Below are positions 1 through 64,000 of a stretch of DNA of 64,000 bases, in pieces. The stretch is from Marsupella aquatica (Eukaryota; Plantae; Marchantiophyta). Position 1 is the stretch's first letter, and each line of letters opens with the position of its first letter. The stretch spans positions 17,350,752 to 17,414,751 of the forward strand of contig OZ316898.1 in assembly GCA_973895155.1 (NCBI GenBank), written 5' to 3'. The notes beneath the pieces are model-generated. The model made no database searches, was not told the DNA's origin, and was given only the letters and a program-made list of their open reading frames with translations. The translations under genes and the position numbers were made by a program.

Positions 1-3000
1 ATCTCCATCCCTAGTATCTTCTTGGCCTGACCCAAGTCCTTCATTGAAAACTCCTTACTCAGCATTGCTTTTAGATGGGCAACATTAGACTTATTCTCAG
101 CCAGGATCAGCATGTCATCCACGTACAGTGCCAGCACAATGTAACCAAAGCATGAGTAATTCTCCACCTCCTTCATGTAGATACAACAATCATGCTCACT
201 CCGTGTGAACCCCTGAGATAACATGAAGGAATCAAAACGCTTATTCCATTGTCTGGGACTCTGCTTCAATCTGTATAACGAGCGCAAGAGCTTACACACC
301 AAGTGTCTGGTCTTCTCGTCAATAAAACCTGAAGGCTGAGTCATACAAATCTCCACATCAAGCAATCCATGCAGGAAAGCAATAATTACATCCATCTGAT
401 CTAACTCAAGATCATAGAATGCCACAATCGCAAGTAAAACATGGATAGTAGCGAGTTTGACAATTGGTGAGAATATCTCCGTGTAGTCCAAGCCCTCCTT
501 CTGGGTGTACCCTTTGGCCACAAGGCGTGCCTTGAAGTGCCATCCTGCTTCTTCTTGTACAACCATCTACATGGAACCAGTGTCTTCCCGCGAGGCATGT
601 CAGTCAAGCGCCAAGTTGAATTCTTCTTCAAAGAATTAATCTCTTTCAACATCGCCTCCATCCACTTATCCTTCTTTGGAGAGGCCATAGCTTCTTCATA
701 GCTAGAGGAATCTCCATCTTCAGTGAGCAAAATAACACCGGGATCATCGTCATGCTCAACAACGTGAACACGAGGATCTGCAAAACCAGATCTATCAGGG
801 GGTTGGCCAAAATTGGCCCTGGTGGAGCACCTTGGTTGAGGAACTGCACCTCTACCAGAGGGACCAGCAGCTTCCTCATCACCACCAAGCTCCACCGTAG
901 TGGGTTCCTCCACCTGTTCCTCCTGAATATCCTAGGGTCGTGACAACCATTCTTTGTCAAAAACAACATTTTTGCTCACAACTGCCTTGCAATCGATAGG
1001 ATCCCACAATTTATAGCCCTTCTGCCCCCAGGACTAAAGCCTAGAAAAATATATTTCTTAGACTTGGGATCCAACTTAGACCTGTGTGTCTGCTCAATGT
1101 GAACATAGGCAGCACAACCAAAAACTTGGAGTCTAGAGTAATCAGCAGGTCTCTTATACCACAACTCAAATGGAGTCTGCATCAACTTAAGTCTACTGTG
1201 CGGTGAAAGATTGTAGACGTATGCAGCTTGGTTGACAGCTTCAGCCCAAAAGTTGTTGGGCAACTTGGACTTACATAGCATGCTACGTGCTTTCTCCAGT
1301 AATGTCCGATTCAACCATTCTGCAACTTCATTCTATTGCGGGGTCTTAGGTACAGTGTAATGATGCTTGAGGCCAAGATCCCGACCAAATTGGTCAAACT
1401 CATTGGACTTATACTCACCACCATTGTCTGACCGAACACACTTTAACTCTTTCCCAGTTTGTAGCTCCACCATTGCTTTCCACTCCTTGAAGATCTCAAA
1501 TACTTGAGATTTCTCCTTCATGTAGTACAGCCAACACATTCGAGAGTAATCATCTACAAACGTCACAAAATATCTGGCTCCACCCAACGACGGTTCCGGC
1601 GCTGGACCCCAAACATCCGAATGTACATACTCAAGAATCTCATGAGAATGGTATGAACTAGAACTGAAACTTACTCTCCTGTGCTTGCCGAAGATGCAAT
1701 CTTCACAGAAAGAGAGTTTACCAGATTGAGCGCCTTGCAGCAAATCTTTGTTTGCCACGGCTGCCAATCCTTTACCACTCAAGTGCCCCAACCATGCATG
1801 CCACAAATCTATGGCTTGTGTGCGACCAGATGTTGAGGGTGCTTCAATTGAAGCAGTCATAGATGACTCTATGGCAGATGTTGCCGCTGCATCCGAATGT
1901 TCCACCACAAAATCCACATGCTCCACTCTAGGAGCAATGACATCTCCTTCCAAGATGTACAAATTATTCTGCCGTAGCGCCTTAATCAAAGATACATCAT
2001 CTTTGACGACAAAGAGCGCACCATTAGGTGCAGTGAAATGAGATCCACCAACTTCCAAAGCACCAAGAGAAATCAAATTCTTAGAGATGTCTGGTATGTG
2101 TCTGACTCCTGTCAGTGCTCGCACAAACATCCGGAATTTGATAATCCTCATGCCAACAATCGCACATCGGACTCCATTTCCAATTTCCACAGTACCGGTA
2201 CAAGGTTGGTAAGTGGAGAAATACGATTGCGTTGGACACACGTGATAAGAGGAACCCGAATCCAACATCCATTTATTGTCATACACAAAATTCATAGCAC
2301 CAATACATAGCACTTCAGCAACATCCTCATTATCAGCAATCACAATACCAGCTGACGATGAGGACGCACGATTGGAAGTAGGACACTTCTGCTTAGACAG
2401 AGAAGGACAATTCCACTTGGTGTGGCCCTTCTCCTGGCAATGCCAACACTGAACTTTCTTACTACGGGACTTAGATTTAGATCTACTGTGTGATTTAGAT
2501 CTAGACTGATCCGTAGTACGCTCCGTCGATCTGCCTCTAACCACTAAGGCAACAGACTCAGTGTCACGGCCAGAAAGTTGTCGCTTGCCCTATTCTGCAA
2601 GAACGGTAGCCTTCACCTCATCCAACTTCAACGTAGACTTGTCATGTGTGATGACCGTCACCAATGTCGAATAGGTCTGAGGAAGCGACATCAACATATG
2701 CATCGCAAGATACTCATCGGTCAACTTGTCTCCCGCCGTGCTCACCTCATGCACAATCTCATCGAAGAGACTGAGGTGATCACGCATGTTGCCACCATCC
2801 TTCAACTTCAACCTGAACAGCCGCTCCAAGTGATAAATGCGAGTAGTCAACGAAGTACTCTAGTATAGCTGAGTAAGCATATCCCAAATCTTCTTGGCAT
2901 TCCGATCCATCCCCAACACGTTCTTGAGAATGTTGTTTGTCAAGAATAACTCAATTGTGCTACACGCTTGTACCAACATGTCCTCCCACTCCTCATCTGT

Positions 3001-3150
3001 TAGATTCGAGGGTTTCACTCCAGTGAGGGTCTTCTCAAGACCCTGCTGGATCAACACATTGGTCACCTTCCGAGTCCAGAGGCTGAAGCTGACCTTCCCA
3101 TCAAACTTCTCCACCTCAAACTTTGGTGCCGCAAGCTTTCTTGAAGTCAT
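1..3150 (-). pseudogene. Copia gag-pol polyprotein with several stops and frameshifts
   Basis: Gag N-terminus KFEVEKFDGKVSFSLW; zinc knuckle CWHCQEKGHTKWNC; protease WMLDSGSSYHVC; integrase LWHAWLGH..CEDC, VHSDVWGP, RSDNGGEY, NRTLLEKARSML; RT CRWLYKKK, LKQSPRQW and LYVDDML near 115-135. In-frame stops at ~2860, ~2590 and ~1333. Confidence 0.95.
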
Positions 3151-3567
3151 TGATGCTGCCACAAACACACAGCAAATACACAACCGAAATACCTCCACCC
3201 AAAAAGTCACCAAAAAATGAAAGTTGGTGAAAGTGGAAATGGAATGCACCGCCGCATAGCCTGCAAGGTACACTGCCACTATCTGAAAATGATTCGGCGA
3301 AAAACTTCCAGCGAAAACTATTCAACCTGGACCGGAGGGGGGTCAAAATGGCCGTTTTTACCCCCGTTGGGTATCTTGAGTCCTGAAAATTTTTTGCAAC
3401 AGCAACGCTTGAATCAAATTTACTAGCCCGTGCTCAACTCCCTTGAGTATCCCCTGCAAAGTCTTGCGAAAAAATTCTGCCTCGACGACCGCCAAATTTG
3501 AAAATTTCGGCCAAAAATAAGCTCTCTGGAAAAGTATCTTTTCCAAGGAATCAAAGTACAGTCAAAA

Positions 3568-4040
3568 TGTACAGCAGAAAGAACATGGAGCTGACACCTG
3601 TCCAATCACGGAAAGAAAGGAAGAACGGCGAAAGAAAGTCCCTTGTATTTAAACAAGTGACAAAAAGAGCCCAGTGCAACGATCGCCCCTCCAGGCCTCC
3701 GAATTCTTTTGCAAATAATACGCCCCTTGTGCATAGGGTCATGCGCCAGCCCTGGATCTCCTACTCCCACTCAAAACTACATAGGGCTACGAGCCCTCGT
3801 GGCTCATCCCCTTGTCAACAATTAGTACCAAGTACAGGGTGCACATCCCTGTATTTACAGTCCCCTCTTAAGTGCCTTGGGCCTCATACAAGGTCTCCTC
3901 ACACACTTGGGACTAGCAATAATGGCTCCCCCAAACAAATGGGAAGTGTACCTACACCTTTTCTCCCTTCAAAAAACCACATAAGGCTTCTGCTCCCTTG
4001 TACTTATAAATGCTCACCCTACTCTGTACTTCATGGTACA
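3568..4040 (-). repeat. Candidate 5' LTR of the copia element
   Basis: Bounded by TGTAC...GTACA inverted ends, lies upstream of gag and has a TATA-like TTTATAAG on the minus strand at ~4005-4010. No clear PBS was found and the second LTR is not in the window. Confidence 0.35.
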
Positions 4041-6737
4041 GAATGTACCTGAAACTCTTCACCTTCTCCTCTTAAACCACAGCTACCAGTATAAAAGGGC
4101 CCGTGGTCTGCCCGGCTTAGCATTCTTTGTTGCCTGGATGTATAGTGATCCCGGGTGAATAGTTCTGCGGCCCGGCAAGTGATCCGCATTCCTCTCCAAC
4201 CCGGCAAGTGATCCTCATTCCTCTCCAACGCTGCCTCCAACGCTCACTCTGTGCTGCAGTGTTCTTTGTCGCACATCAGGACTGTAGAATCTCCATAGCT
4301 GCAACTTTCACGTTCAGTCACCATTCCTCGCATTGCCTGTCACCCAAAAAATCCAGGACCTTTGTTTCTACACAATTCCACAAGCTGTCGACGATGAGCT
4401 ACTCGATCCTAGAAAAGATGTTGCCTTCCTTTGATTAGTAGGTGAGTCGATCGACCATGAGCTACATGAGCTACTCCAATTTGGCAACATGAGCACCGAC
4501 ACTGCATCTTCGCTTTGTTCTTGGAACATCGGATAGTGTTCAGTGTTTCAATTAGAGTATTTCAATTAGATTTGATCCAGCCAGGACTACCACTTTGACT
4601 TCACAACTATTCTACGCCTTGCTTGCCCAGTTGCCTGTCAGGTGCTTTTGAGCTGCTTTTCCATTCCCTGTAGTTTCTCCCCTACTTATTTTCGCTTCCG
4701 CAGTGCAGCCGATGAAATTCTCGTGTGGGTTGAGATATTTCTAGTTTGCTTGCAGTTTGAACTTTCTTCGTGGGAATTTTGGGCAATGTCTCTTGCTCTG
4801 CAGTTTTCGATCCTTCATACGTTCATAAGGACACACACAGTGGTGAGCAACTAGTAAGGGGATAACTCGGTGCTGAGGTATAGAAACTCTGTGGCGGGGA
4901 AGGGGATCGATGGAAAATCCATTTTCCTTTATACTCCCCACGAGGCTCGGTCACTCAGGCTTCTTCTCTTCCTTTGACTCTTGGCCATCCAGCTGATCAG
5001 AAATTGCGTCATAATTTTTGGTGGAGCTGATTCGGATAGGCGTATCAATTTAGGATTCCGAGACCCCATCCTGCCTGGTTGATGTATCTGGAACAGCTTG
5101 AACCTGCTTCTATCTTAGTGAAGCTTGCTTGAACCTCCGGTCAACAGCGTCCCAAGGGTTTAAAACCAAGATTTAGACTATTGTTCATTCCCAGAGCTTT
5201 TTGTTGAGCTTCACTGAGCACCGAGTCATAAATTAATACCAAATGTTGTAAATCCAAGTGCATCAATTGCTACCTGTGCGTCAGTTCATTCAGTTTGGTT
5301 TGACGTCAAACAGCTCGTTTGTCGTCTCACAACCTTCGGGCTGCGCATTCGCTTCTAAGTTTGAGCCCTCTCCACAATGACGACCTTGGACGGGATACTC
5401 TGCTCTTCTCCCGCGACCTCACGCCTCTCCATAACTCTGCTCGACAATTAACACTGAGAATTTCATGCTGCTTTGAATCTTTCCAATTATGCCAATCCTC
5501 TACAACTGCTTGAAAACAAGAAGAGGCTGCACGAAGAGAATCATCGCCGCGGCAATTTTCACTGAGCAGGGAGCTCCTTCATGGGAATTTTGGGCAATGT
5601 CTCTTGCTCTCACAAGTGTATGTCCTTATGAACGTATGAAGGAGTAGGAGGTGGAGCTGGACGTAGAGCAGGGACAACACATGACGAAGCCAGTGTTTAC
5701 GCCCATCTCTCCCCTCATTTTTTAGTGATTACGTAGCGCGTTGTTCAGCCCTTCCCTGAGCTTTTTCACTCATGCACAGTTCTTCTTGAAAGTTGTTGTC
5801 GTTGCACGCCCAGCCCTCCCTTGAGCTTTTCCACTCATACACAGAGTGCTTCCCGAAAGTTGTCGCCACCTTTTTCTTCCAAATTTCTTTGGATCAATCA
5901 ATCTTGCTACTCGGATTGGCATCGTTCACTAGAGTCGGCTGCGTTTTAGTTGAATTGGAACTCGTTCCACTCTCATGGTGTCGTCACCGGGGACTGTCAG
6001 TAGCTACATGTGAATTCAATTTCTTTTTGATTCCTTGCGCCGCTTGCTGAACTGCAGTGTCGACAACATCGTCGTGTCTACCGACAGCAAAATTGGTCTA
6101 CCGATAGCAAAATTGGTTGGGACATCGAGCCCTCGTTGTTGGATAAAATTCTGACTGTACCTTGTCTCCAAATATTTTTTCAAAGGTACAGACTCAATTC
6201 GTGACGCCGAGGGAGAGGGAAGAGGAGGAGGAAGGATACTTAGGGGGTCCTTACCTCACAACTATTTCAGTAAGAGGAGGAGGAAGCCAGGATAGTTTGC
6301 CTGCCAAGGGAGAGGAGGAGGAAGGCTACTCGGTCCTTACCCTCACGACCATTTCAGGTTCTCACCCAAGGGTTGGGTGATTCCATTATGGTCCCCCTTT
6401 TTTGTACTACCATAGCTTGAGTTCCACTATAGAGAGTATCCTCGTGACCTATTCTGGTTGAAATGTTTACTTTTTCAGAGTTTTGTGCTTGCAAATTATG
6501 GAAGAAGATGGAACCAGGATCGTTGCTTTGGTCATGGCTTGCAATTAACATGTCACAAAAGATTGGCGTTATTGGACAGTTCCTTTCATGAAGCCTTCAC
6601 AACAATTGATGATAGTTGGCAACAAACATAGGAGTTATGATACTTTGAGGTAATTGTTTTTACCGTCCATTGTTGTTATGTCATTCCACTCCTTGACTTT
6701 GACTAACATCTACCTTCTTCATGACAGTCCGCGAAGA

Positions 6738-7132
6738 ATGGCCAACAAGCCGAGGACCAAGGTTAGATTGAATGAATGCGATGATGGGTCTTTTGTATTG
6801 CTTTGGCACAATGCCCAAGCTGAACACGAGGCTCCTCCCATCCAACGTAGGAAAACTTAGACGAGATCCGATCTGATTTCCCTGAGTTTTGTCGTGTCGT
6901 CACACAATATCACAATGCACTCAATCCTGTTGTACCTTTGGAACAAATATTGATTTGTGCTGCATATAGTTATGTGGATAGTGTGATGAAGCGGAAACGC
7001 TACCAAGTGTACACGCACTTGGCTTGGGTATGTGGTTATGCAGAGCGAACAAAGTTCCCAGATGCAGTGGAAGCGGTCATCAAAGCAACATGGCATGACC
7101 CACATGAGGAATTTGTAGGATTTTGTCCATAG
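6738..7132 (+). pseudogene. Probable KolX (P2X7 C-terminal/nanor-like) accessory gene of a Kolobok-type transposon, disrupted
   Basis: EF..(V)..LNPVV then KRKRYQVY..LAWVCG..RTKFPDAVEAVIKATWHDPHEEFVGF resembles the R..AY..W.G..R..P.CV..IR..FP....Y.GF signature. It converges on the Kolobok-like transposase once the P-like insert is removed. Confidence 0.5.
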
Positions 7133-9339
7133 TAGTCTATCATATTGTAATGTCCTTTGCATACTTATAATCTAAATAAATCCCTTCTTTGGGATTGAAC
7201 TCTCGTGGTCGGCAGCACAAGGGGTTCAAATCCCCTTGGGAGTAATTTGCTCACACAGTGATAAGAAAACCCACCTCTTTGGGTCCCTAGACTGTGTAAT
7301 AAGTTATTCCATGCCAAAAGTATGGGCTGAGTATGGGCCAAGTTGAGCCAAGGATTCTGTATGCCCCAAATATGGGTCAAGTCCCAAGTATGGGTCAAGT
7401 GAGAACCAAGGCCTGTGTAAGGGCAGGATTGGTCACTATTGCTTCTAAACATAGCATGTCCTCAATCTTACCCCAGAGTGGCAATGAAAGTATTCTCACA
7501 CCAAAGTTTTTTCATTCTATGTATGCATATGTTTTAGTCTTCCTTGTACTTAGCTTGGTTTCCAACCTAACCTTCTTCTTTTCGGGCAACATGAATTATC
7601 TAAGGTTCATTTCATCTTTTCTTTGTCAATTCTTCTTCATGATATTTTGCTTCATCAATTACCTATCCATTGTTTTCATTATTTGTTACCAATTGCATCT
7701 GTTTTTGGTGGCATACCATGTGTAGGGAGAATCCGAATAGACCCGCAGAGATGGTATCCTACGGTGGGGGATTGTATCGCTTAACATGGCCGGTCACTCC
7801 ACCGCAGAAAAGGAGGGCTCTTCTTTTGAGGCATGATGATATTGTTGCAAAGTTCTCAGCATTTTGTGAGGCCATTGACAACAACCTTGTTGAACTGTTG
7901 CTCTTCATTCTCCATTGCATGCTGAAGTCTTCCACATGTGTGCGGCGTGGTCTGATGTTGAGGCCATTCCTTCTCGTCAATGTCATGTTGTTTCTGAGAA
8001 ATTGGCATCTGTTGCCAAATTCTTGGAAACGACAGCCCTTCTAGGGAATCTTACATCTGTCATACATGCCACCTGGAAGACACTTGGCGAGTAGCATGGT
8101 TGATACTTTGTTCTTCATATTTTTGGAGTTGGGTTTGTACTTGGTTGTTTTATGTGTTTTTAACTTTTTGCTTCTCTTTTCTTCTCTTTTCATTTATCTC
8201 TAAAGTTCTTCAGCGTTCCTTAACTTTGTCAAGTATAGTGTTCATGAGGGTTATTTGTTATAGCATATTTATATGTTTTTGGCATGTGCCTCCTTCCTTA
8301 TCCTTAGGGTTGGAACTCCTGTTGGATGGCAAAAAAAGGGGTTCAAACCCCCTTGGGAGTAATTGTATACTCAATTGTGGATTGTACCTATGTTGTGAGT
8401 ATTCTGTTGGGAAACTATTTAGATATGAACTTTTCTCATCCATTTTAGTTTGGCAGTACAGCCCCATTATCCCAACAAAAATCTTGTCTAGGAAATGGTT
8501 GGTTAGAACTCCAAACTTGGATACACACATTCAAAGCATAGTCCGTGTTATCATAATAAAATTTTGTGTTTTATTTCTCCATAGAAGATTTATGTCATTT
8601 ATCAAACAATTGTGTGTACGAGTTGAGGGTTTAGCAAATTTAAGGTTTACAAATTAATATTTTATCATGTACCATAGTTTTATTTTATTGGACAAAATTT
8701 ATATCTTCAAAAAATTTGGAATCAAATAACAATTAATTCGTGGACCCCCATGTTCATCCAAGGAATGTGTGCATGATGAAATGAAATCAATTTTCAGCAA
8801 GGCAGTGACTGACAGTTTTGAGTCTCCCAATGGTGTTGGTGTGTACTTGTATAAAAGAAAACGCTCAAAAGATAGAGGAGATTTATCAAACAAAAGGTTG
8901 AATGTGGAGGAATTAAGTTTTTTGACGGTTTTTGCTTACACATTATTGGAGAAATTGTGTTTTTACCATTCTTGATTGATAATTTGTGAGTTACATTGAA
9001 CATTACCGCCACAAGACAGACTGGAGGACAACACTCAGCTGTTGGCAAAGAGCGCTTGTTGATTCGGTGGGAAGAACACATAAAATGAACGAGCCATCAC
9101 TTCACACGAAGGATTTGTAGTTTTTTTATTTAAGAAAACTATGGTGTGAGGGGGAGACCAACAATTGTTTCTTTGACATAAAGGTTGCATTTGGCGTCAA
9201 CCTGTCTTCACAGTGAGCTTCAGTTGAAGACTAGAGGGATGCAAACAATTCAAGTCAGGAAACAAGCATTGTGGACAAGCCATGACGATGTGATCAAAGA
9301 ATCAATTTGCAACGGCTAAGTTTTTGACAATGACGAGAT

Positions 9340-9790
9340 TGTGATATCTCTTAATCGAGAAAGGGTTTCCAATGAGCCTCAGATTGACAAATTTTGTAAA
9401 GTTCTAAATGAGTTTTTGAATTTCTTTGCCTTTCCAATGAGTGTGAGTATAAGAAATTTTGATCATGAGTTCATGAATTCTTTTCGCTTTCCAACATTGA
9501 GTTCAACATTGTCAAATTTTGTCACGATACTAGAGAGATCATGAGGTTTTCAATCTCTAATGTGTGACATTGAGACTATTTGTCAAGAATTAGAGAGATC
9601 ATGAGTATATGAAATTCTCTAGCTTTCCAATGAACCTAACATTGATAGATTTTGTCAAGTACTAAGGAGATGATGAGTTTTTTATTTTACTCTAGCTTTC
9701 CAATGAGAGGTCTAAGTATGTTTCTAAATCTTGATCTTGAGTTTTCCAATGAATCAAACATTGACAAATTTTATCAAGTATTAAGGAGAT
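9340..9790. repeat. Degenerate tandem repeats (TTTCCAATGA...ATTGACAAATTTTGTCAAG motif)
   Basis: The motif recurs about 5-6 times with divergence; AT-rich, probably the interior of a transposon. Confidence 0.6.
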
Positions 9791-10353
9791 TGATTATTTA
9801 GTTTTACAATGTGAAGCCAAAGGGGTTTTAACTATGTACATTTCTATCAATTGGTTTTTTCAAACTTGCAAACAATTAAAAAATACAAGCATTTTGATAT
9901 AAAACACTTATACATCTTTGACAAACATCATAATGGTAACTTTATTTTACTAAATGACATCTCTTCCTTTGTATTTTAGTTTTTTTACATTTAATATTTA
10001 CGGCATGGCGCCCCAAAAATTACATTACTTTTGCCACAAACAGGAATGTGCATGTTTGTCATTGTTAAAAGTAGGATCATTCCTGTTTGTGGCTGGTTGT
10101 GATGATGTGGAGCAACCTCGTGGCAGAGAATTTGCAAGAGACTTCTCATGGGGGTCCGTAAACAAATCGTGGGAAGGGTAAAACCTTTTTTCATATTATG
10201 AGACAAAAGTTGCATAATTAGTGTATTACAATGCTCTACATGCTAAATACTAAAAACTCCATGTGCCCCCTACAACATAATGGAAGTAAAACGTCTCCAG
10301 GTCTTACTTGGATGTCTTCAAAGAAACAACCCTCTGGATTTATAACATACAAT

Positions 10354-10649
10354 CTCGGGGGTTTCACTTCCACAAAAATGGCATATCACGTGCGACGAAG
10401 GATAGGGTCATTTTATTGGTTGTAAGGGAAGACTTAAGAATTTTTGTAGAAAAACAATAGGGTCTTTGAAATTCAATTTTGAGACTTATAAGAACATTAG
10501 GGCCTTTTAATCCAATTTTTGGAATATTCCAAGAATATTCCAACTTTATAGGGGTTAAAAAATATTATTGTTTTCTTACATTTTAGGGGGTCCAAGGCCT
10601 AAAAACATCGCAGGTGATGGGGAGGTCCCCATGTAGTGAGACCCCCGAG
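10354..10649. mobile_element. 296-bp MITE of the P-like family
   Basis: Ends are CTCGGGGGTTTCACT and AGTGAGACCCCCGAG; perfect 8-bp TSD CATACAAT (10346-10353 and 10650-10657). Confidence 0.95.
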
Positions 10650-11429
10650 CATACAATCAATTAATGAAACAATTAGACCACTTGTCAACATAAATAAAAA
10701 CTAAGGTATCTAGTCATTTAACCCACCCTCAATGCAATGTCGCTAAACAAAAACAAATGTTATTTTAAGGTCCAAATATAATTACCTCATGTATGTTGGT
10801 TTAGGTCTAAGGCTCGGGGGTCTCACTGTATGGAGGACCCCCCCATCACCTGCGACGTTTTCATGCCTAGACCCCCATACTTATTAAGTTGAAATTTTTT
10901 TTTCCTCCCCCTTTCTTTCTTCTAAGAGTCTAAAATCCAATTTGTATTGCCCCTATAATTTGTGAAGTAAAGTGTCACATATCAATAAAAAATGCCTAGA
11001 AAGAAAAGATAAGTCTATGCCAGTACCTTGTGAAGTCGTATGTCAAACATGGCACGCCCTGCAACAGCACGCCCTGCAACAGTTCTTGCACCTTTTTCGA
11101 CCTCAAACTTTCATCATTTCAATGCATCATTTATATTGTGTACCTAAAGGTCATCCCAATATTGTGTACATAAGTGGGATGGGCTTTAAGGTCACAACAT
11201 GAATAATCAATTCCATCAACAATCAATTTGAAACCAATCACATACTCCATCCATACTCCATTGAAAACTTCTGCTGAGAGATGTAACATGTGAGGAGGGG
11301 AATTGAACCCCTAATTGAGAAAGGATCTCAAGTTGCCAATCCGTCACCCCCTATCCTATCCCACTACACCCACTAATATAAACAAAACAAAATATATATA
11401 CTCTCAAAAAGTAAACAGTAGCATAACAT

Positions 11430-14400
11430 TCATACCATTGTTTGAAGATACTGATCCAATGCATGTCTATCTATTGGATCCAAGACATAGATACGATCCA
11501 TAACCCCTTCTTTCATGGTTAAGCTAACACTAGCAATGACCATTTCAATATCCATCCATTTCAAATCAGTGGTATCATATCTGAATTCACTTTTTCTCTT
11601 ACCAATAGGACTATACCAATTTAACAACAGTTCACAAATGCTACCTGATTGCCCTGCAAGTGGAGTGAGCCTATCCATCAAATCAATTGGTGTCCGACAA
11701 TTGCCCCACCTACTACCATACTTTTGTCTCATTTGGACAATCCGACCCAACCAAAAATATTTCTTACCTGCTGAGATTGCCTCCACCGCAGCCTTATTCT
11801 TTTCTCCCTTTTTTTTCCAGATCTAGTACTTGGAGCAGGATTATCATCAGACTCAAATGCAATTGCACAATCAGTGCCAACATCAACAAAACATGAGTTA
11901 GGATTGGCTTCTTGCACTTTTCTCTTGCCAGTACTATAGTATAGCACTTGTTTCACCCTTGTCAGCCTATCTTTTGACAAATGTGGATTGCCTACCAGTT
12001 GGCTTACCAGAGTGGATTTGTAAATCACCTTGCCTTCATAAGTAACAGTAGGCACTACCTTGGTACGATTCTGCACATTAGTTACAGCATGGACAACTGA
12101 TCCAAACACATGCCGAACTTCATGGCCTAATGTCTCAAGCTCATCTGTGGGGTCTACATCAAACTGTATATCATCTCTGTGTACATCATCTGAATGCATG
12201 TCAGGAATAACAATGGGATCTGGTTCTGTTAACCATGCATCTATTCTATTCAGATCATCCTCAGGATCTTCCAATTCATGAAATTCTCCAGTTGGGCGAA
12301 GGCCTATGTCTGGTGGTTGGTGCTCTACTTGCTCCTCAGAATCATTGCAAACAATTGCTTCCTTCAGAACCACCTCTAGTGGCCAGGTCTCACTTTCCAC
12401 AACCCAAGGACATGTCCACCATCTCTTTCTAGCTGCTGGTAAGGAACTTCGTGGAGACATCTGCAATCGATGCATAAGATCCTTAGCAGCAACAAAACCT
12501 TCTTTAAGGGCTGCAACCACTAATTCATTAGTCTCAATGAGAGAATAGTCAAGTAGATTTGGTGCTTCTTCCCCTTCCCCTATAGGATGAATCTTCCCCC
12601 ATACATGATCTTGCTTCTTATGTAAACGACCTATCTTCAAGCCTTCTGGTCCATATTCCAGGGCAGCAAGCCGATTCAGTCCAACAACACTATCCAACAG
12701 AGAGCCAAAATCATAATTTCGCTCATGGCCACTCATGCCTCCTACCTTGCTGAAGAAAATCTCACAACAATCCGAACCTAACAAGTGAAAAGGAACACCT
12801 AGATGTGGGAACTTATCTCGAAAGACACAAATTAACAGCACAATGAAATGACATGACATGTTAACATCATGAAAGGCCTGAATAGACATCATGTCTTTCT
12901 CAGTGTGTGCTGCAAAGTTCCCACCCACTGAATGGTCACCAAACCTCAACCACAATCTCCACAAACGTAGAAAGAACGAAACCTTGGATGCTAACACAAT
13001 ACGGGACCTCAAGTCATGAACTGGAGAAAAGAAAATATCTAAGTAATCTGCACAAATCTCCAAGTACAACTGAGTTCCTAAACTTCGTTCATGTCGTACA
13101 TCTCTCCTCTCATACATATCTTTCAGACATTGCTGCACTCTTCTTGCTGCTATTCGTTGTGGACCTGCCCAATTCTGCCGGTCAGTCCTATTCACATCAT
13201 CCCAAGCCATGCCATGTTCATGAATTGGATAATGATTGTAGACATTAGCTACATAAGATAAAGATGCATGTTGATCTCCTAGCACCAGTAAAAAAGACAC
13301 TTTGTCTAAGGGGTTTATCATCTTTTTCCCATTATGAGGTTGGTCTTGGTCACCAAAGCCATACAAATCCCCATTTGGTAGAATTGAAACAGAGTAAGCC
13401 CACCCTTCCCACCCAACTCCGTACCTTGGGTATGATCCATTCTGCCCTCTGTAATCTTCCAGCATCAACTTTCGGCGACGTGCATCACCATCACTAGCAT
13501 GTCCAAGCAAAGGGCCTACCATAGCTCTACAATATTCATCCCAAAAAGCCTTTAACTGGACCCAATGCTCTCGTACCCAAGAAGTTGTGAATTTATTACA
13601 AGTTGGAAGTGCACACACAGCCAATTTAGGTAAGGACTCATGCAGAGGATTCACAATCACAACTCGAGCATACATGCACTTGGGGCATTGTTCAAATGTA
13701 CTTACAATTTTATCATACCCCTCATCACCTTCACCAACTAGAATTTCCAAACCATAGGAGCATACATGCTGCTCCGAAGGTCCATAGAAACCAATGAGAG
13801 TATCATACTTTGCCTCCCACCTGAAACACAAACATGCAATTTTTCAATATCACAGCAATTCCAGCCAAGTGCTACTTGTAAAGTCATTAAAAAAACAATT
13901 GGAAAAATGTCCAGTTCCAATTACCTAGGGCGTTCTTTGATCCTTGTTTCATCCTCAGCAAAGATAACAGGCACATCCCCCTCAATGCCCAATGAGTGCT
14001 TTGCAGCAGACAACACTCTAGCAATCTCCTGAAAGGTTTCCTTTCGTAACCCAGTTCGAAAAGGTGTGAGTTTTGCTCTATCACGTTTTAGGGTCACAAG
14101 GCTAGGGGCTGTCAAGTTTCATGCAAAACAATGAGCAACTTGACGGCCCCCAAATTGGAACATAGCCTGAGCAATAGCTCGAGTCCTATTACTGTAACGA
14201 TTACCTTTTGGCTTCCTGCCTAAATTGCGAGCTACATCCTTCAAGAAATCCCACAAACCCTCCTTACCACCAAATGCACCATTCCTGTGTCCATTCAAAA
14301 TACTCCTAAGAAACAATCTCAAATCCTTCCTGTCTGCTGCAACTCCTAACAACTCCTCTAGTTTTCTTTTCCTGGTGCTCAAGGCACATACTTTCTGAGC

Positions 14401-15027
14401 CTGCAAAGCTAACAACCAATGCTTTTTTTGTCGCACAGAGTTCAGCTTGTGCACTTGATCTCTTAACTCTGGGTTGGTCAAATAATCCAATCGTATACCA
14501 CCAGCAATGGTTTGGCTCCCTCTGTGGACTACTGCTTCCGCTTCCCTGTGCACCCGTCCACGAAAATCATCTTCTAGTGTTATAGAATCACATTCACTAC
14601 AAGTTAGATTTTCAAATCCTCCTCCATTCTGTGATAACCTCAAGCAATCCTTGTGTCTAAAACAACCTGCTATACTCACAACACAGTCTCTTCTTGGATG
14701 GAAAACATCCAAGCAACAACTTGGCTCACAATGCCATGTAATTCCCCCAGACTGATCATCCAAAATGCCGGCAATATCATAAGATATACCCTTCCATAAC
14801 ACTCGAGGCACACCTCTCTCTACCCATAATCCCCAGCAAAGCAAACTCAGACCAAGATCAACAGATTCACACACACCTGAACCTAAACCTGAACTGCTGC
14901 CTGTTCGGGACCCATCATCTTTAAAGAACTTCAAAATCCCGCTCTGACCAGGATGTAGGTCCCTAGAATCCAAGAGCACTTGATTGCAGCAACAGCGTAG
15001 CTCAGCTCCGGACCGGATTGCAGGCAA
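11430..15027 (-). pseudogene. P-element/THAP9-like DDE transposase (>1100 codons reconstructable), with one nonsense codon and one frameshift
   Basis: Motifs in P-transposase order: PSLVTLKR; AEDETRIKERPR|WEAKYDTLIGF (first D, joined across GT-AG intron 13924-13821); ASDGD (second D); DQPHNGKKMINPL (DxxH..K); DRQN; GSDCCEIFFS (E). In-frame TGA at 14119-14121; frameshift near the T-run at ~11810. The true start is not resolved. Confidence 0.8.
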
Positions 15028-15359
15028 TGCAACTCACAGATTGCAACACAATGCAGCCCAGCTCAGGTTGCAGCCTAGTAACCAGATTGCAGCCCAACTC
15101 CCAACCCGATCGCAACCCAACTCCCAACCCGATCGCAGCCCACCTTGTAGCCCACCTCGCAGCCCAACTGCAACTGATTGAAAGCACTTCATCTCAATCA
15201 GCAAAAAGTGAAAAGCACAAACAAAGCAAGCAACTTACTTCCTCTTGACTAAGCCTACGAATTGGAACATGACTTCAATCCATAGAAAGCCTGATTGTCA
15301 AAGCAAGAAATGAAGAGCACTCCCATACCAGAGTTGATAGAGCAGCACTCTGTTTGAGC

Positions 15360-16450
15360 AAGCAGCGTAGCACTTGCAACCCTCACAGCGGAGCACTCCG
15401 ACCCTAGCTTGCCTCCCTCACAGCGCAGCACTCACCTCCTTCGCAGCGCAGCACTTCCCTTGATCATAGTGCAGCACTCACCTCTGTCGCCTCCCTCGTA
15501 GCGCCTCCCTTGCCTCCCTCACAACACAGCTTTTGCCTCCCTTGTAGCGCCTCCCTTATAGCGTAGCTTTCGCCTCCCTCATAGCGCCTCGCTCGCCTCC
15601 CTCACAGCACAGCTTTCACCTCCCTCGCAATCCTCACAAAGCAATAGCTCCCGGCAGCAGTGCAAGAGTGGAACACTCAGCACTCACCATCCTCGGCTCC
15701 CTTGACTCCCTCGCAACAGCTCATGGTGCTGCGCAACACTAGCTTTGGACCACACTCCCGTTAGCAGCGCAGGCAACACTCCCTTTGGAGTTTAAAAAAA
15801 ATTACCGACATTGCTATATGGTCCACCAAGCTCCAGCCACCAAGCCAGCAGCCACCAAGCTCGGGAGCCTCTATCGATCGCTCCTAGCCTCCAGCACGCG
15901 AGATCAGACAGCGAGCTTCCACCAAGCTCCAGCCACCAAGCTCCAGCCACCAAGCCAGCAGCCACCAAGCTCACGAGCCTCTATCGATCGCTCCCAGCCT
16001 CCAGCTCCCAAGCCCAGCTCGCGAGATCAGACAGCAAGATCAAATCAGACGAGCAGCATCGAGAGTGAAGACGAAATCAAATCAGACGAGCAGCATGAAG
16101 TGCAGTCCACCAAGCTCGCGAGCCTCTATCGATCGAGACAGCGACATCAGATCGAGAGCCGCAACCGCCCTTTGCCCCCTTGGATTTGATCGTCTAAACC
16201 CCAGCCCTTCGCGAGCCCTTCCAGCCGTTTTCCAGCCCTTCCCCAGCCCTTCGCAAGCCCTTGCAGCCCTTCGCCAGCCCTTCCCCAGCCCTTCGCCCTT
16301 CGCCAGCCCTTTGACCTGCGCCAGCCCCTTCTCGTCGACCCCTTGCCCTTCGCGAGCCCTTCCCCTTGCCCCCACTGCATTGGATACCCCTCACATTGGA
16401 TACCCATCCCCTTGCCCCATTGCATTGGATACCCCTCCCCTTGCCCCATT
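15360..16450. repeat. C-rich short degenerate tandem repeats in the 5' region of the P-like element
   Basis: Repeated GCCTCCCTC, CCACCAAGCTCCAG, CAGCCCTT and TTGGATACCCC units; these explain the many overlapping low-complexity ORFs. Confidence 0.8.
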
Positions 16451-17002
16451 GCATAGGGAACTTTTTTATCTCCCGCATAGGACAAAATAACTTTTCATGT
16501 TCCAGGATGAGTATGCTATATGGACAACGTCAAGGCAAGGAATGAACTGGGCTTGGCCAACAAAGAGTGGAGGGAAACAGTCGCCCTAACATGGGACATA
16601 TTCAAAATGGTCCCGGGCCCCAAAACCCTAGACATGTGGCCAGGTCCTTGAAAGCCGGCCCCACTCACGTATATACCCCATCCAAAATTCTTGCCACCTC
16701 AAATATGTGGACTACCCGATTGAGTAGCCCCTAATTTGAAATGAGTGCCACGTGGCCCAATCCCATAGTGACACGTGTATACTCTTTTTTCTTGTAGCAT
16801 ATTACCCTATCTTTCCTCAACCCATTCCATGGAAGTGGACCCCCAAAAAAAAATCCTATCATTCTTTAAAGTGTGTTTATGAATAAATTGGACCCTATTG
16901 TTCTTACACAAATCTTCTTAAGTCTTTCCTATAATCTAATAAATGGACCCTATACTTTCTCGCACGTGATGTGCTGTTTTCACGGAGTGAGACCCCCGAG
17001 GT

Positions 17003-18279
17003 CTAAGGTACTCCATAGATACGTAGACTTGTTTGCTCCTTCCAGCTTGTGGTACGATCCACTAATACTCGTGAACGAGAGGGTCTATCGCGAACAGCTG
17101 TGTTTACTGCTCGATGATCACGAACCTTCCAAATATGTCTCCTAATATTTTCATTCCAGTCCATAGCAGTACAACATAAACGCGCATCGTGAGTGGCTGG
17201 AAAATGAATACGCTTTATGGCATACTTGCCCATTACAGAATGGAATGTTTTAGACATAAAGTTCTCACGAGCCATGGTATAAAATTGCATTTTTTCTGGC
17301 TTTATGTACTTGGTCATGAAAGCTTTCATGGCCTTGTGAGTTTCTCCATCTGCATTCCAAAAGAAAAACTGGTTATTTATCTTATAATCACTATGTCATG
17401 CAACATCCAAAACATAATATAAATTTGTCTCAATGTAAAATCAATGAATATTTGCAGCACGGTATATGTTTGACCTCTCTCATAGTACAAATCCAGTTGT
17501 AAAGCATTAGGTTCTCCAAGATGCTGACAAGGTCTATCAGATAGTGTCATGCACTTTTCATGGTCACCAGCCCAATGATCTGCACAATTCCCTAACTCAA
17601 AAGCCAAGGATTCACTGTCTCCACTCATGCATTGCAAAGTAGTGAAAAAACAAGTTATAAACATGCTATAAATTAAATTTCATCTACAAAATATCTATCA
17701 AGGTATTCCAAGGATTATATAAATCAAGGCAGCATTTCAAGCAATCTGCAAAACTTTTGTAATATGGCACTGTACCTGTTTTTACATGTTCTGGAACACA
17801 CATAGAACCAGGTCTTAAATTTGTTTGCCAAATTATGCTCCGCTAACTCTGGAAACTTGAGACCACGGGTGGCAATGGGTACAAGCTCCTCCTCAGGAAG
17901 CCCACGCAAATCCGCAACTCGATGAATTAACGCTTCCTTTCTCAAGTTAGAGTAGCCTCTAATACCCCTATCCTTCAACTAGTCTTTCAATTTTTTATTT
18001 GTAACTCCTTGCAAATCAAAACGGGATGTCACAGTGTCTATGTCGACAGTCAGGGTAAATGTGGCACTTGCCAACTTGTCCACAAATTTTCTCACCAAAT
18101 TTTTAGCCTTGTGCCATAAGTTTTTCTGATTTATAAATCTCATGTCCTCAATGATTCTATCTATGGTACTTTTATCATCATGGATAACCTCTTTGATAAC
18201 CACTCCTGCTTCCGTGAGACTATCTAGCACCCTCTTTGCCCCTATTTCTTCCATGTACCAAGAATTATTCTCCTCTCTT
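17003..18279 (-). pseudogene. Kolobok-type DDE transposase, 3' half, degenerate and intron-containing
   Basis: NSWYMEEIG, VIHDDKS, (D>N)LWHKAKN, NCADHWAGDHEKC and MS(E>K)TFHSVMGKYAIKRIHF...ARLCCTAMDWNEN match Kolobok motifs (S..ME..G; D.WH..K; H....H..C; E.FHS...Y.PKR..F...AR..A.D.NEN). In-frame stop at 17979; cut at 18279 by an LTR insertion. Confidence 0.75.
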
Positions 18280-19697
18280 TGTCACGTCGTCAGTCTAGGC
18301 CTTAACCCGGGCTTCGGCTTAGACAGGCACATCCTTCGTCAAAATGAGGGTTCGGGCAGGGAGGGATGCACGGAATGCACCTAAATCACGTAAACTAGCG
18401 CTAAGTGCGCCTATGGTCATATACGGACACCTCCTAGGTATGATTTGTGTTTCACCGCCGGAACGTACCTCAGTCGATAGCAGGATCGACCCCGACTTAC
18501 GGGCTTCTAAGCCTTCGTGTTGTCCGCCTTCGAACCGGATTTGATGGTATGGGTACTAAACCCTGGCTCGCAACCACTTACCCGCAAGCTGCACCCCGTG
18601 CACGACTTGGGTAGTGCGTTTGGCCAAGCGTTGGCACCTATACACGAGATTCACACATATACATACGCACAAGCATACAATCTCGATTTACACAAAGGAA
18701 ATAGTGGGAAAGGATTTTACTACATAGGAGACATATGCGTACACTTAGTTGACCCGAAAGCCCTGGAATGAACAGGTCCGAGGCCGAGGGTGTACACTAC
18801 AACGGAGCCCGGCTCTGCACTCGCCCAACGAGCTTAGTCCTACACCCTCCCCTTGGTACTCTTTCACTCCCAGAGGTCGGGACTCCCCGCACATACCGCG
18901 GATGTCCAACACTGAGACTAAAAATCCCCCCTGCCTCTACCGAGGGGTGCACTAAATACTAAGGGCCGAGGAACGGAGTGCCCTCGCGCCCAAAGATCTG
19001 CTAACTAAGGTCCTAACTAAGCTGGCTGTCAGGCCGGTCTTATTAGAAGATCCTAATCTACGCAGGTTGTACAGCATGGCAGTGCTGCGCTAACTAGGGC
19101 AGGTGCTTGTCCCTATAGCCTAATTGAGCTATTCCTAACTCTACTCTAATCCTACTCCGCAGCTAATGCCTGGCACGCTTGCCAGAGCCGCCTGAGTGGG
19201 AACGGCTATCCCGCTGCCTTCTGAGCCTGTCGGTGTCCTGCTTGAGTAGTTGGACCTGGTCCAGCAGAGATTCATTTTCCCGCTTTGCCGCGTCTGCCTC
19301 TTCCGCGGCCTCCTGGCATGCCTCCTCCAGTTGCTGGGTGTTGCTTGTCAGCTTGTCCACCAACTGGGCCTGTTTCGTGGCTTCTCCTTGAAGCCGTGCC
19401 ACCTCTGCCTTCAGGGTGTCAATCTCGGCTGTGTCCCGTTGAGACCTGGAGTCAGCTTCCTCCAGATCCTTCTACCAACTGACGGCTTGCCCCAGCAAAC
19501 CGTCAATCTTGGTTCAGAGCCGTGCAATCTCGGCGTCCTTTCCGAGCCTGGCCTGTACTGCCAACGCTGCTTGGGCTCATTGAGACGCATGAGGCTCCGG
19601 CGGTCGAAACGAGCGTACCACTCAAGGATGATTTCGACGTGGCTAGCGAAGTACGCCCTCCCACCAAGGTACAAAGTCTTCCTTCTTCGCTCCATCT

Positions 19698-22600
19698 CAC
19701 TAGTAGAAAATGGGGCCTTTTATGACTTGGGCACATATGACTTATGTGCCTAAATGACAAAATATTTCAATGACAGGACATGAATGACAATTAAATGACT
19801 GTCTAAAATGACAGAGTGAAAAAAATGACTAATAATTGCAAGAGAGTCATTTTCACCAATGAGTCAAATGACTTTGACTGCTATAATGACAACACTAATG
19901 AATTATGGTCATTTTGGATAGTCTCTGTGAATGACACAATGGACAAAAACCCTGTCATATCAGTGTTTTACTTCTGGAAAGTCATTTTGGACGACGGTGA
20001 CTAATGACTAGGAAAACAAATATGCAAATATCAGTGTTTAAAAATGTTAGTAGTCATTTCAACCACAAGTGATAAAATGACATGATAAAAAAATATGACT
20101 AAATATTTTGAGGTTTAGCGTTTAGGGTATGATTAGACATCTAACATGTATGGTAGTATAAAGATTGGTGGCACTCACATATTGGATTTGAAATACACTT
20201 CTAGAGACTTAAAAAATATTGCTTTTATTTTGAGTTGCATCCTTGATGTACAACTCAAAGGCTCGATCATCTCTAATATGTATTTATACTTGCACCCATT
20301 TTTTATATATCTCCTATATATGCCAGGGACTCCAAAAATGTAATTAATTACCATTGATTTCCTTAAGTTGTATTCACATTCACATATTGGCGTACGGGGG
20401 TATGCAAGGTTGCCAAATAACACTTTGTGGCATAAAATAGGGTTTAGGGTCTAGATGCCTATATTTGCTCATGATGTCATTTTTTCCAGTCAATCGTGTT
20501 ATTTGCAACCCTAGGGAATCAATTAGTGTAAACAACCCCTAAAACATGTGAGAATAAACCAATAAAATTTGGGAAAATATATTTAATAATAAATTTAATT
20601 AAAAACACCCTTATAACCTTTATTATAAGACTTTGGCAAATTTTTAAATACATTGATGAATATAAAAAAACAAATTTTACCAAAATTGGATTTTTAAATG
20701 CCTTTAGTAGAAGTGTTATATTATAATTATTATCCCTACAAGATTGAAAATTAACCTTCATTAATTTGGTTGCAGCCCGTTCTAATAATCCAACAAGTGA
20801 TTCCCCAGGGATTTGCAAAGGCTTCCAAGTCATTTTTGCTTTCACTCAACTTTCTAGTCATTTGACAAGTGCTGCTAGACATCATTTATGCATCATTTGG
20901 GCAGTCAATGTTGTGGTCATGTATGCCATGCACAATATGACTACTAAGAGCTTTAGGTGGCTGATTGCCTATATTGGTGATAAGGGCCGGCCATTAAGGA
21001 TGCTATCCACCCCACATGGTGCAAGATAGGGTACTTGTCAACCCTGTGCCACTAATCATGTCACTTTGCCTCCTGAAGGTTTTTGTAGTCAACTTTTTGC
21101 ACCAAGCAAGGGCATCACCCAACTTTGGGCAAAACTCTCCCAAGTTGTATGACTTTGGAGTGATTTGCCCAAAGGGCTGCAAACAACTCCCATTTAGTCA
21201 TTCACAAGGGATTTAGAGTCATTTGTGCGAGTGACTAAGGGTTTTGGTCATTTATGTAGTGTTGGAAGATGTCAATTATGCAAATGACACAAAAATATGT
21301 CATTGATGATGTCAATGTTGCAGTCATGCATGCTATGGGTAATATGACTCATTGAGGCTTCCCGGGGCTGGTTGGCCATATATGCGTGATTGTAGCCCAC
21401 CAGTAGGGATGCTACCCACCCCCACATGGTGCGGGATAGTGTAGTTGTCAACCCTGGGCCACTAGTCATGCCACTTTGCCTCCTGAAGGTTTTTTGTAGT
21501 CAACTTTTTGCACCAAGCAAGGGCATCACCCAACTTTGGGCAAAACACTTCCAAGTTGTATGACTTTAATGTAATTTACCCAAAGGGGTCCAAATCATTG
21601 GCATTTTGTCATTTGCAAGGATTTAGAGTCATTTGTGAGTGTGACTCAATATTTTGGTCAATTTCGGAGTGCAAAGAGACGTCATTTATGCAATTGACAT
21701 GACAACACGTCATTTGGGATGTCAATGTCATGGTGATGTATTTCATGCTGAATATGACTCATAAGGGTCTGGAGGGGATGATTGGCAATATTGGTGGTAG
21801 GAGGCGGCCATTAAGGATATTGCATAGCCAACTTTGCCTCCACAACCATTTTTGAAGCCCAGTTTCTGCCACATGGAATAGAATCACTCTACTTTTGGAA
21901 AAACACTCCCAAGTTGTATCACTTTGGAGTGACTTGCCCAAAGTGGTACAAAACACTCTCATTTTGTCATTTGCAGGGGATGCAAAGTCATTTGTGCATT
22001 TGACTCAATTTTGTCATTTGTTGAGTGCTGCAAGAAGTAATTGGAGCAAATGATTATCATAATGGCAAGAGTCATTTACCGTGTTAACCCCCAGGTCAAT
22101 GCTGTCAAGAAAAGAAGACTGGACTTTGGGGAGATTTTCACAAGGTGGTGCCAGGTGCTTTTATTTGGTCATTTGTAAGAATTTTTGAGTCATTTGTGCA
22201 TGTGACTCAATTTTGTAGTCATTTATCAAGTCTCCTGAGACGTCATTTTTGTGAATGACTGCAAAAGGAGTCATTTGATAAGTCAATGCCTTTGTCATTT
22301 ATGCACATCACAATATGGCTTTGCCCCTGACTGCATAATTATTGGCGATAAGGGGGTACGCCAGGGTGGGTGCAAGCCCTACATTAAGGAGGGTGCAAGC
22401 CCTACATTAAGGATGCCACTCACCCCACATGGTGTGGGATAGGGTTACATTGTCTATTCACCCTGGTCCCCTCCCACCTTGCATTTATTTTGGAGGGTTG
22501 GGGGGTATTTAATTTAATATATTCTTTTGAAGGTGGGTTGAATCTTATCTGGTTGGGGCAAATTTGATATATTTAACTTAGCTACAATTGTGGGAATGTC

Positions 22601-25600
22601 ATCTAACTGAAGCTAAGAGTTCAACTTGAAGTTATGGGTTTATCTACAGTCGGATTGGGAAGGGGGTTCAGAGTTTGGCCTCTAGTGAACGGCCCACAAA
22701 GGTTTTGTATGTTGATTAAAATTGTTCTGATAGAACTTCAATCTTAGGTTTTAGATGCTTCAGTAGCACGTTGTTTTGACAAGTACCCTAAATCCAAAAA
22801 CAAAGCCTGAGCCTGGAGGAATTCAAGTTACTAGTTCAACATTTGCACAGTCAACTTGCCCATTTACATGCTCAAGACCTGTAAGTGACCTGTAAGTCAA
22901 GACTTACACTTGTCTAAATTTCCTTTTCTAGCTCAGCTCGTGCATCCAACTCTTCACACTACAAAGGTCATTCAAATTTGACTTAATTAGGTATCAACAG
23001 GGGTCTAAAACATGCCTTTACACTAGCTTACACTCTGTCTTACAGGTCTGTAAAGTTGGGTTTCATGGTGTAACCCTTACTTCCCGCCTCTTATTTCAAA
23101 CTCTACTCTCTCCACAAACTTGACGCACTCTCACGCGCATCAACTTTGTTAGCTCTCTAGCTATGGCTGCCCGTCAAAAATTATGGAGCTCTTCCACTGA
23201 TCGGGTTCCTCTCGATTCAAATACTCCCGATGGCCCGCTCGATGGAATGTACTAAGAACTCTACTAAAAAATCTTTTGATTTGCAATGTTTGTTTCCTCC
23301 CTGTCGGCCTTCCTCATTTCTTGAATTTGAATGCCTTGCTAGTAGATTTGGGAGCGGTGTGACCAATGTCCGCACACTTTATTCTAATTACCAGCTGCGC
23401 TTTCGCTCTCTAATTCAATCTTCAAATAGACCCAAGCATGTTGCCATCTACGCCCACGATACTCAGTCTTTTTTAGTTTGACTTGAACATGGATGCTGCC
23501 AAACAGTTCTTGCACGAGGCTCAATCCTCGACCAATTCTTTCCATCTCCATGACTGAGTGCCCCAAAAGCTTTACCTCTTGCTGTCGCTCCGCTGCGCCC
23601 AAAGCTCAATGATATTGTAATCCCGATTGTAATGTGCCAGGGCTCGGCCTCCAGCCTTTCCTCCACTGCATGTACTCTGCGGCCAAAGCTCCTTTGATGT
23701 TGAAATGTGCCAGTGTGACTGAAGTCTGTGATTCACGTCGCTGGCCAGTGGAGTCTGCGTTTTGCCCTTCCAAAGGTCTGTTTTTAACCTCTCTAATTCG
23801 TGGAAGTAGCATTCTTTGAACTTGGAGGAAGGGACCTTCAATGTGTGTTGAAGACTGGAGATCGAAAGTGGAGACTGGAACATAGCTTGCTTGCTTTGAT
23901 CTTTCTGAGGTGATCTGTTAACATTAATGCGTTGAGCTCTGTGAGCAGTTGAAGACCTCAAAGTTGACGCCCAAGATGTTCCCAGTGTTATGATTGTTTT
24001 GCAGTTTGATTCCCCCGGGCAAATTTTGGGGAGACGATGAAAGAATTTCTCTTTCAATAAGCTTTTTAGTGCCGTTCTAGATATTGTAGGGTTTTGTCTG
24101 GCTTTGTCCTATGGAATATACAGGATGATAGACGGGGTAGGTCCTGGTGTCAATTTTGAACATTAATGCTTGAAATTGCCGTTCGAAGATTTATATATCC
24201 TGGTTCAATGACAATGTTTATGTGGAATCTAGAGTCTTGTTGTTGATGCTAGACAATGTACACTGCCAACTCGCTCTTCTCCCTGACGATTCCTACTTGT
24301 TTTTTGTAGGTGGCTTTTGGTTTGATAAAGCAAGATAGGTGGAACCCTCTCTCCCTATCGGTTATGGTGAGGGGATAGGAATCTTTGAAACTTTTTGTTG
24401 GCAGCTTTTTGTTCAGTAATTTTTGTTGGCACTTGTCTCAATGATTAGGTTTTCTTGAAACTGCTCCACGTTAACATCTCCAAGGAATCAAGAGTCTACT
24501 TCAGAATCAGATTTTGTTCTTATCAATGCACATTCTAACCCAAGTGGAGGTAAACAATGGATGCTCAGGATCTCCAAAGCACTCTAGGCTGCTGTGCATC
24601 GAAGATAGAGAAAAGGGGAATGAAGGCTGGCGATGGGAGATATAGTGGAATGCAGCACAGGCCGTGGAATTGTTTTGCTGCCAAGTTTTGAGATCCGAAC
24701 AAAAAGGAGAGGAAAGGGCTGCGCATGTTGCTTCAATTCAATGCCCAAAAATCCTGCTTTGCCTTGATTTGTCAACGCATTCTCCCTGGTATGCAGTCCG
24801 GTACGTGCACCATCTACAGAATATTTTTAAAATGTGGACACTCGTTTCTTGATTGTATTTAGACCTGGAATGGCTTCTTTTATTTGGCAGAATGGATGCC
24901 AGGCTGCTGCAACTAGTCGTTGTGTGCAAGAAAAGAGGATGCATGAAATTACTTTCACATTGTAACTGGTCATGATTAATTTGAAGCTTTCAGTAGCTGG
25001 GAAATGTATCAAAAATGCAAAGGCATCTAGGCTGGATGAAAAATTTTGTTTGGAAATATTCTAATTAATACTAGTTCACGGCCTCTTGAATGACAGATGC
25101 TGTGATGTAAATAATGTTCTTTGTACATTGCACTCAAAATGAGCGTCTTTGTAGTTAATTTTGACCGTATGAATATTTGGGGTAGGATGAGACTAGGGTT
25201 AGTGCTGCTCATAGAGTTCGTCAAAAGGCCGTTGAATCATTTTTAATTTCTGTTTCAAAGTTCAATGGAGGACAGGAAGCACTGTTGACGATAGACTTTG
25301 TTGCACATGCATACTTCTAAGTGGAAATCTCTATACTTAGCAGGAGAAATGAAATGGCTTTCCTGCTTTAGTTGTTCTTTGCACTTATTTTCCTACTTTC
25401 AAGAGGAGATGCTTCTGAATGTCTGGAGAGTGGAGAGAGATCTAGCCACTTGCCTATGTTAGACAAACTTACAGTGCCAAGTCGCTCTTATCCTGGCTAT
25501 TTCTACAGTAGTTATTTTTTGTAGGTGGCTTTTGGTCTGATAGGACAAGATAGTTGGAACCCAACTGCCTTGCCTTCAGTTACAATTTTGGAAGTCATGA

Positions 25601-28196
25601 TGTCATCTTTTGGCTTTGGGATCTTTCATTCTGAGCCTGCACAAAATTATCTTACAAGTGTCGGTTGCGGTGAGGTGATAGGCTAGGAATCTTTGAAACT
25701 TTTTGTTTGCAGCTATTTGTTCAGTGCCTTGTGTTGGCAGCTTTTTGTTTAGTATACAGGTATTTTTCTAATGTTATAATGTGCACTTTATTATGCATCA
25801 TTCTCATGCGTGACAAAAATTTCCTATGTTGCAGGCTGATGCTAAGGATGAGTACACGGACCCAGCCAGAATTCAAAATGTAATGAAAAATTATTCTCAT
25901 TTCATTTCAATCCCAATCTACACCTATCAAGAAAATTCAAGGACAAAAGAGGTAACAAGAGCAGTGCCATATTGTGCTTGTGCTCTGTGTATCCTCCATG
26001 GGCTGCTACTCATCCTTGTAAATGATTACTTGCTTGGATAGCTTGAAGATTAAGAATCGGCTTCTCCTGAAGGTGCCTCCAAGGAAGCTACTAAGGTAGG
26101 GTCTGAATGAATGTTTTGTCCCCATGGAATTTTACGTCCACATATGATTGGATCAAATCATTTGTAATATGATTGTCATATTGTTCTACTTTTCTTTTGG
26201 AATTCTTACGAAAGAATGATGTGGCCTGTGCATAAGAAGACGAAGAAAGTCAGAGAAATATTGGGATTGGGAGCTGCTGACAAATGAGACAAAACACCTT
26301 TGGGTGAGTCAGTTTACTGTTCAAGATACCTGGTTTTACTAACTGTACTGTTTGTTTGAGAATGTTTCATTCAGGCAGTAACCGAATATATTTGTTGACG
26401 TATTTTTAACAGTTCAGGTCAAAAAAGGATGTCACGAAGGCAGGACTCCAATGGGTTCTTCAAGAGTACATTTGGGGATTTCTTAGAAGCAATGGCTTAT
26501 ACTCCTGATATTTTTATATGCCCGGTATACTCAATATTGTTGTGGATTGACAGTGATATCTTATATGAGTTGTAAATGGGGGCATTTATAAAATCGTTGG
26601 GGCCTGCCTAGCTTTTTGAACTTTCAAATATCAAATTCTTTCCCTACTGTGATCAGCTGGCAGGTGCTCAGTGCTCTCCATCAGCACATCTGTGGGTGGA
26701 ACCAGTGACGGTTCTTATCAAGAGGAGGGCCAAAATAATTCTTCAAGCCCGGGAAATGTTTGGAATAAGGCAAGGTTTAAGTCATGTGCTATTTAAGTGA
26801 TACTTAAGTGATATACCGGTGCTGTTTTGTCCTTCTTCACCATTTGTATCACTTGTACAAATTAAAATAAGTTCTATTTTCCTCTTAATACTTGTAGTTT
26901 TGATTCTCAAGTTGGCATGGCAAAGTTGGGATTAATTCTTGGAGAATTACAGCAATTTGTCATGCAGGAGAAGAAATCTTTGAGAAGATAGTGCAACTGG
27001 TATGCTCCAATTGTTAAATTGAGCTCATTATATTCCTCTGCCCAGGTGAATAATGTTTCCAACAGAGCCTTTGCCTGGTGAATTCTCATTCTGGTTAATC
27101 AATTGAAGCCAGACTTCCTAACAATCATTTCACATAATACAGATTGATGCAGATGATGTCTCACAACTCCCGTGTGTGATTACAGCACTACCATTACATC
27201 AATTTTACATGCATCATGTCTTGCTATGATCAATTTCTGGTGAGCTGTGAAATCACTCCTAGAGCACATTTGACAAACTTCAAGGAGCAGAAGCTAGTTT
27301 GAGGCAAAAATAGGATTACTTAGATGGTCAGGATTTCCCTCATACTCTATTGATAGTGTGACCTGAAATGTAAAGTTATATGAGATAATCAAAACATTTG
27401 GATTCTTTCAATATGAGACCTAAGAGCTATCATTTGGTTATTGAGTTCTTTTTATTATGAATGTCATCTGAATGATGATTGTGTGAATTTCACTTCTTCT
27501 GTTATTGTTAGTGTTCCAGTCATTGTGATGTAAACGGGGATGTGAAGTGCTTGCATTTTTAATATCATTATTGACACGTTGTAGATTTCACTTTGAATAC
27601 ATTGAATGTGTACAATGTCTCTTTATGAAGTAACCCTAAAACTTGAAATAGCTCCAATAACATCTGAAATGACATTACCTAATGGCAGTTCATATGACAA
27701 TCCTAATTGACATGGCATATGATGTCTTAAAATGACACCCTATGTGACACCCTTTATGACACCCCATATGACTGTCAACATGACTCCATAAATGACTACA
27801 CGTGTCACACCATGTGCCACAACGGTATTGGTTCAATATTATGTCATTTATGACATGTCTTAAATGACTTATAATGATGACATTATGTAAGCTCACATAT
27901 TTGCCACGTGTTGTAGTATCATTCATTCAGATGTGTGTCATTTGGAATGTCATTAAAGACATGAATAAATGACTGACGGCCGTTCATTCAGTCATTTTGG
28001 ACACCATGTCATTTCAGAAATTGTGTGTCATTTAGGACAACTATAAATGACTGATGAGAATTTTAGTTATTTGTCTTAATTGACTGTCCTAAAAGACGAG
28101 GCAGGTATGACAGAAAAACTCTAGTCATAAAATGGTATATATGACTTCTTTGCCAGTCCTCATTACAGTCCTTAAAGACACTATTTTCCACTAGTG
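19698..28196. mobile_element. Non-autonomous CACTA (En/Spm) element, 8499 bp, Pack-type
   Basis: Ends CACTAGTAGAAAA / TTTTCCACTAGTG (13 bp, 1 mismatch); 3-bp TSD TCT (19695-19697 and 28197-28199); dense AATGAC/GTCATT subterminal repeats; no recognisable TnpD ORF. Confidence 0.95.
25835..26503 (+). pseudogene. HSP90: Captured fragment of an organellar-type HSP90 gene (about four exons with introns)
   Basis: Exon 25835-25951 ADAKDEYTDPARIQNVMKNYSHFISIPIYTYQENSRTKE (AG/GT bounded); charged-linker exon ~26042-26095; KKTKKVRE.YWDWEL.TNETK.LW ~26234-26302; KDVTK...FFKSTFGDFLEAMAYT ~26413-26503. Frameshifted, with no N- or C-terminus. Confidence 0.85.
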
Positions 28197-31100
28197 TCTC
28201 CTCGTGGAACTTCTTGACGAAGAAGGACGCCCATTTCCTGGGCCGATAGTTCTCCACCTAAATGACCTGAGCGGCCGATATTTCTCCTCTAGGTTCCATC
28301 ATGTGGAGGGCATACCGCTGGAACTCTAGGTGTTCTGCTACCTCCGGGATAAGGCACGTCCTCATTAAGAACCCATTGTCCACTACCCCTTCGATCGGGA
28401 AGCTAGAGGACTGGTATTTAGCTCCCTTGCCCCCAGGAGCTCGTGACTCTACCCGGTTTATCCCCTCGGGTAAGCCGAAAATCATCTTCAGACGTGCCTC
28501 ATCGAGACACATCAATCTCCCGTGCGCTCGGGTTTGTTGACGGGCCTCGTCAAAGTTCTGAATGAACTCCGTCATATCCTGCCCGTAATACCTGCTCCCG
28601 TTCCAAGGGAGAGAGGCGAGGTGCTCAAACCCGTGGGTCTTCAGATAGCATGCATGCTTGGGGTGGAGGATGTTCTTATGAACGTTGTCCCCCATGCGAT
28701 GCATGGTCAGCTTGGCTACCGCAACCGTGGCCAAAGGCAACCCGGATCTACGGCTGCGGGCTTCTTCCTCTTCCTACCCCGAGATTGATTCCCGGGGTGA
28801 CTAGAAGAAGGGGACATCTCTCCATCCTCTCGGTCAGGTGGTGGTAGCGCGACTGCCGTGAGTATTGGTGTCGGGGCCGCTAGCGTTATCGTGTTGTCCC
28901 CTCGGGCTTGCTGGGGTGGTGTGGGGTTGTTCGTACCTCGCGGTCGTCGATTCAGAGGAGGGTGAGCCTCCTCGTCTTCGGAGCTGATATGTACCGCATT
29001 CACCACGGATCGTACTCGGAGAGGTGGTGGAACCGGTGGCGAGGACCGGCTTGGCTGAGGCTGAGGAGGTGTAGGTGCGGGTACGGGTTGGCCGGCACTG
29101 GTCGTTGATGGTAGAGTTGCCATGAAGTTCTGCAAGTACCGGTGGAGGTTTTCCGACGCAAGTGAAGATGGTCCTATTGACCAGGTAGTGTTGAACTCGC
29201 CGTTGATGATAGCCCGGACCCGAGCGGGGATGTGGTCGAAGTGGTGCCTTTGTAAGTCGATCGTGCCCGGAATATTGAAGACCTCGTCCGGAAGCCGAAG
29301 CAGTGCCTCCCAAAAGCCGATGTATTTGCCTCCGTTGAAGAAGTACCCTGATACCTCTTCGGGTTGGTAAAGCTCGCTCTGGGACGGGTACTCAAAGTTA
29401 AGGAGATAGTGGTGTCGTCCTGCTAGGCGGATGGCTCTTTCGTATTTGCGTTCGATCTCGTATCGGCGCCCTGTGAAAATTGAATAGAAGAGTTTCCAAA
29501 GTCGACATTAGTTACACACTAGCAAGAGTTTCCAAAGTTGACATTAGTACGTTACACACTGGCAAGATTTCATTGAGATGATGGTTCTGAAGCTGCGTCG
29601 GATTGTATTTCAAGAAGCCGTCTATTGCTTGAATTGAAATCAATCAATTCAGCTGACTTGGATGGGTTTCCCTGGGCGTTTCCACAGCATGTGAGATTTC
29701 CATTGTAGCAGTTTGCATCCAACCATCTGGCTATGGAAAAATATCTTCCAAGCTTCTCAAGAAAGATACGATCATGTAACAGGCCGGGTCAAATGGGTAT
29801 CCACTGAACTAAGAACAATAGGAAATTGTTTATCCTCCAAGAGCAACAGAGGAACGCAAGCACAAGAGAAGCTGCAATTGCGAATTAATACAAGCGAGGA
29901 ATCCCTAAACCTTCTACACCACAGTTGAATATATTTTTGCTTTCAAAGATCAGTCTCGTATTGTACACAGCTAGAAAAAAGTTTAGTTGTTAGGGTTTAG
30001 GGTTACCTATGAAAACTTACAAACATCAAGGGTTACCTATGAAACTAAACCGCAACGCACACCTCTTCAAGCTCGAATTACCTTCATCCTTTGACCGTTT
30101 GGTGGTTCACATCAGGTGATTACTTATTAGGTTTGATTTCCTTGAGCAGTTCAGAACGATTCTTCTCCATTCACCTCATCTTATTCGATAAAAAGCTGCA
30201 GACCTCAGTCATAGTACTAACACATTCTTTCCTATCAACTATGAGATAACCCTTCAATCGCCGCCCAATGCTCAGCTCGATAACTGTCACAATTCTGTCT
30301 GCAGGAGGGACGATACCTCTCTCCAACCACGTTATCTTCTAATTCAATTTAAAGCAGCCAAAGAAAGGTCGCGGTACACATTGCTAGAAAAGGAATCGGT
30401 ATCGTCATTTCCTTTTCTGTTGACCGGTACTGAGTGGTTCGTCTTTTGAGGATTGAGCTTCTGTGAAATTTCATGGAATATGCATGGCAATGAAGCGTTG
30501 GTAACTGAAACTTTTAGGGTCAAGAGGTCTGATCTAGATCGCCATGCGCAGAAGGCTCATTCCTTCTCAAGGGAAATCAATATTAAAAACGACTTGGATG
30601 TGACAGAAGGCCCCAGTGGGAGAGTTCCTGGCTGGTGATTTGACTGATCTTAAGGGATGATAATGTGCGTCTCACACCCTATGGTACATATCCATCCTAT
30701 GTTGATAACAATGGACAATATTTCTATCAACACAGGATGGATATGTACCTCCAACTTCAAAGCAGTGAATGAATTACTCGTATTTACAGATGGCTATAAC
30801 AAGTGTACAAAAAAACTTAGTAGATATATTGTCTACAACAACTTACAATAAGTTAACTAAGCTTTGTGCACAGTTTCATTGCCTTCAGTTGGACCTCGGT
30901 ATCATGGATTTGTTCTCCCGATCCTATTCTGACCAATAGTCTGGGTGCCCTCCAACCTGAACATTTCTAGATGGTCCGTGTCAAGCTGAACTGAATCCAA
31001 AGAAAAAACTTGAGCCGACAATGAACTATCCATGCAGAAGTTATCATGAAACATAGAGGTTCTATCATGATTGTCAATGAAACGTTGCAGAAGTGAAGTG

Positions 31101-32029
31101 AAATCAACTCTTTTGATCTGTTCCATTTTTCATGTAGATTTTGCACAGTTAATTTAGTCACTTTCATAACGGGAAGGGAGAGCCAAGGCATCCACTGACA
31201 AACAAACTTTCATAACTGGAAGGGAGCCAAGGCATCCACAAACAAGCTTCTTGCTTCTGCAGTCGACTTAAGAAGAAGTAATACAAAATCTACTCATGAT
31301 CGATTCATAACCGGTAATTAATTAAACGTACTTAAGATCGATTCATAACCGATCATTAAACGTCAACTCACACTTACTATGCACCACTATCTATCAGCAC
31401 TCAAAGTCAAATTAGTACATAAATATACCTTCGATCTTCAATACATCGAAGCCTGTGCTTAAACGTCGACTTTCTATCCTCGCCAAGATTTTCACTTTGC
31501 TGTAATAACATAAGGATTGAGCTTCTGTAAATTTCATGGAACAAGGCAATGAAGCGTTGGTAACTAAAACTTTTAGGGTCCAAAGAGGTCTGATCTAGAT
31601 CGCCATGCGCAGAAGGCTCATTCCTTCTCAAGTGAATATAAACAACGACTTGGATGTTACGGAAGGCCTCAGTGGGAGAGTTCCTGGCTGGTGAAGCAAG
31701 TCGGTGAACTGAGCAGACAACTAAGTGGGGATTGTTGCTCAGGAGAGCTAGTAACAGCTCCTCACAGCTCCAGGAAAATTTTGGACTGACTTGGTGAGCA
31801 TGTGATTAACAGTCATTCCAGCAACATTCAACAAAACAGAAAATAGTTATAGCGTCTAGGTTTTCTTTGTCAATGTCCCATCGTTGTATCATAGTGCGGG
31901 TCAAGACACAGCCTGAACACCACTTGATCCTTCTCTTTACTAAACAACTCTACGAGGTGAGTCTAACATGAAGTTCAGATTCATTGCACCAGCTTAGATG
32001 ACATCAAACAAAGGCAGCTCAGAATTGAT

Positions 32030-33960
32030 AAGCTTTTGCCGTGATGCTAGCCGTGTGCTAGCCATCGCTGACGCCGTACTAGGGATTTTACCTTATTTGA
32101 CAACAATCTTAGACGCCGACCAGAAGGCTGTCCCCATGAACACCCTCGCCCGCAACTGATCATGGTGGGGATCATGAGTCTCAAGCAAATTTTGTGACCT
32201 CTGAATATATAGCTGAAAAACTCGCCCGAAGATATGGGAGGCAATGATCGGGCAAGCCGGATTGTCGAGGCCGAGAAGAAAATGCCAGTGCTGTAACGTG
32301 ACAAACGATCTATCCATCGCTTCTTTTGACTTACTCAGTACTGGACCGGCGGGCGCCAGCGACATTCAGCGCTTCTAGATCGCGCTATTTGCATGTCTTG
32401 GATAATCATACGCGCTAAGACCAAGCTGATGACTCTAACCGATATCATCTAGCATTCGATCAATTCAACTATTCTTTGACCACAAAGCTACGAGTACAAT
32501 CGATCGACTGTCTGTCCTTTCGATCTTATTTTGGAACAAATGATTGAGCCATACAGATTTAGTGATAATGCTCGCACCGATCGACTAGTATCGATCAATT
32601 CAGCTATTCTTTGACCACAAAGCTACAAGGATGATTGACCGACTGTCTGATTGAGCCATACAGTTTCAGTGATATATCGAGGGGCAAATGCTGGCCTATG
32701 AGTCGAGTCAACAAACACACAGTCCCAAACACTCACTCAGACATGTTTGTTTCAACGGGATAACTACCGAGGGACTCAAATTGTGAGCGGCTAGTACAGC
32801 TAGTGTCAAATGGACCGTTGAAACTAGCAATAATTCAAGTAAATGAATTCCGTTAGAATCTAGGAATTTGACATTGCAGTCGGACCAGCATTTCAAACTC
32901 AGCTGCGGCTTCAGGCAAAGGACTACCATTGTCAATTTCCGGAATCAAAAGGCCAGAACTGCCAATTGATCGATATTCCAGAGGTCAAAGAGGTCACGAA
33001 ATTTGCCCGAGACTAGCTCATGATCCCGCTGATAATTAGTTCCGGGTGAGGGTGTTGATGGCGACTGCATTCCGGGTGGCGTCCAAGCTGGTTGCGAAAC
33101 AACGTAAAATTCCTACGGCGTCAGTGATGGCTAATCCTCAATTTCCTATCGATCGAAGTATGGATGGCAAGACACTGTAATATAGCAAAGTTAAGATATA
33201 ACACCACAAACTAGATAGACATAAACACAAGTTAAGATATAACACCACACTGTAACTAGATGGACATAAACACAATTTAAGATATAACATCACACTGTAA
33301 CTAGATGGACATAAACAGAAGTTAAAGATATAACACCAGGGAGAGGTCATGAAACTCTATAATACCCTCTCTACCCTAGATGATAGGTTTACAAAATGAG
33401 GGAAAAGAGGGAGTTCTTGACCTTTCATGGAAAACTTTTTTTTCCCTAACCCTGAGATGTGCCCAAAGAGAATCTTATCTAGAATGTTAATACCCTAGCT
33501 GCCCAAAGCAAGTTGCCCAGACTTGCCCAAAACAAAAATAATATTATTGAAAGTAAAACATTTATTGGAGAATAGGAAAAATTGGAAGAATAAAATTGAA
33601 AGTTGAGGGAATACACCTCTAGGTTTGTCAAAAATAAATAATGCTCTCATGGATTTTTGCAACTCAAATGGACAGCATTTTTTACTCACTATGTCACATG
33701 GAAAATTCCTAATTAATGGATCCTTATTGTGTAGTTTCTGTCTAAGCTCCATGCCATTGTTGCAATACATTAATTGAGAATTTTGAAAACTTTCTATACA
33801 TACATATTTATTTATTAAAAATTAAAATATATGTGCTCCCTCCTATGGCATAACCACGCTTGGACTCTGCAACATGGTGATCACCATCTACCCATGCCGC
33901 GTCCCTGTGCTCTAACCGGAGTAGGTGGCGGCTAAGATATCTCAACAACTTCCTTGCCTC
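32030..33960 (+). repeat. Copy 1 of an old local duplication (paralogous to 36225-37800), including a degenerate gene with a signal-peptide-like start
   Basis: GTGATGCTAGCCGTG..CTAGCCATC.CTGACGCCGTA and ATATGGGAGGCAA are shared with the 36.2-36.8 kb region; 33310-33960 aligns with 37190-37800. Confidence 0.7.
33173..33337. repeat. ~44-bp minisatellite, about 4 copies
   Basis: CACTGTAACTAGATGGACATAAACACAAGTTAAGATATAACAC repeated; only one copy is present in the paralogous region at ~37185. Confidence 0.8.
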
Positions 33961-35098
33961 ACTTCCATTTCTTTGTCTTGCTTATATTTTCTTTGTCTTG
34001 CCTTGATTTCTTGCCTCTCATGTATTTCTTTGTCTAACCCTGACATCTTTCGCTAGCTGCAACATCTAAGCTTGCCTTGACATAGTTGCCTCACCTTGAT
34101 ATTTTTGCCTTGCTTGGACATCTTCTATGCAACGTAGCTCCCTGCATTGGGCTCATAGTAACAACATAATAAGGGGATTGGCTAGGACATTAAAGACTCA
34201 CTTAATTCTAGGTTCGTCCCCAGGTTGGTCCAAGACATCAAAACAAACTCACCTGATGATTAGTTAAGGTAACTCTATATTCAACTTGTTAAATTAAGTA
34301 AGACAGTGCCCGAGACAGTGACTATATTTTGTTGTATCTAAAAATAATAATCATGATTCAAGAACTAGTAAACAACTCAATAAATTTAGAAAGTGACCCT
34401 GGATATGATAGTGTTTGCAATAGACCCATGCTTGTTTTTTGTAATGGACCCATGCTCCGCTTATTTTTAGAAATGGATCAAATGTGTTTGATGACCAATT
34501 CTTGGGTAATTTTAGTTGCAGGCCCATTTCTTCTATAAATTTATCATCTGATTCATGCCCGCCTAATTCTAGCGGAGAAACCATATATGCTTGGTTAATT
34601 ATAACAGCAGACCCATGTTCAGCACATGTGAGATTATAACTTTGGACCGGAGGCATGGGTTATGAGCTAGTCAAAACTCACTGTCTGAAAACTCTTATCA
34701 GATATAATCTACCAAATGGCTTAAGTGTTAGTCTCAAAGAGGTTGGATGAGAGAGAAAACATACGCTCCTGCTTAATAAATGGATTTGTGAAAACTTTAG
34801 TGTAAACACTAAAACTCTTTTTTTCTAATGAAATGCATTACTCTGGAAAAGGGTAGAGGGTTAGAATAGACCGGATCACTCTTATCTAATATTGCTGAGT
34901 TATAGCTAGTTAGTGGCTGAGCAAAACTTGAACTTGATCAATATCTTTCCCCTTTCTCAAGCCCTTTCCACTGAATTGAACACATTTGAGCTCACTGCTA
35001 AATCCCACTATCCAACAATTACTTGAAACTATTTAGGATATATGTATGATTCTGCCACTGCTTTCTTATGGGCAGATCCTGATACAGTAACAATCTAC

Positions 35099-35384
35099 CT
35101 CGGGGGTCTCACTATATGGGGACCTCCCCATCGCCTGCGACGGTTTTAGGCCTCGGACCCCCTAAAATGTAAGAATTTTTTTTAATTTTTTAACCCCTAT
35201 AAAGTTGGAATATTCTAAAAATTGGATTAAAAAGACCCTAATGTTCTTATAAGTCTCAAAATTGAATTTAAAAGACCCTATTGTTCTTTTACAAAAATTC
35301 TTAAGTCTTCTCTTAGAACCAATAAAATGACCCTATCCTTCGTCGCACATGATATGCCATTTTTGTGGAAGTGAAACCCCCGAG
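35099..35384. mobile_element. 286-bp MITE of the P-like family, in inverse orientation to 10354-10649
   Basis: Ends CTCGGGGGTCTCACT / AGTGAAACCCCCGAG; perfect 8-bp TSD CAATCTAC (35091-35098 and 35385-35392); alignable along its length with the reverse complement of 10354-10649. Confidence 0.95.
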
Positions 35385-35897
35385 CAATCTACTAACCTTT
35401 CAGTTTGGGAAGGCAAGCCACACTTGACTGCGTTGCAAACAAATAAAAAAATTGTGCACATGATGTCAAAGTTTAACTTGTTTGAAGCTTGTGCATTGTA
35501 CATTTTGAAAGTCCAAATGTCAGATGTGAATAGAGAAGAAAATAGGTGCACGCTTGAGCAGGATGTGATGGTCCAAACTGTCATGTCAACTCATCTGAGG
35601 CCTGAGCTTGCCTACACCCACCAAGCTTTCTCAACATGCACACAATGTCATGAGAACACAAATCACAAGCATTTGGCTCACTTGAGTAGTCCATTGTCTA
35701 CAAACACACACTGGAGACAATCTCCAATCCAATCACCATGTGGACAAGTCTAGGCTAAGCAGCCTAGCTATAAAACACGATGGTTACATGCAGGAGCCCA
35801 CTCAGATTTGACTGTAGGATTCATTATATGAAATAGGCTAGTATGATTAGGCAAATTTCCAAAGCGGCCACTATCTAATTTTTGGTGAAACAATGAT

Positions 35898-35955
35898 CTA
35901 AACTAAACTAAACTAAACTAAACTAAACTAAACTAAACTAAACTAAACTAAACTA
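35898..35955. repeat. (CTAAA)n microsatellite, about 11 units
   Basis: Perfect pentanucleotide run. Confidence 0.97.
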
Positions 35956-36224
35956 CGAGTTGTACATCTAACAATCTTAGATTATGTAATATCAAAATTG
36001 AGCTTCATAGACTAACGTGAAGTTCACATCCATAGTGTATGATCAACCAGGGCTCATTAGAGCACATTCCTAGTTCTATTCCATCATACCAGCAGAATTA
36101 TGAATTGCTACCGCAACAATATTTACATCAATGTGCACCTAACCTAACTATTGAATTACCATTGCACGAGATTCCATTGTAAAGCATCTAGCAAAGGGAG
36201 CTTCCCGGAGAGCTCGCAATGGAT

Positions 36225-37800
36225 CAAGCTCTTTGTCGTGATGCTAGCCGTGCTAGCCATCACTGACGCCGTATGTAGGAACTTTTACTCTATCCTTAGC
36301 CAGCTTGGAGCCCACCCAAAAGACGGTCTCCATTAATTAACACCCTCACCCTCACGGGGTTAACGAAGTGTATATTTTTGGGTACCATCTGCGATCCTAG
36401 CCTAATATAAATAGACCTATTAATTTTATAAAGAAAATATTTCCAGAATATATTCCATTTTCAATATTAATAACATATTTTACTTTATAAAAGGCATATA
36501 TTAGAGAATATTTTATAAACATGAATTTATAATACCTTCTTTTGTCTCCTATGCTTTTTAAAAATTTAGTTAATTTCTATCAAATATACCTATTTTGGAT
36601 CGTATGTGGTTCCTAAAACTTTTGATAGTCAACCCCCCCCCCCAACCCCTCACCTGGAAGTAAGGGCTTATTGGCAGGATTATGGTCCAAATTGTAAGAC
36701 TCTTGGACCTCCCAAATCCCAATCCAAATAGTATGAAAGCTCTCCCAAAAATATGGGAGGCAAATTATTGGGCAGGTTGGATATCCTAAGCCTAGCCAAA
36801 AATGTCAGTCCTGAAGGCTCATGAGGGACTTATTCATGGCCTCCTTTGACCTGCTGATCCGCACTGGTTTGGCGGATGCGTGAAGTTCAGGGCTTCTTGA
36901 TTGCACTTTGTGCATTTCACGTTACTCTCCTCGAGACCAACTGGGAGTGGAACATCAACTGCAATTTGTGGACTGTTTTGTTGGACCCCACATCCAACCG
37001 CAATCGCTTTGATGACAAGCCTGTACTTGCGATTGAGGGCACCGCGATGTGCATTGACATTGACAAGTCTGTAACCCATCGGCCACATCAGCAGAAATTT
37101 GAACCTGGTATATAAGCCCTAGATTGTCAAGAAAGCAAGGGAAGAAATGGAGTGTTTCACTTCCGCCTGCAGCACTACAGTAGATGGACATAGGTTAAGA
37201 TATAAGACCATGGAGAGGTCATCAAACTCTATAAGACCCTATCCCATCGTAGATGGTAGGTTTGCAAAATGAGGAAAAAGAGAGAGTACTTGGCCTTTCA
37301 TGGAAAATGGACTTTTTCCCTCAACCTGAGATGCACCCAAACAGAATTTATCTTATCTCAAATGTTTATCCAAGCTGCCTCAAGGCAGACTAACTGAAAA
37401 TATTTTTATTAAAAATAAAAACATTTTCTGGAGACTAGGAAAAATAAAATGGAAGAAGAAAATTGAAAGTGAAGATTGACCCCATTTCAATCCCAATATC
37501 TCAAGGAATATTCCAAATTAGTCAATTAGTTTCTGTCTATGCAAGGTCCATGGAATCATGGTTGTCAATGAGATTGAAGTTTGTGAAAACTTTAAATATC
37601 TATTTATTAATTAACAAAATTGAAAATTAATCAAAATTAAAATAAATGTACTCCCTCCTATGGCATAACCATGCTTGGACCTTCGCAATTATGTGATGAT
37701 CTCCATCACCCATTCGAGCATCCATCTTGTGTCCATGTGCTCTAACAGTGCTAGGTGGCAGCTAACTAAGATGTTTCAACAACTATGTCTCAACAACTTT
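36225..37800 (+). repeat. Copy 2 of the old local duplication (paralogous to 32030-33960)
   Basis: Shared blocks as described for copy 1; interrupted by an AT-rich MITE-like insertion. Confidence 0.7.
36356..36636. mobile_element. AT-rich MITE-like insertion with imperfect ~40-bp TIRs
   Basis: GGGGTTAAC...TTTTGGGTACCATCTGCGATCC versus GGATCGTATGTGGTTCCTAAAA...GTCAACCCC; absent from the paralogous copy at ~32150; CCCTCAC on both flanks (TSD ambiguous). Confidence 0.55.
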
Positions 37801-37974
37801 CTTTGTCTCAATTTGTAGCATAAGAAAGATGGACCAATAAGTATGTGTTTTTACTTGCACCTATTTGGTCCATCTTTCTTATGCTTTTCTCATGCCAAGG
37901 ACTGAGTAAGTAAAAGTTACCAGCAAGTAAGTTGTATTCACATCCTTATATGGCCTTTGTGGAGTACAATAGTA

Positions 37975-38500
37975 CTAATATGCAAAGTTGCCAAATAACA
38001 GTGTGTGGCATAGGTATATAAGGGACCATATTTGTTGATGACAAAATGCTTCTATCAATTTCCATCTATTCCTATGTATTGGCAAGAGATTCCACGTCAT
38101 TTGTGCACATGAGTGTTACAAGTCATTTTTGCAAATGACTGTGGCACAAGTCATTTATAACATGTCAATGTTCTTAGTTCACTTGTCATTTTAGGGGAGG
38201 ACAATATGACTAAGGAGTGCCTCAGGTGGCTAGTTGGTAATATACGGTGAAGCTATCCTACATTAGGTACACCGTGACCCATTCCACATGGTGCAAGATA
38301 GGGTACTCACGAGGGTACTCAATCATGAACCTTAGGCCACTACTTATGTCACTTGGGTCTCACAATATTTTTTATGGCCCATCTTGTGCAACATGGACAA
38401 GCCTCGCTCTACTTGGGCAAAACTCTCCCAAGTTGAATGACTTTGGAATGATTTGCCCATTTAAAGGGTGCAAAACACTCAAATTTTGTCATTTGCACTA
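37975..38500 (+). mobile_element. Degenerate internal fragment related to the CACTA element
   Basis: Shares GTTGCCAAATAACA, CCACATGGTGCAAGATAGGGTACT and GGGCAAAACTCTCCCAAGTTG with 20400-21200; no CACTA ends seen. Confidence 0.7.
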
Positions 38501-39856
38501 GTTTCACAACAATAACAATGACCAAAATGAGTTCGTGGAACCCCTGGCTAGCTATATTGTATAGGGTTCACCTTAGTAAATATTGTTCTTGAATTTTCTT
38601 GGAGGATGCTTTGTTGAAATTGTCACCTCAGCCCATAGGGAGTCGGGCCGGGGCATTTATAGGGCAGCGTGGGGAAGCACACATGCACCAGGGGTGCCCA
38701 TTTCCTCCATCAATGGTCAAGGAAAATAGTCAAAAAAATACAACTGCCATGGATCTTTTTCGCCCTTGAGATTTTTTTTGGTATTGGGACGAAGGAAAAA
38801 AAATTGAGGGATCCCTTATTATCTTACTAATAAAGCCCCAACTGCAGCCTACTCTTCACAAGCTAGGGTCTAGAGTGAAGACTCTAGAGAGTAACTCTAT
38901 GATCATCATGTGCATGGGAAAAACTTATGACATGACTATGTTGTATGTACATGCCAGTTTTATGTGATAATTTTTTAAATATTTACATTCAAAAAATATA
39001 GGCAGTATGGCCCCACCACAACATATGTGCATAGAACATGGATCTGCATACAAAAAGCATGATATACACATCAAGGAGAATGATATATTATATATGACTA
39101 TTAAAATGATGAGTTTTTTTATCACTTCATTAACCTTCAAAGAACATGAATAGATAATATATTTTGATAATTCTTTTATTGTCTTCTCCACTATTCACCT
39201 CTTCAAAGAAGGGGCTAGTAGTTGTATTCACCTTCAAAGAAGGGGCTAGTAGTTGTAAATAAAAACAATTGCACTATTGTCAATTATAACATGGGCAAGT
39301 ATTTACAAGCTAAATCGTGCAATGCTTGACGTTCCTAATAACTATGGAGTACAAAGGAATGCAAACAGAACAAAGCCACTCAGGAGATTATTGAGTCTCT
39401 CTCTCTCTGCAGTCTCTCCCTTCTTCTGAATCGGCCCTCCCCTTCGAGTGCACGCCTCTCTCTCTCTCTTTCTCAATCTGCCCTTCTCCTCCTTGGAGCT
39501 CACGCATCTGCAATTCTCTCACGATTCATACTCTGAGGCCGCTGTCCAAAACACCCCGTGCTCAATGTGTCTCTCTCGAGATCGAGATGGCTGAAACGGA
39601 TTTCGATACAGCAGAAATTCCCTCAATGAATTGATGATATCACTTTGTGGATGCTGTGACAGAGGGATTGCCACGGAGTTTGTCATTCTCTCCAAGTACT
39701 GCATGTTTTGTGACATATGGCTGAGAGATCGGTCAGCTTGACGAGAATCATCATCAGTAGGAGTTCAGGCAGGCACGGCTGCAATCTACTCCCATCTCCC
39801 TGGGAAGTCGATCAAAGCTTAGGGAGTGGCCGAGTACAAGAGGTTGAGAGAAGGAC

Positions 39857-41260
39857 ATGACAATCTGGCCGATTCTGTTGACCTCTGGATTAGTCTCCCC
39901 GCTGCTCCTCGTGTTCTTCGCTGTGATATATACGGGGCAGTACAGAAGGCGAGCACAGAGAGTCGTAGGGTTTTTCCATCCCTTCACGAACGATGGAGGT
40001 GGTGGAGAGCGCGTGCTGTGGTGTGCCGTTCGGGCCACTCAGGAGTCCGTCGATCTCAGCGTAGTGATTTACACTGGTGACCCGGCCACCCCTGAGTCTC
40101 TTGCAGCTCGTGCCCTTGAGAAATTCGGCATCACTCTCCGGGAAAACCCGCTGGTTGTGCAGCTCCAGAAGAGGAAGTGGGTGGAGGCTGCAACATGGCG
40201 GCGGTTCACTCTGATAGGCCAGAGCTTGGGGTCAATTGTTTTGGGATGGGAGGCTTTAACGAAACTCACGCCCCTGCTGTTTATTGATACCAGTGGGTAT
40301 GCCTTCACGTACCCATTGGCCCGCCTCTTTGGTTGTAAAGTGGCCTGCTACACCCATTACCCTACCATTAGCTCTGACATGCTCCAGAGAGTGAAGAACC
40401 GGAAGTCTTTGTACAACAATGACGATAGAATTGCTAAGAGTGTGTTGTTGTCAAGAGGGAAATTGTTTTATTACAAGCTTGTGGCTTACTTGTATGGATG
40501 GGCAGGCAGCTGCACTCACTTGGCCATGGTGAATGGGTCTTGGACTCGGGATCACATTGAGAAATTGTGGAGAATTCCGAAGAGGATTGTTAGGGTTTAT
40601 CCTCCATGTGACACGGGCACTCTGCAGGAATTCCCCCTAGAGCGGTCTGGGTTTGATCCATTCATCATCTCTGTGGCTCAGTTCCGCCCAGAAAAGGCTC
40701 ATGCCCTTCAATTGTCAGCTTTTCAGTTGGCTCTGGAGAATCTACAAGATGAAATGAATGGGGAACTTCGCAGACCACGTCTAAAGCTTGTTGGCAGCTG
40801 CAGAAATGTCGAAGATGAGCAGCGTGTTGAAAATCTTAAGCGAATGTGTTTTGAATTGGGGATTGAGGAGGATGTGGATTTTTGTGTGAATGTGTCCTAC
40901 GAGATTCTTGTGAATATGCTGGGTAACGCCATGGGTGGTTTGCACACCATGATTGATGAACATTTCGGCATCAGCGTCGTAGAGTACATGGCAGCTGGGG
41001 CCATTCCAATTGCACATAGGTCGGCTGGACCCAAACAAGATATCGTTGTAAATGAGGGCTTGCAGCAGACCGGTTTCCTAGCAGAAACGTTAAATGAGTA
41101 CGCAGAAGCCATTGTTAAAGTGCTCACTCTTCCCAAAGAGGAGCGTTTGCATATGGCCAGTGCTGGTAGGAGGCGGGCTTCGAGATTTTCGGAGGCAAGA
41201 TTCGATGAAGATTTCAAGGCAGCCATGAAGATTCTGTATAGAAGCTTGGACTCTACTTAA
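39857..41260 (+). CDS. ALG11: GDP-Man:Man3GlcNAc2-PP-dolichol alpha-1,2-mannosyltransferase (GT4), 467 aa, single coding exon
   Basis: N-terminal TM; [22 protein letters not shown]; [10 protein letters not shown]; [11 protein letters not shown]; [11 protein letters not shown]; [19 protein letters not shown]; [15 protein letters not shown]-rich leader lies at ~39395-39520. Confidence 0.97.
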
Positions 41261-42999
41261 ACTGCTCTTTGCTGAACACGGGTTTCATGTTTTCAATTGG
41301 CATCAGTGGAAGACATCTTAATTGGATACCTCAATTTACTTGCGATACCGTTGAGAGAACTACTCTAATCGTCCAAGTGATGGCCTCCCTGTATTCAAAC
41401 CTGGCTGCCACATGCTTTGTGGTTAGTACTACTAGATCCTCGAGGCAAGATTTTACATATGTAGTGTGACCTCATTTGAGCATGGACTGGAATGTGAGAC
41501 GGAAATTGTATCGAAATTAACTTCAACGAATCATTGTTATGTACATTGTTAGATTCTGCAATTCAAAACGCTCATGGTTACTACAAAGTTTATCACAATT
41601 CTGCTATCCTGGACCACAGATCTTTTAGGTCCATCTTTGGAGCAAGTTGAAGGTGGCAGCACTCAAGATCGAGTATCCACATGATAATAAATAATATCAC
41701 TGGCGGCTAGTTTGGCTCCCTCGTTGGGCAAAACCTTCATTCCGATAATTGTGAAGAAATCATGGTCTTGGTCTTGGAGATGTGTGCCATACAGCTGACC
41801 ACTCTTAGAAACACTGATTGATCACGATAAGAGGTGACTGGTCTCTGACATTCATTTCAGGGCATTTTATAAAAAACAGTTTTCCAAAATCATTCAGACC
41901 TAGCAAAGAAAAATATTTCAGGACTGGTTGTTACTGTCCTGGAAATGAATCGGGAGTTGTTACCATCGATCATTGCTAGTTTTGGCATTGTATCTGAGTA
42001 AGTGTCTGAAGCTTCGATCCCTAAACCCTGGACACATTTGTTAGTATATTATGTAGAAAGTTTAGTGAAGTTTAGCTTATTGTGGTGGTAAACATCACTC
42101 GAGAATAGATTCGTAGTCGATTTTCCTCGTCTGGTGTGAACTGGTGAAAATAAATCTTTATTTCATGTGTGTGAACGCCTTCATTACATTTTGAGCAAAT
42201 TATTGTCTCCTCCCACGGTCATACAGCAATTGACTTGGTGACTGTAAATAACCGAGATATGCTAAGCACCAACGACAACCATCAATTGGTCGTGACTTCC
42301 CTTCTTTCGAGCAAGCCACAACCCTTATTGACGTTCGTCTGCTGTCTTGTACGTGAAGATTCAATAAGCATAGACAGACCCCCTGAGCGAATTGAAAGAA
42401 TATGGAAAGAGAGTGTCTAATGTTGATGGGATGTTGAAGAAACTGTCCAAGTCGTTGGCAGGTCACAATACTTACCTAAGTGTGTCCTTTTATACGGTAG
42501 GTGAAGAGAGAAGGAATCGTGCACTGAATTAGCTGGGTACAACGCAAAGCCATGCTCGATTCCAACCTCTTCCTCGTCCATGCATTGTTGCTCTCTTTCT
42601 TGAGAGTGCCCTGAAGACTATCCCTCGGTTTGGGGCATTAATGCATTGACTGGAGAACGGATACCAACATAACGAGGCTGTCTTCAGGGTGCTGTCCATG
42701 TCCATCTCGGATTGACATTTGTTAAATGAAGAACAAATGTTGGCCTATCAAATTGCAATGTTCGTCGCGTTCTTCACTGTGGAATGCTCTGTAACGAAGG
42801 GTATCTTGAACTCTGAAAGATTTGAAGGTACTCGATCGATCACGTGACTCCATAAGTGTGTTGTCGCAGAAACTCTCGACAGAGACCTTTGTGTGAGGTG
42901 GCTACCTGTGACATTTCCAGCTGTTCCGTTGCTGGATCGTCTAGTAGGCATGACTGGTTGAACACAAGAATGTTGCCGAGTGTCTCAACGTTTCACCGC

Positions 43000-44110
43000 T
43001 TTGTCTTCTTTATGTGCCGATAACGAGGACAAATGAGTATATGTAAGTCTTTACTGTGCGCGGGGCTCTTTTCAGTACTGTTTGCATTTTATGTACTTTG
43101 TGGTGTGGTTGTTGGGACAGTACTGTACTTAGTTTCTGGTTCGTTGGCCAATATCGTCAGAGGATTTGTGCATACGGGGTTTGTGCATACGTTCACCAGG
43201 TTTTCATCGTGATGATGTAGCTGTATATATTGCCGTGGATGCTAGGAGGCTAGCATTAACTGGTCTGTTCAGATTATTAGAACCGTGGGGTGCTTCACGA
43301 AGGTAAGTTTGATTTACCAAACAGGGTTAGTTCTTGTAAGAATTGTAAGGCAGCAGCATGGCAATTTGGTTTTGATTCGCAATACTTCCGAATCTGTACT
43401 TTTAATTAAGTAATTGTTATCTGTCATTTCACATCAAAGTGGTATAATAGGGGTTTATTTCTTACTATTCTTCGCTGGGTTGGCTTATCTAAGACTGATC
43501 AATATATCGCTCTAAATTACAAATTTGGGGTCAGTGTTCAAAGATTCATCAGCGGCATTCCATCTCCGAAGACACATGGTGTCAAATTTTGGAGTCCAGC
43601 AGGAGCGTACATGACGATTTAAACAACTATGATCCTGAACGTAGCACTTTGTAAGACCATCATACAAGTCTTAAGATGGTCTTCTTGAAAGTAAGAAAGC
43701 AGGGGACAAGTGTATCTCGGGGGACTACTGAGAGGTGGGACTACTGAGAGGTGGTCTTCTAGTTTTGATACATGGTCTCGCTATCCAGGGATATTGTATA
43801 ATTTGCATTATATAGAATGAGATCCACGATTCTGAGATGCTTTTGTACTTGTGGTTCTTCAGGTGCCTGGCCGGTGCTTGTAGATGAGTTTGTTAACAAG
43901 ATGTATAGGTACGTTGCTGAATGTCCACCTGGTGTTCTCACGTTGCAGTGCGGTTGGTCATAACATAACATGACTACTTCAGGAGCAGGACAAAGTCTGT
44001 ACTAGCAATGGCAGCATGCCAAATTTGTGAAATCATCCCTTGCAATGTGCAATTCAGAGTCCACAGTTCCATGTGACACTGACGGAGATTCGTCTACAAA
44101 GGTATCTCCT
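43000..44110 (+). pseudogene. Partial direct duplicate of 53220-54365 (intron plus one exon of the unidentified gene)
   Basis: Collinear high similarity over ~1.1 kb; the exon copy has a 1-nt deletion near 43987 (GCAGGACAAAG versus GCGAGGACAAAG). Confidence 0.85.
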
Positions 44111-44667
44111 GATTCAACGTTGCGGTAAAACGTTGAGACGATGGGGTCCGTTGTCAAGAGGGACCCCTGATGATGTACCCAAATCTTAAGCCAAGTACGA
44201 TTGAATACTAGATGAAAATCCAGCTGATTCGCCGCATAGCTGGTCATACACTAAGGATGCAAAATTGATATGATACAAGAAAGAACCTACTGTTAAACAT
44301 AAGAATTCTCCGTTAAAACAATCTTATAGGCATAGTACACAACACGTTCCAATCCCATTCTCAAATCCGATGTAAACTCTGCAACACAAAAACATCGTCA
44401 GTCCAAGTTCGTACTTTCCATCAAGTAAAACGTGTCCAATCAGTGTTCTACCTCTACATCAGATGCAGCTGATGGGGATGGTTGCTTTGTGGAAGCCTAG
44501 CATCAAATGCAACTGATATGGGAGATGTGATATATACAGAGTACGGAAGAGTCCTCTAAAACGGGAGCCTTGAACAATCATGATCAGAAAAGAAAGATAC
44601 CTTAGAGGACAAAGCAGGAATTCGTCGACCGTTGAAAGAAATTCCTATACCATGGGGGTATGCCAGA

Positions 44668-47600
44668 TCAGGTGTTTATAAAACCCGCCTTTCGACCCTC
44701 AAAACCCGGCCGCATAAGTTTCTTCTCTCTCTACAGATCAGTAATAACCAGTCAGCTCTGAAAAACAAACGTGCACACGCTAAATGATCTTGCATAACAC
44801 AAATCATAAGTGTTTCGCTAATTAGGATCGTTCACTCGAAACTTAACATACACTACCCAGACAAGTCAATTGAGCTAACCTTTAAAATCGCACGTTCTTT
44901 GTTTGACTGAATCCGTTGTGAGATGTTCTCTTTTCGAGTTTTTTGCTTCTCTGACGTTGCTTTCTTCTCGAAAGACTTCCTTTCTTTCCTGCGCACACCA
45001 AGTATTGAGGAATATTAGAGATTTCCTGGGTTGAATTTGATCATTGGAAAAGCGATGCTCTACGTCCAGGTTCATGCCCTGGCATAAGCGTGATCATAAT
45101 TCTAAAGATCTTCACATGCATGACGATCTCAGATCCAGCATGACCTAGAAGATTTCTCCAATTGCAACTATTGCCCGCTCGAACGTCCAGAAGGGGAACT
45201 CTGAATGAAAAGTATCAACCAAAACAACCCATGGCAAGCTGACCAAAAACTAACAATTCGCTTTAAAAGTTAAGGATCCAACAGTCGAAGTATTCTCAGA
45301 CAACAGAAGAATCATTAACTGCAAGGATATTGAAAGGAAGAGCTCTACAAGCACGAATGATGACAAAAACAGCAGCGAATGATGACGTTCCAAGGTAATG
45401 CAAAATATCGGCCTTCCAATATATCAAAAATTGGGTTCTCACCATTGCTTTGAACTTTTTATTTTTTGCTGCTGCTCCCTTTTCATGCTGTTCTTCAAGA
45501 GCTTAGGATTGTCTAGGACCTGCATCAGAAACCAAAAAAATGCAATGCTCACTATGATAGCCCCGTTCGTAACCATTCAGCAGATAAAAATCATCGGTGA
45601 TTTTCGGCGGTATACTAGCGAGTTGGATTCAAGTCTCACCTTTTCTCCCGCAGCTCGACTAACAGCAGATGACCAAGAATGCTTAGTGATCACCTCCTAC
45701 ACAAGACAAGGCCCATCAAAAAGCATAATCAGAGCTCCAGTGGATTTCATGCAACCTAAGAGGCTTTTGAGCATGTGCAAAGCGACAAACTTTGAGCAAT
45801 ATGCTGTCATTGCTGTTATGGTAAGACTGAAGAAAATACCCCGCCCTTCTCAGGATCTTGCATCTTCTCCTGCAGTTTAATTGCCTGCAAAGGGAAAACG
45901 GTTTTTCTCAGATATTGTACGCAGAACAACACTTCGCTTATACGAGAGCTACCCGCCCACAAATGCTCGAAATAGAAATTCAGACTGCTATGCAATTTCT
46001 TGTCCGCCCTTGCTCTACTATTGAGCAAATGTGGTATTTCCATATTTCCAACTCAACCAGTATCACTCAGAAATTGAAGATGCTGACCTTCTCCAGTAGA
46101 TCTTCTTTGGTTTCTTTGCGCCGCTTCCGACCAAGGCCAACAACAGAATTCTGTAGACCCATTTTAACACGACTAAATTCAAGCTCGGCAAGGTCCACCT
46201 CAGCTTCCTGCAGCACAGTTGAATTTCAAACAACATCAGAGGGGTAACGCCAACATTCAGCCCCCAAAAAGTAAACAAACGAAAAAAGGCATCAAACAGA
46301 AGTCTAAAAACAGAGGACCACAGTCGAATCCCTAAAGCATCTCCGCATCTGCTCAAGTTCCCATCTGGCTGATGCTTCTCAACATTAAGAGATGTATCCA
46401 TCTCCCAAGGGTAACGGTGCTGGTGGTGCATGATGGTCTAAGAACAACATGTGGATTTCCGGACTGTTTGTACCTTTGGTGTATTCTTCACCGTCTTCTC
46501 CACTTTTTGGCGCTTAGGAGACTGCTCTTGGGTGGTCACTGTGGTCAGTGTTTCCTGCCCTTTAGGAGCACTCTTCATTAATCTTCTTTTGAGACTCTCC
46601 TTTTTCTTCTCATTTTGAAAATTGCGAGCATTATGGGTAGCTGCTGCAGCTGTTTCAGCATGACGCTTTGATCGTAACATCTCAATTCGTTTGTGTAACC
46701 TCTCTCGTAGGTCATCATAAGTCATTGCCCTGTCTACTGTTTCTGGACCTGAAAACAACGACGGCCCACACACGTCAAGCGAGAAGGTTTCACCAAAAAC
46801 GTTGACATTGAAACCACATGTTCTGACAACAACATGCAGTGAAAATCTTCGACTGCTTTGGAAGCTTTCCAAGGATACTATCATCCCCTCTCCCTATTGA
46901 ACGAGCAAGCGGAAGACTAATGAATGGTATTGACGTAGATGTGCAAATAAACTACAAGAACATAGCTAGATACCTTTCAGATGGACTATCCCTTCCGCCT
47001 CTGCATCCACATTCTTCTCTGGCTCCAGTTTCTTTTCTTGGAGCACTTGCAAGGTTGACTTGAACTTATCTGGATCTAGCTGTCATCGGCACAAAACCAC
47101 CATAGGCAAGTCGCGTGAGTACAATAATAATTTAGATACAATCACAACTGCAACCATTCACAAATGAGAAACGGGCGATAGAAATGGAAAAATAGAAACA
47201 ACATAAAAAACAGGTTGGGAAGTGACAAAACCACACACCCTGTTGCGTTTAGCCTTCTTCAAATTCTCCTTTGTTGTAATCTTCCCTGCTAATCTGGCAG
47301 CCTTGTTTTTCTTGAAAGTCTGCGTCCATAACCAAATGTTCTCTCCGCACATTATTCAGCAATCTCCAGATAGTTGACCGCCACACAGTACCATTTTTTG
47401 ACAGCAATTACTACACATTCTACAAACCAGAAGAGCAGCCCCCAGGAGATACGGTTCACGTAATTCAGACGTGAGCTGAAGTCAGAAATTACAAAAACAC
47501 CTTAAACCGAATTTAAGTAAACGTTATCAACGAAGATCTCAAATACAATCAGCGTACTTGCCTGCCTCTCAAGTTCCTTAGAGACTAGGAGCATTAGAGA

Positions 47601-47884
47601 ATGAAGATACTCTCTGAAGACAGGCAACTGAGAAGAGAAATGCAGCCATACCCATGTGTCGCTTGCTTCCTCATTGGGTACGTAGAACTTGGCCGGAATA
47701 AGCTCCACCAACTTGTCGAAAACTGCATCAAGAACACAATTAGCCGTTCAACATCCCAGCCACCCTCAACTAGGTCATTTATACAACCTTCCTATCCAAA
47801 TTGAAGAAAAGGTCAATCCCCAAATCAATACGCGGAAAACTTACATATGGAATGCGAATGCACGACGGCGGGAAGGTCCGCCAT
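44668..47884 (-). CDS. SURF6: Surfeit locus protein 6 / RRP14 ribosome biogenesis factor, 11 exons
   Basis: GT-AG exons 47884-47845, 47722-47652, 47319-47239, 47079-46974, 46748-46474, 46207-46088, 45884-45840, 45696-45640, 45519-45443, 44988-44880 and 44730-44668 give HSIFFDKLVELIPAKFY, KKAKRNRLDPD, LRERLHKRIEMLR, WSSAVSRAAGEKVLDNPKLLKNSMKRE, SSKQWKER and RPGFEGR. Confidence 0.93.
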
Positions 47885-48464
47885 TTCCGAGCAAAGCGAG
47901 TGCTCTTCCAGAAAACTCGTGTCCGTCCACAGGGTAAGGAGGGTGAGCGCGGCCCTAAAACCTAGGAAGTGTCTCCTAAACCTTCTGTGTTCCGGATACT
48001 CTGCTGAAGTACTTCGATCAAAGCTTCTTTTGGCGTGCTGTGCGAAACATGGGCTTTCCCTCCCCACCTAGGGCAGCCACCTCCGAATCCGTGGGCTAAA
48101 GGACATTAAGGAGGGAGAACTCCGATCACACTAGACAGCACTTCCAAGTTTATGTAAGCTTCCACAGATGCTAAACGATGCAAGAGCTTGTCGCTGACAT
48201 TTTCTCCCACATCTCGGATCTCCTATTTTTGTTGCACGTTATAGGCTTTGCCTGCAGGAGTCTGTTCGGAATGGAATAGAGATCTTGGAGAGATTTGACA
48301 TCTGGAAAAAATCCCGCTTGTGGCAATTTCTTCTCAGCCCAAGAGGAAAAATTCTCCCAGTTTTCTCTTCTCAGCTCCCATCGAGTTCACGTCACCATAG
48401 CACACGAGAAAAACATAAGAAGGAGCACGTAATAAACAACGGCAGGAGCGGGTGAGGGGTCTGT

Positions 48465-49795
48465 CAACCCTAAACCCACCCTCCTACTTAGACCAAAACC
48501 CTCCTCCACTAAATCCACCGTCTCTTTTGAGCATAGCAAAACCATACTCCACTAAACCCTCCTGCTATTTTGAGGAAACAGCTTTTCTTTTTGCTTTGAA
48601 TACCCAAAACTGACCCATCCAATAGAGGATAGACAATCAACTCAGGAGCATGCACAAGGGGGGAGTCATACCCAGTACCAGGAGGGAGAGAGGGTTGGAC
48701 CAAAGCCCCAAAGAGGACTACCCAGGGGTTGAGGAGAAACCAAGACTCCCACCACTACACCCCACCCACACACACACACACACTCTCTCCACAACCCTTG
48801 CATGGAGGAAACAGCTTTTGACTACAGTGCTACTGTGGTTATTGTGTTTACCCACCTTCCTTTTTGAGCGGAGCAAAACCATGCTCCACTAAACCCTCCT
48901 AAACCCACCTGCTGTTTTGAGCTACCAGCTTTTGACTGTAGTGCTACTGTTGTTATTGTATTTATAAATATGCTATCATAATGGTTTTTGTATTTGGCTA
49001 CCTTGGTTACATTGGTCAATTTGTCCTCCCTATACACAACCATGTTATATTTGTAAATGCAAAAGAATAGTGGCAGTATTGTCAATTGGAACATCTTTAG
49101 TGGCAAAGCAGTTAAGAGTTGTTTGAGAAAAATGAAGATTACTTACATGCAAGCAAACATGAATTTCCATTAATTTTTGCTAGAGAAGAAGGGTATTGCT
49201 AGCAAGACAAATTATATTATTTCCTGGCATTCACCAATTAGGTATGAATTTACTGAGTCTCTCGGGCGTCACTAGCGTCCGGCGGTATCTGAATATTACC
49301 TCTGTTTCTTCACCAAGTGTAGAGGTCAGCAAGTTTGTTAGCCAAAAAGGAGTTCAAAATGGGATTTTCTGAAAAACTGCACCAAAACTGAGGTGTTGAA
49401 ACCCAAGCAACATACTGCACAAAACCCCATTAACCTACCTCTTACTTTGAGCAAAACAATCTGCAGTAAACCACTAATTCCACATTCTAATGTGAGCAAA
49501 ACAGTACTGCACTAAAACTCCAAAACCCACCTCCTAATTGAGCATAAGGATAAATAATCCACTAAACCCACCCTCCTACTGTGAGCAAACAATGCTCCAC
49601 TATACCCCACTAAACCCCTCTAAACCCACCTCCTACTTTAAGCAAAACAATACTGTACTAAGCCCCCTAAACTCACCTCCCAGTGTGAGCAAACAGTAGT
49701 GCACTAAACTCCATAAACCCACCTCCTACTTTTGAGCAAAACAATACATCACTAAACCTCTAAACCCACTTCCTATTGTGATCAAAACAATACTG
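48465..49795. repeat. Degenerate arrays of CCACTAAACCCACCTCCTACT..GAGCAAAACAATAC units (48465-48940 and 49390-49795)
   Basis: The unit of ~40-60 bp recurs more than 10 times in direct orientation. Confidence 0.75.
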
Positions 49796-52269
49796 TCATA
49801 TTGTCCCTTTGTATTTAATTTGTATTGAAGGGTATGGACTATAACCCCCTTGCCAGCTGGACCCAAAGATTCCTGCAGTTCGATCTCTTGTTACTCTGTG
49901 GACTAGGGACATGACACCTCCCAAGCTTAGTTTTTTCTAAACTAGTCAGGTTTGAACTTGGTCATGGATATAAAATCATCCTAAGTATGTAGGGGCCTAC
50001 AATTATTGTGGGGGTGGACTTGGCAAGTTGATAATCACCTTCCATCTTGAAGCATTTTCACCAGTGGCCGAGGTCCATTCACATCGGGCATCCGGCAGAG
50101 ATGGAATCCTTTGGGTAAGGAGATTGAATTAAAAGATTAACGGCCAACCCGCATGTCCAGATCTTTCAGAATGCGGCCCTTACCACTTGCGCCAGTTTCA
50201 GAAAAAGCAGCATCAACTCGACAATTGTGGCTTGTACATGTTGTGTTTGCCAAGGGGCTAGTGTCCCTGCTGTGTCGTATGTGCAGCATATTATACAAGG
50301 CTGCACAAAACTGTGAACTTTCAAATTTTGGTTTATTTGCTAAACAAAGGTCGGGGCCTGCAAGGGCCAGAACTTTTCCGGCCCTTGCCCTTGTGTGCCC
50401 ATAAGACCTGCCGTCAGGCCTGTCTAATGAGTGGGATACGGCATGGCAGTATCATCAACTCTAACAATGACATGTAGCAGTTTCAGGGCCGCTTTCTGAA
50501 GGGCCGATAGCATGCAAGTTGGCCCTAAACCTCAACAATGTGGTCCACCCTTGACAAGTGGAGATGCGGCAGCAAACCGGAGGAGGCAAAGCAAGTTGGG
50601 GTAGGAGCACCAAATCTCAAGGTTTGGAAAGCATGTTGTGGTTAGGGTAGAGTACATCAATGACCATCTTATGGTGAACCGTGCCAAAAACTGACCATTA
50701 ATAATATTGTTTCAACTTAACCACAGTTACTTGTTGTGGTTAGGATAGAGTACATCAACAATCATCTGATGGTGGAACATGCCAGAAATTGTCCTCAATA
50801 TAGTTTCAAGCTAACCACAATTACTTTGCTTTAAACCACAATTGCACCTATAATGAGGTGCAAGTAGCTCTCATTATAAAATCTACAATTTAGGTTTCAC
50901 CAGGAATGTGCTTGAGCTCCACAAAAGGTGGTGACTGCTGCACTTTTTATGGTGAGGACACTGTTCACCACATGACACGAATGAGAGGCCTTTGATATCG
51001 AGCACGTGTGATTTAACAACTCTAGAAAAACATGACAAAGTAATAATTAAACTATAAAAAGAATGATAAAGTATCTATTTGAACAGAGAAGTGTGTGACA
51101 ATGAACTAAATGTCAGGAGTATGGAAAATGGAAAAAGCAAACCATCATTTGCGAACCGAAAACCCTTCATTTCCTTTCTATTCTCTCTCTCGCTCTCTCT
51201 CTCTCTCAATTGTCGCTCTCAATTCTGTGCTCGCTGTGGAAAACCAAAGCGATTCATTCCTTCTCGTCCCTCTGCTGCTCTCTGGCTCCGCTTTGGAATC
51301 CAATCCCCTCTCACTATTTAGAGAGCAGGCAGCAGAGCGAACCCGTCGAGCCTCTTCTTTCCATTCCAATTCCAACGAATTGCCCAAATCCTCTCGATTC
51401 GCCGGGAGCAGCGAGAACCAGCCAGCCCTAAATCCTCTCCCTTGTGCCTAGTTTTCATCGGTAGCTCTGCCTTGAATCAGTCCGGCGCTCATGATTTTGG
51501 ATTTCGCCGAGCGATGGTCCGGAGGCGGTGCTCCAGCGGTTTAGTAGTGGATCATGCACTCTGTTTGTCACGCGCTTTATGTGGCGGAATTGGTGGTTAG
51601 GGATGTTTCCGTGTGGTCGTCTGATTTCCATGCTGGCATGAATGGACGGATTGTGGGTGATCTCCCAGAGTGGATTTGATCTTCTGCTTCGAGTGCTGGA
51701 GGAGGCGGATCTATGGAGGTGCACAATTGGTTTATCTCCGGGGCGCCTGATTCTCTGTTAGCAGGCGATCCTGTCGATCGTTTGGCTTTCTCTGGAACGA
51801 ATCGGAGCGGAACGGAAGTTTGTCTGCTCCTCGATCTGTGTTTCTAAATGCCCTGCCGAAGAAATTTGGAGGATAGGAGGTTCAGAGCCGAGGTTGAACA
51901 TGAAGTGGCCGATGGCAGCCTGCCAGTTCAGCACTTCGACGTCAACGCGCTCCGGAATTCCGCGGTATATGGGACGTGGCGGTGGAGATACTCGGATGTG
52001 GGACATGTATGTTGAGTATGCGGGTGAGCACTGAGAATCGTCTGTGGATTCGTTCATTGTGTCTGTAAGCGTCGGGCGATGAATCAATTAGTTCTTTGCT
52101 CCACGAAGATAGAGGTCTTGAATCTCTCTTTGCTCGCGGAATTTGTTCTAGAAGATACATTTTCTTTCTGGCTGACCTACATTTCTTTTTGCTCCTTATG
52201 CTCAGCTCAGCTCACCTCAGCTCACCTCACCTCTAGGCGAATTGCTTTTTGTTGTCTGCGGTAATGCAG

Positions 52270-55200
52270 ACATTGCAGCAGCAGATGAGCCCCTCGGTCG
52301 CATCAAAGCACGGCTTGCTGCTCTGTCAGCTTTTGCTGAGTCACAAGGTTTAACAGGGTATGAACCTCAGTTGCGAAAACTGCGTCTTAGCTGCTCTGCT
52401 GGTTCCGTCCACACGTTTGTTTCTCTTCTCACATCCTGCTTGAGATTGGAGAGCCTTCATCAGAAAGAAATGTGATTGACTCGTTCGTTCCTCCTTCTTC
52501 AACCCCTTTCGTTGAAGGAGAATGTGATGAGGGCGAAGTGATGTAATTCCATGGTCGAAGTGATGGTTGAATCTTATCAATAAATTTTAAATATTGCTAA
52601 AACAGTGAGAATTATTGCCACGAATTGTAAAACAGTACGTAATGTAAAAGCAGCGATTGTTTAGATTTTTGATTAGTCCTGGCAGTAGTCTTCAGTACAC
52701 AGTTTTTTTAAAGCACATCGTTTTGATCTTTTCGTCTTTCAACACCCGTCCTGCTGCCTATCGCAGGCAGGCAGCTTTTGATGGACTTCGTCGCCTCAAT
52801 ATTGATCTGAACGGAGAGGTAATTGTTGTCCCACTTTGGATCTTAGAATTCGTTACCGGTTTTCAAAACTGTCGAAGTTCAACGAGGTGATATTGTGGAC
52901 AAATAGGGATGTCACACAGGGATAGGGACTACGAACAGCAGGACGCCCTAATCTCAGACCTTGTGTCCATCCCTCAATGCAATTGGCAAGTCCGTACCGC
53001 ATCATCTATATTCGTGCCGGGGTTTTGAGTGGTTTCTCTAAAAGGCTCCTAGTTTCTCAACTTGTTCAATGTCAGCAACACTTCTTTCTCATTATCGTGC
53101 ATCTCCGAAGAGGATTTTGGGACTCTTGTAGGTATTGTGTAGAGAAAATTGTTTTGAATTTGGATCTCCATGCTATGATTGCAGCTGATGGATACTCGAC
53201 GGTTTTCTTTCTTCTACCGCTTTGTCTTCTTTATGTGCCGAGAACGAGGGCAAAAGAGTATTCGTGAGTCTTTACTGTGCTCGGGGCTCTTTGCAGTACT
53301 GTTTGCCTTTTATGTACTTCGTGGTTTGGTTGTTTGGGACGGTACTGTACTTAGTTTCTGGTTGGTTGGCTAATATCATCAGAGGAGTTGGTGCGAGGGT
53401 CTGTGTTTTCGTCGGCTTTGTGGATACGTTCACCAATTTTTTTCCTTGATCATGCAGCTGTAAATACTGCCGTGGATGCTTGGAGGCTAGCATTAACTGG
53501 TCGGTTCAGATTATTGGAACAGTGGTGTGCATTTGTGAAGGTAAGTTTTATTTACCAAAGAGGGTTCGTTCTTGCAAGAATTGCAAGGGTTGACCTTTTT
53601 AATACAAATTTGGTTTTGATACATGGTCTCGCTATACTTCTTCTCTACTTTAAGTAATTGTTATCTGTCATTTTGATAGAACTACTTGAAGTCCTGGTTT
53701 GGTATTTCACATCAAAATGGAAGTATCGGGGGTTACTTCTTACTACCATCCTTAGCTGGGTTAGCTTTTCTAACATTGATCAAATTATTGCTCTAAGTTA
53801 CAAAATTTGGGTCAATGTTCCAGATTCATCAGCGGCATTCCATCTCCGAGGACACATGGTGTCAAGTTTTGGAGTTCAGCAGGAGTGTACATGAAGATTT
53901 AAGCAATTATGATCCTGAAGGTCAGCACTTTGTAAGACCAGCATACAGGAGTCTCAAGATGTCCTCTTGAAATCAAGAAAGCAGGGGATAAGTGTATCTG
54001 GACGGATTACTGCGAGGTTGTCTTGTAGTGCTTTCATATGTTATGCCAGTAATTTGCATTATAAGAACGAGATCCACGATTCTAAGACGCTTCTTTACTT
54101 GTGGTGCTTCAGGTGCCTGGCCGGTGCTTGTAGATGAGTTTGTTGACAAGATGTATAGGTACGTTGTTGAATGTCGATCTGGGGTTCTCACGTTGCAGTA
54201 CTCTTGGTCAAAACATAACATGATTGCTTCAGTAGCGAGGACAAAGTCTGTACTAGCAATGGCAGCGGGTGCTAAATTTGTGAAATCATCCCTTGCAATG
54301 TGCAGTTCAGAGTCCACAGTTCTAGGTGACACTGACGGAGATTCGCCTACAAAGGTATCTCCCGATGATGACCCTACAGTCAGTGCTCCAGCAAGCAAAG
54401 CAACAACCTTACCAGGTCAGCTGCGTTTCGCACAACGCTTCTCCACTCACGTATTGAACGTCTTACCGAGTACGACCTAAATACTGTCCAGTCTGATGTG
54501 GTCCGTGAGGAAAATAATACTGCTTTTGTGCCTGGGCGACGAGTCGCAAATAGGGCTTATTGGACAACAGCCTATTTCTTTAATCTCTAAGAGCCGAGCT
54601 TATTGGACAACAGCCTATTTCTTTAATTCTGTACCTTGGCAAACTCGAAGACCCTGGATGCAAGTCCTGAAGGTATACAGCGTTGAGAAAACAGCGTCAC
54701 AATTTTGGAAAATCTACAGTGACCACATTCCCTATCGATATTTTTTCCTTGGTCATCAGCTAAGAACAGATACACCCACTCAGCACTGTCCTGCCCTTAG
54801 GATCGAAGGGGCACGGTGCTCAACTTCTGTCCTCCACGTTACAATAGAATTACTGTCCCTAAGACGACTAAGAGTTCTTCGAGGGTGCTCTCACTCACGA
54901 TTGTTGACTTAAATGGATTTCCAATTTTGGCAGGAATGGCAGCTTCAGCTGGAAGCAAACGGCGTCGCAGGGATCCTAAAGATGATGCAGCTCAAGTGGA
55001 ATCAGTAAACTCAATAGCTCAACTGTTTGCCGAAATGCCTAGTCCAGTGTCCTATAAACGGGTTCGGTCAACTGGTTGCTTAGTTGATGTTCATGACCCA
55101 ATGGACGAGGGCTTTGAACAGAACACGATTTGGGAACCTCGGGACCAATCAAATGCTGCCGATGACGAAATGTTACCGGGGAACGTTCATGGATCTCCGG

Positions 55201-55394
55201 TTGGTAGCAATCCAATGGGCAGTTGTGAGGTCCTGTCTTCTCAAATATCCCCGGCTTCATTTCCGCATTGGTCAAAATCCACCGAAAGGGGATTAGGACC
55301 TTCCCCAGATGTCACTGTGAACAGCGGCCCTGATTCCCCGGATGGCATTCTCGTTTATCCGTCACATACACACCCTTTAGAGTCACTTCATTGA
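52270..55394 (+). CDS. Unidentified spliced gene; exon model tentative
   Basis: AG/GT-bounded open segments at ~52270-52400, ~52767-52886, ~54066-54414 and ~54934-55394 (KRRRR NLS-like motif, Ser/Pro-rich tail); CT-rich leader at ~51180. The start codon is not resolved. Confidence 0.45.
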
Positions 55395-56199
55395 ATGCAT
55401 TTCATTGATGGATTTCATTGATGACACATTCAGCTTAGGTAGCAATTTTTTGGTATTGGCTTTCGGGCAGTATCATAGACTAGGCAGATTGTACAGTCAC
55501 TACAAACGAAGCCAATTAGAATCACTATAGAGGGTAGGAGGTGTGAAATGGGTGACAAAGCTCCCATCACACGGTGAACGGCGCATGTGTTTGGAGAGGC
55601 CTCGCTCAGTAGATTGCAATGGTCTGTATCAAGCACATGAGGTAGGATATGGTAGGAAAGAGAGGATGAGAGGAACCGTGAAACAAATTCAGTGGCAAGA
55701 CATGCATGATGTAGGCTTTGCCCAATGGTATAGATGACAAGGATCCAGAATGGGAAGAAGGATGTTGAAACCTGTCTGGAGATTTTTCTCTATTGAGGTT
55801 TAGAATTTTGGGTCTTTCCACCAGAATTTTTTGCAAGGTGTGGAAGAAATCCTTGCAGACAAAGTGGAATGAGGCAGTTTGAGTCTTGAATATATATGGC
55901 CTTCACAAATGTACTGGACCCATAATGAATCGGTTTTTCTGTAGATTATTATAGTGACCTAGCCTAATGTACATATGGTGGCTCACCAGATCCAAATGTT
56001 TTGAAATCTAGGAAGATCTAACCAGCTATACCCGTAGACCCATTTGTTGGTAAAATCTTAAGAGAATCTCCCTTCTCAAAGAGCAGGTTGCCACCTTACC
56101 TCCTTCCCCAACTTTACCTCCCCCAACTTCAAGAAACTTCCCCAATTTATAGTTTCACTAGAAGGAGCCAAACCGTGACCAAAAAAACAAGCGTGATCA

Positions 56200-57117
56200 T
56201 CATTTAACATATATTATACCCATGAGTCCTTAACATATATTATACCCATGAGTCCTTCCGGCCATGAAGTTATGGTCTAGAAGTTTCACTCTAGAAGTTT
56301 AGACTTCAACTCTAATTTAGGGGTGGGGTCCAGAAGTTTCACTCTAGAAGTCTAGACTTCAACTCTAATTTGGGGTCCAGACTTTATAACTAAAATATGA
56401 CCTGGAGACCCAGTATTATCATTTATCATACATTATACCCATGAGTCTTTCTAGCCATAGAGTTATGGTCTAGAGGCTTCATTCTAGAAGCCTAGACCTC
56501 AACTCTAATTTGGGGTTCAGACTTTATAACTAAAATATGACCTGGAGACCCAATATTATCATTTAACATACATTATACCCATGAGTCTTTCTAGCCATAG
56601 AGTTATGGTCTAGAGGCTTCATTCTAGAAGCCTAGACCTCAACTCTAATTTGGGGTTCAGACTTTATAGCTAAAATATGACCTGGAGACCCAATATTATC
56701 ATTTAACATACATTATACCTATGAGTCTTTCTAGCCATAGAGTTATGGTCTAGAGGCTTCATTCTAGAAGCCTAAACCTCAACTTTAATTTGGGGTTCAG
56801 ACTTTATAGCTAAAATATGACCTGGAGACCCAATATTATCATTTAACATACATTATACCCATGAGTCTGTCTAGCCATAGAGTTATGGTCTAGAGGCTTC
56901 ATTCTAGAAGCCTAGACTTCAACTCTAATTTGGGGTTCAGACTTTATAACTAAAATATGACCTGGAGACCCAATATTATCATTTAACATACATTATACCC
57001 ATGAGTCTTTCTAGCCATAGAGTTATGGTCTAGAGGCTTCATTCTAGAAGCCTAGACCTCAACTCTAATTTGGGGTTCAGACTTTATAACTAAAATATGA
57101 CCTGGAGACCCAATATT
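56200..57117. repeat. 140-bp tandem array: five near-identical units plus degenerate leading units
   Basis: Units begin CATTATACC at 56431, 56571, 56711, 56851 and 56991, an exact 140-bp period. Confidence 0.97.
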
Positions 57118-60021
57118 AACGTACCCAAAATCTCATGGGGCATCATGGGGTCCATCAAGTATTACTTTTCAATCTAGGGGTCCATCAAGTATATCTCTTT
57201 GTCCCTACTCATTCAGACAGTCTTCAAAAGTGTTTTCCTTTATTCCTTTTCTTATGAAGAAAAAAGAGAAACCTTAAGACTTGGAACCAGCTTGCAGGGA
57301 AAATCTTCAGTTTCATATTTTGACAGTTGTATATAATTCTTATCATCAGCCACTAAGCACTATTCAATCAGATTTTAACCTTTGAGTGGGTGACTGGTTT
57401 GGTGTACAATAGTTGAGATAGAACCATTGAGATACACAGTTTGACTAGTGTACTGATTCACATTTTGGGTCCTGAGGAAATATTTGAGCTACCTTATCTG
57501 ATTGATGTGGACGATGGAGCTAAGGGGAAGAGTTCATCATGCATCAAATGTAAATAAACAAAGCCTAAATACTATGACCAGAAGGTGTATGCTTCAACCT
57601 TGGAGTGTCCAGGTCATGATGGATATAGCCACTTGGATTGAAGCTCTCGCTGTGTTCTATGTACACTGATCAGTCTTACATCTAAAATGAGGAATTGCTT
57701 GGTGATGGCTTGAGAGCTGAACTTCAAGGTTCTCAGAGAAATGTGGGTCTGTCTCATGAGCCGTTGTTTTTGTTAGTTGCAGCGAAATCTTTCCGTTTGG
57801 GCAGCAATTTCATTGAGCCATCCTGGTTTGTGCAAATAATAAATTCTAATTAAATGTTCGGCTAGACTAGCAAAATATTGTGGGGTTCTTGGGGTTCTTT
57901 GAAAGAATTTGTCATACAAGTTCCTTGAATTTAAATGGTAACCACTGACTTTTTAATGTTAACATTGCTCGTAGAAGTGAAAAATTAAAACAGAAGAAAA
58001 TCCAAGAAAATATTTAACTGCATGCCAAATGTCTTGACATGTACGGGGATGGGGCGATGAGCACAGGACAAATCCAGGAAGAACGATAGTATCGAGGCTC
58101 AATTATGAATATTGCACACTTACCAGCCCTCTTCTTCCACTGCCTGCAAAAAGTGCGCACACTCACCAGCCTTCTCCACTTTTGCCTGTGGGATCATGTC
58201 TTCCAGTTGGGCGCACTCTGTTTTTTGGCAGTTTGAAGTATACTATTCCTCCACTGCCTGAAAAAATTGAGCAGCCATGAAATTTTCTAAGTGCCAAAAG
58301 AAGTGAACAAACCCCACTGTTGGGTGGAGTTTGTGTCAAAAGAAAGTCAGAGCATACCAGATTCCAACTTCACACCTGCCTGGCCCAACTCTGTTCGTCT
58401 ACCAGTCATCCAGCATCTAGTCCATATTTACCCTCATTTTGGACCTTGTACTTCTATCAACATCAGGGTCCAGCAATGGCCACAGGCAGCAGCTCCTGTA
58501 GTCATACATGATTGTACATTAATGTGCATCCATATTGTCAATTATGTTACATTAGGATAGGACAGGACATGAGGTTGGCTCTGACACTGCCATAATATGC
58601 CATAAAGGCACTTCCAGGGCTATATCCCTGAAATATAATTAGGGTATGCCATGGCATGGATGCTTGGAGTGTCCACTTTATTATGGCTTAGATGCAAGAA
58701 CCACAGTTGATTCTTTCTGACCATGTGAGATATGACACTGAAAAATAGATGCACAATTTGGTGCATGTATCCAACATCCAATCATGTAATCCACTCAAAT
58801 GTCCCCACTTTTGCCCCGCACAAGTGCTCACACACAAAAACAATTCCGATGCTACAATTAAGCACAACGGATGGTTGAGAATTTATTGGGTGACTTGAAT
58901 TTTCTCAAAATTTCAGATTAACGAAGGTTTGTAAGAGGACCCATAATGACTTATGCTAGTAGTCATCCACTTTCAATAACTAAGAGTGCACCTTCTATGC
59001 ACATAAAGTAAGAGCAAGAGCAGATTTTAGTGGAGACATTGCATATTAAAGCTAACTGGTTCATGCATAGATGCAAAACAAAGACCATTAGGTTTGCCTA
59101 CTCGTTTGCCCCTACTTGTCTTCGTTAATCAGGAGTGTTCATAAACATAATATCCCATTTTTCCAATGTGCTGAGCTTAGCTCGTGGCACTAAGCAAGCT
59201 GCATATCTTGCATAAATCAAGGAGTAGTCCAGTTAAACTCCTAGAAGCTTTACCATCCGTTTTCCATTTCCAATACAATCTATCCAGTGATATTTGCCTT
59301 CATGTCTGATAGTTGTCCTTCAAACAGGAACAGATACCTACCCAAAGGAATTAAATGACAAAAAACATGCGCTCATCTTGATCGCCAAGCACTAATAGAC
59401 TTTGTTTATGTGAAATGGCTTTGCGTTAGTTTCCCTACTTAAGAGTTGAAAATTTAAGTGTCGTTTGTGTAACGCTGCCCATACTCCTCCATTTAGTAGT
59501 TAACAATTCCTAGTGAGCTTTTCCAAGAGACCACGTCTTGCTGCCTCATGACCGGCAGGTTAATTCAAGAAGCTTTGTCTCTTGCAGCAATGCTGCAATG
59601 CAATTTCTTCGTACGACATCTTGGGAGATATTGCTGCAACAAAGGTTACTTACAAGCCTTGCATGGTTCGTGACTAGACTGTCATACTTTGATAGACACT
59701 TTGAGATATCAAGAACACGATACGGAAAACTCTAGCTCCTGTTTCTATCGGCATACGTGGAGACACATGACAGATTCACTTTCTGGATTGTCTCACAAGC
59801 CAAACGAATTTAATTAAACTCTTGAGGAGCCCAAATGAGGGACATTTCCTCAAGTTCGAAGGTGACTCCCCCTTTGACGAAACTCTCCACCAAACGAAAC
59901 CCAATAGGATTCGGCAAAATTAATTGAGTAAACTAGATTACTACTCGTACAGATAGAAAAGGGAAATTTGTCCTAAAAGACTATGGAGGCCAAGCCTGCC
60001 TCCACGACTTGCCTTACACCA

Positions 60022-62225
60022 TTAGATGCCCTTGTTGTAGCGGACGTGGGTGATCTTATTGCCGAACCTGTCAATTTTGTTTCGAAATTCAGGTTCCAAC
60101 TTTTGTACATCAATGGTTGCGTGCTGATGAAACATACCGATGCACAGAGGTACGCAGACTTGAATGGAGCCTGCAATCATTGCCATTAGTGTTGGAGTCC
60201 CCAAATATGGCCTCTGCCTGTAAAGGCTAGTTTTCTCCAGCCTACATAGAAAAAACAGGACATTATTGCCAAAGATAAAAGTATGGTACGCTACTTTCAG
60301 AGAACAGATCAGTCAAGCACGTGCGTTAGTGCCATCACGTCGTTCTCCATGGCTAACACCTTGACCTGCTCTCACTGGCGAAAGACTGACTGACAGATTC
60401 AAACACTTGGTCCTTTCCAGTTACAATGTCATTCAGAACCTAGAGTCTAAAAAGTGATCTTGAGAACAAGAGCTACGCATGCTATTATTAGGCGTGGACC
60501 GATGGGAGGTAGGTACCTGTGTAAGACCAAAGGAGGGACAACCAAGATAGGGGCAGCAGCAGCAATCCGACCCATTATACAGGCACCAACTGCTCGTATG
60601 CCTGCCTTACGGCTATGGCCCAATTCATCCCCATTACTGTCGGACACTTTTATGCCTTCCAGGATCTCATTTCTGCGAGTTATGCCCAGATTTAGAAAGT
60701 CAGCTGCAGCTACTCCACAGAAGGGCACTATTCTCCTTGCTATCGGTTTCCTGGAAAGAAAAGAAAAGAGTTATTAGGCACATCATTCTCTCCGACGTCA
60801 CAAGAGAGTTTGAGAAGTGGGTAGACTAGAATTCGGCAGCCGTGCCTTGCAGTTCAAGTCCAAGTAGCTTCTCCCACCACAGCGGAGGGGCATTCCCCAA
60901 GGTACTCAACATGTGGAAGACTGGTTGTGCCCTCACTTCTCCACTTCTACAGCTTAGCTTTAAACTCCCGTCCTTCACGCCGACAGGAAATCTCAGGGTT
61001 TCAACTTTCAGTTAACAGGTTTTCAATCCTTTCTAATGGTCTAAATGAGAGATGTAACAACATCTCATCAAGCATTCTATACAATGCGGGCGGGGCAGTC
61101 ACCAGATTAGATTAGTGGGTTTTGAAAAATAACTGTCTGTAGATGATCTCTAGGAAATTGTCGAAAAGCAAGCCCTTTTGTCTGACAATCCTATCCAACC
61201 TTTGTTTTCAAACAGAGAGACGTCAGAGCCAAAATGAACACTGGTTCACATTGCCTAGTTGTCAAAGTTAAGAAATATAAATCAGGGAGACCAGGAAAGC
61301 ACCGAGCATAGGTCATGATCACTGGCAGTCCTCCCGTGGTGCAGTGAACAGTAATCATTGCAGGCCTTTTCCACTGCTTATTTAGACAGCTTCCTAGTTT
61401 GAGGGATTTCGAGCGCATATGGATCATCCATTGGGAAACACATTCGTCCGTCCACAAAAGAAAGCAATTTCACAGCCATTTGTTGCAGTTGCTTGCTTTC
61501 AATTTATGTTATCTCTTCTCATGTCTGTTCGCTACTCGAACAACTGCGCATTGGACCTTCTGTCCTTTCCTCAATTCAATTCAGTTTCAATTCCATTTCA
61601 AATCCACGGTCATACTTACGTCCGTTAGTGATTGGACGAAATTGGGCAGCTGAACTTCGCACACACAGTATCTATGCATTTTCTTTTTCCTGTTAGAACG
61701 CGTGAAGCGCATTCAAAGAGCGCTATCTGAGGTTATGACATACCAGGATTTGCCTTTGGGCACCCTGTCGACAAGGGCATGGAGACCCATGACTGTTCCA
61801 ACAGAACTGGCTGTAGCGCCCACGTAGGCTTCGAAGATCTTAGTCACACCTTCCTCGTTGGATGCATTCCGATTAGCGTAGTAGTGCAAACAGTTGTAGG
61901 TCTGGTTGAGCCACTGGGCGCCTACATTCTGCGTGAAGCCTCTTGCAGACAGCATCAGAGTATCCAATATGAGATTGCAGGGTATTATAAAAGACAGTCT
62001 CAGAGGAAGAAAGATCTTCTCTCCTGTGTCTGGGTGGATCGCAGCATCCTTAATCTTCCGAGCTTTCTCAAGCTGCTTGGAAGGTATGTCTGTCTTTCTG
62101 CCTTCGTCATAGGCCTTCAACAATTCCACAGCAGCATCCACATTCGCATCTGTGACAAACGCAGTTCTAATGTCCATCATGTTGAAGATCCTCTGCACCC
62201 TTGCCCAGTACGTCCCTTCGTCCAT
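60022..62225 (-). CDS. SFXN: Sideroflexin (SLC56 / Mtc mitochondrial carrier), 311 aa, 3 exons
   Basis: Exons 62225-61744, 60750-60517 and 60241-60022 (936 nt, phases compatible). Family motifs: TYWARV, AIHPDTGEKIFLPLRLS, QWLNQTYN...YANRNAS, VPFCGVAAA, R.NE..EGI.V, G.SRKAG, LEPE and YNKGI-stop. Confidence 0.95.
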
Positions 62226-64000
62226 CCTGTCTCCTCTTATTAGCTCTCGACCGTTCTGACCGACAACGACTCGACTGTGACAGAAGATTTCACGAAGTTC
62301 TCCTCCTCTTGTTGCCGGTCCGAACCAAGCTATTCGCAGGTGGATTTCGAAATCAGGAATTTTCCATTCTACGCCCCAAAATTAGGCGTGGCATTTCAAT
62401 GATAAATGACTGGATTTAAACATTGTCACTTCTCCATTCCACGAAATCCTTCGCCGAATGTGGTCTGCAGTCATACACACAAGAGATGGACAATCAGTCA
62501 AGCTCCTTAAATCATGTGTTTGCCGAAGCAAACGAGAGAAACAGGGACGGCCGTCTTAACTTTTCTACGTAAGTACCGCCTAGGTTTCTCGATGGATAGA
62601 GAGATATGTGTCAATCACGAACAGTGGATCTCATCCACAATCCAGAACGAGAGAAGCACACCTAAATTCAGAATGGTCAGAGCTGAAAGGCGTCGCGTCT
62701 TTAAAAACAATATTGCGGATCAATTTCAAAACATTATGCAACACAAGAACAATGAAACCAAGGGCTCCTTCCTACAAGCATACACTGAATACCTGGCGAT
62801 CAACTTCAAACGTTTGACAATGTGCGAATTGAGGACGGAAAAGAGAGTCTGTAAGTCTGGATTCAAATCTTGTTAAGCATTATTTCATACGATTCTATCT
62901 CTGGCTATAAACATCATTCACTTTTATTCTCCGGAGTCTCTGTCGCTGGATTTAACCACGATAAGCTACAGTGATATAAATTAAGATTAACAAGTATGGG
63001 AAAGAGTGCGTCGATGAAGCCCAAAGAGATCGAGATTTGTGGCAGTCACGACACAAGCAGAAAGGGCATCCAGCAAAGAGAAACATACAGAAAAATTTGG
63101 GAACAATTCACGATCGGCTGCCAACGGAGGATGGCTAACGCCGGAATGGCCAAATGATTCCTGAAAAAATTCCAAGCTGGGAAGGGAGGGGAAGGACCAG
63201 AGAAGAGACGCGGAGATCCCCGGAAAAACAAAAAGAATGAGCTTGTTTCAGCAACAGGCAGGAGCGGACAGAGCGGAGAGAGAATGGGCGACTAGCTCCA
63301 AACTCCATAACCGTACCATAGTCAAGGAAAGCTTTAGTTCTCAGGAAATCTCCACAGGAACAGAAAGCACCTCAAAGGAGAGGCAACGATTCAAACGAGC
63401 CACAGATCATCCAAACAAGGGATAGCCGAGAGCCCACTCCACGAGCAAATTGAGACAAGAGCCAGATCGCCCTTCAAATCATCAGCCCCAGGGAACAAGC
63501 GAGCAGGAAGGCAAGCACCTTCCTGAGTCATAATAGAAGCCAAAACAGAAGCCCACCACCAGGAGACAACCCGGCATTCTTGCAGGCAGACAGGCAACCA
63601 AGAATGACTGCCGCAGAAAAAAAGACACAAACATGAAGGCAAGAAAGAAATGGGAGGCAGACGAGTCACAAATGCAAACCACCAAAAACAGCCTATTGTC
63701 CTGATAAGTCACTCACCCACAAAGAGGAGGCGGGACGACAGTATTGGCAGAAAATGCCCGCTCCGGTCGTTAAGGGAGTGAATCCTCCTTCTCCACCAGG
63801 CTCCAGAACTACTGCTTGACAACGTACGCCGCCACCCCCTTCCTTCCGCTTGCGTAGGAAGTTCCAGTGAACTCACACAACCTCCAGAGAAAGGAGACAC
63901 GAGAAGCTCTTGCAGCACATAGAGTCTCCACATAACAAACCCCCCCGTCGCTGATGAGAAGAATTGAACCATATCACTAATACCACCCCCTGAAAATGCG

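Follow-up and report, generated by a model that had tools for sequence, protein, structure and literature searches.

A recently inserted, non-autonomous transposon of a leafy liverwort with a transposase very probably of a deeply divergent, THAP-less P/THAP9-type lineage

Here we describe a transposon at positions 10813-17000 of a 64-kb stretch of genomic DNA (the window) from the leafy liverwort Marsupella aquatica. The element is a recently inserted, non-autonomous copy, and its transposase very probably represents a deeply divergent lineage of the P/THAP9 type that lacks a THAP domain and is invisible to Pfam.

The element is bounded by perfect 15-bp TIRs, the left one (CTCGGGGGTCTCACT, 10813-10827, plus strand; the 3' end as the transposase gene is read) being the exact reverse complement (15/15) of the right one (16986-17000, minus strand). 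The TIRs are flanked by a perfect 8-bp target-site duplication (TSD) of the sequence GTCTAAGG, present at 10805-10812 and as an identical 8-mer at 17001-17008. Both the TIRs and the TSD had been claimed in a preliminary description of this DNA and are confirmed at these ends. With up to two mismatches allowed, the TIR occurs at six sites in the 64-kb window (0.1 expected), and the four sites beyond the large element's own pair are the bounds of two MITEs of the same family. MITE 1 (296 bp, 10354-10649, minus strand) is inverted relative to the large element and has the TSD CATACAAT (10346-10353 and 10650-10657), while MITE 2 (286 bp, 35099-35384, plus strand) has the TSD CAATCTAC (35091-35098 and 35385-35392), the 8-bp TSDs being perfect in all three family elements of the window. 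Alignment of the large element with the MITEs reveals common end sequences of ~70 bp and ~170 bp, the ~70 bp at the left end of the large element being common to both MITEs. Subterminal direct repeats of the 15-nt motif GACCCTAWYGTTCTT (one exact and two degenerate copies, 16803-16905, plus strand) are candidate transposase binding sites. Each MITE contains three copies of this motif at a spacing of 40-55 bp, and 18 matches are found as against 5.2 expected. The interval 10813-17000 is a real cut-and-paste element that inserted recently.

These boundaries also bear on a reading of the region as a Kolobok-like, two-gene transposon spanning ~6738-18279. Kolobok transposases are distant kin of those of P and hAT, which speaks for such a reading, and we know of no solved Kolobok structure for comparison. 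However, Kolobok elements make TTAA duplications and usually encode a THAP domain, whereas the bounds at 10813 and 17000 are perfect TIRs with an 8-bp non-TTAA duplication, as are those of both MITEs. The ORF at 8100-8657 falls beyond the bounds of the element and matches no Pfam family, and a Kolobok-like transposon is highly improbable.

The transposase gene lies on the minus strand and comprises ~1140 codons summed over frames, in keeping with the >1100 codons first reported. The entire motif series of that report is found on the same strand, and includes AEDETRIKERPR and WEAKYDTLIGF (a single motif interrupted by a GT-AG intron), SDGD, DQPHNGKK, SDCCEIFFS, CWGLW...CFRHKDC...CSEC and WLGRIVQMR...NWY. 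The remaining N-terminal coding part (13925-14973, minus strand) encodes a Cys-rich beta module, a long coiled-coil helix, HTH-like helices and the first catalytic strand (AEDET). The GT-AG intron (104 nt, 13821-13924, minus strand), read from the sequence, lies between ..AEDETRIKERP(R) and WEAKYDTLIGF, and the genomic contig of the closest relative (L001) keeps an intron at the same position. The main exon (11811-13820, minus strand), a 700-aa ORF with ~100 homologues, supplies the remainder of the RNase H-like catalytic domain (SDGD, DQPH..KK and the D..E in SDCCEIFFS) as well as a helical insertion domain and an acidic linker. The conserved C-terminal domain (..YFWLGRIVQMR..NWY.., 11433-11810, minus strand; stop codon 11430-11432) is read in another frame than the core. 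It is recovered by tblastn with the homologues P0001, P0007, P0008 and P0025, bearing out the earlier claim of an extra domain at this end. In an alignment of diverse family members, EDET, SDGD, D..H..KK and D..E..S..G are near-invariant, and the dN/dS of the window copy versus its closest relative is 0.12-0.15.

The window copy is defective, being 5'-deleted and carrying one nonsense codon and one frameshift. The N-terminal coding part is broken by an in-frame TGA (14119-14121), and the frameshift occurs at an A8 homopolymer run (11809-11816, minus strand) where the catalytic core gives way to the C-terminal domain. The alternative of an intron in place of the frameshift, at ~11760-11810, was rejected because homologous coding sequence directly follows the GTAAGA. 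Homology to the closest relative begins only at the relative's residue 347 (window position 14973), so that ~346 N-terminal codons are absent. The 5' non-coding part (14974-16985, minus strand) is rich in degenerate tandem repeats (15080-16454), and nothing in it corresponds to codons 1-346 of the relative. The window copy also lacks an ATG upstream of its conserved N-terminal domain. The premature TGA, the frameshift, the missing start and the missing codons refute the initial description of the element as structurally complete. In contigs from the sequencing runs X3 and X5 the A8 run is one base longer. Other copies are free of the frameshift and run on into N-terminal coding sequence, and their contigs part from the window sequence behind 14970, where word depth drops several-fold to >10-fold in X1, X3 and X5, the three runs of real depth. 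The runs that match the element look like DNA, and no spliced joint was seen in them.

For the assignment to a superfamily, the window pieces were searched one by one, while a natural homologue, P0007, which is full-length and ~40% identical to the window pieces, served to model the complete fold (model pLDDT 79.8, core >90). The best match of the P0007 model to P transposase (Z 24.6, rmsd 4.2, 417/456 residues) extends over chain residues 123-566, covering the HTH, RNase H and GTP-binding insertion domains. In VIA, the entries 6pe2_A and 6p5a_A score Z 24.6 and 24.4 (417 and 410 residues aligned), followed by Transib (Z 10.8), RAG1 (9.7) and the hAT transposase Hermes (8.5), while Foldseek matches the model to the Drosophila P transposase strand-transfer complex with E 5.8e-11 and TM 0.71. 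In the model, the motifs EDET, SDGD, D..H..KK and D..E map to the strands and the helix where they would be expected. The P-like reading of the preliminary description is thus upheld by the best structural match (Z 24.6 versus 8.5 for Hermes), and P is far ahead of Hermes, Transib and RAG1.

Membership of the hAT superfamily is accordingly very hard to sustain. hAT elements (Hermes, Ac) likewise make 8-bp TSDs, and the liverwort element resembles them in its RNase H fold, in the all-helical insertion domain inside this fold and in a motif of the C/DxxH type. Hermes is nevertheless a much weaker structural match (Z only 8.1-8.5, rmsd 7.7-9.4, the Z of 8.5 coming with an rmsd of 9.4; Foldseek E 1.2e-2, TM 0.27). 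In addition, neither the window pieces nor their relatives give a Pfam match to the hAT dimerisation domain (PF05699), a BED finger or any other hAT family, and the ends of the element are unlike usual hAT termini.

Assignment to the P/THAP9 type is also favored by the window's own sequence. The ESM feature neighbours of its 700-aa piece are TNP-like/THAP9 clusters (score 0.94, 189/256) carrying PF21787, PF21788 and PF21789, and the best ten neighbours with a Pfam family are all TNP-like. Direct matches are scarce. The Pfam P/THAP9 models (PF21787, PF21788, PF21789, PF12017 and PF12596) do not match any of the four window pieces at E<=1, and a Pfam scan of ~50 relatives and the L001 N-terminal ORF finds nothing for P/THAP9 beyond weak matches to PF12017 (P transposase HTH). 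The latter model matches 4/36 family members, with one relative over the threshold (P0244, the best match; 23.7 bits against a cut-off of 23). Sequence and family-profile searches of the PDB give no transposase match, P transposase included.

This silence of the Pfam TNP-like and THAP models on the window pieces, and of the PDB P transposase at the sequence level even with profiles, would also be expected of a separate superfamily (Novosib or an unnamed one) that has only an ancient fold in common with P and is not P taxonomically. The different N-terminal DNA-binding module and the extra C-terminal domain point the same way. Novosib elements, first found in a green alga, make 8-bp TSDs too, and the TSDs seen here are compatible with them. 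The Novosib catalytic domain is poorly defined (PMC5751038), so the liverwort family may overlap with Novosib. Against a separate superfamily, the alignment behind the Z of 24.6 takes in 91% of the solved P chain, and with it the helical insertion domain that is specific to P, and the P match scores more than twice any other transposase; the PF12017 threshold is passed by one relative, and the ten best Pfam-bearing ESM neighbours are uniformly TNP-like. We consider a separate superfamily unlikely, and favor a P/THAP9-type transposase.

The N-terminal piece (14122-14868, 249 aa) gives an AF2 model with a pLDDT of 88.9 that has no THAP or other match in the PDB; the list from the fold search is dominated by the long coiled-coil helix, and no new fold is therefore claimed. 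Pfam also detects no THAP domain in the window pieces, ~50 relatives or the L001 N-terminal ORF, in line with the earlier proposal of a different Cys-rich N-terminus in place of a THAP finger. The closest relative has two CxxC...H...H motifs further upstream of the Cys-rich module. At the other end, the part of the P0007 model equivalent to the C-terminal domain is beta-rich, with a weak resemblance to a chromo barrel (Eaf3, Z 6.4), and the ESM neighbours of the window's C-terminal piece offer no lead. Identity of this domain with the PTM/DIR17 Tudor domain was rejected; the PF21743 match in P0085 sits in an additional domain beyond the end of the window-type protein.

The liverwort element shares with Drosophila P and vertebrate THAP9/Pdre an 8-bp TSD, short TIRs, a G as the 3'-terminal base of the transferred strand, and the occurrence of internally deleted and MITE derivatives. 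The order of protein parts is also alike (DNA-binding head, coiled coil, HTH, split RNase H with helical insertion, C-terminal part), as are the fold over P residues 123-566 and the D-x-x-E spacing (D528/E531 in P). In contrast to P/THAP9, the element has a Cys-rich beta module as its head, with no THAP finger found, its window pieces have no Pfam TNP-like match, and its host is a land plant. Its ends start with CT rather than the CA of P, and proteins of the family have ~1100-1500 aa (751 aa in P transposase), with a structured extra C-terminal domain where the CTD of P is acidic and unresolved. TIR lengths in the known systems are 13 bp in the zebrafish P-like element and 31 bp in P (PMC7776569). 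The P and Novosib elements and MITEs of Chlamydomonas, set beside the liverwort element by description only, are alike in their green-lineage host and 8-bp TSD class, but their host is a chlorophyte alga.

A mechanism may be proposed by analogy, with the solved P transpososome as template. The Cys-rich N-terminal module and the HTH region would bind the subterminal GACCCTA.. repeats, and the long helix would pair two subunits. The RNase H-like D-D-E site would cut the ends and join them to target DNA opened by a staggered cut of 8 bp, giving rise to the 8-bp duplications. The catalytic residues are predicted to be the D of AEDET, a D of SDGD and the E of CCEIFFS, the DxxH motif and the helical insertion domain presumably sitting between them, and this insertion domain may, like that of P, accommodate GTP. 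The family conserves an Asp three positions ahead of the predicted catalytic Glu, and the same position in P is D528, a GTP ligand (PMC7776569). We infer the equivalence of the catalytic and GTP-binding residues to those of P from motifs and spacing. The extra beta-rich C-terminal domain may tether the enzyme to chromatin. The window copy and the two MITEs cannot produce the enzyme themselves, and their mobilisation would depend on intact copies at other sites of the genome acting in trans.

The contig belongs to a land plant, a leafy liverwort, as seen from the host ALG11 protein (88% identical to Calypogeia ALG11), which disposes of a non-plant origin. This is a large family, comprising 5889 cluster representatives at E<=0.001, and it extends to Riccia, a fern, a brittle star and very many environmental eukaryotes. 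The divergent P-like lineage first proposed therefore stands, while its restriction to plants does not. No TIRs were found in the closest relative's contig L001, which probably stops short of the ends of its element. Textbooks treat P-type transposons as animal elements, and their earlier placement outside the usual land-plant superfamilies agrees with plant-wide surveys of TIR transposons and MITEs (PMC12973397, PMC9641971, PMC3964958). In the literature examined, green-lineage P records are from Chlamydomonas only; a MITE survey of 21 green-lineage species found P and Novosib MITEs in C. reinhardtii alone (PMC9641971), and an older database gives just 'lower plants' (PMC3964958). A 2025 screen of 1007 plant genomes with Pfam models found no P (PMC12973397). 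The liverwort family illustrates why, as it slips past the Pfam P/THAP9 models in spite of its P fold and P-type 8-bp duplication.

The liverwort family represents a divergent form within a superfamily already known, and it widens the host range and sequence space of P. We tentatively suggest that it may constitute an undescribed deep P clade, without THAP but with its own zinc module and a structured C-terminal domain, which was mobile in leafy liverworts very recently, and perhaps still is, other sites of the present genome harbouring intact autonomous copies. The swap of the DNA-binding head, between THAP and the new Cys-rich module, is a natural experiment. The MITEs and near-intact copies are a candidate endogenous transposon system for liverwort genetics. 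If the suggestion is true, a cut-and-paste system of the P type, possibly dependent on GTP, would for the first time be open to study and tool-building in a land plant.

The large element (10813-17000) is bounded by perfect 15-bp TIRs, CTCGGGGGTCTCACT (10813-10827) and an exact reverse complement of it (16986-17000), directly flanked by a perfect 8-bp TSD (GTCTAAGG, 10805-10812 and 17001-17008), as the preliminary description had reported. It is 6.2 kb long and keeps both ends. Allowing up to 2 mismatches, the TIR 15-mer occurs at 6 sites in the 64-kb window (0.1 expected), and the remaining 4 form the borders of two small elements, MITE 1 (10354-10649) and MITE 2 (35099-35384), with CATACAAT and CAATCTAC, respectively, at either flank. 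The MITEs and the large element have ~70 bp in common at one end and ~170 bp at the other, together with a 15-nt subterminal direct repeat, GACCCTAWYGTTCTT (18 matches, compared with 5.2 expected), present in 3 copies per MITE and as 1 exact and 2 degenerate copies in the large element (16803-16905). The transposon family is real and generates 8-bp duplications, and the three perfect TSDs, whose number does not suffice for a target consensus, indicate that it was mobile recently enough to leave them. Only 163 bp separate MITE 1 from the large element, which has the opposite orientation; the closeness may stem from local hopping or from a preference for this region as a target.

The transposase gene, on the minus strand, is made up of four pieces: the Cys-rich N-terminal region (14973-14122), a piece ending in ..FAEDETRIKERP(R) (14118-13925), and, after a 104-nt GT-AG intron (13924-13821), a piece containing WEAKYDTLIGF.., SDGD, DQPHNGKK and SDCCEIFFS (13820 to ~11811) and one in a different frame with ..YFWLGRIVQMR..NWY.. 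(~11810-11433). All of the motifs quoted earlier are present on this strand. Each piece was queried separately in homology searches, leaving exons and frames unjoined. No piece has a Pfam match at E ≤ 1, and PDB sequence searches, including those with family profiles, gave none. A word-indexed search with the 700-aa piece returned ~100 homologues, the best named being hypothetical proteins from two liverworts, Riccia sorocarpa and R. fluitans (~50% identity), and from the fern Adiantum nelumboides. The length of full-length members is 1070-1220 residues. With a 36-sequence profile, 5889 cluster representatives out of 1.84 billion score E ≤ 0.001, of which 996 reach E ≤ 1e-30. In a diverse family alignment, conservation is at least 90% for the motifs E-D-E-T, S-D-G-D, D..H..KK and G.D..E...S..G.

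The fold was computed on P0007, a natural full-length homologue (1073 aa, 35-43% identity to the window pieces), giving an AlphaFold model with a mean pLDDT of 79.8 and >90 in the core. The top Foldseek match in the PDB is the Drosophila P element transposase strand-transfer complex (6p5a_A, E 5.8e-11, TM 0.71), followed by RAG1 (E 8e-5), Transib (7e-3) and the hAT transposase Hermes (1e-2). VIA-align matches the model to P transposase with Z 24.6 (rmsd 4.2, 417 of 456 residues, P chain 123-566), compared with Z scores of 10.8 for Transib, 9.7 for RAG1 and just 8.5 for Hermes, so that hAT is not the best structural match. In ESM-Atlas, the clusters that neighbour the 700-aa piece of the window itself in feature space carry PF21787, PF21788 and PF21789 (TNP-like RNase H N, GBD and RNase H C; score 0.94, 189 of 256 features shared), and PF12017, the P transposase HTH domain, has weak matches in 4 of the 36 family members, including the divergent homologue P0244 (23.7 bits, over the curated cut-off of 23). 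These neighbours, the PF12017 matches and the motif conservation agree with a P-type fold. The main residual rival is Novosib, likewise an 8-bp TSD maker; the supported interpretation is that of a THAP-less, divergent P-superfamily variant carried by a land plant.

The N-terminal piece of the window itself (14122-14868) gave a confident model (pLDDT 88.9), comprising a beta-rich module that has a conserved CWG and three cysteines, near-invariant and spaced C..x14..CxxC, a 34-residue helix, and an HTH-like helical region. The order of THAP, leucine zipper and HTH in P transposase is mirrored by this Cys-rich module, long helix and HTH-like region. Neither THAP nor any other solved fold matched the N-terminal model, the long helix filling the structural match list; THAP is undetected, in keeping with the Cys-rich N-terminus noted earlier in its place, and a new fold for the module is not claimed. 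In P transposase, D528 is a GTP ligand and precedes E531 by three residues (PMC7776569); in sequence, the family's conserved Asp three residues before the Glu mirrors this pair. The extra C-terminal domain that had been proposed is conserved, and is structured and beta-rich in the P0007 model, with a weak resemblance to the Eaf3 chromo barrel (Z 6.4). A Pfam Tudor match in the homologue P0085 was rejected as this domain, the Tudor being a further appended one. Beyond the common C-terminus are found a PTM/DIR17 Tudor in P0085 (1160-1217), SAP in P0255 (1288-1323) and C1 in P0260 (1385-1434). The accessory module appended thus seems to differ between lineages, which hints at possible lineage-specific chromatin or DNA tethering. 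At the other end, the Logan genomic contig L001, which carries the closest relative's transposase, encodes a 346-aa N-terminal extension (L001:1199-2236) absent from the window, with two CxxC...H...H zinc-finger-like motifs and no Pfam match; shorter members, e.g. P0007, begin just before the Cys-rich module.

The description of the element as structurally complete does not hold. The window copy is interrupted by an in-frame TGA (14119-14121), at a codon for Leu or Arg in relatives, and its frame shifts at the A8 run 11809-11816, which is one base longer in contigs of other copies (runs X3 and X5); no ATG lies upstream of its conserved domain. The N-terminal ORF of the L001 transposase (66-67% protein identity to the window) runs uninterrupted for 690 aa, and the intron that follows it is placed as in the window. 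Only residues 347-690 of this ORF have a counterpart, beginning at window 14973, and residues 1-346 have none. The contigs of other copies depart from the window sequence at ~14973 and run on into the relative's ..SGKRGRPK.. coding sequence, and in X1, X3 and X5, the three runs of real depth, word depth decreases there by a factor ranging from several to more than ten. Because the L001 counterpart stops, other copies diverge and depth drops at this place, the window copy is a derivative that is either 5'-deleted or rearranged. Its non-coding part, 14974-16985, is packed with degenerate tandem repeats. The C-rich stretch of these at 15080-16454 (~1.4 kb; periods 11, 23, 31, 42, 46 and ~110) is covered much less deeply than the transposase core by the runs with real depth. 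Between the window copy and L001, dN/dS is 0.12 in the core and 0.15 in the N-terminal part (dS ~2); the gene therefore evolved under purifying selection and the defects are recent. The evidence is that they are specific to the window copy.

The plant origin of the contig is borne out by an intronless ALG11 alpha-1,2-mannosyltransferase gene (39857-41260, plus strand, 467 aa), whose product shares 88% identity with its Calypogeia fissa counterpart and 69% with that of Marchantia, making the host genome that of a leafy (jungermannioid) liverwort. The window also contains a fragment of a Ty1/copia-type LTR retrotransposon, a 403-aa ORF (1333-2544, minus strand) with Pol beta-barrel, GAG-pre-integrase and integrase core domains. 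The brittle star Amphiura filiformis has an uncharacterised protein that was recovered in a search with P0244, and the family is therefore not plant-specific; of the "divergent plant P-like lineage" proposed earlier, divergence and presence in a land plant stand, and restriction to plants does not. For 11400-15300, near-identical copies on many contigs (≥95-99% alike) with very high word depth occur in runs X1-X6, labelled as three coded organisms. This indicates a multi-copy family, and its presence across the three labels could reflect close relatives, mislabelled samples or recent spread.

P and THAP9 are described as animal elements in a review of P transposition (PMC7776569), and a survey of fungi found P restricted to Pucciniales and Allomyces (PMC5751038). 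P and Novosib MITEs were reported in "lower plants" only, specifically C. reinhardtii (P-MITE, PMC3964958; PMC9641971, a survey from 2022 covering 21 species of the green lineage). When 1007 plant genomes were screened in 2025 with Pfam models including P, active TIR elements came from seven other superfamilies only (PMC12973397); this screen would have missed this family, which is without a Pfam match. The window contributes a both-ended 6.2-kb copy, two TSD-flanked MITEs, a subterminal repeat motif, a conserved intron and evidence for copy-specific defects.
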